Notes under the pieces: generated by a model
Seen by the model: only the letters and a program-made list of their open reading frames with translations
What the model was told of the DNA's origin: nothing
Database searches by the model: none
Shown here: positions 1 to 37,478 of the stretch, one piece after another
Layout of the letters: each line of letters begins with the position of its first letter
How positions within the stretch are numbered: the first letter of the stretch is position 1
Source of the DNA: a virus
Length of the DNA stretch: 37,478 nt
Virus record (IMG/VR): IMGVR_UViG_3300045988_123091
Span: 1 to 37,478 of that record
Direction: 5' to 3' (one strand)
Made by a program: the position numbers and the translations under genes

Positions 1-55
1 CAAACTTCATTTTATGCACCTCCTTCATTTGACATTTAAAGTTTAACTTTATTAA
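1..55. repeat. Terminal direct repeat, copy 1 (identical to 37424..37478); the contig closes on itself
   Basis: The first 55 nt (caaacttcattttatgcacc...aactttattaa) recur exactly as the last 55 nt of the window. Confidence 0.95.
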
Positions 56-149
56 GCTTATTTGTCAACATATTTGTTTAATTTTATTGAACTTGCATGT
101 TGATTTGTTCGATTCTGTTCAATATAATTAAATTGTGAGGTATATTACT
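11..149. promoter_or_regulatory. Divergent switch region between the cro-like (-) and cI-like (+) genes
   Basis: Rightward promoter candidate: TTGATT (100-105), 17 nt, TATAAT (123-128). Leftward candidate: TTGACA (minus strand, 63-68), 17 nt, TAAACT (40-45). A perfect 15-bp palindrome TAAAGTTTAACTTTA at 37-51 overlaps the leftward -10. Confidence 0.45.
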
Positions 150-497
150 ATGTCAGAAATTAAAGATAGAATTATTGAAGCATTAAAATACAATCGAATG
201 ACAGCGAAGGAACTTAGTGACAAGACTGGTATTCCAAAATCTTCTATATCTCAATATATGAGTGGTTATGCAAAACCTAAACAAGATAGAATATATCTAA
301 TTGCCAAAGCTCTTCATGTTGACGAAGCATGGCTAATCGGCTATGACGTTCCAATGATAAAAGATACGCTTCAACAAGATGTTTCTCCCAAAGAAAAAAA
401 TCTCTTGGAAATATATCGTGACCTGGATGATAAAGGCCAACACACCGTGGATACAGTTGCTCGCATGGAACTGGATCGGGTTAAAGGAGATAAGTAA
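150..497 (+). CDS. XRE-family HTH repressor (CI-like)
   Basis: N-terminal HTH pattern (MTAKELSDKTGIPKSSISQYMSG...IYLIAKALHVDEAWLIG). GAGGT RBS 8-9 nt before the ATG at 150; the track's GTG at 135 is less likely. Divergent from a cro-like gene. Confidence 0.75.
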   Translation: MSEIKDRIIEALKYNRMTAKELSDKTGIPKSSISQYMSGYAKPKQDRIYLIAKALHVDEAWLIGYDVPMIKDTLQQDVSPKEKNLLEIYRDLDDKGQHTVDTVARMELDRVKGDK

Positions 498-570
498 AAT
501 GGGTTGATTAGATAAAAATGAATTATAGGAAAAAATAAAAAGAACATTATAGAAAAAGGGGTTAAGAGTT

Positions 571-993
571 ATGACACAGAGAAAAAAAGAATTTATTGGT
601 TCGATACTTATGTGGGTATCGTTGGCAGCTACATTAGTTTATTTGATATTAGCCATTGTTGTATTATTCGATACGCTAGATATTAAGGATGGATTTGAAC
701 AATTAGGAGCATTGATTGCGTTAAGGTATTTAATGCCATTCACTATCTGTATGGTAGTGAACTTCTTCTTGACTGGTGTTGGTGCAATTTCTAAGAATTG
801 GATTGTGACATTGATTTCGTGCATATTGTATTTTGTATCGATATTACTTGTTCCAGAGCGATTCTATTGTTCAACATTACAGGGAATCTTATCTTTAATC
901 GCAATCTTCATGTTTTTCAATCGTGGTAGAGTTATTGAAGAAGATGAGGACAAGGAAGAAGTTGTGTTGCCTGACTTACCAATTCAAGACTAA
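571..993 (+). CDS. Multi-pass membrane protein with acidic tail, co-oriented with the repressor (possible superinfection-exclusion function)
   Basis: Four hydrophobic helices and an acidic EEDEDKEE C-terminus. GGGG/AAGAG RBS region. Sits downstream of the cI-like gene. Confidence 0.55.
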   Translation: MTQRKKEFIGSILMWVSLAATLVYLILAIVVLFDTLDIKDGFEQLGALIALRYLMPFTICMVVNFFLTGVGAISKNWIVTLISCILYFVSILLVPERFYCSTLQGILSLIAIFMFFNRGRVIEEDEDKEEVVLPDLPIQD

Positions 994-1134
994 AGGGTTG
1001 AATTTAAATTTATATCAATTATAATTTAATTGAATTATGGCCTTAGCGCCGAAATTTCGGTGATACATATTAATACCGTATGTAGGCACCGCAGGTATTT
1101 ATTTTGGTAACGCATTTGTGGGTACCGCTGATAT

Positions 1135-1170
1135 GAAAAAAAGCTGTTCTATGATGAACGGCTTTTTTTA
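1135..1170 (+). terminator. Rho-independent terminator after the repressor operon (A-tract upstream, so possibly bidirectional)
   Basis: Stem aagctgttc / gaacggctt (one G-T pair), 6-nt loop, then a T7 run. Confidence 0.5.
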
Positions 1171-1281
1171 TTGAGTCTAAAACCATTTCGTTGACGTCAA
1201 CAAAATGGTAATAAATTGAAAATGATGCTTATAACCATGTCGCCAGCATGAGCGAGATGGTAAAAAAATGGTGGTCTTTTA

Positions 1282-1311
1282 ATAAAAAACGCCTGGACTT
1301 TTACATCCAGG
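1282..1311 (-). terminator. Terminator of the integrase gene
   Basis: Minus strand reads cctgga-tgtaaaag-tccagg followed by cgTTTTTTATT. The int stop codon lies in the loop. Confidence 0.55.
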
Positions 1312-2407
1312 TGTTCTTGTTTTTATCCATGAAATTAACAATATCTTTGTCAGCTTGTGGTAACCAGTGTGCATATACTTGTAATACTGTGTCTAATTCG
1401 TCGCCTAAGCGCTTTGCGATGTCATAGACGGAGAAATTGACCTTTCCCTCTGTAACCATATTGTTTATCATATAAGACGCGCTAGAGTGCCTTAAATCGT
1501 GCATTCGTAGCATTGGTATCTTATCTTCATCTTTTAATCGTTTATTTAATGCATTTACATTGTTCTGTAATTGCTTTGTCACCTTTGACCTACTGAACGG
1601 CATGTCTATGCCAAAGATGTATGAGTCGTCTGGAACATCCAGTCTCGACTTTAGTGCTTTGTATTCATCGGCCAAAAATTGTGGCATGCTTATCTGCCTG
1701 TAGCTGTTTGGTGTTTTTGGTGTTGTGCACTTTCTAAGCTTGTCGTTCCATGTTTTGTTGATTGTGATTGTGTTGTTTTCAAAATCTAAATCTTTCCATT
1801 GAAGAGCAAGTGCTTCTCCAATACGTGTGCCCATGTAGAATTGGTTGCTGAACAATAGATGAAAGATTGTTGAATCAACGTTGTTTATAAATTTGTTGAA
1901 TTGTTCTTCTGTCCAAAATACCATTTCTTCTTTATGAAGGTTTGGGTCTTTTTTTAGATCAACCTTATTACATGGATTGGTTGTTATGTACTCATGCTTC
2001 GTAGCATAGCGCATAAGGACGCATAGACGCATATAATACTCATTCACAGTAGAATACTTCTTGTCGATAAGAAGTCGCTCTAAAACGTTCTGAACGTCTT
2101 CTGAGGTGATGTCTCTTAAAGCTTTATCACCAAGTGCATTTCTCCACACGTTAAATTCAACTCTATGATTGTTGTAGGTTGATTCTTTGATTCTCTTTTC
2201 TGAGTATTCTTGATATATGTCTATCATTGTACTCAGTGTCATTGTAGAGCCTGGATTCATCAAACTCTCTTTGAATTGTATCTCTGCTTTTATTGCATCT
2301 TGTTTTCTGTCAAAACCACGTTTCTTATATTGCTTTGTCTGATTTCCTACTTTATAGGAACCGTAGTAATACCATTTGTTTGTGTTGTTGTCTCTTTTTA
2401 CCGCCAT
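1301..2407 (-). CDS. int: Phage integrase, tyrosine recombinase family
   Basis: C-terminal catalytic pattern: GTRIGEALAL (Arg), HDLRHSSAS (H-x-x-R), VYAHW (Tyr). N-terminal arm/SAM-like region. GGAGGAAAA RBS before the ATG at 2407; the track's 2449 start is an upstream extension. Confidence 0.85.
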   Translation of the reverse strand: MAVKRDNNTNKWYYYGSYKVGNQTKQYKKRGFDRKQDAIKAEIQFKESLMNPGSTMTLSTMIDIYQEYSEKRIKESTYNNHRVEFNVWRNALGDKALRDITSEDVQNVLERLLIDKKYSTVNEYYMRLCVLMRYATKHEYITTNPCNKVDLKKDPNLHKEEMVFWTEEQFNKFINNVDSTIFHLLFSNQFYMGTRIGEALALQWKDLDFENNTITINKTWNDKLRKCTTPKTPNSYRQISMPQFLADEYKALKSRLDVPDDSYIFGIDMPFSRSKVTKQLQNNVNALNKRLKDEDKIPMLRMHDLRHSSASYMINNMVTEGKVNFSVYDIAKRLGDELDTVLQVYAHWLPQADKDIVNFMDKNKNTWM

Positions 2408-2762
2408 TTTTCCTCCAGTAGCTAGAGTATAAAAATAAAAATATGCCAATTTTATGCCATTTTATATAATATTGCTTTATTTAAAGCAAAACAGTTTTTT
2501 AACTAAAAAAATTAAAATTCTCTCTATATTATATATATGTCTCTAGCTACTCTTATATTCTCACATTTATATTCTATTTTCTATATTTTCTCTATAAAAT
2601 TTTATTTTTTAGAAAAATTTATGCCAAAAATTATGCCAATAAATCTCGAAAAATATGCCAGTGTTTTGGACAACAAAAAAAACGCAGAAACTGCGCTTAT
2701 ATTTAATGTTCGAATTCCTTACTATATTATATAAAAAAAGAATAAAATAATTTATATAATGC

Positions 2763-2791
2763 TTGCATATATGCTAGCAATATGCTATAAT
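2763..2791 (+). promoter_or_regulatory. Near-consensus sigma-70/SigA promoter
   Basis: TTGCAT (2763-2768), 17 nt, TATAAT (2786-2791). It lies about 20 nt upstream of an AGGAGGTG RBS. Confidence 0.55.
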
Positions 2792-2813
2792 ATACATGTA
2801 AGGAGGTGAAGAG

Positions 2814-2924
2814 ATGAATGAGAAAAAGAAAAGCTCCAAAATCGATTGGACATCGCTAATTATTCAAGCAATTTTGGAGTTAATCGTTGGGGTAATCGTT
2901 CAGATTATTGGGAAGTACTTATAA
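2814..2924 (+). CDS. 36-aa small hydrophobic peptide (MNEKKKSSKIDWTSLIIQAILELIVGVIVQIIGKYL), absent from the ORF track
   Basis: AAGGAGGTG RBS 5 nt before the ATG. Basic N-terminus plus a single TM helix. Directly downstream of the strong promoter. Confidence 0.4.
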   Translation: MNEKKKSSKIDWTSLIIQAILELIVGVIVQIIGKYL

Positions 2925-3053
2925 CTTCCCTCCCTCAACTATATTATACTTATTCATTTAAAATTATGCTAGAACTTTTAGGAAGACTTTTGGTATTAAG
3001 CGCATTAATTAAATTACTTTATGCTATGTATTTAAAACACAAAGGAGAATAAT

Positions 3054-3617
3054 ATGAGACCACAAGACAGATACAACGAAAAAATGACGATTATTTCTGC
3101 ACGATTCAAAAATGAATTTGCCGATGAATTTAAAAAAGCTTGTAAAGCTTTAGGAGTTTCACAAGCAGATGTTATTAGAAATGCAATGAATCAAACAATT
3201 GAGAAGGCTAATGCATTAGATGAGTTGAATATGTTTAGCATTGACAAGATGAATCAGGATGAGGCATACTTCAACCAATTCATCCAGGAATTAAAAGATT
3301 ATGATGATTTTGGAAAATTCAAAGGATATTTTGGAAAAGCTTCAGATGTTGAAGATAGAATTTGTGAATTAAATACATCATGTGAAATCTATACTGAAGT
3401 TAATGGATCATACGAATGTGCAAGCAATGATAAAGAAATTCATGATGAGTTTGGTTCTGATGATAATCACAAAATCAACGGATATATTGCCATCGAAGTT
3501 GGACATGGAAAACACGTAAAAATGTATGGTGAATATTTCTGTGAAGATTGGGATGATGATGAAGGGGTTTATCAGAATTGTTCATTCGGAAATTACTACG
3601 GAATCGATTTAGATTAA
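3054..3617 (+). CDS. Hypothetical protein with an N-terminal ribbon-helix-helix-like segment and an acidic C-terminal domain
   Basis: AAAGGAGAATAAT RBS. N-terminus (TIISARFKNEFADEFKKACKALGVSQADVIRNAM) resembles CopG/MobC-type RHH. The rest is unrecognised. Confidence 0.5.
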   Translation: MRPQDRYNEKMTIISARFKNEFADEFKKACKALGVSQADVIRNAMNQTIEKANALDELNMFSIDKMNQDEAYFNQFIQELKDYDDFGKFKGYFGKASDVEDRICELNTSCEIYTEVNGSYECASNDKEIHDEFGSDDNHKINGYIAIEVGHGKHVKMYGEYFCEDWDDDEGVYQNCSFGNYYGIDLD

Positions 3618-3630
3618 AGCACAAAAAAAG

Positions 3631-3652
3631 AAGGGCTACACTGTAGCCCTTT
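3631..3652. terminator. Bidirectional rho-independent terminator between the moron operon (+) and the endolysin (-)
   Basis: Hairpin aagggcta-cact-tagccctt flanked by an A7 tract on the left and TTTTG on the right. Confidence 0.6.
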
Positions 3653-3656
3653 TGTG

Positions 3657-5150
3657 TTATTTGAACAACTTGAAAATCTTTTCAACAATTTTTAGGATCA
3701 TCTCGATAATTTTATTGATGCCATTCACGTTGATTTGTTCTTTATCTGTTGAATCATCTTGTTTCGGAATATCTTCAGATGGCTCTTTTTCTTCTTCCTT
3801 TACCGGACTAGATGCATAGAAGCTCACGTCGTGATAGATTACATTCTTATCAAGTGGAGTTGATGTGTATTGGTGCATAACTGCTTTATCTGATTGATCA
3901 GACTGAATCTCTCCGTCATTCGTTCCCCAGTTTGCAACCCACAATGGATGGTCTGTATCTACATACGTTCCAATCCATGATGTAGAAGTATATACACCGG
4001 TGTAATATCCTTTTTCTTTTAGAATATCACAGAATATTTTGCATGAGCGAGTACATCTGTCTTTTGTTAGGATTCCATTCTTTTGTTTATAGTGGTCGGC
4101 ATCTTCCATGTCGAACCACACGCCTAATTTAACATCAATATTCTTTAATAAATCTAAAATGTAGTTAGCTTCTGCTTTTGCCTGTTCATCGTTCAATGCA
4201 TAATCATATAGGTAAACGCCAAAAGGAACATTTGCATTAACACATTTCTGTACGTTCTCTGCAAATTGACTGTCCGTGTGTTCTCCATAAGCTGCACGAA
4301 TAATCACAAAATCATATTTTGATACGTCAATATTCTTATTGTGCTCAGAGATGTCGATTCCGTACCCTTTTACATTTTTTGTGTAATTTGGCTTAGGTTC
4401 GACTGGATCAGGAGCTTTTACATCCTCTTTTTTCTCTTCAATTGCAGAGAAAATGGCCCATACATCCTTTCCGTGAACTTCAGAGTTTGAAATGGCCATA
4501 AACTGAGTTTTATCTTGGCTCACTACATAACGATGACCGTTTGCGACTACTTTATAGTAGTATTCAAATTTATATCCTGAGTTCACTCGCTTTAATACTT
4601 TACCGGTTGGAGACCCTTCACGAATCGCAACAGAATCCACAGTAAGTGTTGCCACTGCGTGCTCCTCGACTAAATTAGATGGATTGTACACAGTAATTGC
4701 AGTGCTAGATGTTGGATGACTGTATCCCTTGAAATGTAACACTCCACAAGAACCGTTATAGGATAATGTTTGAATGTTAGCAGGAGATAAGTTTGTTCCT
4801 TGGTTCATGCCTAAGAATTGTCCTGTTCCGTTACCGTTGTCTTTAATCAGCATAGCAACATGGCCATAATAGACTCCGTTGTACCAACCATATACCGAAT
4901 CCCACACGAACCAATCGCCAGGATGGCCAATTTGTTCGAAATTAAAATAATCACCATATCCAAGTGCTTCTCTTCGATGCCAAATTTCTCGAGCACCTCC
5001 AGAGCCACCAATCGCTCTTCCTGGGTTAGGATATCCGGCTTTCTTCAAGAACTCTTTAAAAAGAGTAACGCACTGATTGTAGTAGCCACCTAGGCTAGAC
5101 GATTTGCCTAGCCATTCATTTTGAAAATCATCTTTTGTGAAGTAGTTCAT
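3657..5150 (-). CDS. Endolysin: N-terminal CHAP peptidase, central SH3-like region, C-terminal GH25 muramidase
   Basis: CHAP Cys/His pattern (YNQCVTLFKEF...YYGHVAMLI). GH25 pattern (KGYGIDISEHNKNID...VIIRAAYG...VPFGVYLYDYA...VWFDMED). Sits immediately after the holin. Confidence 0.85.
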   Translation of the reverse strand: MNYFTKDDFQNEWLGKSSSLGGYYNQCVTLFKEFLKKAGYPNPGRAIGGSGGAREIWHRREALGYGDYFNFEQIGHPGDWFVWDSVYGWYNGVYYGHVAMLIKDNGNGTGQFLGMNQGTNLSPANIQTLSYNGSCGVLHFKGYSHPTSSTAITVYNPSNLVEEHAVATLTVDSVAIREGSPTGKVLKRVNSGYKFEYYYKVVANGHRYVVSQDKTQFMAISNSEVHGKDVWAIFSAIEEKKEDVKAPDPVEPKPNYTKNVKGYGIDISEHNKNIDVSKYDFVIIRAAYGEHTDSQFAENVQKCVNANVPFGVYLYDYALNDEQAKAEANYILDLLKNIDVKLGVWFDMEDADHYKQKNGILTKDRCTRSCKIFCDILKEKGYYTGVYTSTSWIGTYVDTDHPLWVANWGTNDGEIQSDQSDKAVMHQYTSTPLDKNVIYHDVSFYASSPVKEEEKEPSEDIPKQDDSTDKEQINVNGINKIIEMILKIVEKIFKLFK

Positions 5151-5152
5151 GA

Positions 5153-5596
5153 TTAAATCTCTTCCTGATTGATTTTCTTATCAGCCACTTCTAATCCTTT
5201 GATTAGAATTTTCGGTACGTCATAGCCGGCTTCAACAAAGTTTTCGATGATTGATCTTGCTTCATTAACAGTCAAGGAAGCTAAGACGAACCATCCTAAT
5301 AGAGTTGTTAGTGTTAGATCAACTCCGATTGTTTTGCCGATTTCGATAAACCAAGCCGAAATTGCAAAAGCGAATACAATCATCAACCAGTATCCTAGTT
5401 TTTTAAGAACCCCAGTCCATCCTTTGCTGCTATTAGTCTTATGGTTGATGTTTGACTTCATCCATCCTGTAATCCAATCAATTACGTTTAATAATAAAAA
5501 AACGGCGAACAAGAACCAGTGTTCACCGAAAATAAGTGTGAGTAATGCGATGATTGCACCACATACGTTGTTGTAGTAACTAGTAAATACTTTCAT
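5153..5596 (-). CDS. Holin (multi-TM, phage_holin_4/LL-H-like)
   Basis: Three to four TM helices. AAGAGGAGAAAAAAAT RBS before the ATG at 5596. Directly upstream of the endolysin. Confidence 0.7.
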   Translation of the reverse strand: MKVFTSYYNNVCGAIIALLTLIFGEHWFLFAVFLLLNVIDWITGWMKSNINHKTNSSKGWTGVLKKLGYWLMIVFAFAISAWFIEIGKTIGVDLTLTTLLGWFVLASLTVNEARSIIENFVEAGYDVPKILIKGLEVADKKINQEEI

Positions 5597-5723
5597 ATTT
5601 TTTTCTCCTCTTAAAATAAAAAACTGCATCAAATATATGGCGCAGTTGTATATCGTTTGTTTAATTTGTGTTTAATGTGTAAAACCCTCAAAATTTAATA
5701 TGAAAAAAGCGAGGTAAATAAAA

Positions 5724-6618
5724 ATGCTATATTCTGACAAATTAACATCCTGGTTAAAGGAGAAGAAAATCTATCTAAAATACAGCACTTATACGAATTA
5801 TTGTAATGTGATTATGAATCACATAATGCCTGACTTAGGCGATTATCAAATTGAAGAATTGAATAACGACATCCTCCAGGAGATGATTCTTAAGAAAATT
5901 GAATGTGGCCGTAAAGATGGAAAAGGTGGCATATCATTTAAATATGCGAAGGACATCATTCAATTATTAAAATTTACACTTCCGTTTAAAGTCGAAATAC
6001 AATTACCGTATCATCCACCTAAGGCGGTCGAAATTTTTTGATAAAGAGAATCAAATAACATTGATTAATCACCTCCAATCTGAAATCAACTATAAGAACT
6101 TTGGCATTCTTTTGTGCATCCACACTGGCATCCGAATTGGAGAACTGTGCGCTCTTAAGTGGAGTGATATCAATGTCCAAAGTAAATTGTTAAAAATAGA
6201 TAAAACAATGATAAGAACGTATACAAAAGAAGACGGTAGTCACTTATATGTGACACCACCTAAATCGAGATCAAGCACACGTATGATTCCATTGAATACG
6301 TGGATTATGTATTATGCGATACTACTTCAAGGTGAAGAAGATAATTACATATTAACTAATCGAGATAAACCGATAGAGCCTAACAAATATAGGCTTTACT
6401 ACAATAGAATTCTGAAAGAACTTGAGCTACCACATCGTAAATTCCATGCACTCAGACATACATTTGCGACAAGGTGCATTGAATGTGGATGCGACTACAA
6501 ATCATTAAGTGAATTACTCGGCCATTCAAATGTATCAATTACTATGAATATATATGTCCACCCACAAATGGAATTGAAGCGAAAATGCGTCGAGCTGCTT
6601 TGCGATTACTACAAGTAA
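5724..6618 (+). CDS. Shufflon-associated tyrosine recombinase, reading frame interrupted at a T6 tract (6034-6039)
   Basis: The 5724-6041 ORF encodes an N-terminal SAM-like/core-binding domain. The 6061-6618 ORF carries the catalytic residues: TGIRIGEL (Arg), HALRHTF (H-x-x-R), GHSNV, NIYVH (Tyr). The second frame is open back to 6001 and reads ...KFFDKENQITLINHL. One T fewer would join the two as ...KAVEIFDKENQITLINHLQSE. The gene ends 2 nt before crossover site S1. Confidence 0.8.
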
Positions 6619-6620
6619 AT

Positions 6621-6633
6621 GTATGTCTTTTAC
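6621..6633 (+). repeat. Crossover site S1 (GTATGTCTTTTAC)
   Basis: 13-mer at the start of cassette A. Confidence 0.8.
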
Positions 6634-6943
6634 TGCCAACAAAACAGACGGTACTTATTGTAAAAAGATTACTAAAGATAATATTCCAAATTACATGTTA
6701 GGAAAAATTCCGGCTATTGTACCGACAAATCACTTTGATTGGGATAACATTGGCGTTTACGGCGAAGTTCTAGGAAAAATCCCTAAAGGTGAATTTGGTA
6801 TAAAACCGTATTCTGAAAATAGGGTTGTAGGAGACGACTCTGTAAACCAATATGGTTGGCGTTTAATGACAGATGGAAAGAATGAACCGTTAAATGTTAT
6901 ACAGCCTTTTATTGTCACTTTCTTTTGGAAGAGAGTCAAATAG
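6623..6943 (+). CDS. Silent tail-fibre C-terminal cassette A (class lacking the HxH motif)
   Basis: MSFTANKTDG...IPNYMLGKIP...QYGWRLMTDGKNEPLNVIQPFIVTFFWKRVK. Most similar to cassette G. Confidence 0.75.
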   Translation: MSFTANKTDGTYCKKITKDNIPNYMLGKIPAIVPTNHFDWDNIGVYGEVLGKIPKGEFGIKPYSENRVVGDDSVNQYGWRLMTDGKNEPLNVIQPFIVTFFWKRVK

Positions 6944-6944
6944 C

Positions 6945-7220
6945 CTATTTTATTCGGCGCCAAAAATATACTACAATATAAGGCTGAATATTGTTGTGCT
7001 TATTGTTTTTACCTTCATCCAAAGTTCTAGCTGTCCAGTAATACCCGGGTGATATTTCCATTTCTGATTGATACGTTGAATATTTATTGTCTATCTTTGT
7101 TGTTCCGTTAGTAGTAGAAGTGCGGTCACCTTTTACCGTTGTGTGACTATGAGCAGGCATTTCTTCTACCTTCAATTTATGACTGTATTCTCCACCACTG
7201 CTTTCGGCCGTAAAGGACAT
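6945..7220 (-). CDS. Silent tail-fibre C-terminal cassette B
   Basis: MSFTAESSGGEYSHKLKVEEMPAHSHT...KHNNIQPYIVVYFWRRIK (second half of a tail-collar-type domain). Confidence 0.75.
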   Translation of the reverse strand: MSFTAESSGGEYSHKLKVEEMPAHSHTTVKGDRTSTTNGTTKIDNKYSTYQSEMEISPGYYWTARTLDEGKNNKHNNIQPYIVVYFWRRIK

Positions 7221-7222
7221 AC
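7210..7222 (-). repeat. Crossover site S2 (GTATGTCCTTTAC on the minus strand)
   Basis: 13-mer at the start of cassette B. It is 18 bp from S3, in divergent orientation. Confidence 0.8.
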
Positions 7223-7240
7223 TTTTAATTAAGCTTATAT

Positions 7241-7253
7241 GTATGTCCTTTAC
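7241..7253 (+). repeat. Crossover site S3 (GTATGTCCTTTAC)
   Basis: 13-mer at the start of cassette C. Confidence 0.8.
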
Positions 7254-7500
7254 TACAAATTCTCAAGGCGGAGAATATAGACATAAGCTAGATATTTCAG
7301 AAATGCCTAAGCATGATCATGGACTAGCTTTATCTTCGACTGGTCAATTGCAAGACGACTTTAATGATGCGGTTAGTTCTGACTGGACGGAAAATTATAG
7401 GGTGAATAATAATTCTATATACAATAATACAGGTGAAGATAAGCCACATAATAACATTCAACCGTATATTGTTACGTATTTTTGGAAAAGAACTATTTAA
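7243..7500 (+). CDS. Silent tail-fibre C-terminal cassette C
   Basis: MSFTTNSQGGEYRHKLDISEMPKHDHG...PHNNIQPYIVTYFWKRTI. Closest to the currently expressed cassette. Confidence 0.75.
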   Translation: MSFTTNSQGGEYRHKLDISEMPKHDHGLALSSTGQLQDDFNDAVSSDWTENYRVNNNSIYNNTGEDKPHNNIQPYIVTYFWKRTI

Positions 7501-7795
7501 CCCTTTTCCAAAATGTAACAGTAATATATGGTTGAACATTGTTGTGATGCACATCGTCTCCTGACGAACCTGCTTGCACAAACGCAGATACCTTTGTAGC
7601 ATTAACTTTTTCTTCTGGAATAACATAGTTTTTAGTAGTGTAGTCTATCATTACTCCATATTTATTTACTATTTGTTCTTCCCAACCAGAACTCCCTTTA
7701 GCCATCAAAGACATATCATGATTGTGCTTAGGCATTTCTGATTTGGTTAACTGATGTTTATATTCTCCACCGATTGAATTTGACGTAAAAGACAT
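7493..7795 (-). CDS. Silent tail-fibre C-terminal cassette D
   Basis: MSFTSNSIGGEYKHQLTKSEMPKHNHD...HHNNVQPYITVTFWKRVK. The track ORF runs on to 7816 through fortuitous upstream codons. The 3' end overlaps cassette C by 8 nt. Confidence 0.75.
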   Translation of the reverse strand: MSFTSNSIGGEYKHQLTKSEMPKHNHDMSLMAKGSSGWEEQIVNKYGVMIDYTTKNYVIPEEKVNATKVSAFVQAGSSGDDVHHNNVQPYITVTFWKRVK

Positions 7796-7797
7796 AC
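7785..7797 (-). repeat. Crossover site S4 (GTATGTCTTTTAC on the minus strand)
   Basis: 13-mer at the MSFT start of cassette D. Confidence 0.8.
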
Positions 7798-8082
7798 CTA
7801 TGCGATACGCTTCCACATATAAACCACTAAATAAGGTTGCATAATATTATGGGGAGTGCTGCCTCCAACAGCGCCTGTCTTAGCTGGCGAATCTATAGTT
7901 TTATCAAATTTAGCTAATGAATATAGATTTACACTATTTCCTTGACCTGTTCCGTATCCCCAGCCTATTGCTACATCACCATTATGGTCAGCGTATAAGG
8001 CATTATGATAGTGGCTAGGCATTTCTCCCTCCGTAAGTTGATGCAAATACTCTCCGCCTGTTGAATTAGGTGTAAATGACAT
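7798..8082 (-). CDS. Silent tail-fibre C-terminal cassette E
   Basis: MSFTPNSTGGEYLHQLTEGEMPSHYHN...PHNIMQPYLVVYMWKRIA. Confidence 0.75.
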   Translation of the reverse strand: MSFTPNSTGGEYLHQLTEGEMPSHYHNALYADHNGDVAIGWGYGTGQGNSVNLYSLAKFDKTIDSPAKTGAVGGSTPHNIMQPYLVVYMWKRIA

Positions 8083-8084
8083 AC
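8072..8084 (-). repeat. Crossover site S5 (GTATGTCATTTAC on the minus strand)
   Basis: 13-mer at the MSFT start of cassette E. It is 18 bp from S6, in divergent orientation. Confidence 0.8.
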
Positions 8085-8102
8085 ATATAATCATGAGTCA
8101 AA

Positions 8103-8115
8103 GTATGTCATTTAC
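8103..8115 (+). repeat. Crossover site S6 (GTATGTCATTTAC)
   Basis: 13-mer at the MSFT start of cassette F. Confidence 0.8.
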
Positions 8116-8383
8116 AACCGGATGGATTGGCGGAAGCTACGAGCATAAATTAACTAAAGAAGAACTTCCACCTCATTATCACACATTGCTTGATATTCCT
8201 TCTGAATCTGGAAGTGCTATTAGTGGAAATAGCAATGACGAACTTTCATACGCAAGAATTACAGAACGAGCGGATTCAACTAAGAAATATTGGATAAGCA
8301 AAACAACGGAAGAAGGTAGCGGACATGCTCACAATAATATGCAACCTTGGATTGCAGTGCTGTTTTGGAGAAGAGTCAGCTAA
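8105..8383 (+). CDS. Silent tail-fibre C-terminal cassette F
   Basis: MSFTTGWIGGSYEHKLTKEELPPHYHT...HAHNNMQPWIAVLFWRRVS. The 3' end overlaps cassette G by 8 nt. Confidence 0.75.
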   Translation: MSFTTGWIGGSYEHKLTKEELPPHYHTLLDIPSESGSAISGNSNDELSYARITERADSTKKYWISKTTEEGSGHAHNNMQPWIAVLFWRRVS

Positions 8384-8687
8384 TTCTCTTCCAAAAGGCG
8401 ACTGTGATAAATGGTTGTAGATTGTTATGAGGCTTATCTCCTCCGTTTGTATGGATTGACCATCCATATTGCGTCCCGCTATTCCTATTCATTTCACTTA
8501 TAGTTTTAACCCCTATTTTATCTGAAGACGCTTGCCCCATTTCCGTCGGCACTATTCCGTTATTTGCCCACTTAACATGTGTGCTTGGAACAGGGACGGC
8601 GATGTCACCAATATAATAATTTGGAATTTCGTTTTGATTAAGTTTATGAGTGTATTCTCCACCGATTGATTGGGAAGTAAATGACAT
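8376..8687 (-). CDS. Silent tail-fibre C-terminal cassette G (class lacking the HxH motif)
   Basis: MSFTSQSIGGEYTHKLNQNEIPNYYIGDIA...QYGWSIHTNGGDKPHNNLQPFITVAFWKRIS. Confidence 0.75.
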   Translation of the reverse strand: MSFTSQSIGGEYTHKLNQNEIPNYYIGDIAVPVPSTHVKWANNGIVPTEMGQASSDKIGVKTISEMNRNSGTQYGWSIHTNGGDKPHNNLQPFITVAFWKRIS

Positions 8688-8689
8688 AC
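8677..8689 (-). repeat. Crossover site S7 (GTATGTCATTTAC on the minus strand)
   Basis: 13-mer at the start of cassette G. Coordinates are anchored on the ORF-track start at 8687. Confidence 0.75.
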
Positions 8690-8696
8690 ATACACA

Positions 8697-9521
8697 TTAT
8701 TTTGTGCGCATCCAAAAATATACTGTTGTATATGGCTGAATGTTATTATGCGGATTGTTTCCTCCTTCTCCATATACAGGGTTATCGTATTTTTTGTAAT
8801 TTTTTGACCATTTAGAGCTAAGTGCATTGCTATAGAATTCTTGTGATCCGCTGTCGTCAAATAAAGCAATCCCATGAGTATGTTTCGGTATTTCAGAAAT
8901 AACTAATATATGCTTATACTCGCCTCCGACTGAATTGGCTGTAAATGACATACTTGTACTACCATCATTTCCAGTACCTTCGCCAATCAAAGTACGACCT
9001 TGTCCGAACTGCTCCCAAGTACCTCCGATAAAGTTTCCGGGGTTGTTTTTATCAGCTGTGATATAAACTGAACCTACTGGATACATTGCATCTAGAATCT
9101 CACGAACCTTCTTTTCAGTCGTGTAATTACTTAATTTGTTTTCCATGTATTGGTCAACTAACTGTTGCCAGTTGTGTTCGCCAGGATCAACCATACTAAC
9201 TGCATTTGGAGCTTCTTTAACTTCAAGTGTAACTTGGTTTGTAACTAACTCGGTTGTTCCTTTAATTAAATGCACTGCCAATTCCAATGATCCAACGTTG
9301 GCCATTGCTTTACTGTGAATTGTATATACATTATTGCCGCACGGAAGAATCTCTTTGTAAACTTTTCCGTTGGCAGAATACTTCATATGAATCTGTTCTG
9401 TGTAATCTGCATATTCATCGCTTGAATCGTGCGCAAGTGTTACTGGAACATTGGCAGAACCTTGCGATTCATCCAATCCTTTTGTAACAGATAATTTTAA
9501 ACCATTTCTAAATAATTCCAT
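8697..9521 (-). CDS. Tail fibre / receptor-binding protein with C-terminal tail-collar-type domain (constant part 8954-9521, current cassette H 8697-8951)
   Basis: AGGAG RBS. Follows Dit, Tal and the CHAP protein. YPVGSVYITADKNNPGNFIGGTWEQFGQGRTLIG...GGEYKHILVISEIPKHTHG...PHNNIQPYTTVYFWMRTK matches the phage tail collar (PF07484-like) pattern from memory. Confidence 0.8.
   Translation of the reverse strand: MELFRNGLKLSVTKGLDESQGSANVPVTLAHDSSDEYADYTEQIHMKYSANGKVYKEILPCGNNVYTIHSKAMANVGSLELAVHLIKGTTELVTNQVTLEVKEAPNAVSMVDPGEHNWQQLVDQYMENKLSNYTTEKKVREILDAMYPVGSVYITADKNNPGNFIGGTWEQFGQGRTLIGEGTGNDGSTSMSFTANSVGGEYKHILVISEIPKHTHGIALFDDSGSQEFYSNALSSKWSKNYKKYDNPVYGEGGNNPHNNIQPYTTVYFWMRTK
8941..8953 (-). 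repeat. Crossover site S8 (expression site), in frame inside the tail-fibre gene
   Basis: GTATGTCATTTAC on the minus strand encodes ...S-M-S-F-T... at the junction between the constant 190-aa N-terminal part and the current C-terminal cassette. Confidence 0.8.
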
Positions 9522-9535
9522 TGCATATCTCCTAT

Positions 9536-10021
9536 CTAAACGTAGTTTGTTCCAACTACGATTCCATTTACTAATGTAAGCTGTAATTTCTTTTTAATAA
9601 CTTCTGAACCGCCACCGACATAACATTTTGGTCTGAAATAACCTAATGGCGCAGTTCCGATTGATAATAAATTAAATGGTCCTCCATACGTACCACCACT
9701 ACTACCTTGGTTTTGCCCGAAATATTTACCATTGTAATACATGGCTACGTGGCCGTAACCACCACCCATGTTTGAACCCCACACGGCAATATCACCATTT
9801 TGAGGAGAGCCCACAACATTACATGAATTTAACATCCCATTTGATGCTCTTTGCGTCCAAATATCCTTAGCACCACCACTAGCGGTACAATGCGCATATG
9901 GATATCCTAACCATTTCATGTAGAATGCATACCCATCCCAACATTGAGCACCATAAGCACCGTCTACATCATGACTTGTGCCATTGTATGTATTAACGAA
10001 TACAGAAAAGGGTTGAGCCAT
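9536..10021 (-). CDS. CHAP-domain peptidoglycan hydrolase in the tail module (virion-associated lysin candidate)
   Basis: GAQCWDGYAFYMKWLG (Cys) ... NGDIAVWGS ... GYGHVAMYYNG (His). Lies between Tal and the tail fibre. Confidence 0.7.
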   Translation of the reverse strand: MAQPFSVFVNTYNGTSHDVDGAYGAQCWDGYAFYMKWLGYPYAHCTASGGAKDIWTQRASNGMLNSCNVVGSPQNGDIAVWGSNMGGGYGHVAMYYNGKYFGQNQGSSGGTYGGPFNLLSIGTAPLGYFRPKCYVGGGSEVIKKKLQLTLVNGIVVGTNYV

Positions 10022-10022
10022 A

Positions 10023-11906
10023 TTACTCAACCCCTGTCACGATTCCTGATCTAGTAGTTACCGACTTTGTAACAGTATATGTACCTGTTAATCCGGTTTT
10101 ACCGTTAATCTTTATCGTGCTCGATGTTTTACTTAACGAAATCTCATTATTATCAGTGATAATATCAACTCCGTCTTTTGAAACTTTAACTTTATTACTG
10201 CCGTTCGACATACTGACTGAACCGTCACTGTCCACGGATACACTCGCATCCCCACAAATTAATTTAATACTGTGAGCTACGTAGCTACCATTAGACTTTA
10301 CAGAACGGAATGCAACTTTTTCAGGCAGTGTGTTTCCATTAGAATCAATAGCTTTGATATCTGCCCAAACAGAACCTTGAGCGACTCCTTCGGCACGTGG
10401 CTGCATGTTTATTTCGGCACCAACGTTTATATCCTTGACAGTATTTAGAACTCCTTTAAATGTGCCGTCGTTCATTATCAGTTCACCGGTGTCCATATTT
10501 AAATGGAATTTACCGTTCTTATCCGATAAAACACCTGTCAAAATATAGTCTGCAATAATTGAATTGTAATTGATTGCAGTACCCCATTGCCAATTTCCTT
10601 TTTCATCAACAGTATGTGCTATCTGAATTCCTTGAGTTCCTAGGGATAAAGCACCATACATATCCGCAATAGGATCAGTGTCTTCGAACAGAATCGCACG
10701 AACGTCTGACTTTGTCGCATTGTCTTTTTGAGCTTTCATCTGTGTGTTCATCATATTGACGATTCCTTTTATCATCTCCGCATGAACAGACGAATCTTTA
10801 ATATCAATAGCTTTTTCAACACTTCTTTGAATATCAGCCTGCTTATCAAAGAAAGACGGAACTACATCTCCAATCGTCAACGAATCCATTCTCTGACTGA
10901 TACAATCATATTTAATAGACTTAACACGAGCTGTTGTATCAATATCCAAACGTCTATTTCTGACTTTGACTGTATCACCTAAGTTTAATTTCAATAAGGA
11001 TTTAAACTCTGCATACTTATCCGATCTGGATAAATCAAAAACAGATACATTGTATTCAATTGAAGGCCTATCAATCTGATTTTCTTCAAATTCTTTTTTA
11101 GCAGCTTTTCGTAATTCATCACGCAATGAATCGATTGAATCACACACAACATCACCATCTTGAGGTTCGCCACTTACATCACTAGCTAACTTGATGTAGT
11201 CATATGTGATTTCTGAAATAAAGTCTTTAGGGTATTTGTTACGTAACGGACTATCTACAAACTCTCCTTCTGGGAGTTGGTATCCATTGTATGCAACTGG
11301 TCTGATACGCGTTACTGTGCTACTGAAGTCAATCTTTTCTTCGATTTCATTCATATTGAATCCGAATTCTACACGCATTCCATTATCGGCGCCGATGCGG
11401 TCGTAAATATAAATGTCATAGTTGTCATATCTGACTTCGCCACCCCATCTGCTTAAGAATGAATTGTCATCGTCTGAACCAATGCACTCAAGTACATTCT
11501 TTCTTATCCAATACGCAGTAGATTTCACTCCAATATTGGAATGGCCATTATACTTTGTGCCATTCAACAATGTACTTAATGCCGTTTGGCCATCACAGTT
11601 GGTAGGACGTTTATCATAAATAAAAGTGTCATTCTTTGCATCCAAGAATATTGGATATGCATTGACTGACACTTCAAATTTGTTTTTATCTTTTGAATAA
11701 ATGCGGAATAACTGTGCTCCGTAAGGAGTTCTTACTCTTACAACTCCATTATCTTCTATATCTTTCCAATGATCATCGGAATAAGGAACTGTCATAGACA
11801 ATTCCCATGTTCCGTTAATCGTAGCTTCAAATGGACATTCAGATGGATGCACTTCAATTCCGTTAACTGTGAAATCCGTTTGAGATGCATGATAGATTTG
11901 AATCAT
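10023..11906 (-). CDS. Tail-associated lysin-like / minor structural protein (Tal, prophage tail endopeptidase family)
   Basis: 627 aa, immediately after Dit. N-terminus (MIQIYHASQTDFTVNGIEVHPSE...) is typical of siphophage Tal N-terminal regions. Confidence 0.7.
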   Translation of the reverse strand: MIQIYHASQTDFTVNGIEVHPSECPFEATINGTWELSMTVPYSDDHWKDIEDNGVVRVRTPYGAQLFRIYSKDKNKFEVSVNAYPIFLDAKNDTFIYDKRPTNCDGQTALSTLLNGTKYNGHSNIGVKSTAYWIRKNVLECIGSDDDNSFLSRWGGEVRYDNYDIYIYDRIGADNGMRVEFGFNMNEIEEKIDFSSTVTRIRPVAYNGYQLPEGEFVDSPLRNKYPKDFISEITYDYIKLASDVSGEPQDGDVVCDSIDSLRDELRKAAKKEFEENQIDRPSIEYNVSVFDLSRSDKYAEFKSLLKLNLGDTVKVRNRRLDIDTTARVKSIKYDCISQRMDSLTIGDVVPSFFDKQADIQRSVEKAIDIKDSSVHAEMIKGIVNMMNTQMKAQKDNATKSDVRAILFEDTDPIADMYGALSLGTQGIQIAHTVDEKGNWQWGTAINYNSIIADYILTGVLSDKNGKFHLNMDTGELIMNDGTFKGVLNTVKDINVGAEINMQPRAEGVAQGSVWADIKAIDSNGNTLPEKVAFRSVKSNGSYVAHSIKLICGDASVSVDSDGSVSMSNGSNKVKVSKDGVDIITDNNEISLSKTSSTIKINGKTGLTGTYTVTKSVTTRSGIVTGVE

Positions 11907-12611
11907 TTATACACACCTCCAATTCGGCTGCACAAGGCAGGGACAAGTGCTCTTGACTTCACATTTTCCGTTTTCAAACCATAAGTCTTCAAAATCACCA
12001 ACTGTATTAACGAGTGAATTATCACTATATGCTATTTTCAATTCAGTATCGACAATAGTCTTACCTTTGCAGTCAACTTTGAATTCTCTTCCGTTTACTG
12101 TCAAAGTCTGCATGTCCGTACTGTTTAAAATGAATGTAGGACAACATTCATAATATTGATTCTCTTTAATATATTTGTGATTAATTCTAGTCAGGCCTTC
12201 ATTTAAATACTCAAATGGTTCTGCTTCTAATGTGATTGTAAATACACCAGCACGTAATGCCTTACGTTCAGATGAGCTTAAAGAAATCTTTGCGATTTTT
12301 CTATAAAAGCCTTCATCATCTGAAAAGCGAATAACTTTATGTTTTTCTCCTAGAATCCAATTCTTAACTTCTCGCCATTTTTCCGCCCATTTGTTTGGAT
12401 CACGACTAATAAAAGAACATTCTAGTTTAATTTCTATATTTCTAAATGTTCCTAAATCTTCATAATATTTACCGTTCACTCCAGTAATATCTCCTGGAGT
12501 GTAGTAATCTTTTTCAGGCGCAGGAATATTCGGTCTTTCTGCTATAGCAATTTCATGCACGTAACTAGGAACATCATCTAATGTGAAGTGAAATAATTTT
12601 TTTAATTTCAT
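11907..12611 (-). CDS. Distal tail protein (Dit)
   Basis: Position between the tape measure and Tal. AAGGGGG RBS before the ATG at 12611; the track's 12710 start overlaps the tape measure gene. Confidence 0.65.
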   Translation of the reverse strand: MKLKKLFHFTLDDVPSYVHEIAIAERPNIPAPEKDYYTPGDITGVNGKYYEDLGTFRNIEIKLECSFISRDPNKWAEKWREVKNWILGEKHKVIRFSDDEGFYRKIAKISLSSSERKALRAGVFTITLEAEPFEYLNEGLTRINHKYIKENQYYECCPTFILNSTDMQTLTVNGREFKVDCKGKTIVDTELKIAYSDNSLVNTVGDFEDLWFENGKCEVKSTCPCLVQPNWRCV

Positions 12612-12612
12612 A

Positions 12613-14793
12613 CTATGCCCCCTTAAAAGCCAATCTTGAATTGGCCGAACGTGTAATACTTTGCGATACTGCCCTACTGACTTGTCTTCCATCAAGTTCA
12701 GAAACGACATTCAAATGAATCACTGTAGAACTGTTGGCACTCAATGTTTGAGCAACACTTGCTTTAGAATATGCATTCACATTCATTTTTGATGCCAAAC
12801 TCTTCATTTCATCTTCGACCTTATACGTATTGTCATGAATACCTTTTGACAGTCCATCCATCATATCTGGCATCCATGTTTCATAATCTCGTAATGGTCC
12901 TTCATCCGGCCTACTAAAGTGCAATAATCTACGAATCTTCTTTGGAATGCTTGTGATTGCAGAGAACAGACTTTTGATTCTGCCTAAGACACCTCGCTTG
13001 AAGCCTTCAATAAAATCACTACCCCATTTTTTGGCTTCTTTAATCATTGAACTGAATTTGTTTTTGATTCCATCAATTGCGTTAGTCCATATATTCTTGA
13101 TTTTGTTCCATCCGTTTTTGAAACCATCACGAATATTGTTGATTAGATTTGTAACGCCATTTCTGAACCATTCGCATTTAGTCCACAACAACGCAATTAC
13201 TGCAATGATTCCGACAACTATAGCTATAACTGGATTAGCTAGAATAAGTCCCCACAGTACACTTAATCCTGAACCGATTGCGCTAAATACAGGAGCTAAG
13301 AACTCGCCTAAGAATCCTACAATTTCAATAATCTGACTTACTCCAGTACATATTTGACCAATGAATATGAGCACCGGACCTAAAGCTGCTACTACTAAAC
13401 CTACAATAACGATAAACTGTTGAACATTTGGGTCCAATGTACTAAACCATTGACTGAACTTTTGCAAGTTTTCGGCAAGGGCTTGAATCATCGGAGCTAA
13501 TGTAGCTTGGATTTGGTCAAATAAATCGGCTCCAACTTGTTTTAAATTGTTCATTGCAACTTTAGCCTGGTCCATTGGATCAAGCATCGCTTCATATGAT
13601 GCGTCCAATTGACCATTGCTGTCTTGCAATACTTTTAATAAATCCTGGTAATTTAACTTACCTTCCTGAATATATTGATATAAAGAAGCTCCGGCTTTTG
13701 TTCCAAATACATCCATAGCATCTGAAGCACTGACTGTTCCATCCTGGATGCCTTGGAATAGATTACCTAGTTCAACATTGGCATCTTTTCCTGCATTGGT
13801 ATAATTTGCCATTGCTTTTTTCATACCTGTAAGAACTACAGATGAATTGACACCGTTTTTCTCCATGGTTGCTAATAATGCAATAGTTTCTTGCGTATTG
13901 AATCCTAAAGCACGCATTTGCACGCCGTTCTGTGATAATGCTTCTGCCAATGTATCAACTGTTAATCCACTTTCTTGACTAGCTGATGTAAGTTCGTCTA
14001 ACACACTGTTTAACTCTGAAGTAGGAATATTGGCATCGTTCATAGCTTTAGCTACAGTTTCTATAGATGTAGAAACATCACTGCTATTCACTTCAGAGTA
14101 CTTCATAAACTGACGTGTAGCGTTTTCCAATGCATCACCTTGTAAACCTAAACGTGTATTGATATCTGCTACGGCTTGTCCTGTAGCTTTGATATCAACG
14201 GGCATTGATGTATATACATCCTTTGCAGTCTGTTGAAGACTTTCCAATTCTTTTCCGGTTGCTCCAGTACCGGCTGCAACTGAATCTAATGCATCATCTA
14301 CTTCTGACCATGCTTTATACGATGCAACGCCTGCACCAACTGCAACTGCAGATGCTTTGCTTACTTCTTTACCAACAGAAGTGAATTTGTCACCTACTTG
14401 CTTTGCTTTTTCACCGAAAGCCTGCATATTCGCACTTACGTTTGACGTTTCAGAATTCAAACGTTTTAATGCACTTTCGGCTTTTTGAATCTCTTGCTCT
14501 AACGCTATATATTGCTTAGAATCTACATTCCCACCTTCAGTAACGAATTGCTTCTGTGTTTCTTTCAGTAACTTTAATTTGTCTTCCGTAGCAGTAATCT
14601 GCTCCTTCAACAATCTTTGTTTTTGAGCTAAAAGCTCAGTATTGGAAGGATCAAACTTTAACATCTGGTTCACAGATTTTAATTTTGATTGTAAATCACT
14701 GATATCTTTATCAGGCTTTTTTAACGCTTTGGATAGCTCTGTGGTATCTCCGCCAATCTGTAGCGTTATACCTTTTAAATTTTTGCTTGCCAT
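12613..14793 (-). CDS. Tape measure protein
   Basis: 726 aa. Coiled-coil N-terminus, Ala/Gly-rich core, hydrophobic segment block, and a position after the chaperone pair. Confidence 0.85.
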   Translation of the reverse strand: MASKNLKGITLQIGGDTTELSKALKKPDKDISDLQSKLKSVNQMLKFDPSNTELLAQKQRLLKEQITATEDKLKLLKETQKQFVTEGGNVDSKQYIALEQEIQKAESALKRLNSETSNVSANMQAFGEKAKQVGDKFTSVGKEVSKASAVAVGAGVASYKAWSEVDDALDSVAAGTGATGKELESLQQTAKDVYTSMPVDIKATGQAVADINTRLGLQGDALENATRQFMKYSEVNSSDVSTSIETVAKAMNDANIPTSELNSVLDELTSASQESGLTVDTLAEALSQNGVQMRALGFNTQETIALLATMEKNGVNSSVVLTGMKKAMANYTNAGKDANVELGNLFQGIQDGTVSASDAMDVFGTKAGASLYQYIQEGKLNYQDLLKVLQDSNGQLDASYEAMLDPMDQAKVAMNNLKQVGADLFDQIQATLAPMIQALAENLQKFSQWFSTLDPNVQQFIVIVGLVVAALGPVLIFIGQICTGVSQIIEIVGFLGEFLAPVFSAIGSGLSVLWGLILANPVIAIVVGIIAVIALLWTKCEWFRNGVTNLINNIRDGFKNGWNKIKNIWTNAIDGIKNKFSSMIKEAKKWGSDFIEGFKRGVLGRIKSLFSAITSIPKKIRRLLHFSRPDEGPLRDYETWMPDMMDGLSKGIHDNTYKVEDEMKSLASKMNVNAYSKASVAQTLSANSSTVIHLNVVSELDGRQVSRAVSQSITRSANSRLAFKGA

Positions 14794-14831
14794 TTTTCTG
14801 TCTCCTTCCTATAAAAAATAAAAGGAAGGCA

Positions 14832-15355
14832 TCAACCCCAAAAGTTATCGATGTCTTCCTGTGTAGCGTCTCTTGAATCTACCGCTTTTTCATCGCTTAC
14901 GGTATTTAGATATGTAATTACAATATCTAATACTTCACCTATATCCATATGATCAATATCATGGATGGTTAGGCCTACTTTAAGTGCTGCAATTACTAAT
15001 TCGTAGAATGTTGCACTTTCTTCACTGGATTCTTTTTTTTTCCTTTCACAATCCCTGACGAGCTATCAAATAACAAGTCAGTAATTTGTGGCATAGCTTT
15101 CATAATAGAAAAAGGTGTTTCAAATCCATCTAACCAATCCTCGAAATCTTTAATCTTTGGATTGGCCGTCTTTGCCAACACCCAGGCAAGTTCATTGATA
15201 ACTTCTCCATCAACTTGCTCACCATTCTTCAATTTATCTAAACTATAAATGGTACTTAAAAGGTCCTTTTTGAATTCGCGAGCATAGATGCGACCTGTCA
15301 TTCCACTTGATCTCATTGGAATTTTCTTATTTTCGATTGTAACTACTTTAAACAT
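14832..15355 (-). CDS. Tail assembly chaperone, -1 frameshift product (gpGT-like)
   Basis: The -1 frame is open from the slippery site for 66 codons (ESSEESATFYELVIAALKVGLTIHDIDHMDIGEVLDIVITYLNTVSDEKAVDSRDATQEDIDNFWG) with no start codon of its own. It ends 38 nt before the tape measure ATG. Confidence 0.6.
14996..15355 (-). CDS. Tail assembly chaperone (gpG-like, short product)
   Basis: 119 aa between the major tail and tape measure genes. Contains the slippery run near its 3' end. Confidence 0.7.
   Translation of the reverse strand: MFKVVTIENKKIPMRSSGMTGRIYAREFKKDLLSTIYSLDKLKNGEQVDGEVINELAWVLAKTANPKIKDFEDWLDGFETPFSIMKAMPQITDLLFDSSSGIVKGKKKNPVKKVQHSTN
15032..15038 (-). promoter_or_regulatory. 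Programmed -1 ribosomal frameshift heptamer A_AAA_AAG
   Basis: Minus strand reads GGA AAA AAA AAG AAT (A9 run plus G). The heptamer is in the X_XXY_YYZ register relative to the zero frame. Confidence 0.6.
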
Positions 15356-15381
15356 ATTTGCTCTCCTTGCTTATTTTCAAA

Positions 15382-15963
15382 CTAGGCAGCTACTGTGAAG
15401 GTTGGTGCTGTTGGCGCTTTTGTTAGAAGCGTGTCGTAGTTGCTATCACCTTTATGAACTGCCGATTTAATGATTCCTGAACCATCTAACAATGGTAATG
15501 AATCGATAGATAATTTGCTTGTGTAGATTGTTCTCTTATCTTCTGTTGTTTTCAAATCATATCCAGGCTTGCTAGTGACTTCGTTCAAGAATACAACGTG
15601 ATATGTTGGGTTCTTGTCTGATTCGATTCTAAAGATCATACCAAATGGTTTTGGTTCATCAGAATCTGATTCAACAAGGTTTCCTTCAGTGGATTTTCGC
15701 ATACCCATATATTTTGTGTAGAAGTCATCCTGGAACAGATACATTTCAAGTTCTGATGAATATCCTTTGTCGTCACGAGAAATGTAATATACATGGTTGT
15801 CTGCATAGATTTTTTCTACGTTTACGTTTGGATCCATCTTTAAAGATGCAGTACCTTCTAGTCTTTCAGGCGTGCCGAACGTATATGTTCCATCTGCATA
15901 TTCAACAGAAAAAACGTGCAAATCCTGTAGACCGTATCTAATTTTTTCTTTAGCCGTCATCAT
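15382..15963 (-). CDS. Major tail protein
   Basis: 193 aa, immediately upstream of the chaperone pair. Size and position are typical of phi13/TP901-type major tail proteins. Confidence 0.65.
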   Translation of the reverse strand: MMTAKEKIRYGLQDLHVFSVEYADGTYTFGTPERLEGTASLKMDPNVNVEKIYADNHVYYISRDDKGYSSELEMYLFQDDFYTKYMGMRKSTEGNLVESDSDEPKPFGMIFRIESDKNPTYHVVFLNEVTSKPGYDLKTTEDKRTIYTSKLSIDSLPLLDGSGIIKSAVHKGDSNYDTLLTKAPTAPTFTVAA

Positions 15964-16352
15964 TTTCCTCCTATTTTTCTTTCTACCCTTTCAGGTAGTT
16001 CATCATTGATAAATTTATCGGCCTTGCCAAAATGCTCCTGTGGCTTTGTACGACCACCATTGCGAGTGGCATGACCATGCTCCAATAAATGCGTAAGCCT
16101 GTAATGTGGAGCTTCCGCATAAAGTACATTTGTTTTATTAGTGAGTGTCTCGCTCACTTTTTTCTTTTTTAAAGCTTTTTTATATTCGCCCGCACGCTTG
16201 CCTTTACCGACTGGTGCTGCGTCTTTCAATATGCCTAATGCTTCATCTGTAACATCATCGACAATGTCTTTCACATCTTCGTAAACGTCGTCTGCATATT
16301 CTTTTAAAATGTCATTCACGGCATTTGAAAATTCATTGATTGCTACTTTCAT
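15960..16352 (-). CDS. HK97 gp10-family head-tail joining / tail completion protein
   Basis: DAAPVGKGKRAGEYKKAL...YAEAPHYRLTHLLEHGH pattern, and position in the module. Confidence 0.55.
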   Translation of the reverse strand: MKVAINEFSNAVNDILKEYADDVYEDVKDIVDDVTDEALGILKDAAPVGKGKRAGEYKKALKKKKVSETLTNKTNVLYAEAPHYRLTHLLEHGHATRNGGRTKPQEHFGKADKFINDELPERVERKIGGK

Positions 16353-16663
16353 GCTAATGAATACCTCGTGTCTAACATCTTTTCTTCATCAATCCATACC
16401 TGGTACTCTTTTTCCCAGGCATAGCCTAGTCTGTCGAATGTCTTTTCTAGCTTTGAACATGATTGCCTTAAGTCTTCACAACAATAGAATTCAAGCGAAA
16501 ACACTTCCACGCTTTCATATACATGGTTGTCTGCAAATTCGTTTTCTGTCGTGACTCCAGGAATAATCAAAAAAGGAGGTTCAACATCATGTGTGAAATG
16601 CGTATATGCGATTAGGTAGCCTTCTTTTTCTAAATCAGACATTACCTGTTCTACGGTCAACAT
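16349..16663 (-). CDS. Hypothetical head-tail joining module protein
   Basis: Called on synteny alone. Start and stop overlap the neighbouring genes, which suggests translational coupling. Confidence 0.45.
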   Translation of the reverse strand: MLTVEQVMSDLEKEGYLIAYTHFTHDVEPPFLIIPGVTTENEFADNHVYESVEVFSLEFYCCEDLRQSCSKLEKTFDRLGYAWEKEYQVWIDEEKMLDTRYSLA

Positions 16664-17006
16664 ATTTGATTGCTCCTTTCACTAGTGTTAATTGATACGA
16701 TTTTGGTGCAGTGTCCATACGTTCAGATAATTGCTTGATTTCAAAAATCTGTTTTTCTCCACTGCTAAAATCTGTCAATTCAACAACATCATTCTGTTTT
16801 ATTGAATGAATAAAAGGGATTGAAATCACTGTTTGGATTTCAACCCCTGCTGCATAAGCTTTCCAAAATCTAGAAAAACTTTTAGCGTCTTGATGATAAT
16901 GAATGTTTTCCATACGATTCGAGCGAATAACTCTGTCCTCGACCTCAAGGACATTAATCGCTCCATTATTAAATGTGAGTGTTTGATTCTGCTTTTTTAC
17001 TAGCAT
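16635..17006 (-). CDS. Putative head closure / head-tail adaptor protein
   Basis: Size and position after the gp6-like connector. Confidence 0.45.
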   Translation of the reverse strand: MLVKKQNQTLTFNNGAINVLEVEDRVIRSNRMENIHYHQDAKSFSRFWKAYAAGVEIQTVISIPFIHSIKQNDVVELTDFSSGEKQIFEIKQLSERMDTAPKSYQLTLVKGAIKYVDRRTGNV

Positions 17007-17298
17007 ATCTGTTCACCCTCGCTCTCGTATGTAATGCATTGATTTCGCTCTGATAGTTCTTATAGAAGTCATCTAGCATATTTTCAAGCGCATACTGACA
17101 ACGGGTGAACATTAATGCTTTCTGAGTGCTTGGTACAGAATAATCGAAATCGTTGTCACCGGTAAACCGGGCGATATCAACAATAGAGTCCTTTAGAAAG
17201 AACTCTATTTTCTTCGTTGTATCCTCGTCGCACCATGCCATATCCACTCTGATTTTATATTCATCAATCAGAGTTTTGATAATTTCATCCGTTGGCAT
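16969..17298 (-). CDS. gp6-like head-tail connector protein
   Basis: 109 aa directly after the capsid gene. N-terminal pattern EIIKTLIDEYKIRVDMAWCDEDTTKKIEFFLKDSIVDI is typical of this family. Confidence 0.55.
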   Translation of the reverse strand: MPTDEIIKTLIDEYKIRVDMAWCDEDTTKKIEFFLKDSIVDIARFTGDNDFDYSVPSTQKALMFTRCQYALENMLDDFYKNYQSEINALHTRARVNRYASKKAESNTHI

Positions 17299-17306
17299 TT
17301 ATACAC

Positions 17307-18503
17307 CTAGGCAGCTACTGCTGTATCTGTTACTTGAGTAACATGAATTGTAGCTGGCTTTAACTTAGTGATATCTAACACAACGAATGAGTGTTTATCT
17401 TTTGGCTTACCGTTCGCATACAATTTAGATAAGTAAACTCGGTTGTCGTCTAAGAATTGACAAGAATCATCGTATTTGATTACTCCATCTTTTGAATCCA
17501 TGCCGATTCCTAAGAAGTAGTATTTACCCATGCCGACAATTGCTTTTCCTTCAGGAACTGCGATTGATTGAATTACTTTAGTTGGATAAGGTAAAACATC
17601 GTTTCTATAAGTTCCGTCTGCTCCACGAACTGTAGTTGCAGGGAATACTTTATTGAAGTAATCGTTAGGATTAACAATCATAATTACATTGCTAACTGTA
17701 CGAGGCTTGTCGTTTTCAGATAATGCCAATTTAGCTAATACACTGCCATAAGTAGTTGGTTCTAAATCAGTTACTTTGATTGCAGTCTGTGCAGTATAAG
17801 TAGTTACTCCAGTTGCAACTGCTCCTGCTTTAGAGAAGTCAATCATCATACCTAAACATCCACTATCAGATTTTAAGTTATTAACGACTGCATCTTCTAA
17901 ACCACATGCCATGCATTCAGATAATACTGTACGAATATAGCTTTCCAACCATACTGGTCCTAAATCTAACATTGCTTTAGATACAGGAATAAATGCAGAT
18001 AACTTCAATAAAGACATATCTAATTCTTCAAAAGAAGAGCTCATTTCTTCTTTAATTTTATCTGTTAATTTACCCCATGTAGCTTTTTGAGATGGGTTCT
18101 TATTGATTAAGTATTTGATTAATCCTTGTGTATTTTGAATATCCAACTCTGCTAACAATTCGTGGTTTGTCTGCAAATCTTCAAAAATCGCATTGATTTC
18201 AGTTTCTGGCATTACAACATCGATATTTGTGATAGCTTGTTTTGGATTATCTGAACGCATTGCAGTAGCCAATGCTTCGAAGAATTTACTTTCTACAGAA
18301 GTTAATTGGCGCACTCCGCGAGAAGCCAAAATCTCACGATCAGAAACCTGTGCTAATTCTGCTGCTTTCTGAAGCACTTGAGATTCTACATTTTCTGACA
18401 ATTCAACCATTGCGTCTTTAAAAGAATCAACATTCTGGTCGCGCATTGCCTGCAACATTTTGTTTAAAATTTCTTCCTTTTTTTCTTTGATTGCTAATGA
18501 CAT
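17307..18503 (-). CDS. Major capsid protein (HK97 fold family)
   Basis: 398 aa after the ClpP-type prohead protease. Coiled-coil delta-like N-terminus. AAAGGAGGAAAAATT RBS. Confidence 0.85.
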   Translation of the reverse strand: MSLAIKEKKEEILNKMLQAMRDQNVDSFKDAMVELSENVESQVLQKAAELAQVSDREILASRGVRQLTSVESKFFEALATAMRSDNPKQAITNIDVVMPETEINAIFEDLQTNHELLAELDIQNTQGLIKYLINKNPSQKATWGKLTDKIKEEMSSSFEELDMSLLKLSAFIPVSKAMLDLGPVWLESYIRTVLSECMACGLEDAVVNNLKSDSGCLGMMIDFSKAGAVATGVTTYTAQTAIKVTDLEPTTYGSVLAKLALSENDKPRTVSNVIMIVNPNDYFNKVFPATTVRGADGTYRNDVLPYPTKVIQSIAVPEGKAIVGMGKYYFLGIGMDSKDGVIKYDDSCQFLDDNRVYLSKLYANGKPKDKHSFVVLDITKLKPATIHVTQVTDTAVAA

Positions 18504-18524
18504 AATTTTTCCTCCTTTTGTTCA

Positions 18525-19205
18525 TTAAAAAAACCAACCGTTTGTTTTCTGTCCTACTGGTGGTACATTCGGTTGGTTATCTAGCTTAGCTTGTGGCTCG
18601 TTTTTCTGTAATTTCTGTTTTGGATCAACTCCGATAATTTCGTCGCATAAACCATAGTCGTAACACATTTGAGCCGTTAAATATGTTTCTTCATCCAATA
18701 ACTCATCTAATGTTTCTTTCGGTAGCTTGTCTTTAGCTTTACTTAGATAAGCGATTTTTGAAGATTCCATGATTCCGTCCATCTGATCTGCAATTTTTCT
18801 GAGTTCATTTGCATTTCCTTGACAGTAAGTCCAACAGTTATGGATCATCATTTGAGATGTAGGATACATCTTAACTGTATCTCCTGCCATTGCGATTACA
18901 CTGGCAATTGATGCAGCCAATCCATCAATGATGACGTTGATTGTTTTCCCTGAACCTTTTAAAACGTTGTGAATTGTGATTCCTTCAAATACAAATCCTC
19001 CGTTTGAATTGATATGCACATTGATTGTGTCAACATCCTGGTTTTCTCTTAAGAACTGAGTAATGGATTCTGCACTGATTCCACTTGTTTTTCCTGTCCA
19101 CCAGTCATATTCTTCGCCAATATCGTCATACAGTTCCAAATCCGCTTCATTTTTCATTTCCGGATTAAGTTGCATTCTCATCTTCATCACTCTAATCTTT
19201 GGCAT
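18525..19205 (-). CDS. Prohead serine protease (ClpP / S14 family)
   Basis: INSNGGFVFEGITIHNVLKGSGKTINVIIDGLAASIASVIAMAGD...MIHN. GGAGG lies 8 nt before the ATG at 19205. Confidence 0.85.
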   Translation of the reverse strand: MPKIRVMKMRMQLNPEMKNEADLELYDDIGEEYDWWTGKTSGISAESITQFLRENQDVDTINVHINSNGGFVFEGITIHNVLKGSGKTINVIIDGLAASIASVIAMAGDTVKMYPTSQMMIHNCWTYCQGNANELRKIADQMDGIMESSKIAYLSKAKDKLPKETLDELLDEETYLTAQMCYDYGLCDEIIGVDPKQKLQKNEPQAKLDNQPNVPPVGQKTNGWFF

Positions 19206-20358
19206 TGTCATCTCCTCCTTTCATAGATTTCAAAAGCTCGTCGATTGTCGCATAGTTCTTTGTCATGAAGTATTGCTTACTCCACTCCTCATCAAGTGGC
19301 TCTTGACCTAACGCTACACGGATATCGTCAATGCAGAAACAACCGCTAGACACTAATTTGTCAACTGCTGCGGATACATCAAATAAATCCACGTGCTTGA
19401 TTAAACTTGTATTGAATCGAACAAAATATCCTTTCAGATACTTCGCTTTTGAATAAAGCTTGCGGTTCAACTCATCAGAGATGAGCTCAACCAATGGATC
19501 AATGACAAACGTAAGTAAATCATCGACCGCTTTTGATGTGTCGGCCACTTCTCCAATGGCCAACTGTTTAGAGATTCCGAAAGCCATGGCCGTCATTTCA
19601 ATGACATCGTCATATAGCTTGCGAATATCTCTTGTGTCTCCTGTAGATTTAGTCTGCGGAAGAGCTTCGTAATCGTATCCACGTAACAGTGGAAGTACTG
19701 CGTTTGGTGATGAGAAGAAAGCTTTAAAATCTTCATTCAACATTTCGTTCAATGTTTCTTCAAAATCTTCTGCACCCTCTGCGAATTGGTCGATACGCAA
19801 TAAGCCTTTATTGCCATGCGAAGCGTTGTAATTCGCATATGCCGTATTGATCAGCTTTCCATAGAATGTATTGATACCATCCACTAGACTTTTGATACGC
19901 ACATCATTCAATTTAAAATAAAAAACTTCAGACATTCTGAAGCTCTTGTCTAAACTAAAACCATTGATCACTACGCTTTTAAACGAGTGTTCATAAAATG
20001 CGCCTGTTTCATCATAGAAGAAACTGTCGGCCACATATAATTCATCGTTGACTGGAACAATGATTGCTTGATTGTCGTTATATAAACGATTAATAAGCTT
20101 GTTCCAAAACTGCGTTGCATTTTGATTTTGGTTAGGTTGGACATTCCACCTATACCATTCATCGCTCTTTTTCTTCTTTCCGTTCTCATACGTCATGATT
20201 TCGCATTTTGATATAGCAGATGCTACACGATTCACCATCATACTAAATGCCAATTCACGAATATAATATTCAGATATCAATTCATAGCTAACTGGCTTAA
20301 TGTCTGATTTAGAAGACGTATTTTTACCGATTAAGAATTTAAATATATCCCATGCCAT
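19192..20358 (-). CDS. Portal protein (HK97 family)
   Basis: 388 aa between the large terminase and the protease. TAGGAGGTGAGTAA RBS. Confidence 0.8.
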   Translation of the reverse strand: MAWDIFKFLIGKNTSSKSDIKPVSYELISEYYIRELAFSMMVNRVASAISKCEIMTYENGKKKKSDEWYRWNVQPNQNQNATQFWNKLINRLYNDNQAIIVPVNDELYVADSFFYDETGAFYEHSFKSVVINGFSLDKSFRMSEVFYFKLNDVRIKSLVDGINTFYGKLINTAYANYNASHGNKGLLRIDQFAEGAEDFEETLNEMLNEDFKAFFSSPNAVLPLLRGYDYEALPQTKSTGDTRDIRKLYDDVIEMTAMAFGISKQLAIGEVADTSKAVDDLLTFVIDPLVELISDELNRKLYSKAKYLKGYFVRFNTSLIKHVDLFDVSAAVDKLVSSGCFCIDDIRVALGQEPLDEEWSKQYFMTKNYATIDELLKSMKGGDDNAKD

Positions 20359-20374
20359 TTACTCACCTCCTAAA

Positions 20375-22057
20375 TCAATACACATGTACTCTTACACGCT
20401 TTCTTCTATTCCCTGGAGCAACCATATTTGAAAGCCTAGACTCTCCACACATAGCTGCTACCAATGCCATAAAAGGATCAGTTTTCCTTGTGCAGCGCTC
20501 AATCTTTCCAAACATGAAGTTGCCTGTATCGGCTTCTCCGGTTGCTGAAAGAACAGACTTTTTAGCTCGTACAAGTTTAACGTTATTCGTGGCCCACCTT
20601 AGACATGGATTATCGCCCCAATGGAAATACTGATTCGTGAAACATCTATCTATGATTGGATAGACTTTCATAATATCACTTGGCCGAACTAGAATAATGT
20701 TCTTGTTTTCGATTGAGAATCCAATCACTTCTAGATATTCACGCATCAAGGCGAAGCGATAGTTATCCAATGCGACGGCTTTTACATAATACTTTTTCTG
20801 CAAAGTTGAAATGTATTCCATGATGATTCTTGGGTCAATCTCGGGTTCATCAATGATGGATATATGTCCGTTTAACTCCCACTCGCCTAAAGGGGGTTTT
20901 AGTCGAGGAAAGTCATATGACTGTTTGCACGCCCATGCATGGTTGATATCATAACGATTATCATCGCATTTGAAGTGTGCATCCACACCAATCCAGTCAT
21001 TTGTTGTCGCAAAGTCGATTCCGACAATGCATTCATAGCCTGTTAAATTGGGGATTTCTTTGTTTGTGGCTTTGATATTTTCCCAAGATGTCACTGTGAT
21101 CAAAGAACTTGTCTCACGAATATTCATTCTTTTTGTCATGAAAGCCGGAAGCCTTGCAGGATTCTTTTTCCATTCGACATATTCTTTTCTGATTTCATCC
21201 ATTAAAGAAGGCCGATACATCAGTGAAGGATTGGCTTTATGCCAATTCACTTCATCATCCACTTCTTCTTTAGAATCTAGGCAACACAAAAAAGGCAACA
21301 TTCCATTGTCCGGAGAGTCGCCGTTCAATATGTCGTAGCAATCCTTTAAGAGCTCATCCAATGGGCCGTCTACCACATCACCATTTGTGGTAAATATGGA
21401 CCTTCTTGGCTCTTCAACTTTACCTAAACCGGTCGTGAATACGTTGATGTTCTCGTAGTTTTCATAAGCATGATACTCATTGAAAATTACCACACCGCTT
21501 CGCAGGCCATCCTTTCCTTTGGCATTGTTTGTATGCCCGTGGATTACAGAATTCTGCTTTAATCCGGTCACCGATTCTTTTGTCCATTTGTAGAATTTAG
21601 AAAGCACATTCTTTTTATTTTCAAAGGCATCATATAGGTCTTTTACAGGTCGAGTAGCCTGGTCTTCGTTATTGGCACAAATATCAACATTGTACCTTGA
21701 TACCGGGTTGTATGGGCTAGCAAGTGCCATTGATTCAATACTAATTACACCATCTTTTCCTGCTCCACGGCCAATCAAACATACTAGATCAGACCATCTT
21801 GGCAGTCCGTCTGCACGGTATACACATAGGTGTAATCCGAGCACGAACTCTTCCCATTCAAATAATTTAAGGCCTAAATATTTGGATAATCCAAAGTATT
21901 TTTTTGCTCTTTCTTCATATACTGTAAGCTCCTCAAATTCGAATGCTGGAAGGATGATGTTGTCTCTTAGCTTGAATTGCCATTTGCAAAAATGTTCCGG
22001 ATAATCATCCATTAATTGAAAATAACTGCGTACAAAAAAAGGCAGATTACAACTCAT
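20375..22057 (-). CDS. terL: Terminase large subunit
   Basis: 560 aa. Walker-A-like GRGAGKDG. Nuclease-half acidic motifs (VGIDFATTNDW). Start overlaps the TerS stop. Confidence 0.85.
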   Translation of the reverse strand: MSCNLPFFVRSYFQLMDDYPEHFCKWQFKLRDNIILPAFEFEELTVYEERAKKYFGLSKYLGLKLFEWEEFVLGLHLCVYRADGLPRWSDLVCLIGRGAGKDGVISIESMALASPYNPVSRYNVDICANNEDQATRPVKDLYDAFENKKNVLSKFYKWTKESVTGLKQNSVIHGHTNNAKGKDGLRSGVVIFNEYHAYENYENINVFTTGLGKVEEPRRSIFTTNGDVVDGPLDELLKDCYDILNGDSPDNGMLPFLCCLDSKEEVDDEVNWHKANPSLMYRPSLMDEIRKEYVEWKKNPARLPAFMTKRMNIRETSSLITVTSWENIKATNKEIPNLTGYECIVGIDFATTNDWIGVDAHFKCDDNRYDINHAWACKQSYDFPRLKPPLGEWELNGHISIIDEPEIDPRIIMEYISTLQKKYYVKAVALDNYRFALMREYLEVIGFSIENKNIILVRPSDIMKVYPIIDRCFTNQYFHWGDNPCLRWATNNVKLVRAKKSVLSATGEADTGNFMFGKIERCTRKTDPFMALVAAMCGESRLSNMVAPGNRRKRVRVHVY

Positions 22058-22376
22058 AATCGTCGCCTGCCGTGATGTTCTCGCTTGGCTTGATTCCTAA
22101 GTAATCTAGCAGTTTTAACATCTGCTGATTTGTCTTAAGCAATAAGTCACACGATTCATTTTTCTTTGTAACTACTTTTCCTGAAGAGTTTGGGTATTCT
22201 ACAATCGAACCACGTTTGTCGATGTCGTCTTGATAGATATAAACCTGTTTGGCCATGTAAATGTAATCATCAACTAAACTCTGATAATGCTGTCCCTGTA
22301 AATCTTTTTGTTTCAATTGGTCCAATAAATCTCGTTTAATTCTTTTTATGATCGTATCTCTTCCTGGTTTTGCCAT
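22047..22376 (-). CDS. terS: Terminase small subunit (P27 family-like)
   Basis: About 109 aa. GGGAGGAGG RBS before the ATG at 22376. The HNH-TerS-TerL arrangement is typical of cos/HNH-dependent packaging. Confidence 0.7.
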   Translation of the reverse strand: MAKPGRDTIIKRIKRDLLDQLKQKDLQGQHYQSLVDDYIYMAKQVYIYQDDIDKRGSIVEYPNSSGKVVTKKNESCDLLLKTNQQMLKLLDYLGIKPSENITAGDDYEL

Positions 22377-22490
22377 GGCTGCACCTCCTCCCATTTTTTC
22401 TCATATGCGCGAAAAAAGATGAAATGTGAAGTCCCCACTACCGTTCTCCCATTATGAGAAATTAGGTCCGATTTTTTCGACCGGGGGGTA

Positions 22491-22874
22491 TCACCATAAT
22501 TCATCATTCGTTTCTTTCTTACGCTTTAGTTCTTCAATATGCTTACGGAACTTCACTTGCTTCTCAGGATGAACCTCATCATGACAAGAGTTGCATAGAC
22601 TAACAAGATTCCTTGTTCCATCCTCTAACCATATCTCTAGACCAATGTCTGGTCTGTCTTCAAGATGATTGACATGATGCACCATGTCAGCTTTGCGGAT
22701 ACGATGATACACTTCTTTGCATCTCTGACATTCGTTGTGGTCAATGGACATGACCAATGCTCTTGTCTTCTTCCAACGATTAGAGTTGTAGAACCTATGC
22801 TTGTTGTCAGTACTGATACACTCGACTGCAAAAGCTATATCACTCTCATCCATACGTCTTTTCATTTTTGCCAT
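22491..22874 (-). CDS. HNH endonuclease (packaging-associated)
   Basis: CQRC...HHVNHLEDRP...LVSLCNSCHDEVH. GAGGTGG RBS before the ATG at 22874. Confidence 0.85.
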   Translation of the reverse strand: MAKMKRRMDESDIAFAVECISTDNKHRFYNSNRWKKTRALVMSIDHNECQRCKEVYHRIRKADMVHHVNHLEDRPDIGLEIWLEDGTRNLVSLCNSCHDEVHPEKQVKFRKHIEELKRKKETNDELW

Positions 22875-22963
22875 GATTCCACCTCGCAAAGACAGTCAGA
22901 CGTTTGCATGTTCATATAAACTTTTGTCAGCAAGGAGAGCTTCTCTGACTGCCTGTGCCAAAT

Positions 22964-22987
22964 AAAAAAAGCACATGTGCGTGCTTT
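22964..22987 (-). terminator. Rho-independent terminator ending the early/middle operon
   Basis: Minus strand reads aaagcac-gcacat-gtgcttt followed by a T run (TTTTTTTATTT). Confidence 0.6.
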
Positions 22988-23236
22988 CAATGTGCAAAAG
23001 ATTCGTTGCTTGGCTTTTTCGAATCTTTTACGGTACTAATATACCACGGAAAAGTGGTGGCCAATGGCTACTCTTTCACTTTTTTTGTATAATTTAACTT
23101 GAAAGTGAGGTACATAATGAATTCATCTAAACCAAAGACGGATGTTCCATCCAATTCACAAACACGTACAGGGCTTGGATCAACATCTCCGAGAAGACCG
23201 AATCCATCAACTACTAAAAAGCCAAGATAGGCTTTT

Positions 23237-23845
23237 TTATTTTGGTTCAGGAATAATAACAATCTTGATTTGTTTATCTACATTCACATACACTTCAACG
23301 TTATCGTTACTCTCACACTTATCCATGGCTTCGTCAAATGTCAATTTTTCCAATCCTGGAAAAGGATAGACAGAAAATTCATAAGTTTTACTTTTTTGAT
23401 TCTCCCATCCCATGCATCCATGAATCAGTAAATTGTTGGTTCTCAAATCATATACATAAACAAACAAAACTTCATCTCTGTCAAATAAAATTGTCTTAAC
23501 AGATTTTGGACTGAATGTTCCACCACCAAATGAACCTTTTCTTTTTTCACTGATGTAATCTGTGTATTTGTTAATAACCCATGGGAACAAAGTAAATGAT
23601 AGGAACAGAGTTAATGCAAGTGTTATCGCAATGCTTAAAGCAATACTCCATTTGAGTACATCTGTCAGTAAGAAGCATAAAGCTAGATTAAACAATGAAA
23701 ATAATCCAAGGACAAACACTTTGCCACTTGAATCATTTTCGTTGATGTTTATTGAGTTTAAGTTTTCAAGAATAAAATAATTAACATATCCACATCCGCC
23801 TGCAGTTACAAACGCTAAAATCATCTGTTTTAATAAATCTTCCAT
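23237..23845 (-). CDS. Membrane protein (3 N-terminal TM helices plus a soluble C-terminal domain), function unknown
   Basis: Hydrophobicity pattern. It is the last gene before the early-operon terminator. Confidence 0.55.
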   Translation of the reverse strand: MEDLLKQMILAFVTAGGCGYVNYFILENLNSININENDSSGKVFVLGLFSLFNLALCFLLTDVLKWSIALSIAITLALTLFLSFTLFPWVINKYTDYISEKRKGSFGGGTFSPKSVKTILFDRDEVLFVYVYDLRTNNLLIHGCMGWENQKSKTYEFSVYPFPGLEKLTFDEAMDKCESNDNVEVYVNVDKQIKIVIIPEPK

Positions 23846-23862
23846 GCATTCAACCTGTCTTT

Positions 23863-24297
23863 CTATAATATATTTTTAATCATAGCATGAATATGTTTCT
23901 TTAAGCCACTGCGACTAAATCCATATTTGTCGGCCACATCATACTGTGACATTCTAAAGAAGTATAAATCATACATGATGTTCATATCAGTGTGCCCTAA
24001 TAATTCAAATGGCTTACACTCATTGATTCTTTTCTGATAATAGATAATTTCTTTTTCACATTCTTCAATCGTTCCAAGTAAAGCCAACTTGGATGTGAAT
24101 GTTCTTTGATATGTTGGCATTGGAAGGTTTGACTTCATCTGCTCTTTTGATAAGTTCTCAGATTCATGACTCAATCCTAACAACTTATGATTCAATACTT
24201 CCAACTCCTGATTTAATTCAATGATTCTGTGGCAACAGTAATCTAAGGCTTTGAAATCCCCGATAAACTGCGCCACAGTCTTGGATACCTCAATCAT
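23863..24297 (-). CDS. ArpU/RinA-like late transcriptional regulator (sigma region-4-like HTH)
   Basis: C-terminal HTH (YDVADKYGFSRSGLKKHIHAMIKNIL). About 144 aa. Located just upstream of the packaging module. Confidence 0.45.
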   Translation of the reverse strand: MIEVSKTVAQFIGDFKALDYCCHRIIELNQELEVLNHKLLGLSHESENLSKEQMKSNLPMPTYQRTFTSKLALLGTIEECEKEIIYYQKRINECKPFELLGHTDMNIMYDLYFFRMSQYDVADKYGFSRSGLKKHIHAMIKNIL

Positions 24298-24562
24298 GTT
24301 GTCCCTTTTGGATTTCAGACATACGACACCAAGGAACATCTGAAGAATACTTGCTATCAATCTTTTTATGTAGATTGAAATTAGTTTGTCTCAATCCACA
24401 GTTCTCTCGCTCAAGTTTCGAAAACTCTTGTTTGATATAGTCTAATTGTTTCTGAGCTGCTTCTCTCATGCCACCTCTTTCGTATGTCATGACATCAATC
24501 AACTCTTTCAAACAATCAAATGCATCATCTGCAATTTTATTATGCAATACTACTTGTTTCAT
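24290..24562 (-). CDS. Hypothetical coiled-coil protein
   Basis: ORF in an operon context. No motif recognised. Confidence 0.45.
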   Translation of the reverse strand: MKQVVLHNKIADDAFDCLKELIDVMTYERGGMREAAQKQLDYIKQEFSKLERENCGLRQTNFNLHKKIDSKYSSDVPWCRMSEIQKGQHD

Positions 24563-24704
24563 AGCCTACCCCCACTAATACAACGAAAACAAAAAACATA
24601 AACCTTTAACAATATTTGAAACAATCCATACTGCACCACAACACATTGCTGTAAATACCCAAATATACAATATTCCAAATACAACCAATAATACTAACTG
24701 CCAA

Positions 24705-24959
24705 TTAATTTTCATAAGAAGTTACAGGTCCACTCATCTTTTTCTTTAGATCAATGTACTTACACATGTACCAGTCTGACTTTTCCATGTCTTCTTTTCC
24801 GTTCTTGTTCATCGCTCTGTAACGATATTTCCAAACATTACACAAACAGAAGTGCGATACGATTTCAGGACCAAACACTTCCAACATCTCATCAATACAT
24901 TCATACGAACCACTTTCGTAGTGTTCTGGATGATTGACTACGTCTTTTTCTTTTACCAT
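24705..24959 (-). CDS. DUF3310-like phage protein
   Basis: VNHPEHYESGSYECIDEM...NVWKYRYRAMNKNGKEDMEKSDWYMCKY matches the DUF3310 pattern from memory. Confidence 0.55.
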   Translation of the reverse strand: MVKEKDVVNHPEHYESGSYECIDEMLEVFGPEIVSHFCLCNVWKYRYRAMNKNGKEDMEKSDWYMCKYIDLKKKMSGPVTSYEN

Positions 24960-25339
24960 GGATATCCTCCTTCACTGCTTGTCATTTCTCTTGGCACTTG
25001 ATTTTCATTCTGCTCTTCAGACTTTTTCGGGTCTAAAAACTGCAATGAATCTACCATAACATCACACGTATAAATAGTCTCTCCATTGTTGTTCGTGAAT
25101 CTTCCAGTCTGCAGTCTTCCTTCAATTCCAATCAATGAACCTTTGTTTAAATACTGCAGCATGAGATCGGCTGTCTTGTTCCAGGCAACACAACTAATAA
25201 AGTCTGCATCCGGTTGTCCTTGTCCTGTCACTCGCCTATTAACAGCTAGTGTGAACTTGCATACGCTTGTTCCATTTTGTGTTTTCCTAAGCTCAGGACT
25301 TTTGGTCAATCTGCCGACTAAAACAACTCTGTTTATCAT
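24953..25339 (-). CDS. ssb: Single-stranded DNA-binding protein
   Basis: MINRVVLVGRLTKSPELRKTQNGTSVCKFTLAVNRR...ADFISCVAWNKTADL...GSLIGIEGRLQT, an OB-fold SSB signature. Confidence 0.9.
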   Translation of the reverse strand: MINRVVLVGRLTKSPELRKTQNGTSVCKFTLAVNRRVTGQGQPDADFISCVAWNKTADLMLQYLNKGSLIGIEGRLQTGRFTNNNGETIYTCDVMVDSLQFLDPKKSEEQNENQVPREMTSSEGGYPW

Positions 25340-25444
25340 GCTTTTTCCTCCTTTTTTTCATGTCAAATAACCTTAGAATTATTTTCCTAAAGTCAGACAA
25401 CACTCAGAGCCCTAGAACAAAGGCTCTAAGCATTGTTTTTTAAA

Positions 25445-25666
25445 CTAAAAACTTTGTGAAATTTTCAAGGCCTTATTTTCTTCTTCTAACGCTTCATTTT
25501 CTCTTAATAAATCCCATACGAATCGAGTCGCTTTTTCCCTTTTCTTTAACTTCTTTCTTGGTGGATTTACTCCGATAGAAAATGAACCTTTACTTGTTTT
25601 GGCCATGACATCAAAGATGTAGTTGTACCAATAACTCTTTTCTTCCTGCGTGTATATACTTGTCAT
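25445..25666 (-). CDS. Hypothetical protein
   Basis: ORF coupled to its neighbours. Confidence 0.4.
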   Translation of the reverse strand: MTSIYTQEEKSYWYNYIFDVMAKTSKGSFSIGVNPPRKKLKKREKATRFVWDLLRENEALEEENKALKISQSF

Positions 25667-25863
25667 TTCGTTTCTTCAAACCCAATGTATGAATTATCAT
25701 GAAGATATTTATATGACACTAGCTCATGCTCAACCTTCTGCATTTCATCAATCAATTTCGCGTTCTCGTGTTCTAAATTTTGAACATGATCTGAAACAAT
25801 CAATGAATACAATACAATAGCAGCAGAACCACCTAATATGACTCCAATAATAAATCCTATCAT
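25663..25863 (-). CDS. Small membrane-anchored coiled-coil protein
   Basis: N-terminal TM helix (IGFIIGVILGGSAAIVLYSLIV). Confidence 0.45.
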   Translation of the reverse strand: MIGFIIGVILGGSAAIVLYSLIVSDHVQNLEHENAKLIDEMQKVEHELVSYKYLHDNSYIGFEETK

Positions 25864-26219
25864 TCTTTATCTTTTACAACCTCACTGCACAACATATCAA
25901 TAGCCTTATCTTTGCTAACACACTCATTTAGAAGCTTTTTATAAGCATCGAAATACCATTCTTCTTTTTCTCCATTGAATGTCAGTTCATAATACATTCC
26001 ATCTGGAAGGCTCGTACTGATAATATACTTCCAGTTCTTCAATACTTTGCACTTCCAAACTACATATACTTCTAATTCAGAAACGTATTTATCGTAATCC
26101 TTATCAGATTTGTCTAATCCATTAATCGCATGCTGCTTAACAAGATTGATTGCGACCATGTCTTCCAAACTTGTTACTTGAATTCCTTCAAATAAATTAT
26201 CTAATACATTATTTTCCAT
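25860..26219 (-). CDS. Hypothetical phage protein
   Basis: ORF coupled to its neighbours. Confidence 0.45.
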   Translation of the reverse strand: MENNVLDNLFEGIQVTSLEDMVAINLVKQHAINGLDKSDKDYDKYVSELEVYVVWKCKVLKNWKYIISTSLPDGMYYELTFNGEKEEWYFDAYKKLLNECVSKDKAIDMLCSEVVKDKE

Positions 26220-26772
26220 TTTCTATTACCTCACAATTTTCTAAAATGTCTTCAATCTTTAAATTGAAATCTAGATTCTTGAAATAGCCAACTTCCTGAA
26301 GATTCTTGTATATATCAAAGTCTTTTAGCTTTTTATTTTTGGCCATGTTGTTTGTTCTCAATAAATCATATTCAAATTGAGTCAGTTTATGTTCATTGTA
26401 TCTTTGATGAAGCCATTCAAACTTCTTGTCTTCACACAACCTGTTACACAATTCATCACTGTCGTGTTTTTGGAAACTCTTTGAAAATATACAGTTATCA
26501 CAATCGCCTCCTAAATTATTTACACAACTTTGAATTTCATTATTTCGGACCGCAAAGTTTCTGAAACCACCTAATTCAATAATCTTGTCATGATAATGTT
26601 CTAGATTACTTTCTTTGTTGACCTCTTTGATTTCACAAGAAATATACTCATAAATCTTATTGTATGCATCAACCACACCTTTTGTGTAATTATCTTCTTC
26701 ATATGGAATGACTGACAATATATAATCTAATACTTGCTTCTTTTCATCAGCGTTCATCTTTGGCCACCTCAC
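26209..26772 (-). CDS. Cys-rich hypothetical protein, paralogue 2
   Basis: Shares ...LEHYHDKI...FAVRNNE...C..C.F...EWLHQRYNEHKLTQFEYDLL...GYFKNL...NCEV with the upstream gene. Confidence 0.55.
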   Translation of the reverse strand: MRWPKMNADEKKQVLDYILSVIPYEEDNYTKGVVDAYNKIYEYISCEIKEVNKESNLEHYHDKIIELGGFRNFAVRNNEIQSCVNNLGGDCDNCIFSKSFQKHDSDELCNRLCEDKKFEWLHQRYNEHKLTQFEYDLLRTNNMAKNKKLKDFDIYKNLQEVGYFKNLDFNLKIEDILENCEVIENGK

Positions 26773-27361
26773 AATTATCTATGATGTCATGAATCTTTGT
26801 GAAAGGATTAATGCCATTGAAGTATCCTTTTTCTCTTAGCTTTTTCAATGATTCAACCTCATTCAATAAGCAACATTCTTTGCAGCGGTCAAATGTTTTG
26901 ATTAAATCGTATTCAAATCGACTTAATTTATACTTTCTTTGATATTTCTGGTATAACCATTCGGTTCTCAATATGCTGCATGAAGTGTGGTTACCGAAAA
27001 AAAGACATTCCCTACAAGAACAACATCCGCATGGTACGACTTCTCCATTTCTTATTGCAAAGCAAAATTTTGCATCTCTTATTTCATCTTTGTAATGCTC
27101 GAAATTCGTTTCTTGGCTTTGTTCTGATTCAAGCCAACCCATTTCTTCACATTTTTTTAAAACTGCTTTTGTTACTTGAGCGTCTAATGCTGTTGTACTA
27201 TGAAGAAAACTTTCTGCAATCCATGCCTTATCTTCTAACATAAATGCAATCCTATTCCATTTCTGGTTATTTATATAACTAACTACTGTTTTTTTATTAG
27301 AAGCTATAGTCGTGTCTGAAAACACGTATCCTTCATTTTCTAGCATTTTATCTGCATTCAT
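26747..27361 (-). CDS. Cys-rich hypothetical protein, paralogue 1
   Basis: Shares ...FEHYKDEI...FAIRNGE...CGCCSCRECLF...EWLYQKYQRKYKLSRFEYDLI...GYFNGI...NCEV with the downstream gene. Confidence 0.55.
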   Translation of the reverse strand: MNADKMLENEGYVFSDTTIASNKKTVVSYINNQKWNRIAFMLEDKAWIAESFLHSTTALDAQVTKAVLKKCEEMGWLESEQSQETNFEHYKDEIRDAKFCFAIRNGEVVPCGCCSCRECLFFGNHTSCSILRTEWLYQKYQRKYKLSRFEYDLIKTFDRCKECCLLNEVESLKKLREKGYFNGINPFTKIHDIIDNCEVAKDER

Positions 27362-27723
27362 TTAAATTCACCTCAATCAATAATTCTTCGTCCGCAGTTC
27401 GGACAATAATTAGGACGATACTCATAATGATATTTATCACCTGGAATGCACAAACAAGTGATACATATTCGCGCCTTTAGTATCTGCAATACGATCTATT
27501 TGCAATACATAATCGCCGATTAAATGGCATAAAATTAATTCAATCATTTTTTTCTCCTTACTGTTCACGAAATTTGCGCCAAGCATTAAAAGTAAGAAGT
27601 ACAATTTCAATTATTTTTGGAAGTAATACCAACCACCAAGACCATGTGATTACATTAATTAATTTCAAAATTATAAACGCAATTGTCAGTGCACTTAAAA
27701 ATCCCGTTTTATTTTTCCTCCTG

Positions 27724-28287
27724 TCAAAAAATATTCTTTCTTTTGTTCCATGCTTCTATAGCTGCTTTTTTAGAATGATAAATGTACATACCTATAGAAT
27801 CACCACGGTCCGTCATAACCGGACAATCAATTCCCAGACTACTATCATGAATTATTACATAACCTATTCCACTGTATGGTTCTTCTAAATATGACTCATC
27901 TTTAAAGTTTCCTTCATAATCTGTTAGCTGCAGTCTTGCTTCTCCACCGCAGAATGGACAAGGCTTTAATTTTGTACTGTCTGCTTCAACCTCATCATCT
28001 TGATTTTTTTCTTCTAATTCACGCAATTCTGCATAATTGATTCTTTTCTTTACCGTTACTACCTCATCATCTTGTGGCATTTCATAAACATAAGCCTTTT
28101 TTTCAACCCATGCCTCTTCCTGCAGTATATCCATCACCTTTAAAGCTTTTTCTTCTGTTGAATAAACACCCAATTCGTAATCACATCCGGCAACAACACA
28201 ACACATTAAGCTCATATCTCCATCTTTTAAAATGTGTATTGAGCTAACATTTAACAATGCTTTCTTGCTCTGGCTTCTAATCCACAT
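27724..28287 (-). CDS. Two-domain protein with a C-terminal Lar-family (restriction alleviation) like zinc motif
   Basis: KLKPCPFCGGEARLQ is the hallmark start of Lar-family proteins. The N-terminal roughly 100 aa are unrecognised. Confidence 0.5.
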   Translation of the reverse strand: MWIRSQSKKALLNVSSIHILKDGDMSLMCCVVAGCDYELGVYSTEEKALKVMDILQEEAWVEKKAYVYEMPQDDEVVTVKKRINYAELRELEEKNQDDEVEADSTKLKPCPFCGGEARLQLTDYEGNFKDESYLEEPYSGIGYVIIHDSSLGIDCPVMTDRGDSIGMYIYHSKKAAIEAWNKRKNIF

Positions 28288-28290
28288 AAC

Positions 28291-28806
28291 CTAGTACCCC
28301 TCTTTCAATCTTTGATAGTTGATTTTATTCTTGTCTCCATAAGCTTCATAAACCTGTTCAACTGTAAAACCCAGGTGCTCTGTAATTGCAATTAGCTTAT
28401 GTATTTTATTGAATGGATAATCAACTAAATCACAAAGATAATCTACGTATTTGCTCTCCCCTGTCTTTAGTGATTCTTGACATTTTGCAACATCTCTTGC
28501 CATGCAACGATTAGAGCCTAAACCATCTATACCCCATTCAAAATGATTGCAATAACTTAATACGAAGTGATATACATCAACTAGCTCGCCTAATACTTTT
28601 CCTCTGTCCACTGGCTCTTGAGTCTTCTTCCACCAACACCAGTTGGCTTTTAACTCATGGTTCAATTCACCAACCTCGTCCAGGATTGCTAATTTCAACT
28701 TTTCTCCATCAATCTCAGTCAGCCCATATGCTCCCATGATTGATTTATCCAATCCATCTTGTTTTCTTAACATTTCCCTGATTAATTCAACATCATTTTC
28801 TGTCAT
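28291..28806 (-). CDS. All-alpha dimeric dUTPase / MazG-like NTP pyrophosphohydrolase
   Basis: KLKLAILDEVGELNHELKANWCWWKK...LGELVDVYHFVLSYCNH matches the dUTPase_2 pattern from memory. Confidence 0.6.
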   Translation of the reverse strand: MTENDVELIREMLRKQDGLDKSIMGAYGLTEIDGEKLKLAILDEVGELNHELKANWCWWKKTQEPVDRGKVLGELVDVYHFVLSYCNHFEWGIDGLGSNRCMARDVAKCQESLKTGESKYVDYLCDLVDYPFNKIHKLIAITEHLGFTVEQVYEAYGDKNKINYQRLKEGY

Positions 28807-29324
28807 TCCTCTTTCTCCTTATTGATATATGATAATCGCACTTCTATGAGCTTCATAAATTCTTTGTGAATCAGTTCTATTGGAAAGCCAAATAGCTCAG
28901 ATAGTTGAACTAATCTTCGTAATTTTGCTCTTGGATCATATTGGATAATTTGCAATGCAAATTCAAAAAAAGTATCTGTACACTGTCGATTCATCGAATC
29001 CATATCAAGATATTTTTCCAACATCCAATCACGTATATCTTCAGTCCTTCTTCCTTCTGCACTTCTTAAAACTATTGCCCATAAATCTAAAAAATAATCT
29101 AACACGAAGCTGTCTACTATTACGTATATTGGACTATCTATAAATGCTTGCCCTTCTTTAGTCGTGTATTCTTCGTTGATTATTAATCCAAACAGCCTCA
29201 TCAATGACATATTGTTTTTCAATTGAGTAGGCCGTTTGTGACCATTTTTTATAAAAAATGTTTCGTCCAATTCTTTTTGAGCATCTGCCATTTCTTGAAT
29301 GTATTTAAAATCAAAATCTTCCAT
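28803..29324 (-). CDS. Hypothetical protein, possibly a divergent all-alpha NTP-PPase paralogue
   Basis: Similar size and helical character. N-terminal QEMADAQKELDE resembles the start of the neighbouring gene. Weak evidence. Confidence 0.4.
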   Translation of the reverse strand: MEDFDFKYIQEMADAQKELDETFFIKNGHKRPTQLKNNMSLMRLFGLIINEEYTTKEGQAFIDSPIYVIVDSFVLDYFLDLWAIVLRSAEGRRTEDIRDWMLEKYLDMDSMNRQCTDTFFEFALQIIQYDPRAKLRRLVQLSELFGFPIELIHKEFMKLIEVRLSYINKEKEE

Positions 29325-29661
29325 GTGCTTTTCCCCTTACCCACAGTCCTGTGTATTTATTTTTAAAAGAATCGCGATAATCCGATACGATTCTAATTGC
29401 ACTGTAGTATCCGTCCGCAAACCCTCTTTGATACGTGTATTCTAATTCGAAATCTCTAATGCCTTTTGCTTTTGCATTTCGCTTAATTTCCTTATCAAAG
29501 TCATCCATTAGTAAACCAATTACTTCTTCAGGAGTAGCTTGACATCCAAAGGCTCCGTCTACATCTTCTAATTCCTGCGTGTAGAATGGTTCTTGCTCAC
29601 CATCTTTAAAAAAACTGATTCTTCTATTCGTTATTTTGCTGCGTGATTTATTTGGGTCCAT
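29311..29661 (-). CDS. Hypothetical protein
   Basis: GGAGG RBS before the ATG at 29661. Confidence 0.45.
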   Translation of the reverse strand: MDPNKSRSKITNRRISFFKDGEQEPFYTQELEDVDGAFGCQATPEEVIGLLMDDFDKEIKRNAKAKGIRDFELEYTYQRGFADGYYSAIRIVSDYRDSFKNKYTGLWVRGKAHGRF

Positions 29662-29662
29662 G

Positions 29663-29851
29663 TTATTTCTCAACCTCCATCCACATATGATCATCAATCT
29701 TGTTGTATTTTCTTAACAATCTTAATCTGTATTTCGCATACTTTTTATCGGTAGTATGTCTGCAATTATGTTTTTCGTCCGGATGCATTCTGCTTTCACA
29801 GTAATCGCAACGTTTCCCGTTACATAAATATCCAATTGTTCTATTCTTCAT
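29663..29851 (-). CDS. Small Cys/His-rich (zinc-finger-like) protein
   Basis: CNGKRCDYCESRMHPDEKHNCRH. Confidence 0.45.
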   Translation of the reverse strand: MKNRTIGYLCNGKRCDYCESRMHPDEKHNCRHTTDKKYAKYRLRLLRKYNKIDDHMWMEVEK

Positions 29852-29859
29852 GCAAACCT

Positions 29860-30072
29860 CTACTTTTTGAAAATATTGTGTTTGACCGATGCAATGAACT
29901 CATAAACAAATAAGAATAACTCACAAATAAATTCGAAGATAAAAAAAGCTGGCCACAAAATCGCAATCAATAAGGCAAACCTTTCTGTTTCTGGATGAAC
30001 CTTGTGTGCAGCCGTATATACCATTACTCCGATTCCAAAATAACATAATCCTAAAATAACTTTAAAAATCAT
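29860..30072 (-). CDS. Small two-TM membrane protein
   Basis: Hydrophobicity pattern. Confidence 0.45.
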   Translation of the reverse strand: MIFKVILGLCYFGIGVMVYTAAHKVHPETERFALLIAILWPAFFIFEFICELFLFVYEFIASVKHNIFKK

Positions 30073-30376
30073 AATCTTTCTCCTCCTCTAATTTATGCAA
30101 CATCTTGTTGATGTCTTCTTCTGTAAAATATCCGCTTGGTTCTGCTAGAAAATAGGTTTCGTAATCATCGAACCCAACTAAAGCAGCTTCGAACGGACGT
30201 TCCATATTTCCATATGTGACTATCCTTCCATTGATCAAGTGACAAACAACACTCAATCCTTTGTCTCCGAACCTAAATAGCCATCTGTTAAATTCTTGTG
30301 TTGTTGGACTATCCAAACCATCAACATCATGTGTTTCTAATACAGGTTCGAAATCTGTACGCAATTCAATCTTCAT
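30062..30376 (-). CDS. Hypothetical protein
   Basis: ORF in an operon context. Confidence 0.45.
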   Translation of the reverse strand: MKIELRTDFEPVLETHDVDGLDSPTTQEFNRWLFRFGDKGLSVVCHLINGRIVTYGNMERPFEAALVGFDDYETYFLAEPSGYFTEEDINKMLHKLEEEKDYDF

Positions 30377-30385
30377 ACTGTTCTC

Positions 30386-31246
30386 CTATCTGTACTTCAT
30401 GTTTTCCAACATAGTCTTTTTAGCTTTGTTCGTTGTTCTTGTGTAAAGAGATGTTGTCTGAATTGAATTGTGGCCAAGAATGTCCATCAACTCAGTCAAT
30501 TGTCCTCCTGCATCTAGAAAGTTAATTGCGAACATATGCCTAAATGCATGCGGATGAATCTTAGATTTCTTGATTCCTCGGCATTTGCCTGCAATCTTTT
30601 TCAACCTGGAATAAATCTGTTTATACGTGAGATTGAAAATCATTCCTTCTGTAATCTTCTCTGACCGACAATATCGCAATATCTCACGCTTTAGATCATC
30701 CCTTAAAATCACATCTCTAATCTTTCCTTTGTTCTTGATTGTGATGTAATTTTCTTTAACATTCTTAACTGTGAAATACTTCAGTTCAGATACTCGTATT
30801 CCTGTATACGCAAATATCTTCATAATCAGATACATATCCATCTGGCCACATTGTTTGGCCATGCGACACATTCTTTTAAATTCCGAAGGCTCAATCACTT
30901 CATCCAGTGATGCGACTTGCTGAATTTTTATATTTTTCACAGTCATTTTGGAATAATACGTTCTCACATTTCTGTCTGGATCAACGCCTTGCTCCACCAA
31001 TTCGCAATATTTAATAAAGCGATTCACAATCGCAATATAATTCTTGACTGTGGCCGGAGCATACGATTCTTCCAACATCCTTTTGAAGTCAATGACATCC
31101 AATTTACAAATATCATCGACTTCAAATGAATTTACGAACAAATCTACAACCTGTCGGTAATGAGTCAACGTGTTCTTTGCCTTCTCATTCTCTGTTTCAA
31201 ATGCGATAAAGTCATCGACTCTATCAATCAGAAACTGTTTGTTCAT
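30386..31246 (-). CDS. XerC/D-like tyrosine recombinase (third recombinase in the genome)
   Basis: YTGIRVSEL (Arg), HPHAFRHMFA (H-x-x-R), LGHNSIQTTSLYTRT (His, Tyr). 286 aa, no long arm-binding N-terminus. Confidence 0.8.
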   Translation of the reverse strand: MNKQFLIDRVDDFIAFETENEKAKNTLTHYRQVVDLFVNSFEVDDICKLDVIDFKRMLEESYAPATVKNYIAIVNRFIKYCELVEQGVDPDRNVRTYYSKMTVKNIKIQQVASLDEVIEPSEFKRMCRMAKQCGQMDMYLIMKIFAYTGIRVSELKYFTVKNVKENYITIKNKGKIRDVILRDDLKREILRYCRSEKITEGMIFNLTYKQIYSRLKKIAGKCRGIKKSKIHPHAFRHMFAINFLDAGGQLTELMDILGHNSIQTTSLYTRTTNKAKKTMLENMKYR

Positions 31247-31249
31247 TCA

Positions 31250-31456
31250 TTAGCCTTGAAGGTAAATCCTAGTTGTTCTTGTTGCTTCATCATTAACAAC
31301 CTCCAATACATCTTTTTTTCCAAAGTAACTCTTTGCCTTGGCCAAAGATGAAAAGCTATGAATTCCATTGACCGGTAGCATGATATCCTGGTATTCATTC
31401 ACGACCACGATATCTACTGGTCTAAAATATGTACTTCTCATTTGTCTTAAAATCAT
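31250..31456 (-). CDS. Hypothetical protein
   Basis: ORF coupled to its neighbours. Confidence 0.4.
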   Translation of the reverse strand: MILRQMRSTYFRPVDIVVVNEYQDIMLPVNGIHSFSSLAKAKSYFGKKDVLEVVNDEATRTTRIYLQG

Positions 31457-32712
31457 GATATTAACTCCTTATCTAACTTAAACTTGTTTGCCCATTCACG
31501 AACAAAGCTGAATGCATCATCTGGAGGTACTGCGTTATGATCCGCTCTAAATTGTCGAATCACATTCTTTTTTAGTTCCAATGTATACAATGGAACATCC
31601 GGTTTATCGCTTAATCGAACAAACATAATCTCTGTGCTGCCATTCGATACATGGCTTGCATAAGTCCTGACACAATGATTCAATGCTTCAGACTCCTGCT
31701 TCAATTCTTTGTTGCTTTTAACGGGGCGAATCAAATACTTGTCATTTGAATAGCTCAACTCAACATGCTTTTCATAATTCTCAAGAATGCCTTTTTCAAA
31801 TCTTGCATCATTCATATCTCGCAAAGCTTTATAAGCTGCATCGTGTGCTTCTAGTAAATTTGATGGTGTTAGAACTCTGTAAGATTTCATGTCTGCTCCG
31901 ATTGATTCAGAAAATCTTAAATAATCATCGTAGATAGTTAAATTACGATATTCGAGTTGACTACAGTATTCCAAAACTCTTGGACACATATACTTACGTA
32001 TATACTTAGAGTTGGCTCTTCTTATTTCGAAAAGCTCCTGTTCGTTTGCCCATGGAAATCTTCTGCACAACATAAGTTGTGTGTAATCCATCTTTGGAAG
32101 AAGTGGAACAAACTTACGGTCAATCTTGAATATCTTATCCAGGCTCTTTTGACTTAGATCAAGAACTCGAAGGCTTGTAATGAAATGACTCAAGTTTGCT
32201 TTTACGAGATATTCAATCTTCGGCTCTTTTCGGTATGCACAAACATATTCGAAAAAGTCTAGTCCTGAATGATTCAATTCAGACTGATACTGGCAATACG
32301 GAATATTCAATAGCGTGATCCAGTCTTCGACTGAATACATCTTAATTGGATAAAAATTCCATTTGTTATCCCAAATCCAAAATTCCAATGGACTGTCAAA
32401 GTCAACACGTTTTCCAAACATTCCACTATAGATGTTTCCTAGCAGAAAATTTTTTTCACCTTCCAAATATCTAGCTACTTCTTGAATCTTCAGCTCTACT
32501 GAATTGTTTGAATTTTTGAATAATTGAAAGCCAAATACTCGCTTTAATAGCTTTCCGTAATACATTTCCAGTGTTTCGACAAAATAACTTCGGCTTAAAG
32601 CCTCTTTTGAGAGCTTGTAATCCATCTTTGAAAAAATAAACGCTTCGATTCCTTTTGGCCATGAAAGTTTTTTAGTTCTCAATTTCTCTAAAACAACGCT
32701 TCCTGCTGCCAT
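31453..32712 (-). CDS. PcfJ-like protein
   Basis: C-terminal pattern EALNHCVRTYASHVSNGSTEIMFVRL...PLYTLEL is as I recall for the PcfJ family. Confidence 0.55.
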   Translation of the reverse strand: MAAGSVVLEKLRTKKLSWPKGIEAFIFSKMDYKLSKEALSRSYFVETLEMYYGKLLKRVFGFQLFKNSNNSVELKIQEVARYLEGEKNFLLGNIYSGMFGKRVDFDSPLEFWIWDNKWNFYPIKMYSVEDWITLLNIPYCQYQSELNHSGLDFFEYVCAYRKEPKIEYLVKANLSHFITSLRVLDLSQKSLDKIFKIDRKFVPLLPKMDYTQLMLCRRFPWANEQELFEIRRANSKYIRKYMCPRVLEYCSQLEYRNLTIYDDYLRFSESIGADMKSYRVLTPSNLLEAHDAAYKALRDMNDARFEKGILENYEKHVELSYSNDKYLIRPVKSNKELKQESEALNHCVRTYASHVSNGSTEIMFVRLSDKPDVPLYTLELKKNVIRQFRADHNAVPPDDAFSFVREWANKFKLDKELIS

Positions 32713-33056
32713 TCAGATTCTTCTTTCTTAGGTTTTTTCTTTTTCTCGACACTCTTTTTCACAATATCTTTTGCATACTGTAAAGTCATTCGCTCAGGCT
32801 GTTCTGCATTGTCACAAACCTCTTCTTCATCGTAGTAATGTACGGCCCAACCAAACACTTCTGTGTCACTGATAACCGCACATCCGTTGACTGCTTTTTT
32901 CTTGGCCTGGTTTCTGATATAACTAAACATTTTGTCGATTGACTTGTTTGGATTATTTAACTTTTCCTGCATGTCTTCACGGCCTAACAGATACTCACAA
33001 ATAAGTTTTAAATTTTTATCATTTACGTTCTTACATTCATCCTCAAATTTAGACAT
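32688..33056 (-). CDS. PcfK-like protein (the family that includes AcrIIA9-type anti-CRISPR annotations)
   Basis: About 120 aa, directly upstream of the PcfJ-like gene. Motif ...YIRNQAKKKAVNGCAVISDTEVFGWAVHYYDEEE recalled from PcfK-like proteins. Needs HMM confirmation. Confidence 0.4.
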   Translation of the reverse strand: MSKFEDECKNVNDKNLKLICEYLLGREDMQEKLNNPNKSIDKMFSYIRNQAKKKAVNGCAVISDTEVFGWAVHYYDEEEVCDNAEQPERMTLQYAKDIVKKSVEKKKKPKKEESEWQQEALF

Positions 33057-33065
33057 ACGAACCTC

Positions 33066-34169
33066 CTAATAAGTTCGAACCGGAACCAATACACTCATCA
33101 ATTTTGTTCCTTCATCTGAACCACGAATAATCAACACTTCCTTTTCTCCTGGAGTCTTAATCAGAACTTTTTCTGAATCAGTAGAATCCAGTGCATCACG
33201 CAAATATTTTCCATTCAGGTTAAATTCAATTGGATCAGACATCAGTTGAACACTTTCAAGTTCTTCGTAAGTCTCACCAATCTCTGAAGACTTAGAGTCG
33301 ATATGCGATTCATCACTGTTGAATGACAAATGAATAACCTGCTTGCCATCGTCCGATTTGATAAAGTCACAACGCTTGACGGCTTCCAATAACTCTCCTT
33401 TGTCAACTTCCACGCAGTAAGGACAAGTCTGTGGAATGATTCTGCCAACGTCTGGATACACCCCAATCAACAATTGAGACTGGTATGTCATGTAATCCGA
33501 TACGAACTGAATTTTCTTGTCGTCATAATAAACGGCGACATCATCCTTGAATGTCTTCAAAAACTCAACACATGCCTGCCTAGGAATCGTAATCTTAGCG
33601 TCTTTGCAGTCCATGTCGATAAATGCGTATTGATTCACTCGATATGAATCTGAGCCAATGATCGTAACCTGGCCATTATCTACACGCAAATGAACTCCAT
33701 TCAGTACAGGACGATTGTTATCGCCGTTTGCGACACAGATAAGAACTCTTTCAAATGCTGCACGCAATGACTCAGTCGGACAGAACAGTTTATTAACTGG
33801 TCTTTCTAAATCGATTGCAGGATATTCTGAAACATCCGTACAAGTCAGTTTGAACTTTGCCTTGCCACTCTTGATATGCATCAAGTTATCAACACACTCA
33901 ATGTCTACAAATTCACCATTCACCTTACGAATGATTTCGCTAAAATATTTTGAATCAACTAGACACATCCCGATTCTTTCGATTCCAAGTTCAACCGGCA
34001 GAGTCTGTTGGATGGATGCCGTTCCGTTTGATCCAGTAATCACAACCGAATTTTCTTCGGCCACAATTTTTAGATTTGCTAATGCAGGCAAAACAGATAG
34101 TTTATCAATTACTTTCGAAACGTTATTAACTACACTTAACAACGCTTTAGTTTCTACTCTGAATTTCAT
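33066..34169 (-). CDS. dnaN: DNA polymerase III beta subunit (sliding clamp)
   Basis: 367 aa. MKFRVETKALLSVVNNVSKVIDKLSVLPALANLKIVAEENSVVITGSNGTASIQ and overall three-domain length match DnaN. Confidence 0.8.
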   Translation of the reverse strand: MKFRVETKALLSVVNNVSKVIDKLSVLPALANLKIVAEENSVVITGSNGTASIQQTLPVELGIERIGMCLVDSKYFSEIIRKVNGEFVDIECVDNLMHIKSGKAKFKLTCTDVSEYPAIDLERPVNKLFCPTESLRAAFERVLICVANGDNNRPVLNGVHLRVDNGQVTIIGSDSYRVNQYAFIDMDCKDAKITIPRQACVEFLKTFKDDVAVYYDDKKIQFVSDYMTYQSQLLIGVYPDVGRIIPQTCPYCVEVDKGELLEAVKRCDFIKSDDGKQVIHLSFNSDESHIDSKSSEIGETYEELESVQLMSDPIEFNLNGKYLRDALDSTDSEKVLIKTPGEKEVLIIRGSDEGTKLMSVLVPVRTY

Positions 34170-34216
34170 TTTATATTTTTCCTTTCGTGATAAAATTGTT
34201 TTAAAGGAGGTGCGTT

Positions 34217-34612
34217 ATGTTTGCTATAATGGAGAAAGAACCAACTCTTTTTGTGGCTGTATGTGCTATATTTGTCCCTGTCATAATTACGGCAATCCAA
34301 TGCTTTGCGGATTGGGCTATTAAAAGATGTCAATCCAAGAAAGATTATGAATACAAAATCAAGCGTGAACAGCGCGAAATTTATACTTCATATTTGCGAT
34401 ATGCTGGACAATTTTTGTTGCATCCGTCTGCCGAAAATGAGTCAACTTATGGTGAAGCATATTTTCAAATTCTAGCCATTGCCACGAAAGAACTTCGCGA
34501 CAAAATCATTGAATGTAATGACTTGATCAGAGATAAAAAATTTAAAGGCGCCACAAAATCTCTTGAAGAAATTATCCCTACCATACATGACATATTAAAC
34601 AGATTATATTAA
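34217..34612 (+). CDS. Opposite-strand membrane-anchored protein (moron-like), function unknown
   Basis: AAAGGAGGTG RBS. Extended -10 TGATAAAAT at 34188-34196. N-terminal TM helix. Confidence 0.55.
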   Translation: MFAIMEKEPTLFVAVCAIFVPVIITAIQCFADWAIKRCQSKKDYEYKIKREQREIYTSYLRYAGQFLLHPSAENESTYGEAYFQILAIATKELRDKIIECNDLIRDKKFKGATKSLEEIIPTIHDILNRLY

Positions 34613-34766
34613 ACAAAGAATATATAGCTAAAATCGAGAAAACGTAAAATTCATAAAATTCATCGTCTTCCTTTTTTAGCTTTTTTTGCATGTCTTTGCA
34701 TAGAAATGCAACTGCGGTTATAACAATCTGACCAATCACAATATCGAATATGTTAACTTCTTCCAT
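34578..34766 (-). CDS. Small membrane protein
   Basis: Two hydrophobic helices. GGAGGAAG RBS. Confidence 0.45.
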   Translation of the reverse strand: MEEVNIFDIVIGQIVITAVAFLCKDMQKKLKKEDDEFYEFYVFSILAIYSLFNIICLICHVW

Positions 34767-34786
34767 CTAGCTTCCTCCTTACTTGC

Positions 34787-34975
34787 TTAAATACAAAACA
34801 TCAATCTAATGAATGCATATGCGTTTGATACAGAAAATAACAACCAACACGATAGAGCCATTATTCTGTAGTTCTTATATGTTCCTTCATCAGGTTCAAA
34901 TTTAAATAAATACAATGCGAACAATGTGGATATAGCTTCTGCTATTAAAAGCTGTGCCATTAATGCATCACGCAT
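34787..34975 (-). CDS. Small membrane protein
   Basis: Two hydrophobic helices. Confidence 0.45.
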   Translation of the reverse strand: MRDALMAQLLIAEAISTLFALYLFKFEPDEGTYKNYRIMALSCWLLFSVSNAYAFIRLMFCI

Positions 34976-34985
34976 ACATTCCTCA

Positions 34986-35717
34986 TTACTCGTTCAAATA
35001 CTCATCGAACTTTGGCCCGAACAGAATACTTGGCTTAAGATACGACTCCATGATTGGATCAGACTTCCATGCATCGCATTTCTTTTCGATTACACGCTTG
35101 AAGTCTTCCAAGCTATATCCATCATTCAATCTGTCCTGAATCAGCTTTCTAGTTAGCTTTGTATCAGGACTGAATTTCTTATCCGTTTCAATGTTAAGAA
35201 TTTCGACAACAGTGTTAATGATTTGATTAATTTTTAGTTCTTCGTCAGAAGAACAATATAAATTATTATTCTTTATATTCTTATCATTCTTTTCATTCTT
35301 GTTTGTTGTTGTTCGTTTGTTGTCCGTTTGTTGTCCGTTTGTTTTTTGCATGTTATCCGTTTGTTGTTCGTTTGTTGTTTGCTTGTTGTCTGCGTTATTA
35401 AAACACTGATAATCATCGTATTTTGTAACGATTATGAGCGTGTTTTGGTTTGTTGAGATTTTCTTAATCTCACCTGTTTTCTGCAAATTTTTTAAAGCTC
35501 TTTTTATTTGCTCGACGCTCAATTTTGTTTCAGTGCTTAAACTCGCAAAACTAGTAATGCACGAACCCCTTTCTATTTTTTTACCTTGCCAGTTGCGATC
35601 GGCGTGATTCACTTTTAAAAGCAAGTGTATAAATAGCCGACAAGTGGGAATGTCGTCGTACCATTCCCAATCGACAATCTGCCTAAATAACTTAATGTAG
35701 CCACCATATACTTCCAT
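34986..35717 (-). CDS. Phage replisome organiser / replication initiator (winged-helix N-terminus, conserved phage C-terminal domain)
   Basis: YIKLFRQIVDWEWYDD...TCRLFIHLLLKVNHADRNWQGKKIERGSCITSFASLSTETKLSVEQIKRALKNLQKTGEI. Low-complexity N/Q/T linker encoded by iterons. C-terminus ...FKRVIEKKCDAWKSDPIMESYLKPSILFGPKFDEYLN. Confidence 0.7.
   Translation of the reverse strand: MEVYGGYIKLFRQIVDWEWYDDIPTCRLFIHLLLKVNHADRNWQGKKIERGSCITSFASLSTETKLSVEQIKRALKNLQKTGEIKKISTNQNTLIIVTKYDDYQCFNNADNKQTTNEQQTDNMQKTNGQQTDNKRTTTNKNEKNDKNIKNNNLYCSSDEELKINQIINTVVEILNIETDKKFSPDTKLTRKLIQDRLNDGYSLEDFKRVIEKKCDAWKSDPIMESYLKPSILFGPKFDEYLNE
35314..35378. repeat. Iteron-like 11-bp phased repeats inside the replisome organiser gene (candidate origin)
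   Basis: CGTTTGTTGT at 35314, 35325, 35358 and 35369, a variant CGTTTGTTTT at 35336, and degenerate copies on both flanks. All starts are multiples of 11 bp apart. An AT-rich block lies at about 35255-35290. Confidence 0.55.
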
Positions 35718-35741
35718 TCCGTCACCCCCTTAGGTGTGGAT

Positions 35742-36137
35742 TTAATGGAAACAGTGCCTATTTTCCGCACTGTCTTTTTCTTTGTACTCCTTTAGATACT
35801 TTTGCAGCTCCCTTCCAAAAGCTTTTGTACATTCCGATAAGCATTCGGTAATTTCATCTGAATCCATATCCTCAAAAAATCTAAAGAAAGTAGCTCCAGC
35901 TTTTGCTTCACTAGCAATAATTGGCCCATCCACTGTAATGAACACTTTCAATTCATAAGCAGGGCCAAAACTACTCGCAAATTCATTGAATTTTTCCAAG
36001 AATTCTTTTTTTTCTTGATTTGTTTTTGCATTCTGAGACTCCTTCTGGAACTGCTTAATTCCTTCATGTATCTCATCAATTTTTTTGCTTTCTTCGATAA
36101 CATCATCTTTATCTCTATCAACATGTACTGTTTCCAT
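35742..36137 (-). CDS. Acidic hypothetical protein
   Basis: AAGGAGAAAAATAAG RBS before the ATG at 36137. Confidence 0.5.
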   Translation of the reverse strand: METVHVDRDKDDVIEESKKIDEIHEGIKQFQKESQNAKTNQEKKEFLEKFNEFASSFGPAYELKVFITVDGPIIASEAKAGATFFRFFEDMDSDEITECLSECTKAFGRELQKYLKEYKEKDSAENRHCFH

Positions 36138-36458
36138 CTTATTTTTCTCCTTGCTGAATCTCGAACTCTGCAACCTAGATACTGCAATCTGCTGATTTTT
36201 GAGTTTATTGTTTTAGGAAGTTTGACCAATTATTGTGATTATGGGTTACATTTTTTTTGACGTGCTTGCAAAACTGAGTAGTGTAATAAAATCTATAAAA
36301 GAGAAATAGTAATGAATTCTTCAATCTACAAAGAAAAACATTTAAGCAGACCACGTCGCTTGGCAATATCCAGGTTGCAAAGCTCGAGAGTTTGTTTTAT
36401 AATTTATGTGTGTTGTTGAGCGCTTATGCCGCTCCTTTTTTTATGTCATTCATAGGCT

Positions 36459-36686
36459 TCACCAAACCTGTTTGGCTAGAATGACAAAGTTCAGAATGGT
36501 GATCATGATTCCAAATAAATACATCATTTTTAAATCATCTCTTTCATCCTTGTCGATTCCACCTTTTTCGAAAACAACTTGAACATTTACTTCAGGTTGT
36601 TCTTTTTTTTGCCCAAAACTAGGAATCTCCAATTGATTTTCCATAACTGCATCCGCTTGTTTAGCTGCTACTGATTTTGCTGGCAT
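36459..36686 (-). CDS. Small C-terminally membrane-anchored protein
   Basis: C-terminal TM helix (MMYLFGIMITILNFVILA). Confidence 0.45.
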   Translation of the reverse strand: MPAKSVAAKQADAVMENQLEIPSFGQKKEQPEVNVQVVFEKGGIDKDERDDLKMMYLFGIMITILNFVILAKQVW

Positions 36687-36988
36687 AATTTCTCATCCTC
36701 CTCTAATTCTGATGTAATCTCCAATAAACGATTGATACACTTTTCTGTCTCATCATTCATGGGACCTCTAAAACTAACTGACTCAATCTCGCTTGAATCA
36801 AAGCCAAAGCTTTTCCTTTCTGGATAAGCAAAACCACAAGGAAAATCTACTGCACAATAATCGAACAATTCTCTTGAGCTAGGGTCTATCATCAAGTACC
36901 CTACGATCATTGCTTTCATTTTTCTGCCTTTAAGCCGAACCACTGTTCCAATAGGTAAATAAGTTCTCATCCCCACATCTCCTTGCAT
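36668..36988 (-). CDS. DUF4176-like protein
   Basis: LPIGTVVRLKGRKMKAMIVGYLMIDPSSRELFDYCAVDFPCGF matches the DUF4176 pattern from memory. Confidence 0.5.
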   Translation of the reverse strand: MQGDVGMRTYLPIGTVVRLKGRKMKAMIVGYLMIDPSSRELFDYCAVDFPCGFAYPERKSFGFDSSEIESVSFRGPMNDETEKCINRLLEITSELEEDEKLCQQNQ

Positions 36989-37182
36989 GCTTTTTTGAAT
37001 TCAGGAAAAACGTTGGTAAACATACTGATAGGAACTTGTTTGGCACCACAAATAACCTTAGATACATTTGAATTCTTATATTCATCTGAATTCTGAACCA
37101 TATGAATCATTCTGTACGCCATTACCTTATTAATACCTAAAGACATCACATCTTTATATCCAAGCAATGTCTTTGTTGCCAT
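36967..37182 (-). CDS. Small early protein, possible DNA-binding (HTH-like)
   Basis: Second gene of the rightward early operon. AGGAGGAAAG RBS. Confidence 0.4.
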   Translation of the reverse strand: MATKTLLGYKDVMSLGINKVMAYRMIHMVQNSDEYKNSNVSKVICGAKQVPISMFTNVFPEFKKACKEMWG

Positions 37183-37217
37183 ACGCTTTCCTCCTTTCTA
37201 TTTGAAGTTTAATTTTA

Positions 37218-37433
37218 TTAAACTTTTTCGGTAAAAAAATAATATCCTACTTGGTCTTTCGGGATACTCAACATATCGCAAATTTTAATAATATCATCTC
37301 GCGAAAACGGAGTTTTGCTTTGCATTTTACGTGACATCGTGTTTTCAGATGTTCCAAATGCTTCTGCAAATTGGTTTTGACTGCCGTATTTTTCAATCAT
37401 CTTTGCTTTTAAAGCGTTAAAATCAAACTTCAT
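37218..37433 (-). CDS. Cro-like XRE-family HTH protein
   Basis: GSQNQFAEAFGTSENTMSRKMQSKTPFSRDDIIKICDML. AAGGAGGTG RBS before the ATG at 37433. Divergent from the cI-like gene across the contig junction. Confidence 0.65.
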   Translation of the reverse strand: MKFDFNALKAKMIEKYGSQNQFAEAFGTSENTMSRKMQSKTPFSRDDIIKICDMLSIPKDQVGYYFFTEKV

Positions 37434-37478
37434 TTTATGCACCTCCTTCATTTGACATTTAAAGTTTAACTTTATTAA
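37424..37478. repeat. Terminal direct repeat, copy 2
   Basis: Exact 55-nt match to 1..55. It carries the RBS and start codon of the cro-like gene. Confidence 0.95.

Follow-up and report, generated by a model that had tools for sequence, protein, structure and literature searches.

The window analysed here is the whole 37,478-nt stretch of DNA, which belongs to a gut phage of Holdemanella-type bacteria (Erysipelotrichaceae, Bacillota). A search allowing at most 1 mismatch found the 13-mer GTATGTCNTTTAC eight times, always with 0 mismatches. All copies are confined to positions 6621-8953, and none lies elsewhere in the window. By shuffling, 0.26 copies were expected, and 0 of 100 shuffles reached eight. 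The outermost copy, S1 (GTATGTCTTTTAC; 6621-6633, plus strand), is followed by S2 (7210-7222, minus), S3 (7241-7253, plus), S4 (7785-7797, minus), S5 (8072-8084, minus), S6 (8103-8115, plus), S7 (8677-8689, minus), and S8 (8941-8953, minus), the expression site within the tail-fibre gene. S7 and S8 form a directly repeated pair. S2/S3 and S5/S6 are head-to-head pairs with 18-nt spacers (7223-7240 and 8085-8102), so that 18 nt between the 13-mers correspond to 22 nt from ATG to ATG.

Each site heads an open reading frame of 84-106 codons that starts with MSFT, as the initial annotation had described. Seven of these cassettes are silent: A (106 aa, 6623-6943, plus), B (91 aa, 6945-7220, minus), C (85 aa, 7243-7500, plus), D (100 aa, 7493-7795, minus), E (94 aa, 7798-8082, minus), F (92 aa, 8105-8383, plus), and G (103 aa, 8376-8687, minus). 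Cassette H (84 aa, 8697-8951, minus) is currently expressed as fibre residues 191-274. The tight packing reported earlier was confirmed, including the 8-nt overlaps of C/D and F/G, the 22-nt ATG spacing and the recombinase stop codon 2 nt before S1. No locus among about 125 examined has more than eight cassettes. Between cassettes, pairwise identity ranges from 31 to 54% over the full length and from 17 to 37% in the middle part. The cassettes open with a conserved stretch (MSFT..GGEY..P.H.H), vary strongly in the middle and close with a conserved strand (HNNxQPY..FWKR). Cassettes A and G lack the HxH motif (IPNYML and IPNYYI, respectively). The closing motif had been said to deviate in two cassettes; it deviates in three, namely A (LNV for HNN), E (HNIMQP..MW) and H (FWMR). 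No Shine-Dalgarno sequence was found upstream of the silent cassettes, while the fibre gene has GGAG and the recombinase gene has GAGG. Promoter-like sites were not enriched, with 12 observed against 18.7 expected.

The fibre gene (8697-9521, minus) lies in a siphovirus-type tail module after the genes for TMP, Dit, Tal and a CHAP protein. It joins 190 N-terminal codons (residues 1-190, 8952-9521, minus) in frame with cassette H, in agreement with the fusion proposed earlier, and S8 occupies codons 190-194. Residues 142-273 match Pfam Gp10_C (PF21939, E 1.5e-25), and residues 137-272 match the T4 gp10 structure 2FKK (E 8e-9) in an alignment that spans S8. A single cassette covers just half a Gp10_C domain. 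These matches suggest a T4 gp10 C-domain-like fold whose first half lies in the constant part and whose second half is supplied by the cassette. Through this homology to T4 gp10, the conserved cassette ends would have a structural role. The variable middle presumably contacts the receptor. With a pLDDT of 57, the AlphaFold model was too uncertain for a check at the fold level.

A tyrosine recombinase is encoded outside the array and adjoins it. The initial annotation was correct in this placement, but it treated 5724-6618 as a single gene and only alluded to an interruption. The reading frame is split into an N-terminal fragment with a core-binding SAM-like domain (5724-6041, plus; PF14659, E 2e-11), which ends at a premature TGA, and a catalytic fragment with the tyrosine recombinase fold (6061-6618, plus; PF00589, E 6e-29). 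The break lies at a run of six T (6034-6039, plus; context UUU-UGA) that carries one T too many. All 29 relatives have one base fewer at this run, and T6 is unique among the 30 sequences compared. It was also recovered in three contigs from other datasets (L097, L102 and L114). The +1 T frameshift is a real mutation. Removal of one T joins both frames into a continuous protein of 297 aa, in which alignment to Tn1549 Int, the nearest solved structure to the catalytic fragment (E 2e-17), identifies the full R-K-H-R-H-Y set (R137, K180, H241, R244, H267 and Y277). PF14659 and PF00589 are its only domains, and it has no arm-binding domain. In NCBIfam, no curated recombinase family scored above the cut-off, and the sub-threshold matches were generic Xer/integrase families. 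A separate arm-type integrase is encoded at 1301-2449.

The sites were then compared across loci. Among 107 unique sites, conservation extends beyond the coding requirement: GT precedes the ATG, the base at -2 is an invariant A, and TTT is used but never TTC. This non-coding conservation is retained at the silent sites as well. Of 23 head-to-head pairs, 21 have a spacer of 18 nt, but the spacer sequence is variable. The recombination site is probably about 31 bp in total, made up of the 13-mer core, about 9 nt upstream and semi-conserved coding sequence downstream. The base N within the 13-mer is A, C or T depending on the site. If N lies within the crossover region, some pairs of sites may recombine poorly. 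The array is adjoined by the recombinase gene in every relative examined. Phages with recombinases of 65-92% identity keep the same 13-mer, and two such loci occur together in the genome MGYG-HGUT-03689.

Comparison of the cassette order in relatives, which had been suggested as a check, revealed inversions. In at least seven pairs of related gut-phage contigs (L060/L045, L086/L044, L151/L079, L055/L122, L133/L120, L048/L129 and L044/L157), inverted blocks are bounded by the 13-mers and the flanks are collinear. At S8, at least 15 unrelated C-termini follow one N-terminus (95-100% identical) from residue 191 on, so that the boundary between the modules falls on the site. For four of the silent cassettes (C, D, E and G), homologues form the C-termini of full-length fibres in other phages. 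Fibre P0259 has a homologue of C (91% identical) as its expressed C-terminus, P0136, P0272 and P0279 have homologues of E (85-88%) as theirs, and P0137 ends in a homologue of G (76%). For D, the homologues (60-67%) finish exactly where 630-aa DUF859 fibres do. Contigs also tend to break at the sites. Of 58 IMG/VR contigs, 33 run for at most 300 nt past a site before they end, 27 of them for at most 130 nt, and three contigs from genome bins stop 15-102 nt past the recombinase stop. In one contig, a two-cassette block is flanked on both sides by the constant end, in opposite orientations. These breaks could come partly from co-existing strains and not from active flipping.

These data make it very likely that this phage locus encodes a shufflon of tail-fibre tips, a system of multiple inversions, the present copy of which is probably locked. 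The inversion logic proposed in the initial annotation, with a constant N-terminus, promoterless cassettes and a flanking recombinase, is backed by this comparative evidence. Judging from sequence comparison, the shufflon reading holds for the family. In the proposed mechanism, the late tail operon would read the 190-codon constant segment into whichever cassette sits behind S8. The seven other cassettes, with neither promoter nor ribosome-binding site, are stored in both orientations. The adjacent armless tyrosine recombinase would pair two inverted sites and flip the intervening DNA, and each flip would join another tip of 84-106 aa to the fibre. That this recombinase catalyses the inversions, where the strands would be exchanged, and what follows for host range are inferred from the locus and its relatives. 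If the reading is true, the swapping of tips by the recombinase is a host-range switch. A model with pure inversions reaches F, C and A in one inversion and B, D, E and G in two, in accord with the reachability predicted earlier (F, C and A directly; the others after a prior inversion).

Several other explanations were weighed. The pattern might be an artefact of this scaffold, which was assembled from old short reads at 3.4x coverage. The same sequence and order were found in ERZ501361, Logan ERR011289/90, ERZ501377, ERR209550 and SAMEA2042838. Independent assemblies and samples agree, and the artefact was rejected as having next to no probability. It is extremely improbable that the cassettes are independent small genes, for example paralogous tail-tip or chaperone proteins, beside an unrelated recombinase such as a second integrase. 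Gene callers do give each cassette its own reading frame from the ATG; however, ribosome-binding sites and promoters are lacking, convergent frames overlap by 8 nt, and a cassette is half a Gp10_C domain whose homologues are the exact C-terminus of full-length fibres. The arm-type integrase at 1301-2449 is, moreover, already present.

The array might also have arisen by duplication with homologous or illegitimate recombination, and the differences in arrangement would then be due to horizontal exchange and not to site-specific inversion. Cassette sets do vary among relatives. In L001 the recombinase is adjoined by a homologue of the terminal cassette A, which is the only cassette that it has in common with the window. 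Because the sets vary, exchange and loss must also occur. As the sole cause, however, horizontal exchange is very improbable, since in at least seven pairs the 13-mers mark the exact ends of the inverted blocks, conservation at the site extends to non-coding positions, and contigs break at the sites. A repeat of 13 bp is, in addition, too short for RecA-type recombination.

A last alternative is continued activity of the shufflon in this genome. An intact recombinase that recognises the 13-mer could be supplied in trans from a co-resident prophage. Low amounts of full-length enzyme could otherwise come from slippage at the UUU-UGA / T6, either of the ribosome in the +1 direction or during transcription. 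A +1 shift of tRNA-Phe, which pairs with UUU before and after, would restore the ancestral frame exactly. In favour of this alternative, the frameshifted lineage persists and recurs in several people, the 13-mer is conserved among phages with diverged recombinases, and one genome has two loci. However, no RF2-like stimulatory element was seen at the right spacing when the sequence was inspected, and a run of six T is short for slippage during transcription. The cassette order is also one and the same in every dataset of the lineage (at least four, among them those of L097, L102 and L114); no alternative order was found in these datasets, whose low-coverage assemblies would miss rare variants either way. 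Continued activity is therefore considered unlikely. Since the frameshift recurs with the same order in at least four datasets, the lineage looks locked. The shufflon of this genome is most likely fixed on cassette H, barring complementation in trans, as far as its sequence indicates. The inversions found between relatives were not seen within the lineage itself. With a frameshifted recombinase and an identical order, the eight live host-range variants that had been envisaged are not established for this genome. Two haplotypes differ by five nonsynonymous changes in cassette H vs three changes across the other 12.5 kb.

The initial annotation also held that this was not a standard described system, which was overstated. 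Serine-invertase switches, including Mu Gin/G, P1 Cin/C, p15B Min, which is likewise multi-segment, and the Enterobacter FR-phi gin shufflon (PMC13418256), give the same outcome of alternative fibre C-termini and hence host range. Their enzymes are serine resolvases/invertases with an enhancer and Fis, whereas the enzyme here is a tyrosine recombinase similar to Tn1549 Int. The R64 / IncI1 shufflon (Rci, sfx, PilV) shares a tyrosine recombinase and multiple inversions with the present locus. In both, the short sites are asymmetric, with one side well conserved and the other degenerate, and the C-terminus of an adhesin alone is swapped to give 7-8 variants from about 2 kb. The site sequence differs from sfx, and the target of R64 is the PilV thin-pilus adhesin at the conjugative pilus tip, in contrast to a phage tail fibre.

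A BV01-like Phocaeicola phage (2026 preprint, PMC13596623) is likewise a temperate gut phage. The distal end of its fibre gene lies within an inversion region of several cassettes flanked by a recombinase, and read-level evidence that this region is active was reported. It belongs to a host of another phylum and has a 10-bp motif, TGGGAGAACT, with three cassettes giving six isoforms. This motif was absent from all loci tested. In the literature searched, no description of such a shufflon in a Bacillota phage was found.

The closest design is the Rin shufflon of Bifidobacterium breve/longum prophages, a phage tyrosine-invertase shufflon on a receptor-binding protein (RBP) known since 2018 (Mavrich et al. 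2018, PMC6109161) and also found in Eggerthella lenta prophages (PMC8778435). In both Rin and the present locus, an armless tyrosine recombinase lies at one end and the constant RBP N-terminal gene at the other, and the several promoterless, dissimilar C-terminal cassettes in between are each preceded by a short asymmetric repeat. Rin inverts at its repeats, and such inversions were seen here between relatives in at least seven pairs. One Rin gene carries an interrupting mutation (Bl30698phi1), comparable to the frameshift described above. The likeness is one of architecture. The hosts are Actinobacteria for Rin and Bacillota (Erysipelotrichaceae) here. The Rin site is an 11-mer, and this rix crossover sequence, TTCCCTAACCC, has no match in the window at up to 1 mismatch; the site here is the 13-mer. 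The fibres are TP901-1 RBP-like in Rin and T4 gp10 C-domain-like here, where, unlike in Rin, the crossover falls inside a folded domain. The cassettes number eight here vs five in Rin. The architecture is not new, and the Rin shufflon already has the same design.

Eight copies of the 13-mer GTATGTCNTTTAC were found in the window with zero mismatches, all within 6621-8953, against 0.26 in shuffled sequence. Every copy holds the ATG of an open reading frame of 84-106 codons that starts with Met-Ser-Phe-Thr. The 190 N-terminal codons of the fibre ORF at 8697-9521 read in frame into cassette H (8697-8951, minus strand). This confirms the array of eight sites and eight cassettes reported in the initial annotation, and the seven other cassettes (A-G) are packed head-to-head or tail-to-tail, as described there. 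A Shine-Dalgarno sequence is present at the fibre and recombinase genes and absent from all seven silent cassettes; promoter-like sites showed no enrichment.

The cassette products share the entry motif GGEY..P.H.H in six of eight cases and the end motif HNNxQPY..FWKR, with middle parts at 17-37% identity. The common closing motif noted previously was recovered, with slight departures in three cassettes (A, E, and H) rather than two. Cassettes A (6623-6943) and G (8376-8687) lack P.H.H and carry IPNYML and IPNYYI instead, and they are the most alike pair in the middle part (37%). The missing P.H.H and this mutual likeness suggest that A and G form a second structural class of tip.

Conservation at the silent sites extends to non-coding or synonymous positions. 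Across 64 unique silent sites, position -2 is always A, the GT ahead of the ATG is conserved, the upstream bases follow the consensus AGTnAAn, and the Phe codon is always TTT and never TTC. Of 23 head-to-head pairs, 21 have their two sites 18 nt apart, irrespective of the spacer sequence. From these conserved positions and the fixed spacing, we infer a recombination site that spans about -9 to +21 (about 31 bp), in which the 13-mer core would be flanked by a degenerate left arm on one side and a right arm lying over constrained codons on the other. The variable base N inside the 13-mer, examined to locate strand exchange, tracks neither cassette nor flank and follows no consistent pattern.

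The window corresponds to ENA scaffold QINJ10-1_SAMEA728817 from a human gut sample. An exact 55-nt direct repeat is present at its two ends (1-55 and 37424-37478), which indicates a circular assembly; the window is therefore an entire phage genome (about 37.4 kb) and not a fragment of a prophage. Its genes run in the order terminase, portal, capsid, major tail protein, tape measure, Dit, Tal, CHAP protein, fibre, array, recombinase, holin, and endolysin, and the layout is of the siphovirus type. The CHAP-domain protein between Tal and fibre (9536-10030, minus strand, 164 aa) is probably a virion-associated cell-wall hydrolase. A CHAP-GH25 endolysin is encoded at 3657-5150 and a separate arm-type integrase at 1301-2449.

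A Pfam Gp10_C match (E 1.5e-25) covers residues 142-273 of the fibre, and a second match is to the structure of the T4 gp10 C-terminal domain (2FKK, E 8e-9). The latter alignment spans the site, and the crossover therefore falls within a folded domain. Judged by these alignments, each cassette supplies the second half of a gp10-like domain, in which two conserved elements enclose a variable insert. A module boundary at this position offers a natural template for the exchange of receptor-binding tips. The AlphaFold2 monomer of the fibre (pLDDT 57, pTM 0.34) was too poor to use.

The recombinase is present as two fragments, a SAM-like core-binding domain (5724-6041) and a catalytic domain (6061-6618). 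When one T is deleted from the run at 6034-6039, a 297-aa recombinase results in which the catalytic residues are complete (R137, K180, H241, R244, H267, and Y277). Among proteins of solved structure it is closest to Tn1549 Int, and none of the curated NCBIfam families claims it. One recombinase cluster of the family, at 90% identity, holds 2215 sequences, and relatives were found in Holdemanella, Floccifex, and other Erysipelotrichaceae genomes. No cultured phage carried a recombinase more than 38% identical, and megablast of the locus against GenBank phages gave no match.

A cultured isolate, Firmicutes bacterium M10-2 (KE159692, 6869-9423), has a recombinase of 62% identity and a single silent cassette that is convergent with a 754-aa DUF859-type fibre, with MTFT in place of MSFT at the junction; this minimal two-cassette relative offers a route to experiment. 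Erysipelotrichaceae bacterium MGYG-HGUT-03689 carries two recombinase loci (70% and 65% identical) with an identical 13-mer, which makes cross-acting recombinases conceivable. The uncultured faecal phages MT835594 (1576-2996) and MT837341 (1063-2502) encode homologues 37-38% identical, and the recombinase genes are flanked by 24-29-nt near-perfect inverted repeats. Repeats around the recombinase gene itself mark these two as invertible or mobile units of another kind. The distant recombinase homologues (32-40% identity), which also include four Bacteroidales loci with neither the 13-mer nor the BV01 motif, were set aside.

Inversion was assessed by comparing more than 100 related loci gathered from IMG/VR, ENA/JGI metagenomes, and GTDB genomes, whose 257 cassettes were clustered at 85% identity into 63 types. 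The exact junction is carried by more than 100 contigs. In at least seven locus pairs, a block running from 13-mer to 13-mer is inverted between collinear flanks. For example, loci L133 (+36 -35) and L120 (+35 -36) align 0..580 against 580..0, and an inverted block likewise separates L151 (+3 -6 -5 -1) from L079 (+5 +6 -3 -1), the numbers denoting cassette types. Such signed block reversals are what site-specific inversion would be expected to produce. Across different samples, the constant N-terminus (190 aa, 95-100% identical) meets at least 15 dissimilar C-termini exactly at residue 191. Homologues of the silent cassettes were also found as C-termini of full-length fibres (C, 91%; E, 85-88%; G, 76%; D, 60-67%), some of which have quite different N-terminal parts of 630-820 aa. 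A concatenated protein query of the constant part and the eight cassettes drew long DUF859 fibres, not close relatives, and is informative only for cassette homologues at fibre C-termini.

The ends of contigs provide a further line of evidence. Among 58 junction-bearing IMG/VR contigs, 33 stop within 300 nt after a site and 27 within 130 nt, and three MAG contigs stop 15-102 nt beyond the recombinase stop codon. A 13-bp repeat alone cannot break an assembly, and these breaks thus point to mixed junctions in the sequenced populations. In the IMG/VR contigs, the ends pile up at fixed offsets of 13, 55, 93, and 99 nt from the site start. In gut viromes, the assemblies of these phages are systematically cut short at the fibre gene, and the shufflon accounts for many of the contigs that end there. 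In one contig (IMGVR_UViG_3300029777_000277, collected twice, as L012 and L093), a two-cassette block lies between oppositely oriented copies of the constant end (at 6133-6153 and 6748-6767), a pattern suggesting that reads of both inversion states were assembled into a fold-back; the forward junction has a mutated core, TTTGC. Two alternative junctions within one sample were sought via the fibre proteins P0261, P0263, and P0272, and each fibre came from a different sample. Together, the inverted pairs, the many tips on one N-terminus, and the contig breaks at sites support the shufflon interpretation at the level of the family.

In a pure-inversion model starting from the present order, +H +G -F +E +D -C +B -A, 2016 arrangements are reachable. 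Expression would need one inversion for F, C, and A and two for B, D, E, and G, which agrees with the earlier reasoning that the former are reached directly and the latter in a second step.

The copy in the window is probably locked. All 29 relatives that align over the frameshift site have one base fewer than the window. The allele with the extra T, termed T6, recurs with identical cassette order in ERZ501377, ERR209550, and SAMEA2042838, and an assembly error was rejected as its source on this ground. The interrupted, otherwise undamaged allele is present in phages of at least four human gut datasets. Inversion in the T6 lineage could still be supplied in trans by a co-resident prophage; the 13-mer is retained alongside a recombinase of only 65% identity, and one genome carries two loci. 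Activity could also arise from the allele itself, as the extra T creates UUU-UGA in the recombinase, where a +1 slip of tRNA-Phe, or one U lost in transcription, would restore the exact ancestral frame. It is very improbable that the interruption is such a recoding throttle rather than a dead end. If it were, the amount of a DNA invertase made, and with it the rate of phage host-range switching, would be governed by translational recoding.

With the T6 copy taken as locked, the lineage serves as a natural control, and its variation is centred on the expressed tip. Two T6 haplotypes differ at 8 positions in 12.8 kb, of which 5 are nonsynonymous changes within the 255 nt of cassette H (8754, 8792, 8800, 8870, and 8884; codons 23, 28, 51, 54, and 66 of the 84-aa tip). 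Such clustering is expected if H is the working receptor-binding tip, and it suggests selection or gene conversion acting on H. The five changes are linked and may represent a single recombination event, not five mutations.

Members of this shufflon family abound in human gut metagenomes and go unrecognised in annotation; the parts are labelled "integrase" and hypothetical proteins in databases. Serine-invertase fibre shufflons are the classical case (PMC13418256), tail fibre proteins are among the enriched targets in a survey of programmed inversions (PMC9881135), and BV01-like Phocaeicola phages are reported to carry a recombinase-flanked fibre shufflon (PMC13596623). The asymmetric site inferred here resembles the sfx site of R64. 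The system shares its architecture with the Rin shufflon, a tyrosine-invertase system of Bifidobacterium prophages (PMC6109161) later seen in Eggerthella lenta prophages (PMC8778435), which reduces the novelty claimed in the initial annotation. A literature search outside subscription journals returned no paper on such a shufflon in Bacillota or Holdemanella phages. Compared with Rin, the host belongs to Bacillota rather than Actinobacteria, the site sequence is different (the Rin crossover sequence rix is absent from the window), the fibre fold is different, the crossover lies inside a domain, and the cassette number differs, the eight found here being the maximum among about 125 loci. The range of tyrosine-recombinase fibre shufflons is thereby widened from Actinobacteria to Bacillota.

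What the first reader, a model, noticed from the sequence alone, without database searches (positions are those of the whole stretch)
6621..8953. Architecture of the crossover sites: asymmetric 13-bp core and a variable central base that splits the sites into three classes
**Seen in the sequence**
- The only sequence shared by all eight junctions is GTATGTC-N-TTTAC.
- DNA on the constant side, 5' of the core, is unrelated between sites.
- DNA on the cassette side continues with semi-conserved coding sequence (..GG(A/C)GA(A/G)TA..).
- The core has only a weak dyad: GTA, 7 nt, TAC.
- N is A in S5, S6, S7 and S8; T in S1 and S4; C in S2 and S3.
- Sites S2/S3 and S5/S6 are divergent pairs only 18 bp apart.

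**Inference**
- By analogy with R64 sfx sites (conserved spacer plus one conserved arm, variable other arm), the asymmetry would favour inversion and disfavour deletion between the five directly repeated sites. That would keep all cassettes in the genome.
- If N lies in the strand-exchange overlap, only same-class sites would recombine efficiently. S8 would then pair only with S6, and the C-class pair S2/S3 is too close together to synapse.
- So either N is outside the overlap, or the system is hierarchical with preferred and rare variants.
Basis: partly seen in the sequence, partly recalled or inferred. Interest (0 to 1): 0.7.

Follow-up and report, generated by a model that had tools for sequence, protein, structure and literature searches.

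The report
Phage tail-fibre shufflon crossover sites
These are the eight recombination sites of a switch that lets a human-gut phage swap the tip of its tail fibre; the variable base that looked like a class label is a silent codon base that most likely lies just outside the exchanged stretch, so this is an ordinary new example of a known kind of system.

Summary
The eight GTATGTC-N-TTTAC sites are real (0.01 expected by chance). They are the crossover sites of a tail-fibre shufflon run by a tyrosine recombinase, in a temperate phage of Holdemanella or related Erysipelotrichaceae. This is the kind first described as Rin in Bifidobacterium prophages.

The 13-mer encodes Met-Ser-Phe-Thr at the start of each of eight alternative receptor-binding heads. 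N is the wobble base of the Ser codon.

I compared 156 sites from 46 related systems, plus about 30 contig ends. My site model is: degenerate left arm GTAAA, one free base (never C), a 7-bp exchange region GTATGTC, N (never G), conserved right arm TTTAC.

The three-class idea is not supported:
- N is randomly distributed within systems.
- 7 of 10 two-site systems pair sites with different N.
- Six contigs break exactly before N.
- Core position 6, by contrast, is never mixed within a system.

N still changes faster than its cassette, and I could not explain this.

In this window the recombinase gene carries a +1 frameshift. Six assemblies show one arrangement, so this copy is probably frozen or strongly down-tuned.

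The parts
5724..6618 (+). Shufflon tyrosine recombinase gene with no arm-binding domain. It is split into two ORFs (5724-6041 and 6061-6618) by a +1 frameshift.
   Evidence: Pfam Phage_int_SAM_3 (2.3e-11) and Phage_integrase (6.4e-29). After removing one T it reads as 297 aa, colinear with intact relatives. The closest solved structure is Tn1549 Int.
6034..6039 (+). Run of six T that carries the extra base. The frame reads TTT TGA, a 'shifty stop'.
   Evidence: Relatives have five bases here (TTTTT, or TATTT in L001). The six-T run is identical in six assemblies.
6615..6633 (+). Site S1: left arm GTAAA, T at -1, core GTATGTC, N = T, right arm TTTAC. It lies directly after the recombinase stop codon.
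6623..6943 (+). Silent head cassette c1 (106 aa).
   Evidence: ORF starts at the ATG of the core. 97% identical to the first cassette of L001.
6945..7220 (-). Silent head cassette c2 (91 aa).
   Evidence: Gp10_C hit recorded for this gene
7210..7228 (-). Site S2 (N = C, left arm TTAAA).
7235..7253 (+). Site S3 (N = C, left arm TTATA). Divergent from S2, with 18 bp between the cores.
7243..7500 (+). Silent head cassette c3 (85 aa).
   Evidence: A 91% homologue is fused to the constant part in protein P0004.
7493..7795 (-). Silent head cassette c4 (100 aa). Overlaps c3 by 8 bp at the stop codons.
7785..7803 (-). Site S4 (N = T, left arm GCATA). Abuts the stop codon of c5.
7798..8082 (-). Silent head cassette c5 (94 aa).
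   Evidence: Homologues of 84-87% are expressed in P0017 and P0024.
8072..8090 (-). Site S5 (N = A, left arm TTATA).
8097..8115 (+). Site S6 (N = A, left arm GTCAA). Divergent from S5, with 18 bp between the cores.
8105..8383 (+). Silent head cassette c6 (92 aa).
8376..8687 (-). Silent head cassette c7 (103 aa). Overlaps c6 by 8 bp.
8677..8695 (-). Site S7 (N = A, left arm GTGTA). Lies 7 bp after the stop codon of c8.
8697..8951 (-). Expressed head cassette c8 (84 aa), in frame with the constant part.
   Evidence: 274-aa ORF 8697-9521. Pfam Gp10_C covers residues 142-273.
8941..8959 (-). Site S8, the expression site (N = A, left arm GTACA, which encodes ..Ser-Thr-Ser).
   Evidence: The same junction ..NDGSTS|MSFT.. 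occurs in 27 related full-length proteins.
8952..9521 (-). Constant N-terminal 190 codons of the tail-fibre / receptor-binding protein gene.
   Evidence: It lies in the tail module downstream of the tape-measure, Dit and Tal-like genes.

Best explanation
**What it is.** This is a Rin-type phage shufflon. A 297-aa tyrosine recombinase with no arm-binding domain (5724-6618) lies next to eight alternative C-terminal 'head' cassettes of the tail-fibre / receptor-binding protein. Inversion between oppositely oriented sites fuses a different head, in frame, to the constant N-terminal 190 codons (8952-9521, minus strand). This presumably changes host specificity.

**Inferred site layout.** Each site reads 5'-[GTAAA-like degenerate arm, -6..-2]-[-1: A/G/T]-[GTATGTC]-[N: A/C/T]-[TTTAC]-3'.
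- Strand exchange happens inside GTATGTC, a 6-7 bp overlap. This stretch must be identical between partner sites, and its asymmetry gives each site a direction.
- N is the innermost base of the conserved cassette-side arm. It normally travels with the cassette and does not need to match between partners.
- The 13-mer is constrained twice: as a recombination site, and as the codons for Met-Ser-Phe-Thr.

**This copy.** The recombinase gene carries a +1 frameshift, so the array is probably locked on cassette c8, or switches only rarely.

**Shown versus inferred.**
- Shown: the anatomy, the comparative statistics, and shuffling among relatives.
- Inferred: the cleavage positions, the role of the arms, and the inactivity of this copy.
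For: **Identity of the system**
- Domain content and gene order fit a tail-fibre shufflon.
- 27 related full-length proteins with 84-100% identical constant parts carry at least 15 different heads, all joined at ..NDGSTS|MSFT... These include homologues of the silent window cassettes c3 and c5.
- L037 and L039 have 100% identical recombinase genes, yet the cassette fused to the constant gene in L037 sits behind the recombinase-end flank in L039.

**Constraint at the DNA level**
- G1 and T2 are conserved even where they are non-coding.
- T11 is invariant in 145/145 sites, although the phage uses TTT:TTC at 111:97.
- N is never G, although TCG makes up 10% of TCN codons.
- N is C in about a third of sites, although TCC makes up only 7% of TCN codons.

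**Left boundary of exchange**
- The same cassette occurs behind different flanks, and similarity starts exactly at core position 1.
- Position -1 never differs among 128 pairs of near-identical flanks.
- Among contigs that run from the constant flank, true contig ends fall at core position 55 in 8 cases and at position 99 in 4. One contig running from a recombinase-end flank ends at position 77.
- Those distances are typical assembler k values. They are what is expected if a shared k-mer that starts at position 1, and includes N, is preceded by two different flanks in the same sample.

**N is not tied to the flank and need not match**
- Six contigs end exactly after GTATGTC, against two that end at position 13.
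- N differs in 75 of 128 pairs of near-identical flanks.
- Within-system N identity is 33%, the random expectation. 29 of 36 systems are heterogeneous for N, and 7 of 10 two-site systems are mismatched.

**Positions 1-7 do need to match**
- Position 6 is T in 39 systems and A in 7, and is never mixed within a system.
- Two of the A systems (L011, L024) have recombinases 91-92% identical to the window's.

**Dyad symmetry**
- Left arms resemble GTAAA.
- There is a symmetric exclusion: -1 is never C and N is never G. So the base 5' of the proposed cut on each strand is never C.

**Frozen copy**
- The frameshift is clear against L001, L002 and L016.
- Six assemblies are 100% identical over 5601-9600 and show one arrangement.
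- The lineage-specific constant part (..LPCGNN..) is found only with the c8-type head.
Against: - **N changes too fast.** Among 26 pairs of cassettes with at most 2 mismatches in 120 nt, N differs in 8. Strict linkage of N to the cassette does not predict this.
- **Graded linkage.** Linkage to the cassette body decays gradually over positions 8-35. Some other exchange process therefore acts on the 5' ends of the cassettes.
- **A counter-example.** Two related two-site phages (L151, L152) have A at the constant flank and T at the recombinase flank, although all four of their cassettes differ. That hints at linkage to the flank, though it could be a 1-in-9 coincidence.
- **Unverified assumptions.** The contig-end argument rests on my reading of assembler behaviour. 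Mixtures of related strains could imitate isomers.
- **No biochemistry.** Cleavage positions cannot be resolved within the invariant GTATGTC.
- **Limits on 'frozen'.** Coverage of the window's contig is low (3.4x in one assembly), so minor isomers would be missed. TTT TGA is a 'shifty stop' that could allow some +1 frameshifting.
Confidence: 0.6

Rival explanations
1. N lies inside the strand-exchange overlap, at its cassette-side edge, and a mismatch there is tolerated. This would resemble the tolerance of conjugative-transposon integrases for heterologous crossover regions. The heteroduplex at N would then be resolved either way.
For: - N is a hot spot. It is unlinked from the flank.
- It differs in 6 of 17 near-identical cassettes that sit behind different flanks. 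One heteroduplex event would give about one half.
- The closest solved structure is Tn1549 Int. From my own knowledge, that family tolerates heterology in the crossover region.
Against: - By my derivation, an inversion across a heteroduplex at N leaves both recombinant sites with the same N in each daughter. Active systems should then become uniform for N.
- They do not. Within-system identity is 33%, equal to the permutation expectation, and 29 of 36 systems are heterogeneous.
- The dyad formed by the arms is centred on T4. That places symmetric cuts at -1|1 and 7|8.
Confidence: 0.2
2. One reading: N lies in the overlap and must match, so only sites with the same N recombine efficiently. That would give three classes, or a hierarchy of preferred and rare variants.
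For: - In the window, each N class contains sites in both orientations, and the two divergent pairs share N.
- The contig ends at positions 55 and 99 are also compatible with this model.
- Among relatives, inverted pairs share N slightly more often than direct pairs (36.5% against 28%). The difference is small and I did not test it for significance.
Against: - The model predicts that a flank keeps its N. Instead, near-identical flanks differ at N in 59% of pairs.
- The same 18-bp spacer carries A/A in the window and C/T in L001.
- Six contigs branch exactly at N.
- 7 of 10 two-site systems with intact recombinases would be locked.
Confidence: 0.05
3. The 13-mer is only the conserved coding start (Met-Ser-Phe-Thr) of paralogous head cassettes. 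Rearrangements would then arise by general homologous recombination, not site-specific exchange.
For: - The core is coding in every cassette.
- The mosaic 5' zone at positions 8-35 shows that some other exchange process acts on the conserved cassette starts.
Against: - G1 and T2 are conserved in non-coding contexts.
- The synonymous base T11 is invariant, and Ser is always TCH, never AGY or TCG.
- The left junction is sharp, exactly at position 1.
- A dedicated recombinase gene abuts the array in all 46 systems.
- 13 bp is too short for RecA-type recombination (general knowledge).
Confidence: 0.03

Closest known systems
Rin shufflon of Bifidobacterium prophages (Mavrich et al. 2018, PMC6109161); also reported in Eggerthella lenta prophages (PMC8778435)
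   Same: - The phage encodes a tyrosine recombinase that lacks the arm-binding domain.
- The recombinase flanks an array of small cassettes for the C-terminus of the receptor-binding protein.
- The constant N-terminal gene lies at the other end of the array.
- A short asymmetric repeat sits upstream of each cassette, in both orientations.
- Related genomes show different arrangements.
- One Rin gene also carries an inactivating mutation (a stop codon in Bl30698phi1).
   Different: - Host phylum: Erysipelotrichaceae here, Actinobacteria there.
- Core sequence: GTATGTCNTTTAC here, against the 11-bp TTCCCTAACCC.
- Head fold family: Pfam Gp10_C here, against TP901-1-like.
- This array has eight cassettes.
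- I did not test sequence relatedness of the two recombinases.
R64 / IncI shufflon: Rci recombinase and sfx sites (Gyohda et al. 2002, as summarised in PMC11852207)
   Same: - A tyrosine recombinase runs a multiple-inversion system that swaps the C-terminus of an adhesin.
- Sites are asymmetric: a 7-bp core, a conserved arm on one side and a variable arm on the other.
   Different: - Rci has an extra C-terminal domain, held responsible for inversion-only behaviour. The protein here ends about 20 residues after the catalytic Tyr.
- That system is on a plasmid and varies the pilV pilus adhesin, not a phage tail fibre.
- The conserved arm is 12 bp in sfx. Here only about 6 bp are conserved beyond what the coding sequence explains.
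- The left arm here is degenerate but recognisably related to the right arm.
Tail-fibre shufflon of BV01-like Phocaeicola phages (PMC13596623, preprint)
   Same: - A recombinase lies next to a multi-cassette inversion region that overlaps the distal end of a tail-fibre gene.
- A directional 10-bp motif separates the cassettes.
- All configurations were seen in reads.
   Different: - The motif is TGGGAGAACT, and there are three cassettes giving six isoforms.
- The host is a Bacteroidaceae.
- That motif is absent from the Bacteroidales relatives of this recombinase that I fetched.
Serine-invertase tail-fibre switches: Gin (Mu), Cin (P1), Min (p15B)
   Same: The biological role is the same: inversion swaps tail-fibre C-termini to change host range. 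Min is also a multiple-inversion system.
   Different: The enzyme family and chemistry differ. From general knowledge, these are serine recombinases with a 2-bp crossover that depend on Fis and an enhancer. Here the adjacent enzyme has a Phage_integrase (tyrosine) domain.
Tn1549 / Tn916-type integrases (PDB 6EMY, 6EMZ, 6EN0)
   Same: This is the best sequence match among solved structures, over the catalytic domain (E = 1.8e-17).
   Different: - Those enzymes are integrases with an arm-binding domain, and they act on transposon ends.
- The match is a lead about possible tolerance of heterology, not evidence of membership.

Membership tests
Phage tyrosine-recombinase receptor-binding-protein shufflon (Rin type) | A tyrosine recombinase without an arm-binding domain lies directly beside the cassette array. 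| tested here: met
   Pfam gives Phage_int_SAM_3 plus Phage_integrase only, in 297 aa. The phage's separate 382-aa integrase at 1301-2449 carries a weak Arm-DNA-bind_4 hit.
Phage tyrosine-recombinase receptor-binding-protein shufflon (Rin type) | A constant N-terminal receptor-binding-protein gene at the far end, fused in frame to one cassette through the repeat. | tested here: met
   274-aa ORF 8697-9521, with the core at codons 190-194. The Gp10_C domain spans the junction.
Phage tyrosine-recombinase receptor-binding-protein shufflon (Rin type) | Several cassettes, each preceded by the same short asymmetric repeat, in both orientations. | tested here: met
   Eight cassettes and eight cores, 3 on the plus strand and 5 on the minus strand.
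Phage tyrosine-recombinase receptor-binding-protein shufflon (Rin type) | Alternative arrangements are observed, with junctions at the repeat. | tested here: met
   Met for relatives: the L037/L039 isomers, cassette families behind different flanks, and contig ends at core positions 7, 13, 55, 77 and 99. Not seen for the window's own lineage.
Phage tyrosine-recombinase receptor-binding-protein shufflon (Rin type) | The recombinase is homologous to the Bifidobacterium Rin protein. | not tested
In GenBank phages the best matches are uncultured faecal contigs at 34-38% identity.
Rci / sfx shufflon (IncI plasmids) | The recombinase has the Rci-type additional C-terminal domain. | tested here: not met
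   The protein ends about 20 residues after the catalytic Tyr (..NIYVHPQMELKRKCVELLCDYYK). The Pfam Phage_integrase match runs to profile position 170 of 172, ending 15 residues before the C-terminus.
Rci / sfx shufflon (IncI plasmids) | Site made of a 7-bp identical core, one conserved arm and one variable arm. | tested here: inconclusive
   The sequence pattern fits: GTATGTC, conserved TTTAC, degenerate GTAAA. Cleavage positions were not determined.
Rci / sfx shufflon (IncI plasmids) | Inversion only: no deletion between direct repeats. | not testable with these tools
   Relatives carry from 2 to 8 cassettes. L043 lacks exactly one cassette, bounded by cores, relative to L034. This shows such indels occur over evolutionary time, but says nothing about rates.
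Serine DNA invertases (Gin / Cin / Min / Hin) | A serine-recombinase catalytic domain in the adjacent enzyme. | tested here: not met
   The adjacent enzyme matches Phage_integrase. No NCBIfam family reached its cut-off; the best was XerA at 69 bits against a 220-bit cut-off.

The most novel reading that the evidence does not exclude
This family could be an independent solution to inversion-biased shuffling. It would use a minimal site of about 19 bp, arranged 6 + 7 + 6, and a recombinase that has neither arm-binding nor Rci-type C-terminal domains.
- Only the 7-bp overlap would need to match between partners.
- The two bases flanking the overlap would be free, except that C is excluded 5' of each scissile phosphate.
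- The base next to the cassette-side cut (N) would be rewritten far faster than by point mutation. Possible causes are occasional alternative cleavage, or short conversion tracts that start at the crossover.

If so, the hundreds of natural sites would amount to a ready-made mutational scan of a tyrosine-invertase site.
Probability: 0.2. Interest if true: 0.55.

Novelty: new member of a known kind. Interest (0 to 1): 0.35.

Why it matters
- **Reach of the Rin type.** It extends tyrosine-recombinase tail-fibre shufflons to a widespread group of temperate phages of Erysipelotrichaceae (Holdemanella, Floccifex) in the human gut. The window's array has eight heads. The 156 sites surveyed (window plus relatives) fall into at least 88 distinct head clusters.
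- **Host range.** Such switches probably set which strains the phage can infect. This is relevant to gut phage ecology and to reading metagenome assemblies, which break at these sites.
- **Site rules.** The comparative data give testable rules for the site: which bases must match, and which are free. That could be useful if the enzyme were developed as a shuffling tool alongside Rci.
- **Limits.** None of this is conceptually new, and the specific three-class idea does not hold.

Tried and rejected
- **Near-identical DNA in GenBank phages.** No match. A protein-level search gave at most 38% identity, so no cultured reference exists.
- **Isomers of the window's own phage.** Exact look-ups of the expressed protein and of a silent cassette returned six assemblies, all identical in sequence and arrangement. 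The homologue search found its lineage-specific constant part only with the c8-type head.
- **L001, whose recombinase is 99% identical.** I expected an isomer. It is a relative with a largely different cassette set; only c1 and c4 are shared.
- **Scan for the recombinase-end flank in IMG/VR.** None of the 21 matches lay at a locus end, so I did not analyse them further.
- **BV01 motif in Bacteroidales relatives, and a repeat search in the distant locus L059.** Nothing usable.
- **The GTA/TAC dyad inside the 13-mer.** Rejected in favour of GTAAA/TTTAC, because the left-flank conservation supports the latter.
- **N carried by the flank (exchange 3' of N).** Rejected. Contigs would then end at core positions 63 or 107 and never at 7. 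I observed 12 ends at 55 or 99 and 6 ends at 7.
- **Using the position-55 and position-99 contig ends against the heteroduplex model.** Dropped, because assemblers pop single-base bubbles. That model is argued against only by the lack of homogenisation.
- **L151 and L152.** I suspected they were isomers of each other. They carry four unrelated cassettes.
- **Not used.** The metagenome-contig scan and structure prediction, because they would not have resolved the cleavage positions.

Full report
**1. The observation**

- The window contains exactly eight perfect copies of GTATGTCNTTTAC, at the reported positions and strands. Shuffles give 0.01 on average. Allowing two mismatches adds only three scattered, chance-level hits.
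- N is T, C, C, T, A, A, A, A for S1-S8. S2/S3 and S5/S6 are divergent pairs with 18 bp between the cores.
- Aligning the sites shows the 13-mer is the only contiguous block shared by all eight.
  - In every copy the core reads (G)T ATG TCN TTT AC. This is Met-Ser-Phe-Thr, the first four residues of an open reading frame. So N is the wobble base of a serine codon, and it is position 8 of 13 rather than the centre.
  - The 5' side is not unrelated between sites. A at -2 is present in 8/8, and positions -6..-2 resemble GTAAA, the reverse complement of the TTTAC that ends the core. The window sites have 0,1,2,2,2,1,2,1 mismatches to it.

**2. What the locus is**

- The region lies in the tail and lysis part of a temperate siphovirus-like genome.
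  - On the minus strand are genes for the tape-measure protein, Dit, a Tal-like protein and a small CHAP protein. Then comes a 274-aa protein whose residues 142-273 match Pfam Gp10_C (E = 1.5e-25).
  - Holin, a CHAP-GH25 endolysin and a separate 382-aa integrase lie further along.
- Between the lysis genes and the tail-fibre gene sits a tyrosine recombinase gene on the plus strand (Phage_int_SAM_3 plus Phage_integrase). After it come eight cassettes of 84-106 codons. Each begins with the core and ends with a conserved ..HNN.QP....FWKR motif.
- Cassette c8 is fused in frame to the 190-codon constant part. The other seven are silent, three on the plus strand and four on the minus strand.
- This is the anatomy of a shufflon acting on a receptor-binding protein.
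- Public assemblies place the phage in human gut metagenomes. The closest recombinase relatives in genomes are in Holdemanella, Floccifex and other Erysipelotrichaceae.

**3. Relatives and proof of shuffling**

- A scan of IMG/VR with the repaired recombinase found 46 loci (66-99% identity), nearly all with an intact 297-codon gene.
- The loci that reach into the cassette array carry two to seven copies of the same core. In seven systems the core is GTATGACNTTTAC, encoding Met-Thr-Phe-Thr.
- Clustering the cassettes shows the same head behind different 5' flanks: the recombinase end, the constant gene, the ends of other cassettes, and divergent-pair spacers.
- L037 and L039 have identical recombinase genes. 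Yet the head fused to the constant gene in L037 sits behind the recombinase-end flank in L039.
- A protein search found 27 full-length tail-fibre proteins whose constant parts are 84-100% identical to the window's. They carry at least 15 unrelated heads, all joined at ..NDGSTS|MSFT... These include homologues of the window's silent c3 (91%) and c5 (84-87%).

**4. Evidence from contig ends**

- I searched IMG/VR for the constant-flank junction GGTAGTACAAGTATGTC and kept only true contig ends. Of 75 junctions, 23 contigs stop within 130 nt.
- The stops fall at exact distances from the core start:

| Core position of contig end | Number of contigs |
|---|---|
| 7 | 3 |
| 13 | 2 |
| 55 | 8 |
| 99 | 4 |

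- Other contig ends, all running from other flanks (recombinase-end flanks or divergent-pair spacers):
  - One at position 77.
  - Three more at position 7: the genome-bin contigs L055 and L058, and the Logan contig L154.
- The values 55, 77 and 99 are usual assembler k values.
  - An end at position k is what a de Bruijn assembler produces when a k-mer starting at core position 1 is preceded by two different sequences. That means the same cassette, with its N, lies behind two flanks in one sample.
  - An end at position 7 means one flank is followed by different bases at N.
- This reading of assembler behaviour is my inference. If it is right, isomers coexist in many samples, the shared sequence begins exactly at position 1, and N comes in with the cassette.

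**5. Site architecture**

- Across 145 distinct sites:
  - Positions 1-5, 7, 9, 11 and 13 are invariant.
  - Position 6 is T or A.
  - Positions 10 and 12 vary rarely.
  - N is A47 / C47 / T51 / G0.
  - Position -1 is A60 / G28 / T57 / C0.
  - Position -2 is A in 140 sites.
  - Positions -6 to -4 are mostly GTA.
- Among 46 distinct flanks, 37 match GTAAA with at most two mismatches, against 14% by chance.
- The constraint acts on the DNA, not only on the protein.
  - T11 is invariant, although the phage uses TTT and TTC at 111:97.
  - TCG is 10% of TCN codons, yet N is never G.
  - TCC is 7% of TCN codons, yet N is C in a third of sites.
- The arms GTAAA and TTTAC are symmetric about T4. They leave nine positions between them: -1, then GTATGTC, then N.
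- I therefore propose a 7-bp (or 6-bp) overlap within GTATGTC. Positions -1 and N would be the innermost arm bases. The rule 'never C at -1, never G at N' then becomes one symmetric rule: the base 5' of each cut is never C.
- Divergent pairs are 18 bp apart in 10 of 12 cases, which leaves about 9 bp of left arm per site.
- This is the sfx layout: a variable left arm, a 7-bp core and a conserved right arm (PMC11852207).

**6. Does N define classes?**

Four models make different predictions.

- **(F) N stays with the flank.**
  - It predicts contig ends at positions 63 or 107 and none at 7.
  - I observed 12 ends at 55 or 99 and six at 7. Rejected.
- **(Class) N lies in the overlap and must match.**
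  - It predicts that a flank keeps its N.
  - N differs in 75 of 128 pairs of flanks with at most one mismatch over -30..-2, while -1 never differs.
  - The spacer ATATAATCATGAGTCAAA carries A/A in the window and C/T in L001.
  - Six contigs branch exactly at N.
  - 7 of 10 complete two-site systems pair sites with different N. Rejected.
- **(H) N lies in the overlap and mismatch is tolerated.**
  - I worked through strand exchange for an inversion. Each daughter duplex ends up with the same N at both recombinant sites, so active systems should become uniform.
  - They do not. Within-system identity is 60/182 = 33%, against 60.9 +/- 6.3 pairs expected by permutation (p = 0.57). 29 of 36 systems are heterogeneous. 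Disfavoured.
- **(C) Exchange within positions 1-7, with N travelling with the cassette.** This is compatible with all of the above.

In contrast to N, position 6, two bases away, is never mixed within any of 46 systems. Two of the A6 systems have recombinases 91-92% identical to T6 systems. That is how a position that must match between partners, but is not itself read by the enzyme, should behave.

**7. What remains unexplained**

- N is more changeable than model C predicts. Among 26 cassette pairs with at most two mismatches over 120 nt, N differs in eight.
- More generally, linkage to the cassette body decays gradually towards the core. The normalised unlinking values are:

| Region | Normalised unlinking |
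|---|---|
| 5' flank | 0.77 |
| N (position 8) | 0.62 |
| Positions 14-17 | 0.57 |
| Positions 18-35 | about 0.25 |
| Position 38 onward | 0.06 |

- So the conserved 5' ends of the cassettes are mosaic.
- Possible causes are short conversion tracts that start at the crossover, occasional cleavage one base further in, or selection on N to tune site strength. I cannot choose between them.
- L151 and L152 are related two-site phages with four different cassettes. Both have A at the constant flank and T at the recombinase flank. That is a small observation in the other direction.

**8. Inversion versus deletion**

- The R64 explanation for inversion-only behaviour relies on an extra C-terminal domain of Rci.
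- This recombinase ends about 20 residues after the catalytic tyrosine. That mechanism therefore cannot simply be transferred. The same open question was raised for Rin.
- Relatives carry from two to eight cassettes. L043 lacks exactly one cassette, bounded by cores, relative to the arrangement in L034.
- So gain or loss of a cassette at the cores does happen over evolutionary time. The rates are unknown.

**9. This particular copy**

- The recombinase gene is interrupted by one extra T in a run at 6034-6039.
- The same sequence, and the same cassette order, appear in six assemblies from at least three sequencing runs. They are 100% identical over 4 kb.
- The lineage-specific constant part occurs only with the c8-type head.
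- The array in this window is therefore probably locked.
- Two caveats apply.
  - Coverage is low (3.4x in one assembly), and assemblies show only the majority form.
  - The frameshift site reads TTT TGA. This is a 'shifty stop', at which a +1 slip would restore exactly the relatives' protein sequence (..EIFDKENQ..). A low level of enzyme is conceivable. This last point is my inference from general knowledge of frameshifting.

**10. Comparison with known systems, and verdict**

- Tail-fibre shufflons run by a phage tyrosine recombinase have already been described:
  - Rin in Bifidobacterium prophages, with an 11-bp asymmetric repeat (PMC6109161).
  - Eggerthella prophages (PMC8778435).
  - BV01-like Phocaeicola phages, with a 10-bp motif (PMC13596623).
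- The serine-invertase systems Gin, Cin and Min play the same role with different chemistry.
- No deposited phage has a close relative of this recombinase. No NCBIfam family reaches its cut-off. The nearest solved structure is Tn1549 Int.
- The locus is a new member of a known kind.
The three-class idea is not supported.

Noticed in passing
window 6034-6039 (within the recombinase gene 5724-6618): A +1 frameshift (six T instead of five bases) splits the shufflon recombinase gene. It is identical in six public assemblies. The site reads TTT TGA, a 'shifty stop', where a +1 ribosomal slip would restore the full-length protein exactly as in relatives.
   Followed up: partly
core positions 8-35 of cassettes, in the window and in loci L001-L046: Cassettes whose bodies are at least 95% identical often differ in their first ~30 nt. 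Linkage to the body falls gradually towards the core (0.06, then 0.25, 0.57 and 0.62). So the conserved 5' ends (MSFTxNSxGGEY) are mosaic, through some exchange process other than the canonical crossover.
   Followed up: partly
window 7223-7240 and 8085-8102; also L001, L002, L008, L016, L038, L040, L041: Divergent site pairs are separated by 18 bp in 10 of 12 cases (range 17-19; L154 has 16). This suggests a fixed footprint of about 9 bp for each left arm.
   Followed up: partly
window 7493-7500 and 8376-8383: Convergent cassettes c3/c4 and c6/c7 overlap by 8 bp at their stop codons. The conserved ..FWKR.. ends on opposite strands are packed tail to tail.
   Followed up: no
proteins P0042-P0088: The same junction motif ..NDGSTS|M[ST]FT.. 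occurs in proteins of 152-449 aa whose N-terminal parts are unrelated to the window's constant region (24-32% identity). Other phage lineages with different fibre shafts therefore seem to use the head module and its crossover site.
   Followed up: no
window 1301-2449 (-) and 9536-10030 (-): - A second, longer tyrosine recombinase (382 aa, with a weak arm-binding domain hit) is presumably the prophage integrase.
- A small CHAP-domain protein lies between the Tal-like gene and the tail-fibre gene, in addition to the CHAP-GH25 endolysin at 3657-5150.
   Followed up: no
L023:4043, L025:5335, L045:1121 (core variant GTATGTC-N-TTTGC): A site with A12 changed to G keeps the same flank-cassette junction in three loci, even though the surrounding segment is inverted in one of them. 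This would fit an arm mutation that weakens that site.
   Followed up: no
L041, contig end (IMGVR_UViG_3300018473_000116): The contig ends in an Illumina adapter sequence (GATCGGAAGAGC...). This is an assembly artefact in the public record.
   Followed up: no
P0028 (233 aa): A related tail-fibre protein reads through the core in the +1 frame (..GTGMMVVQVCHLL..). The record therefore has a frameshift just upstream of the junction. I cannot tell whether it is an error or real.
   Followed up: no
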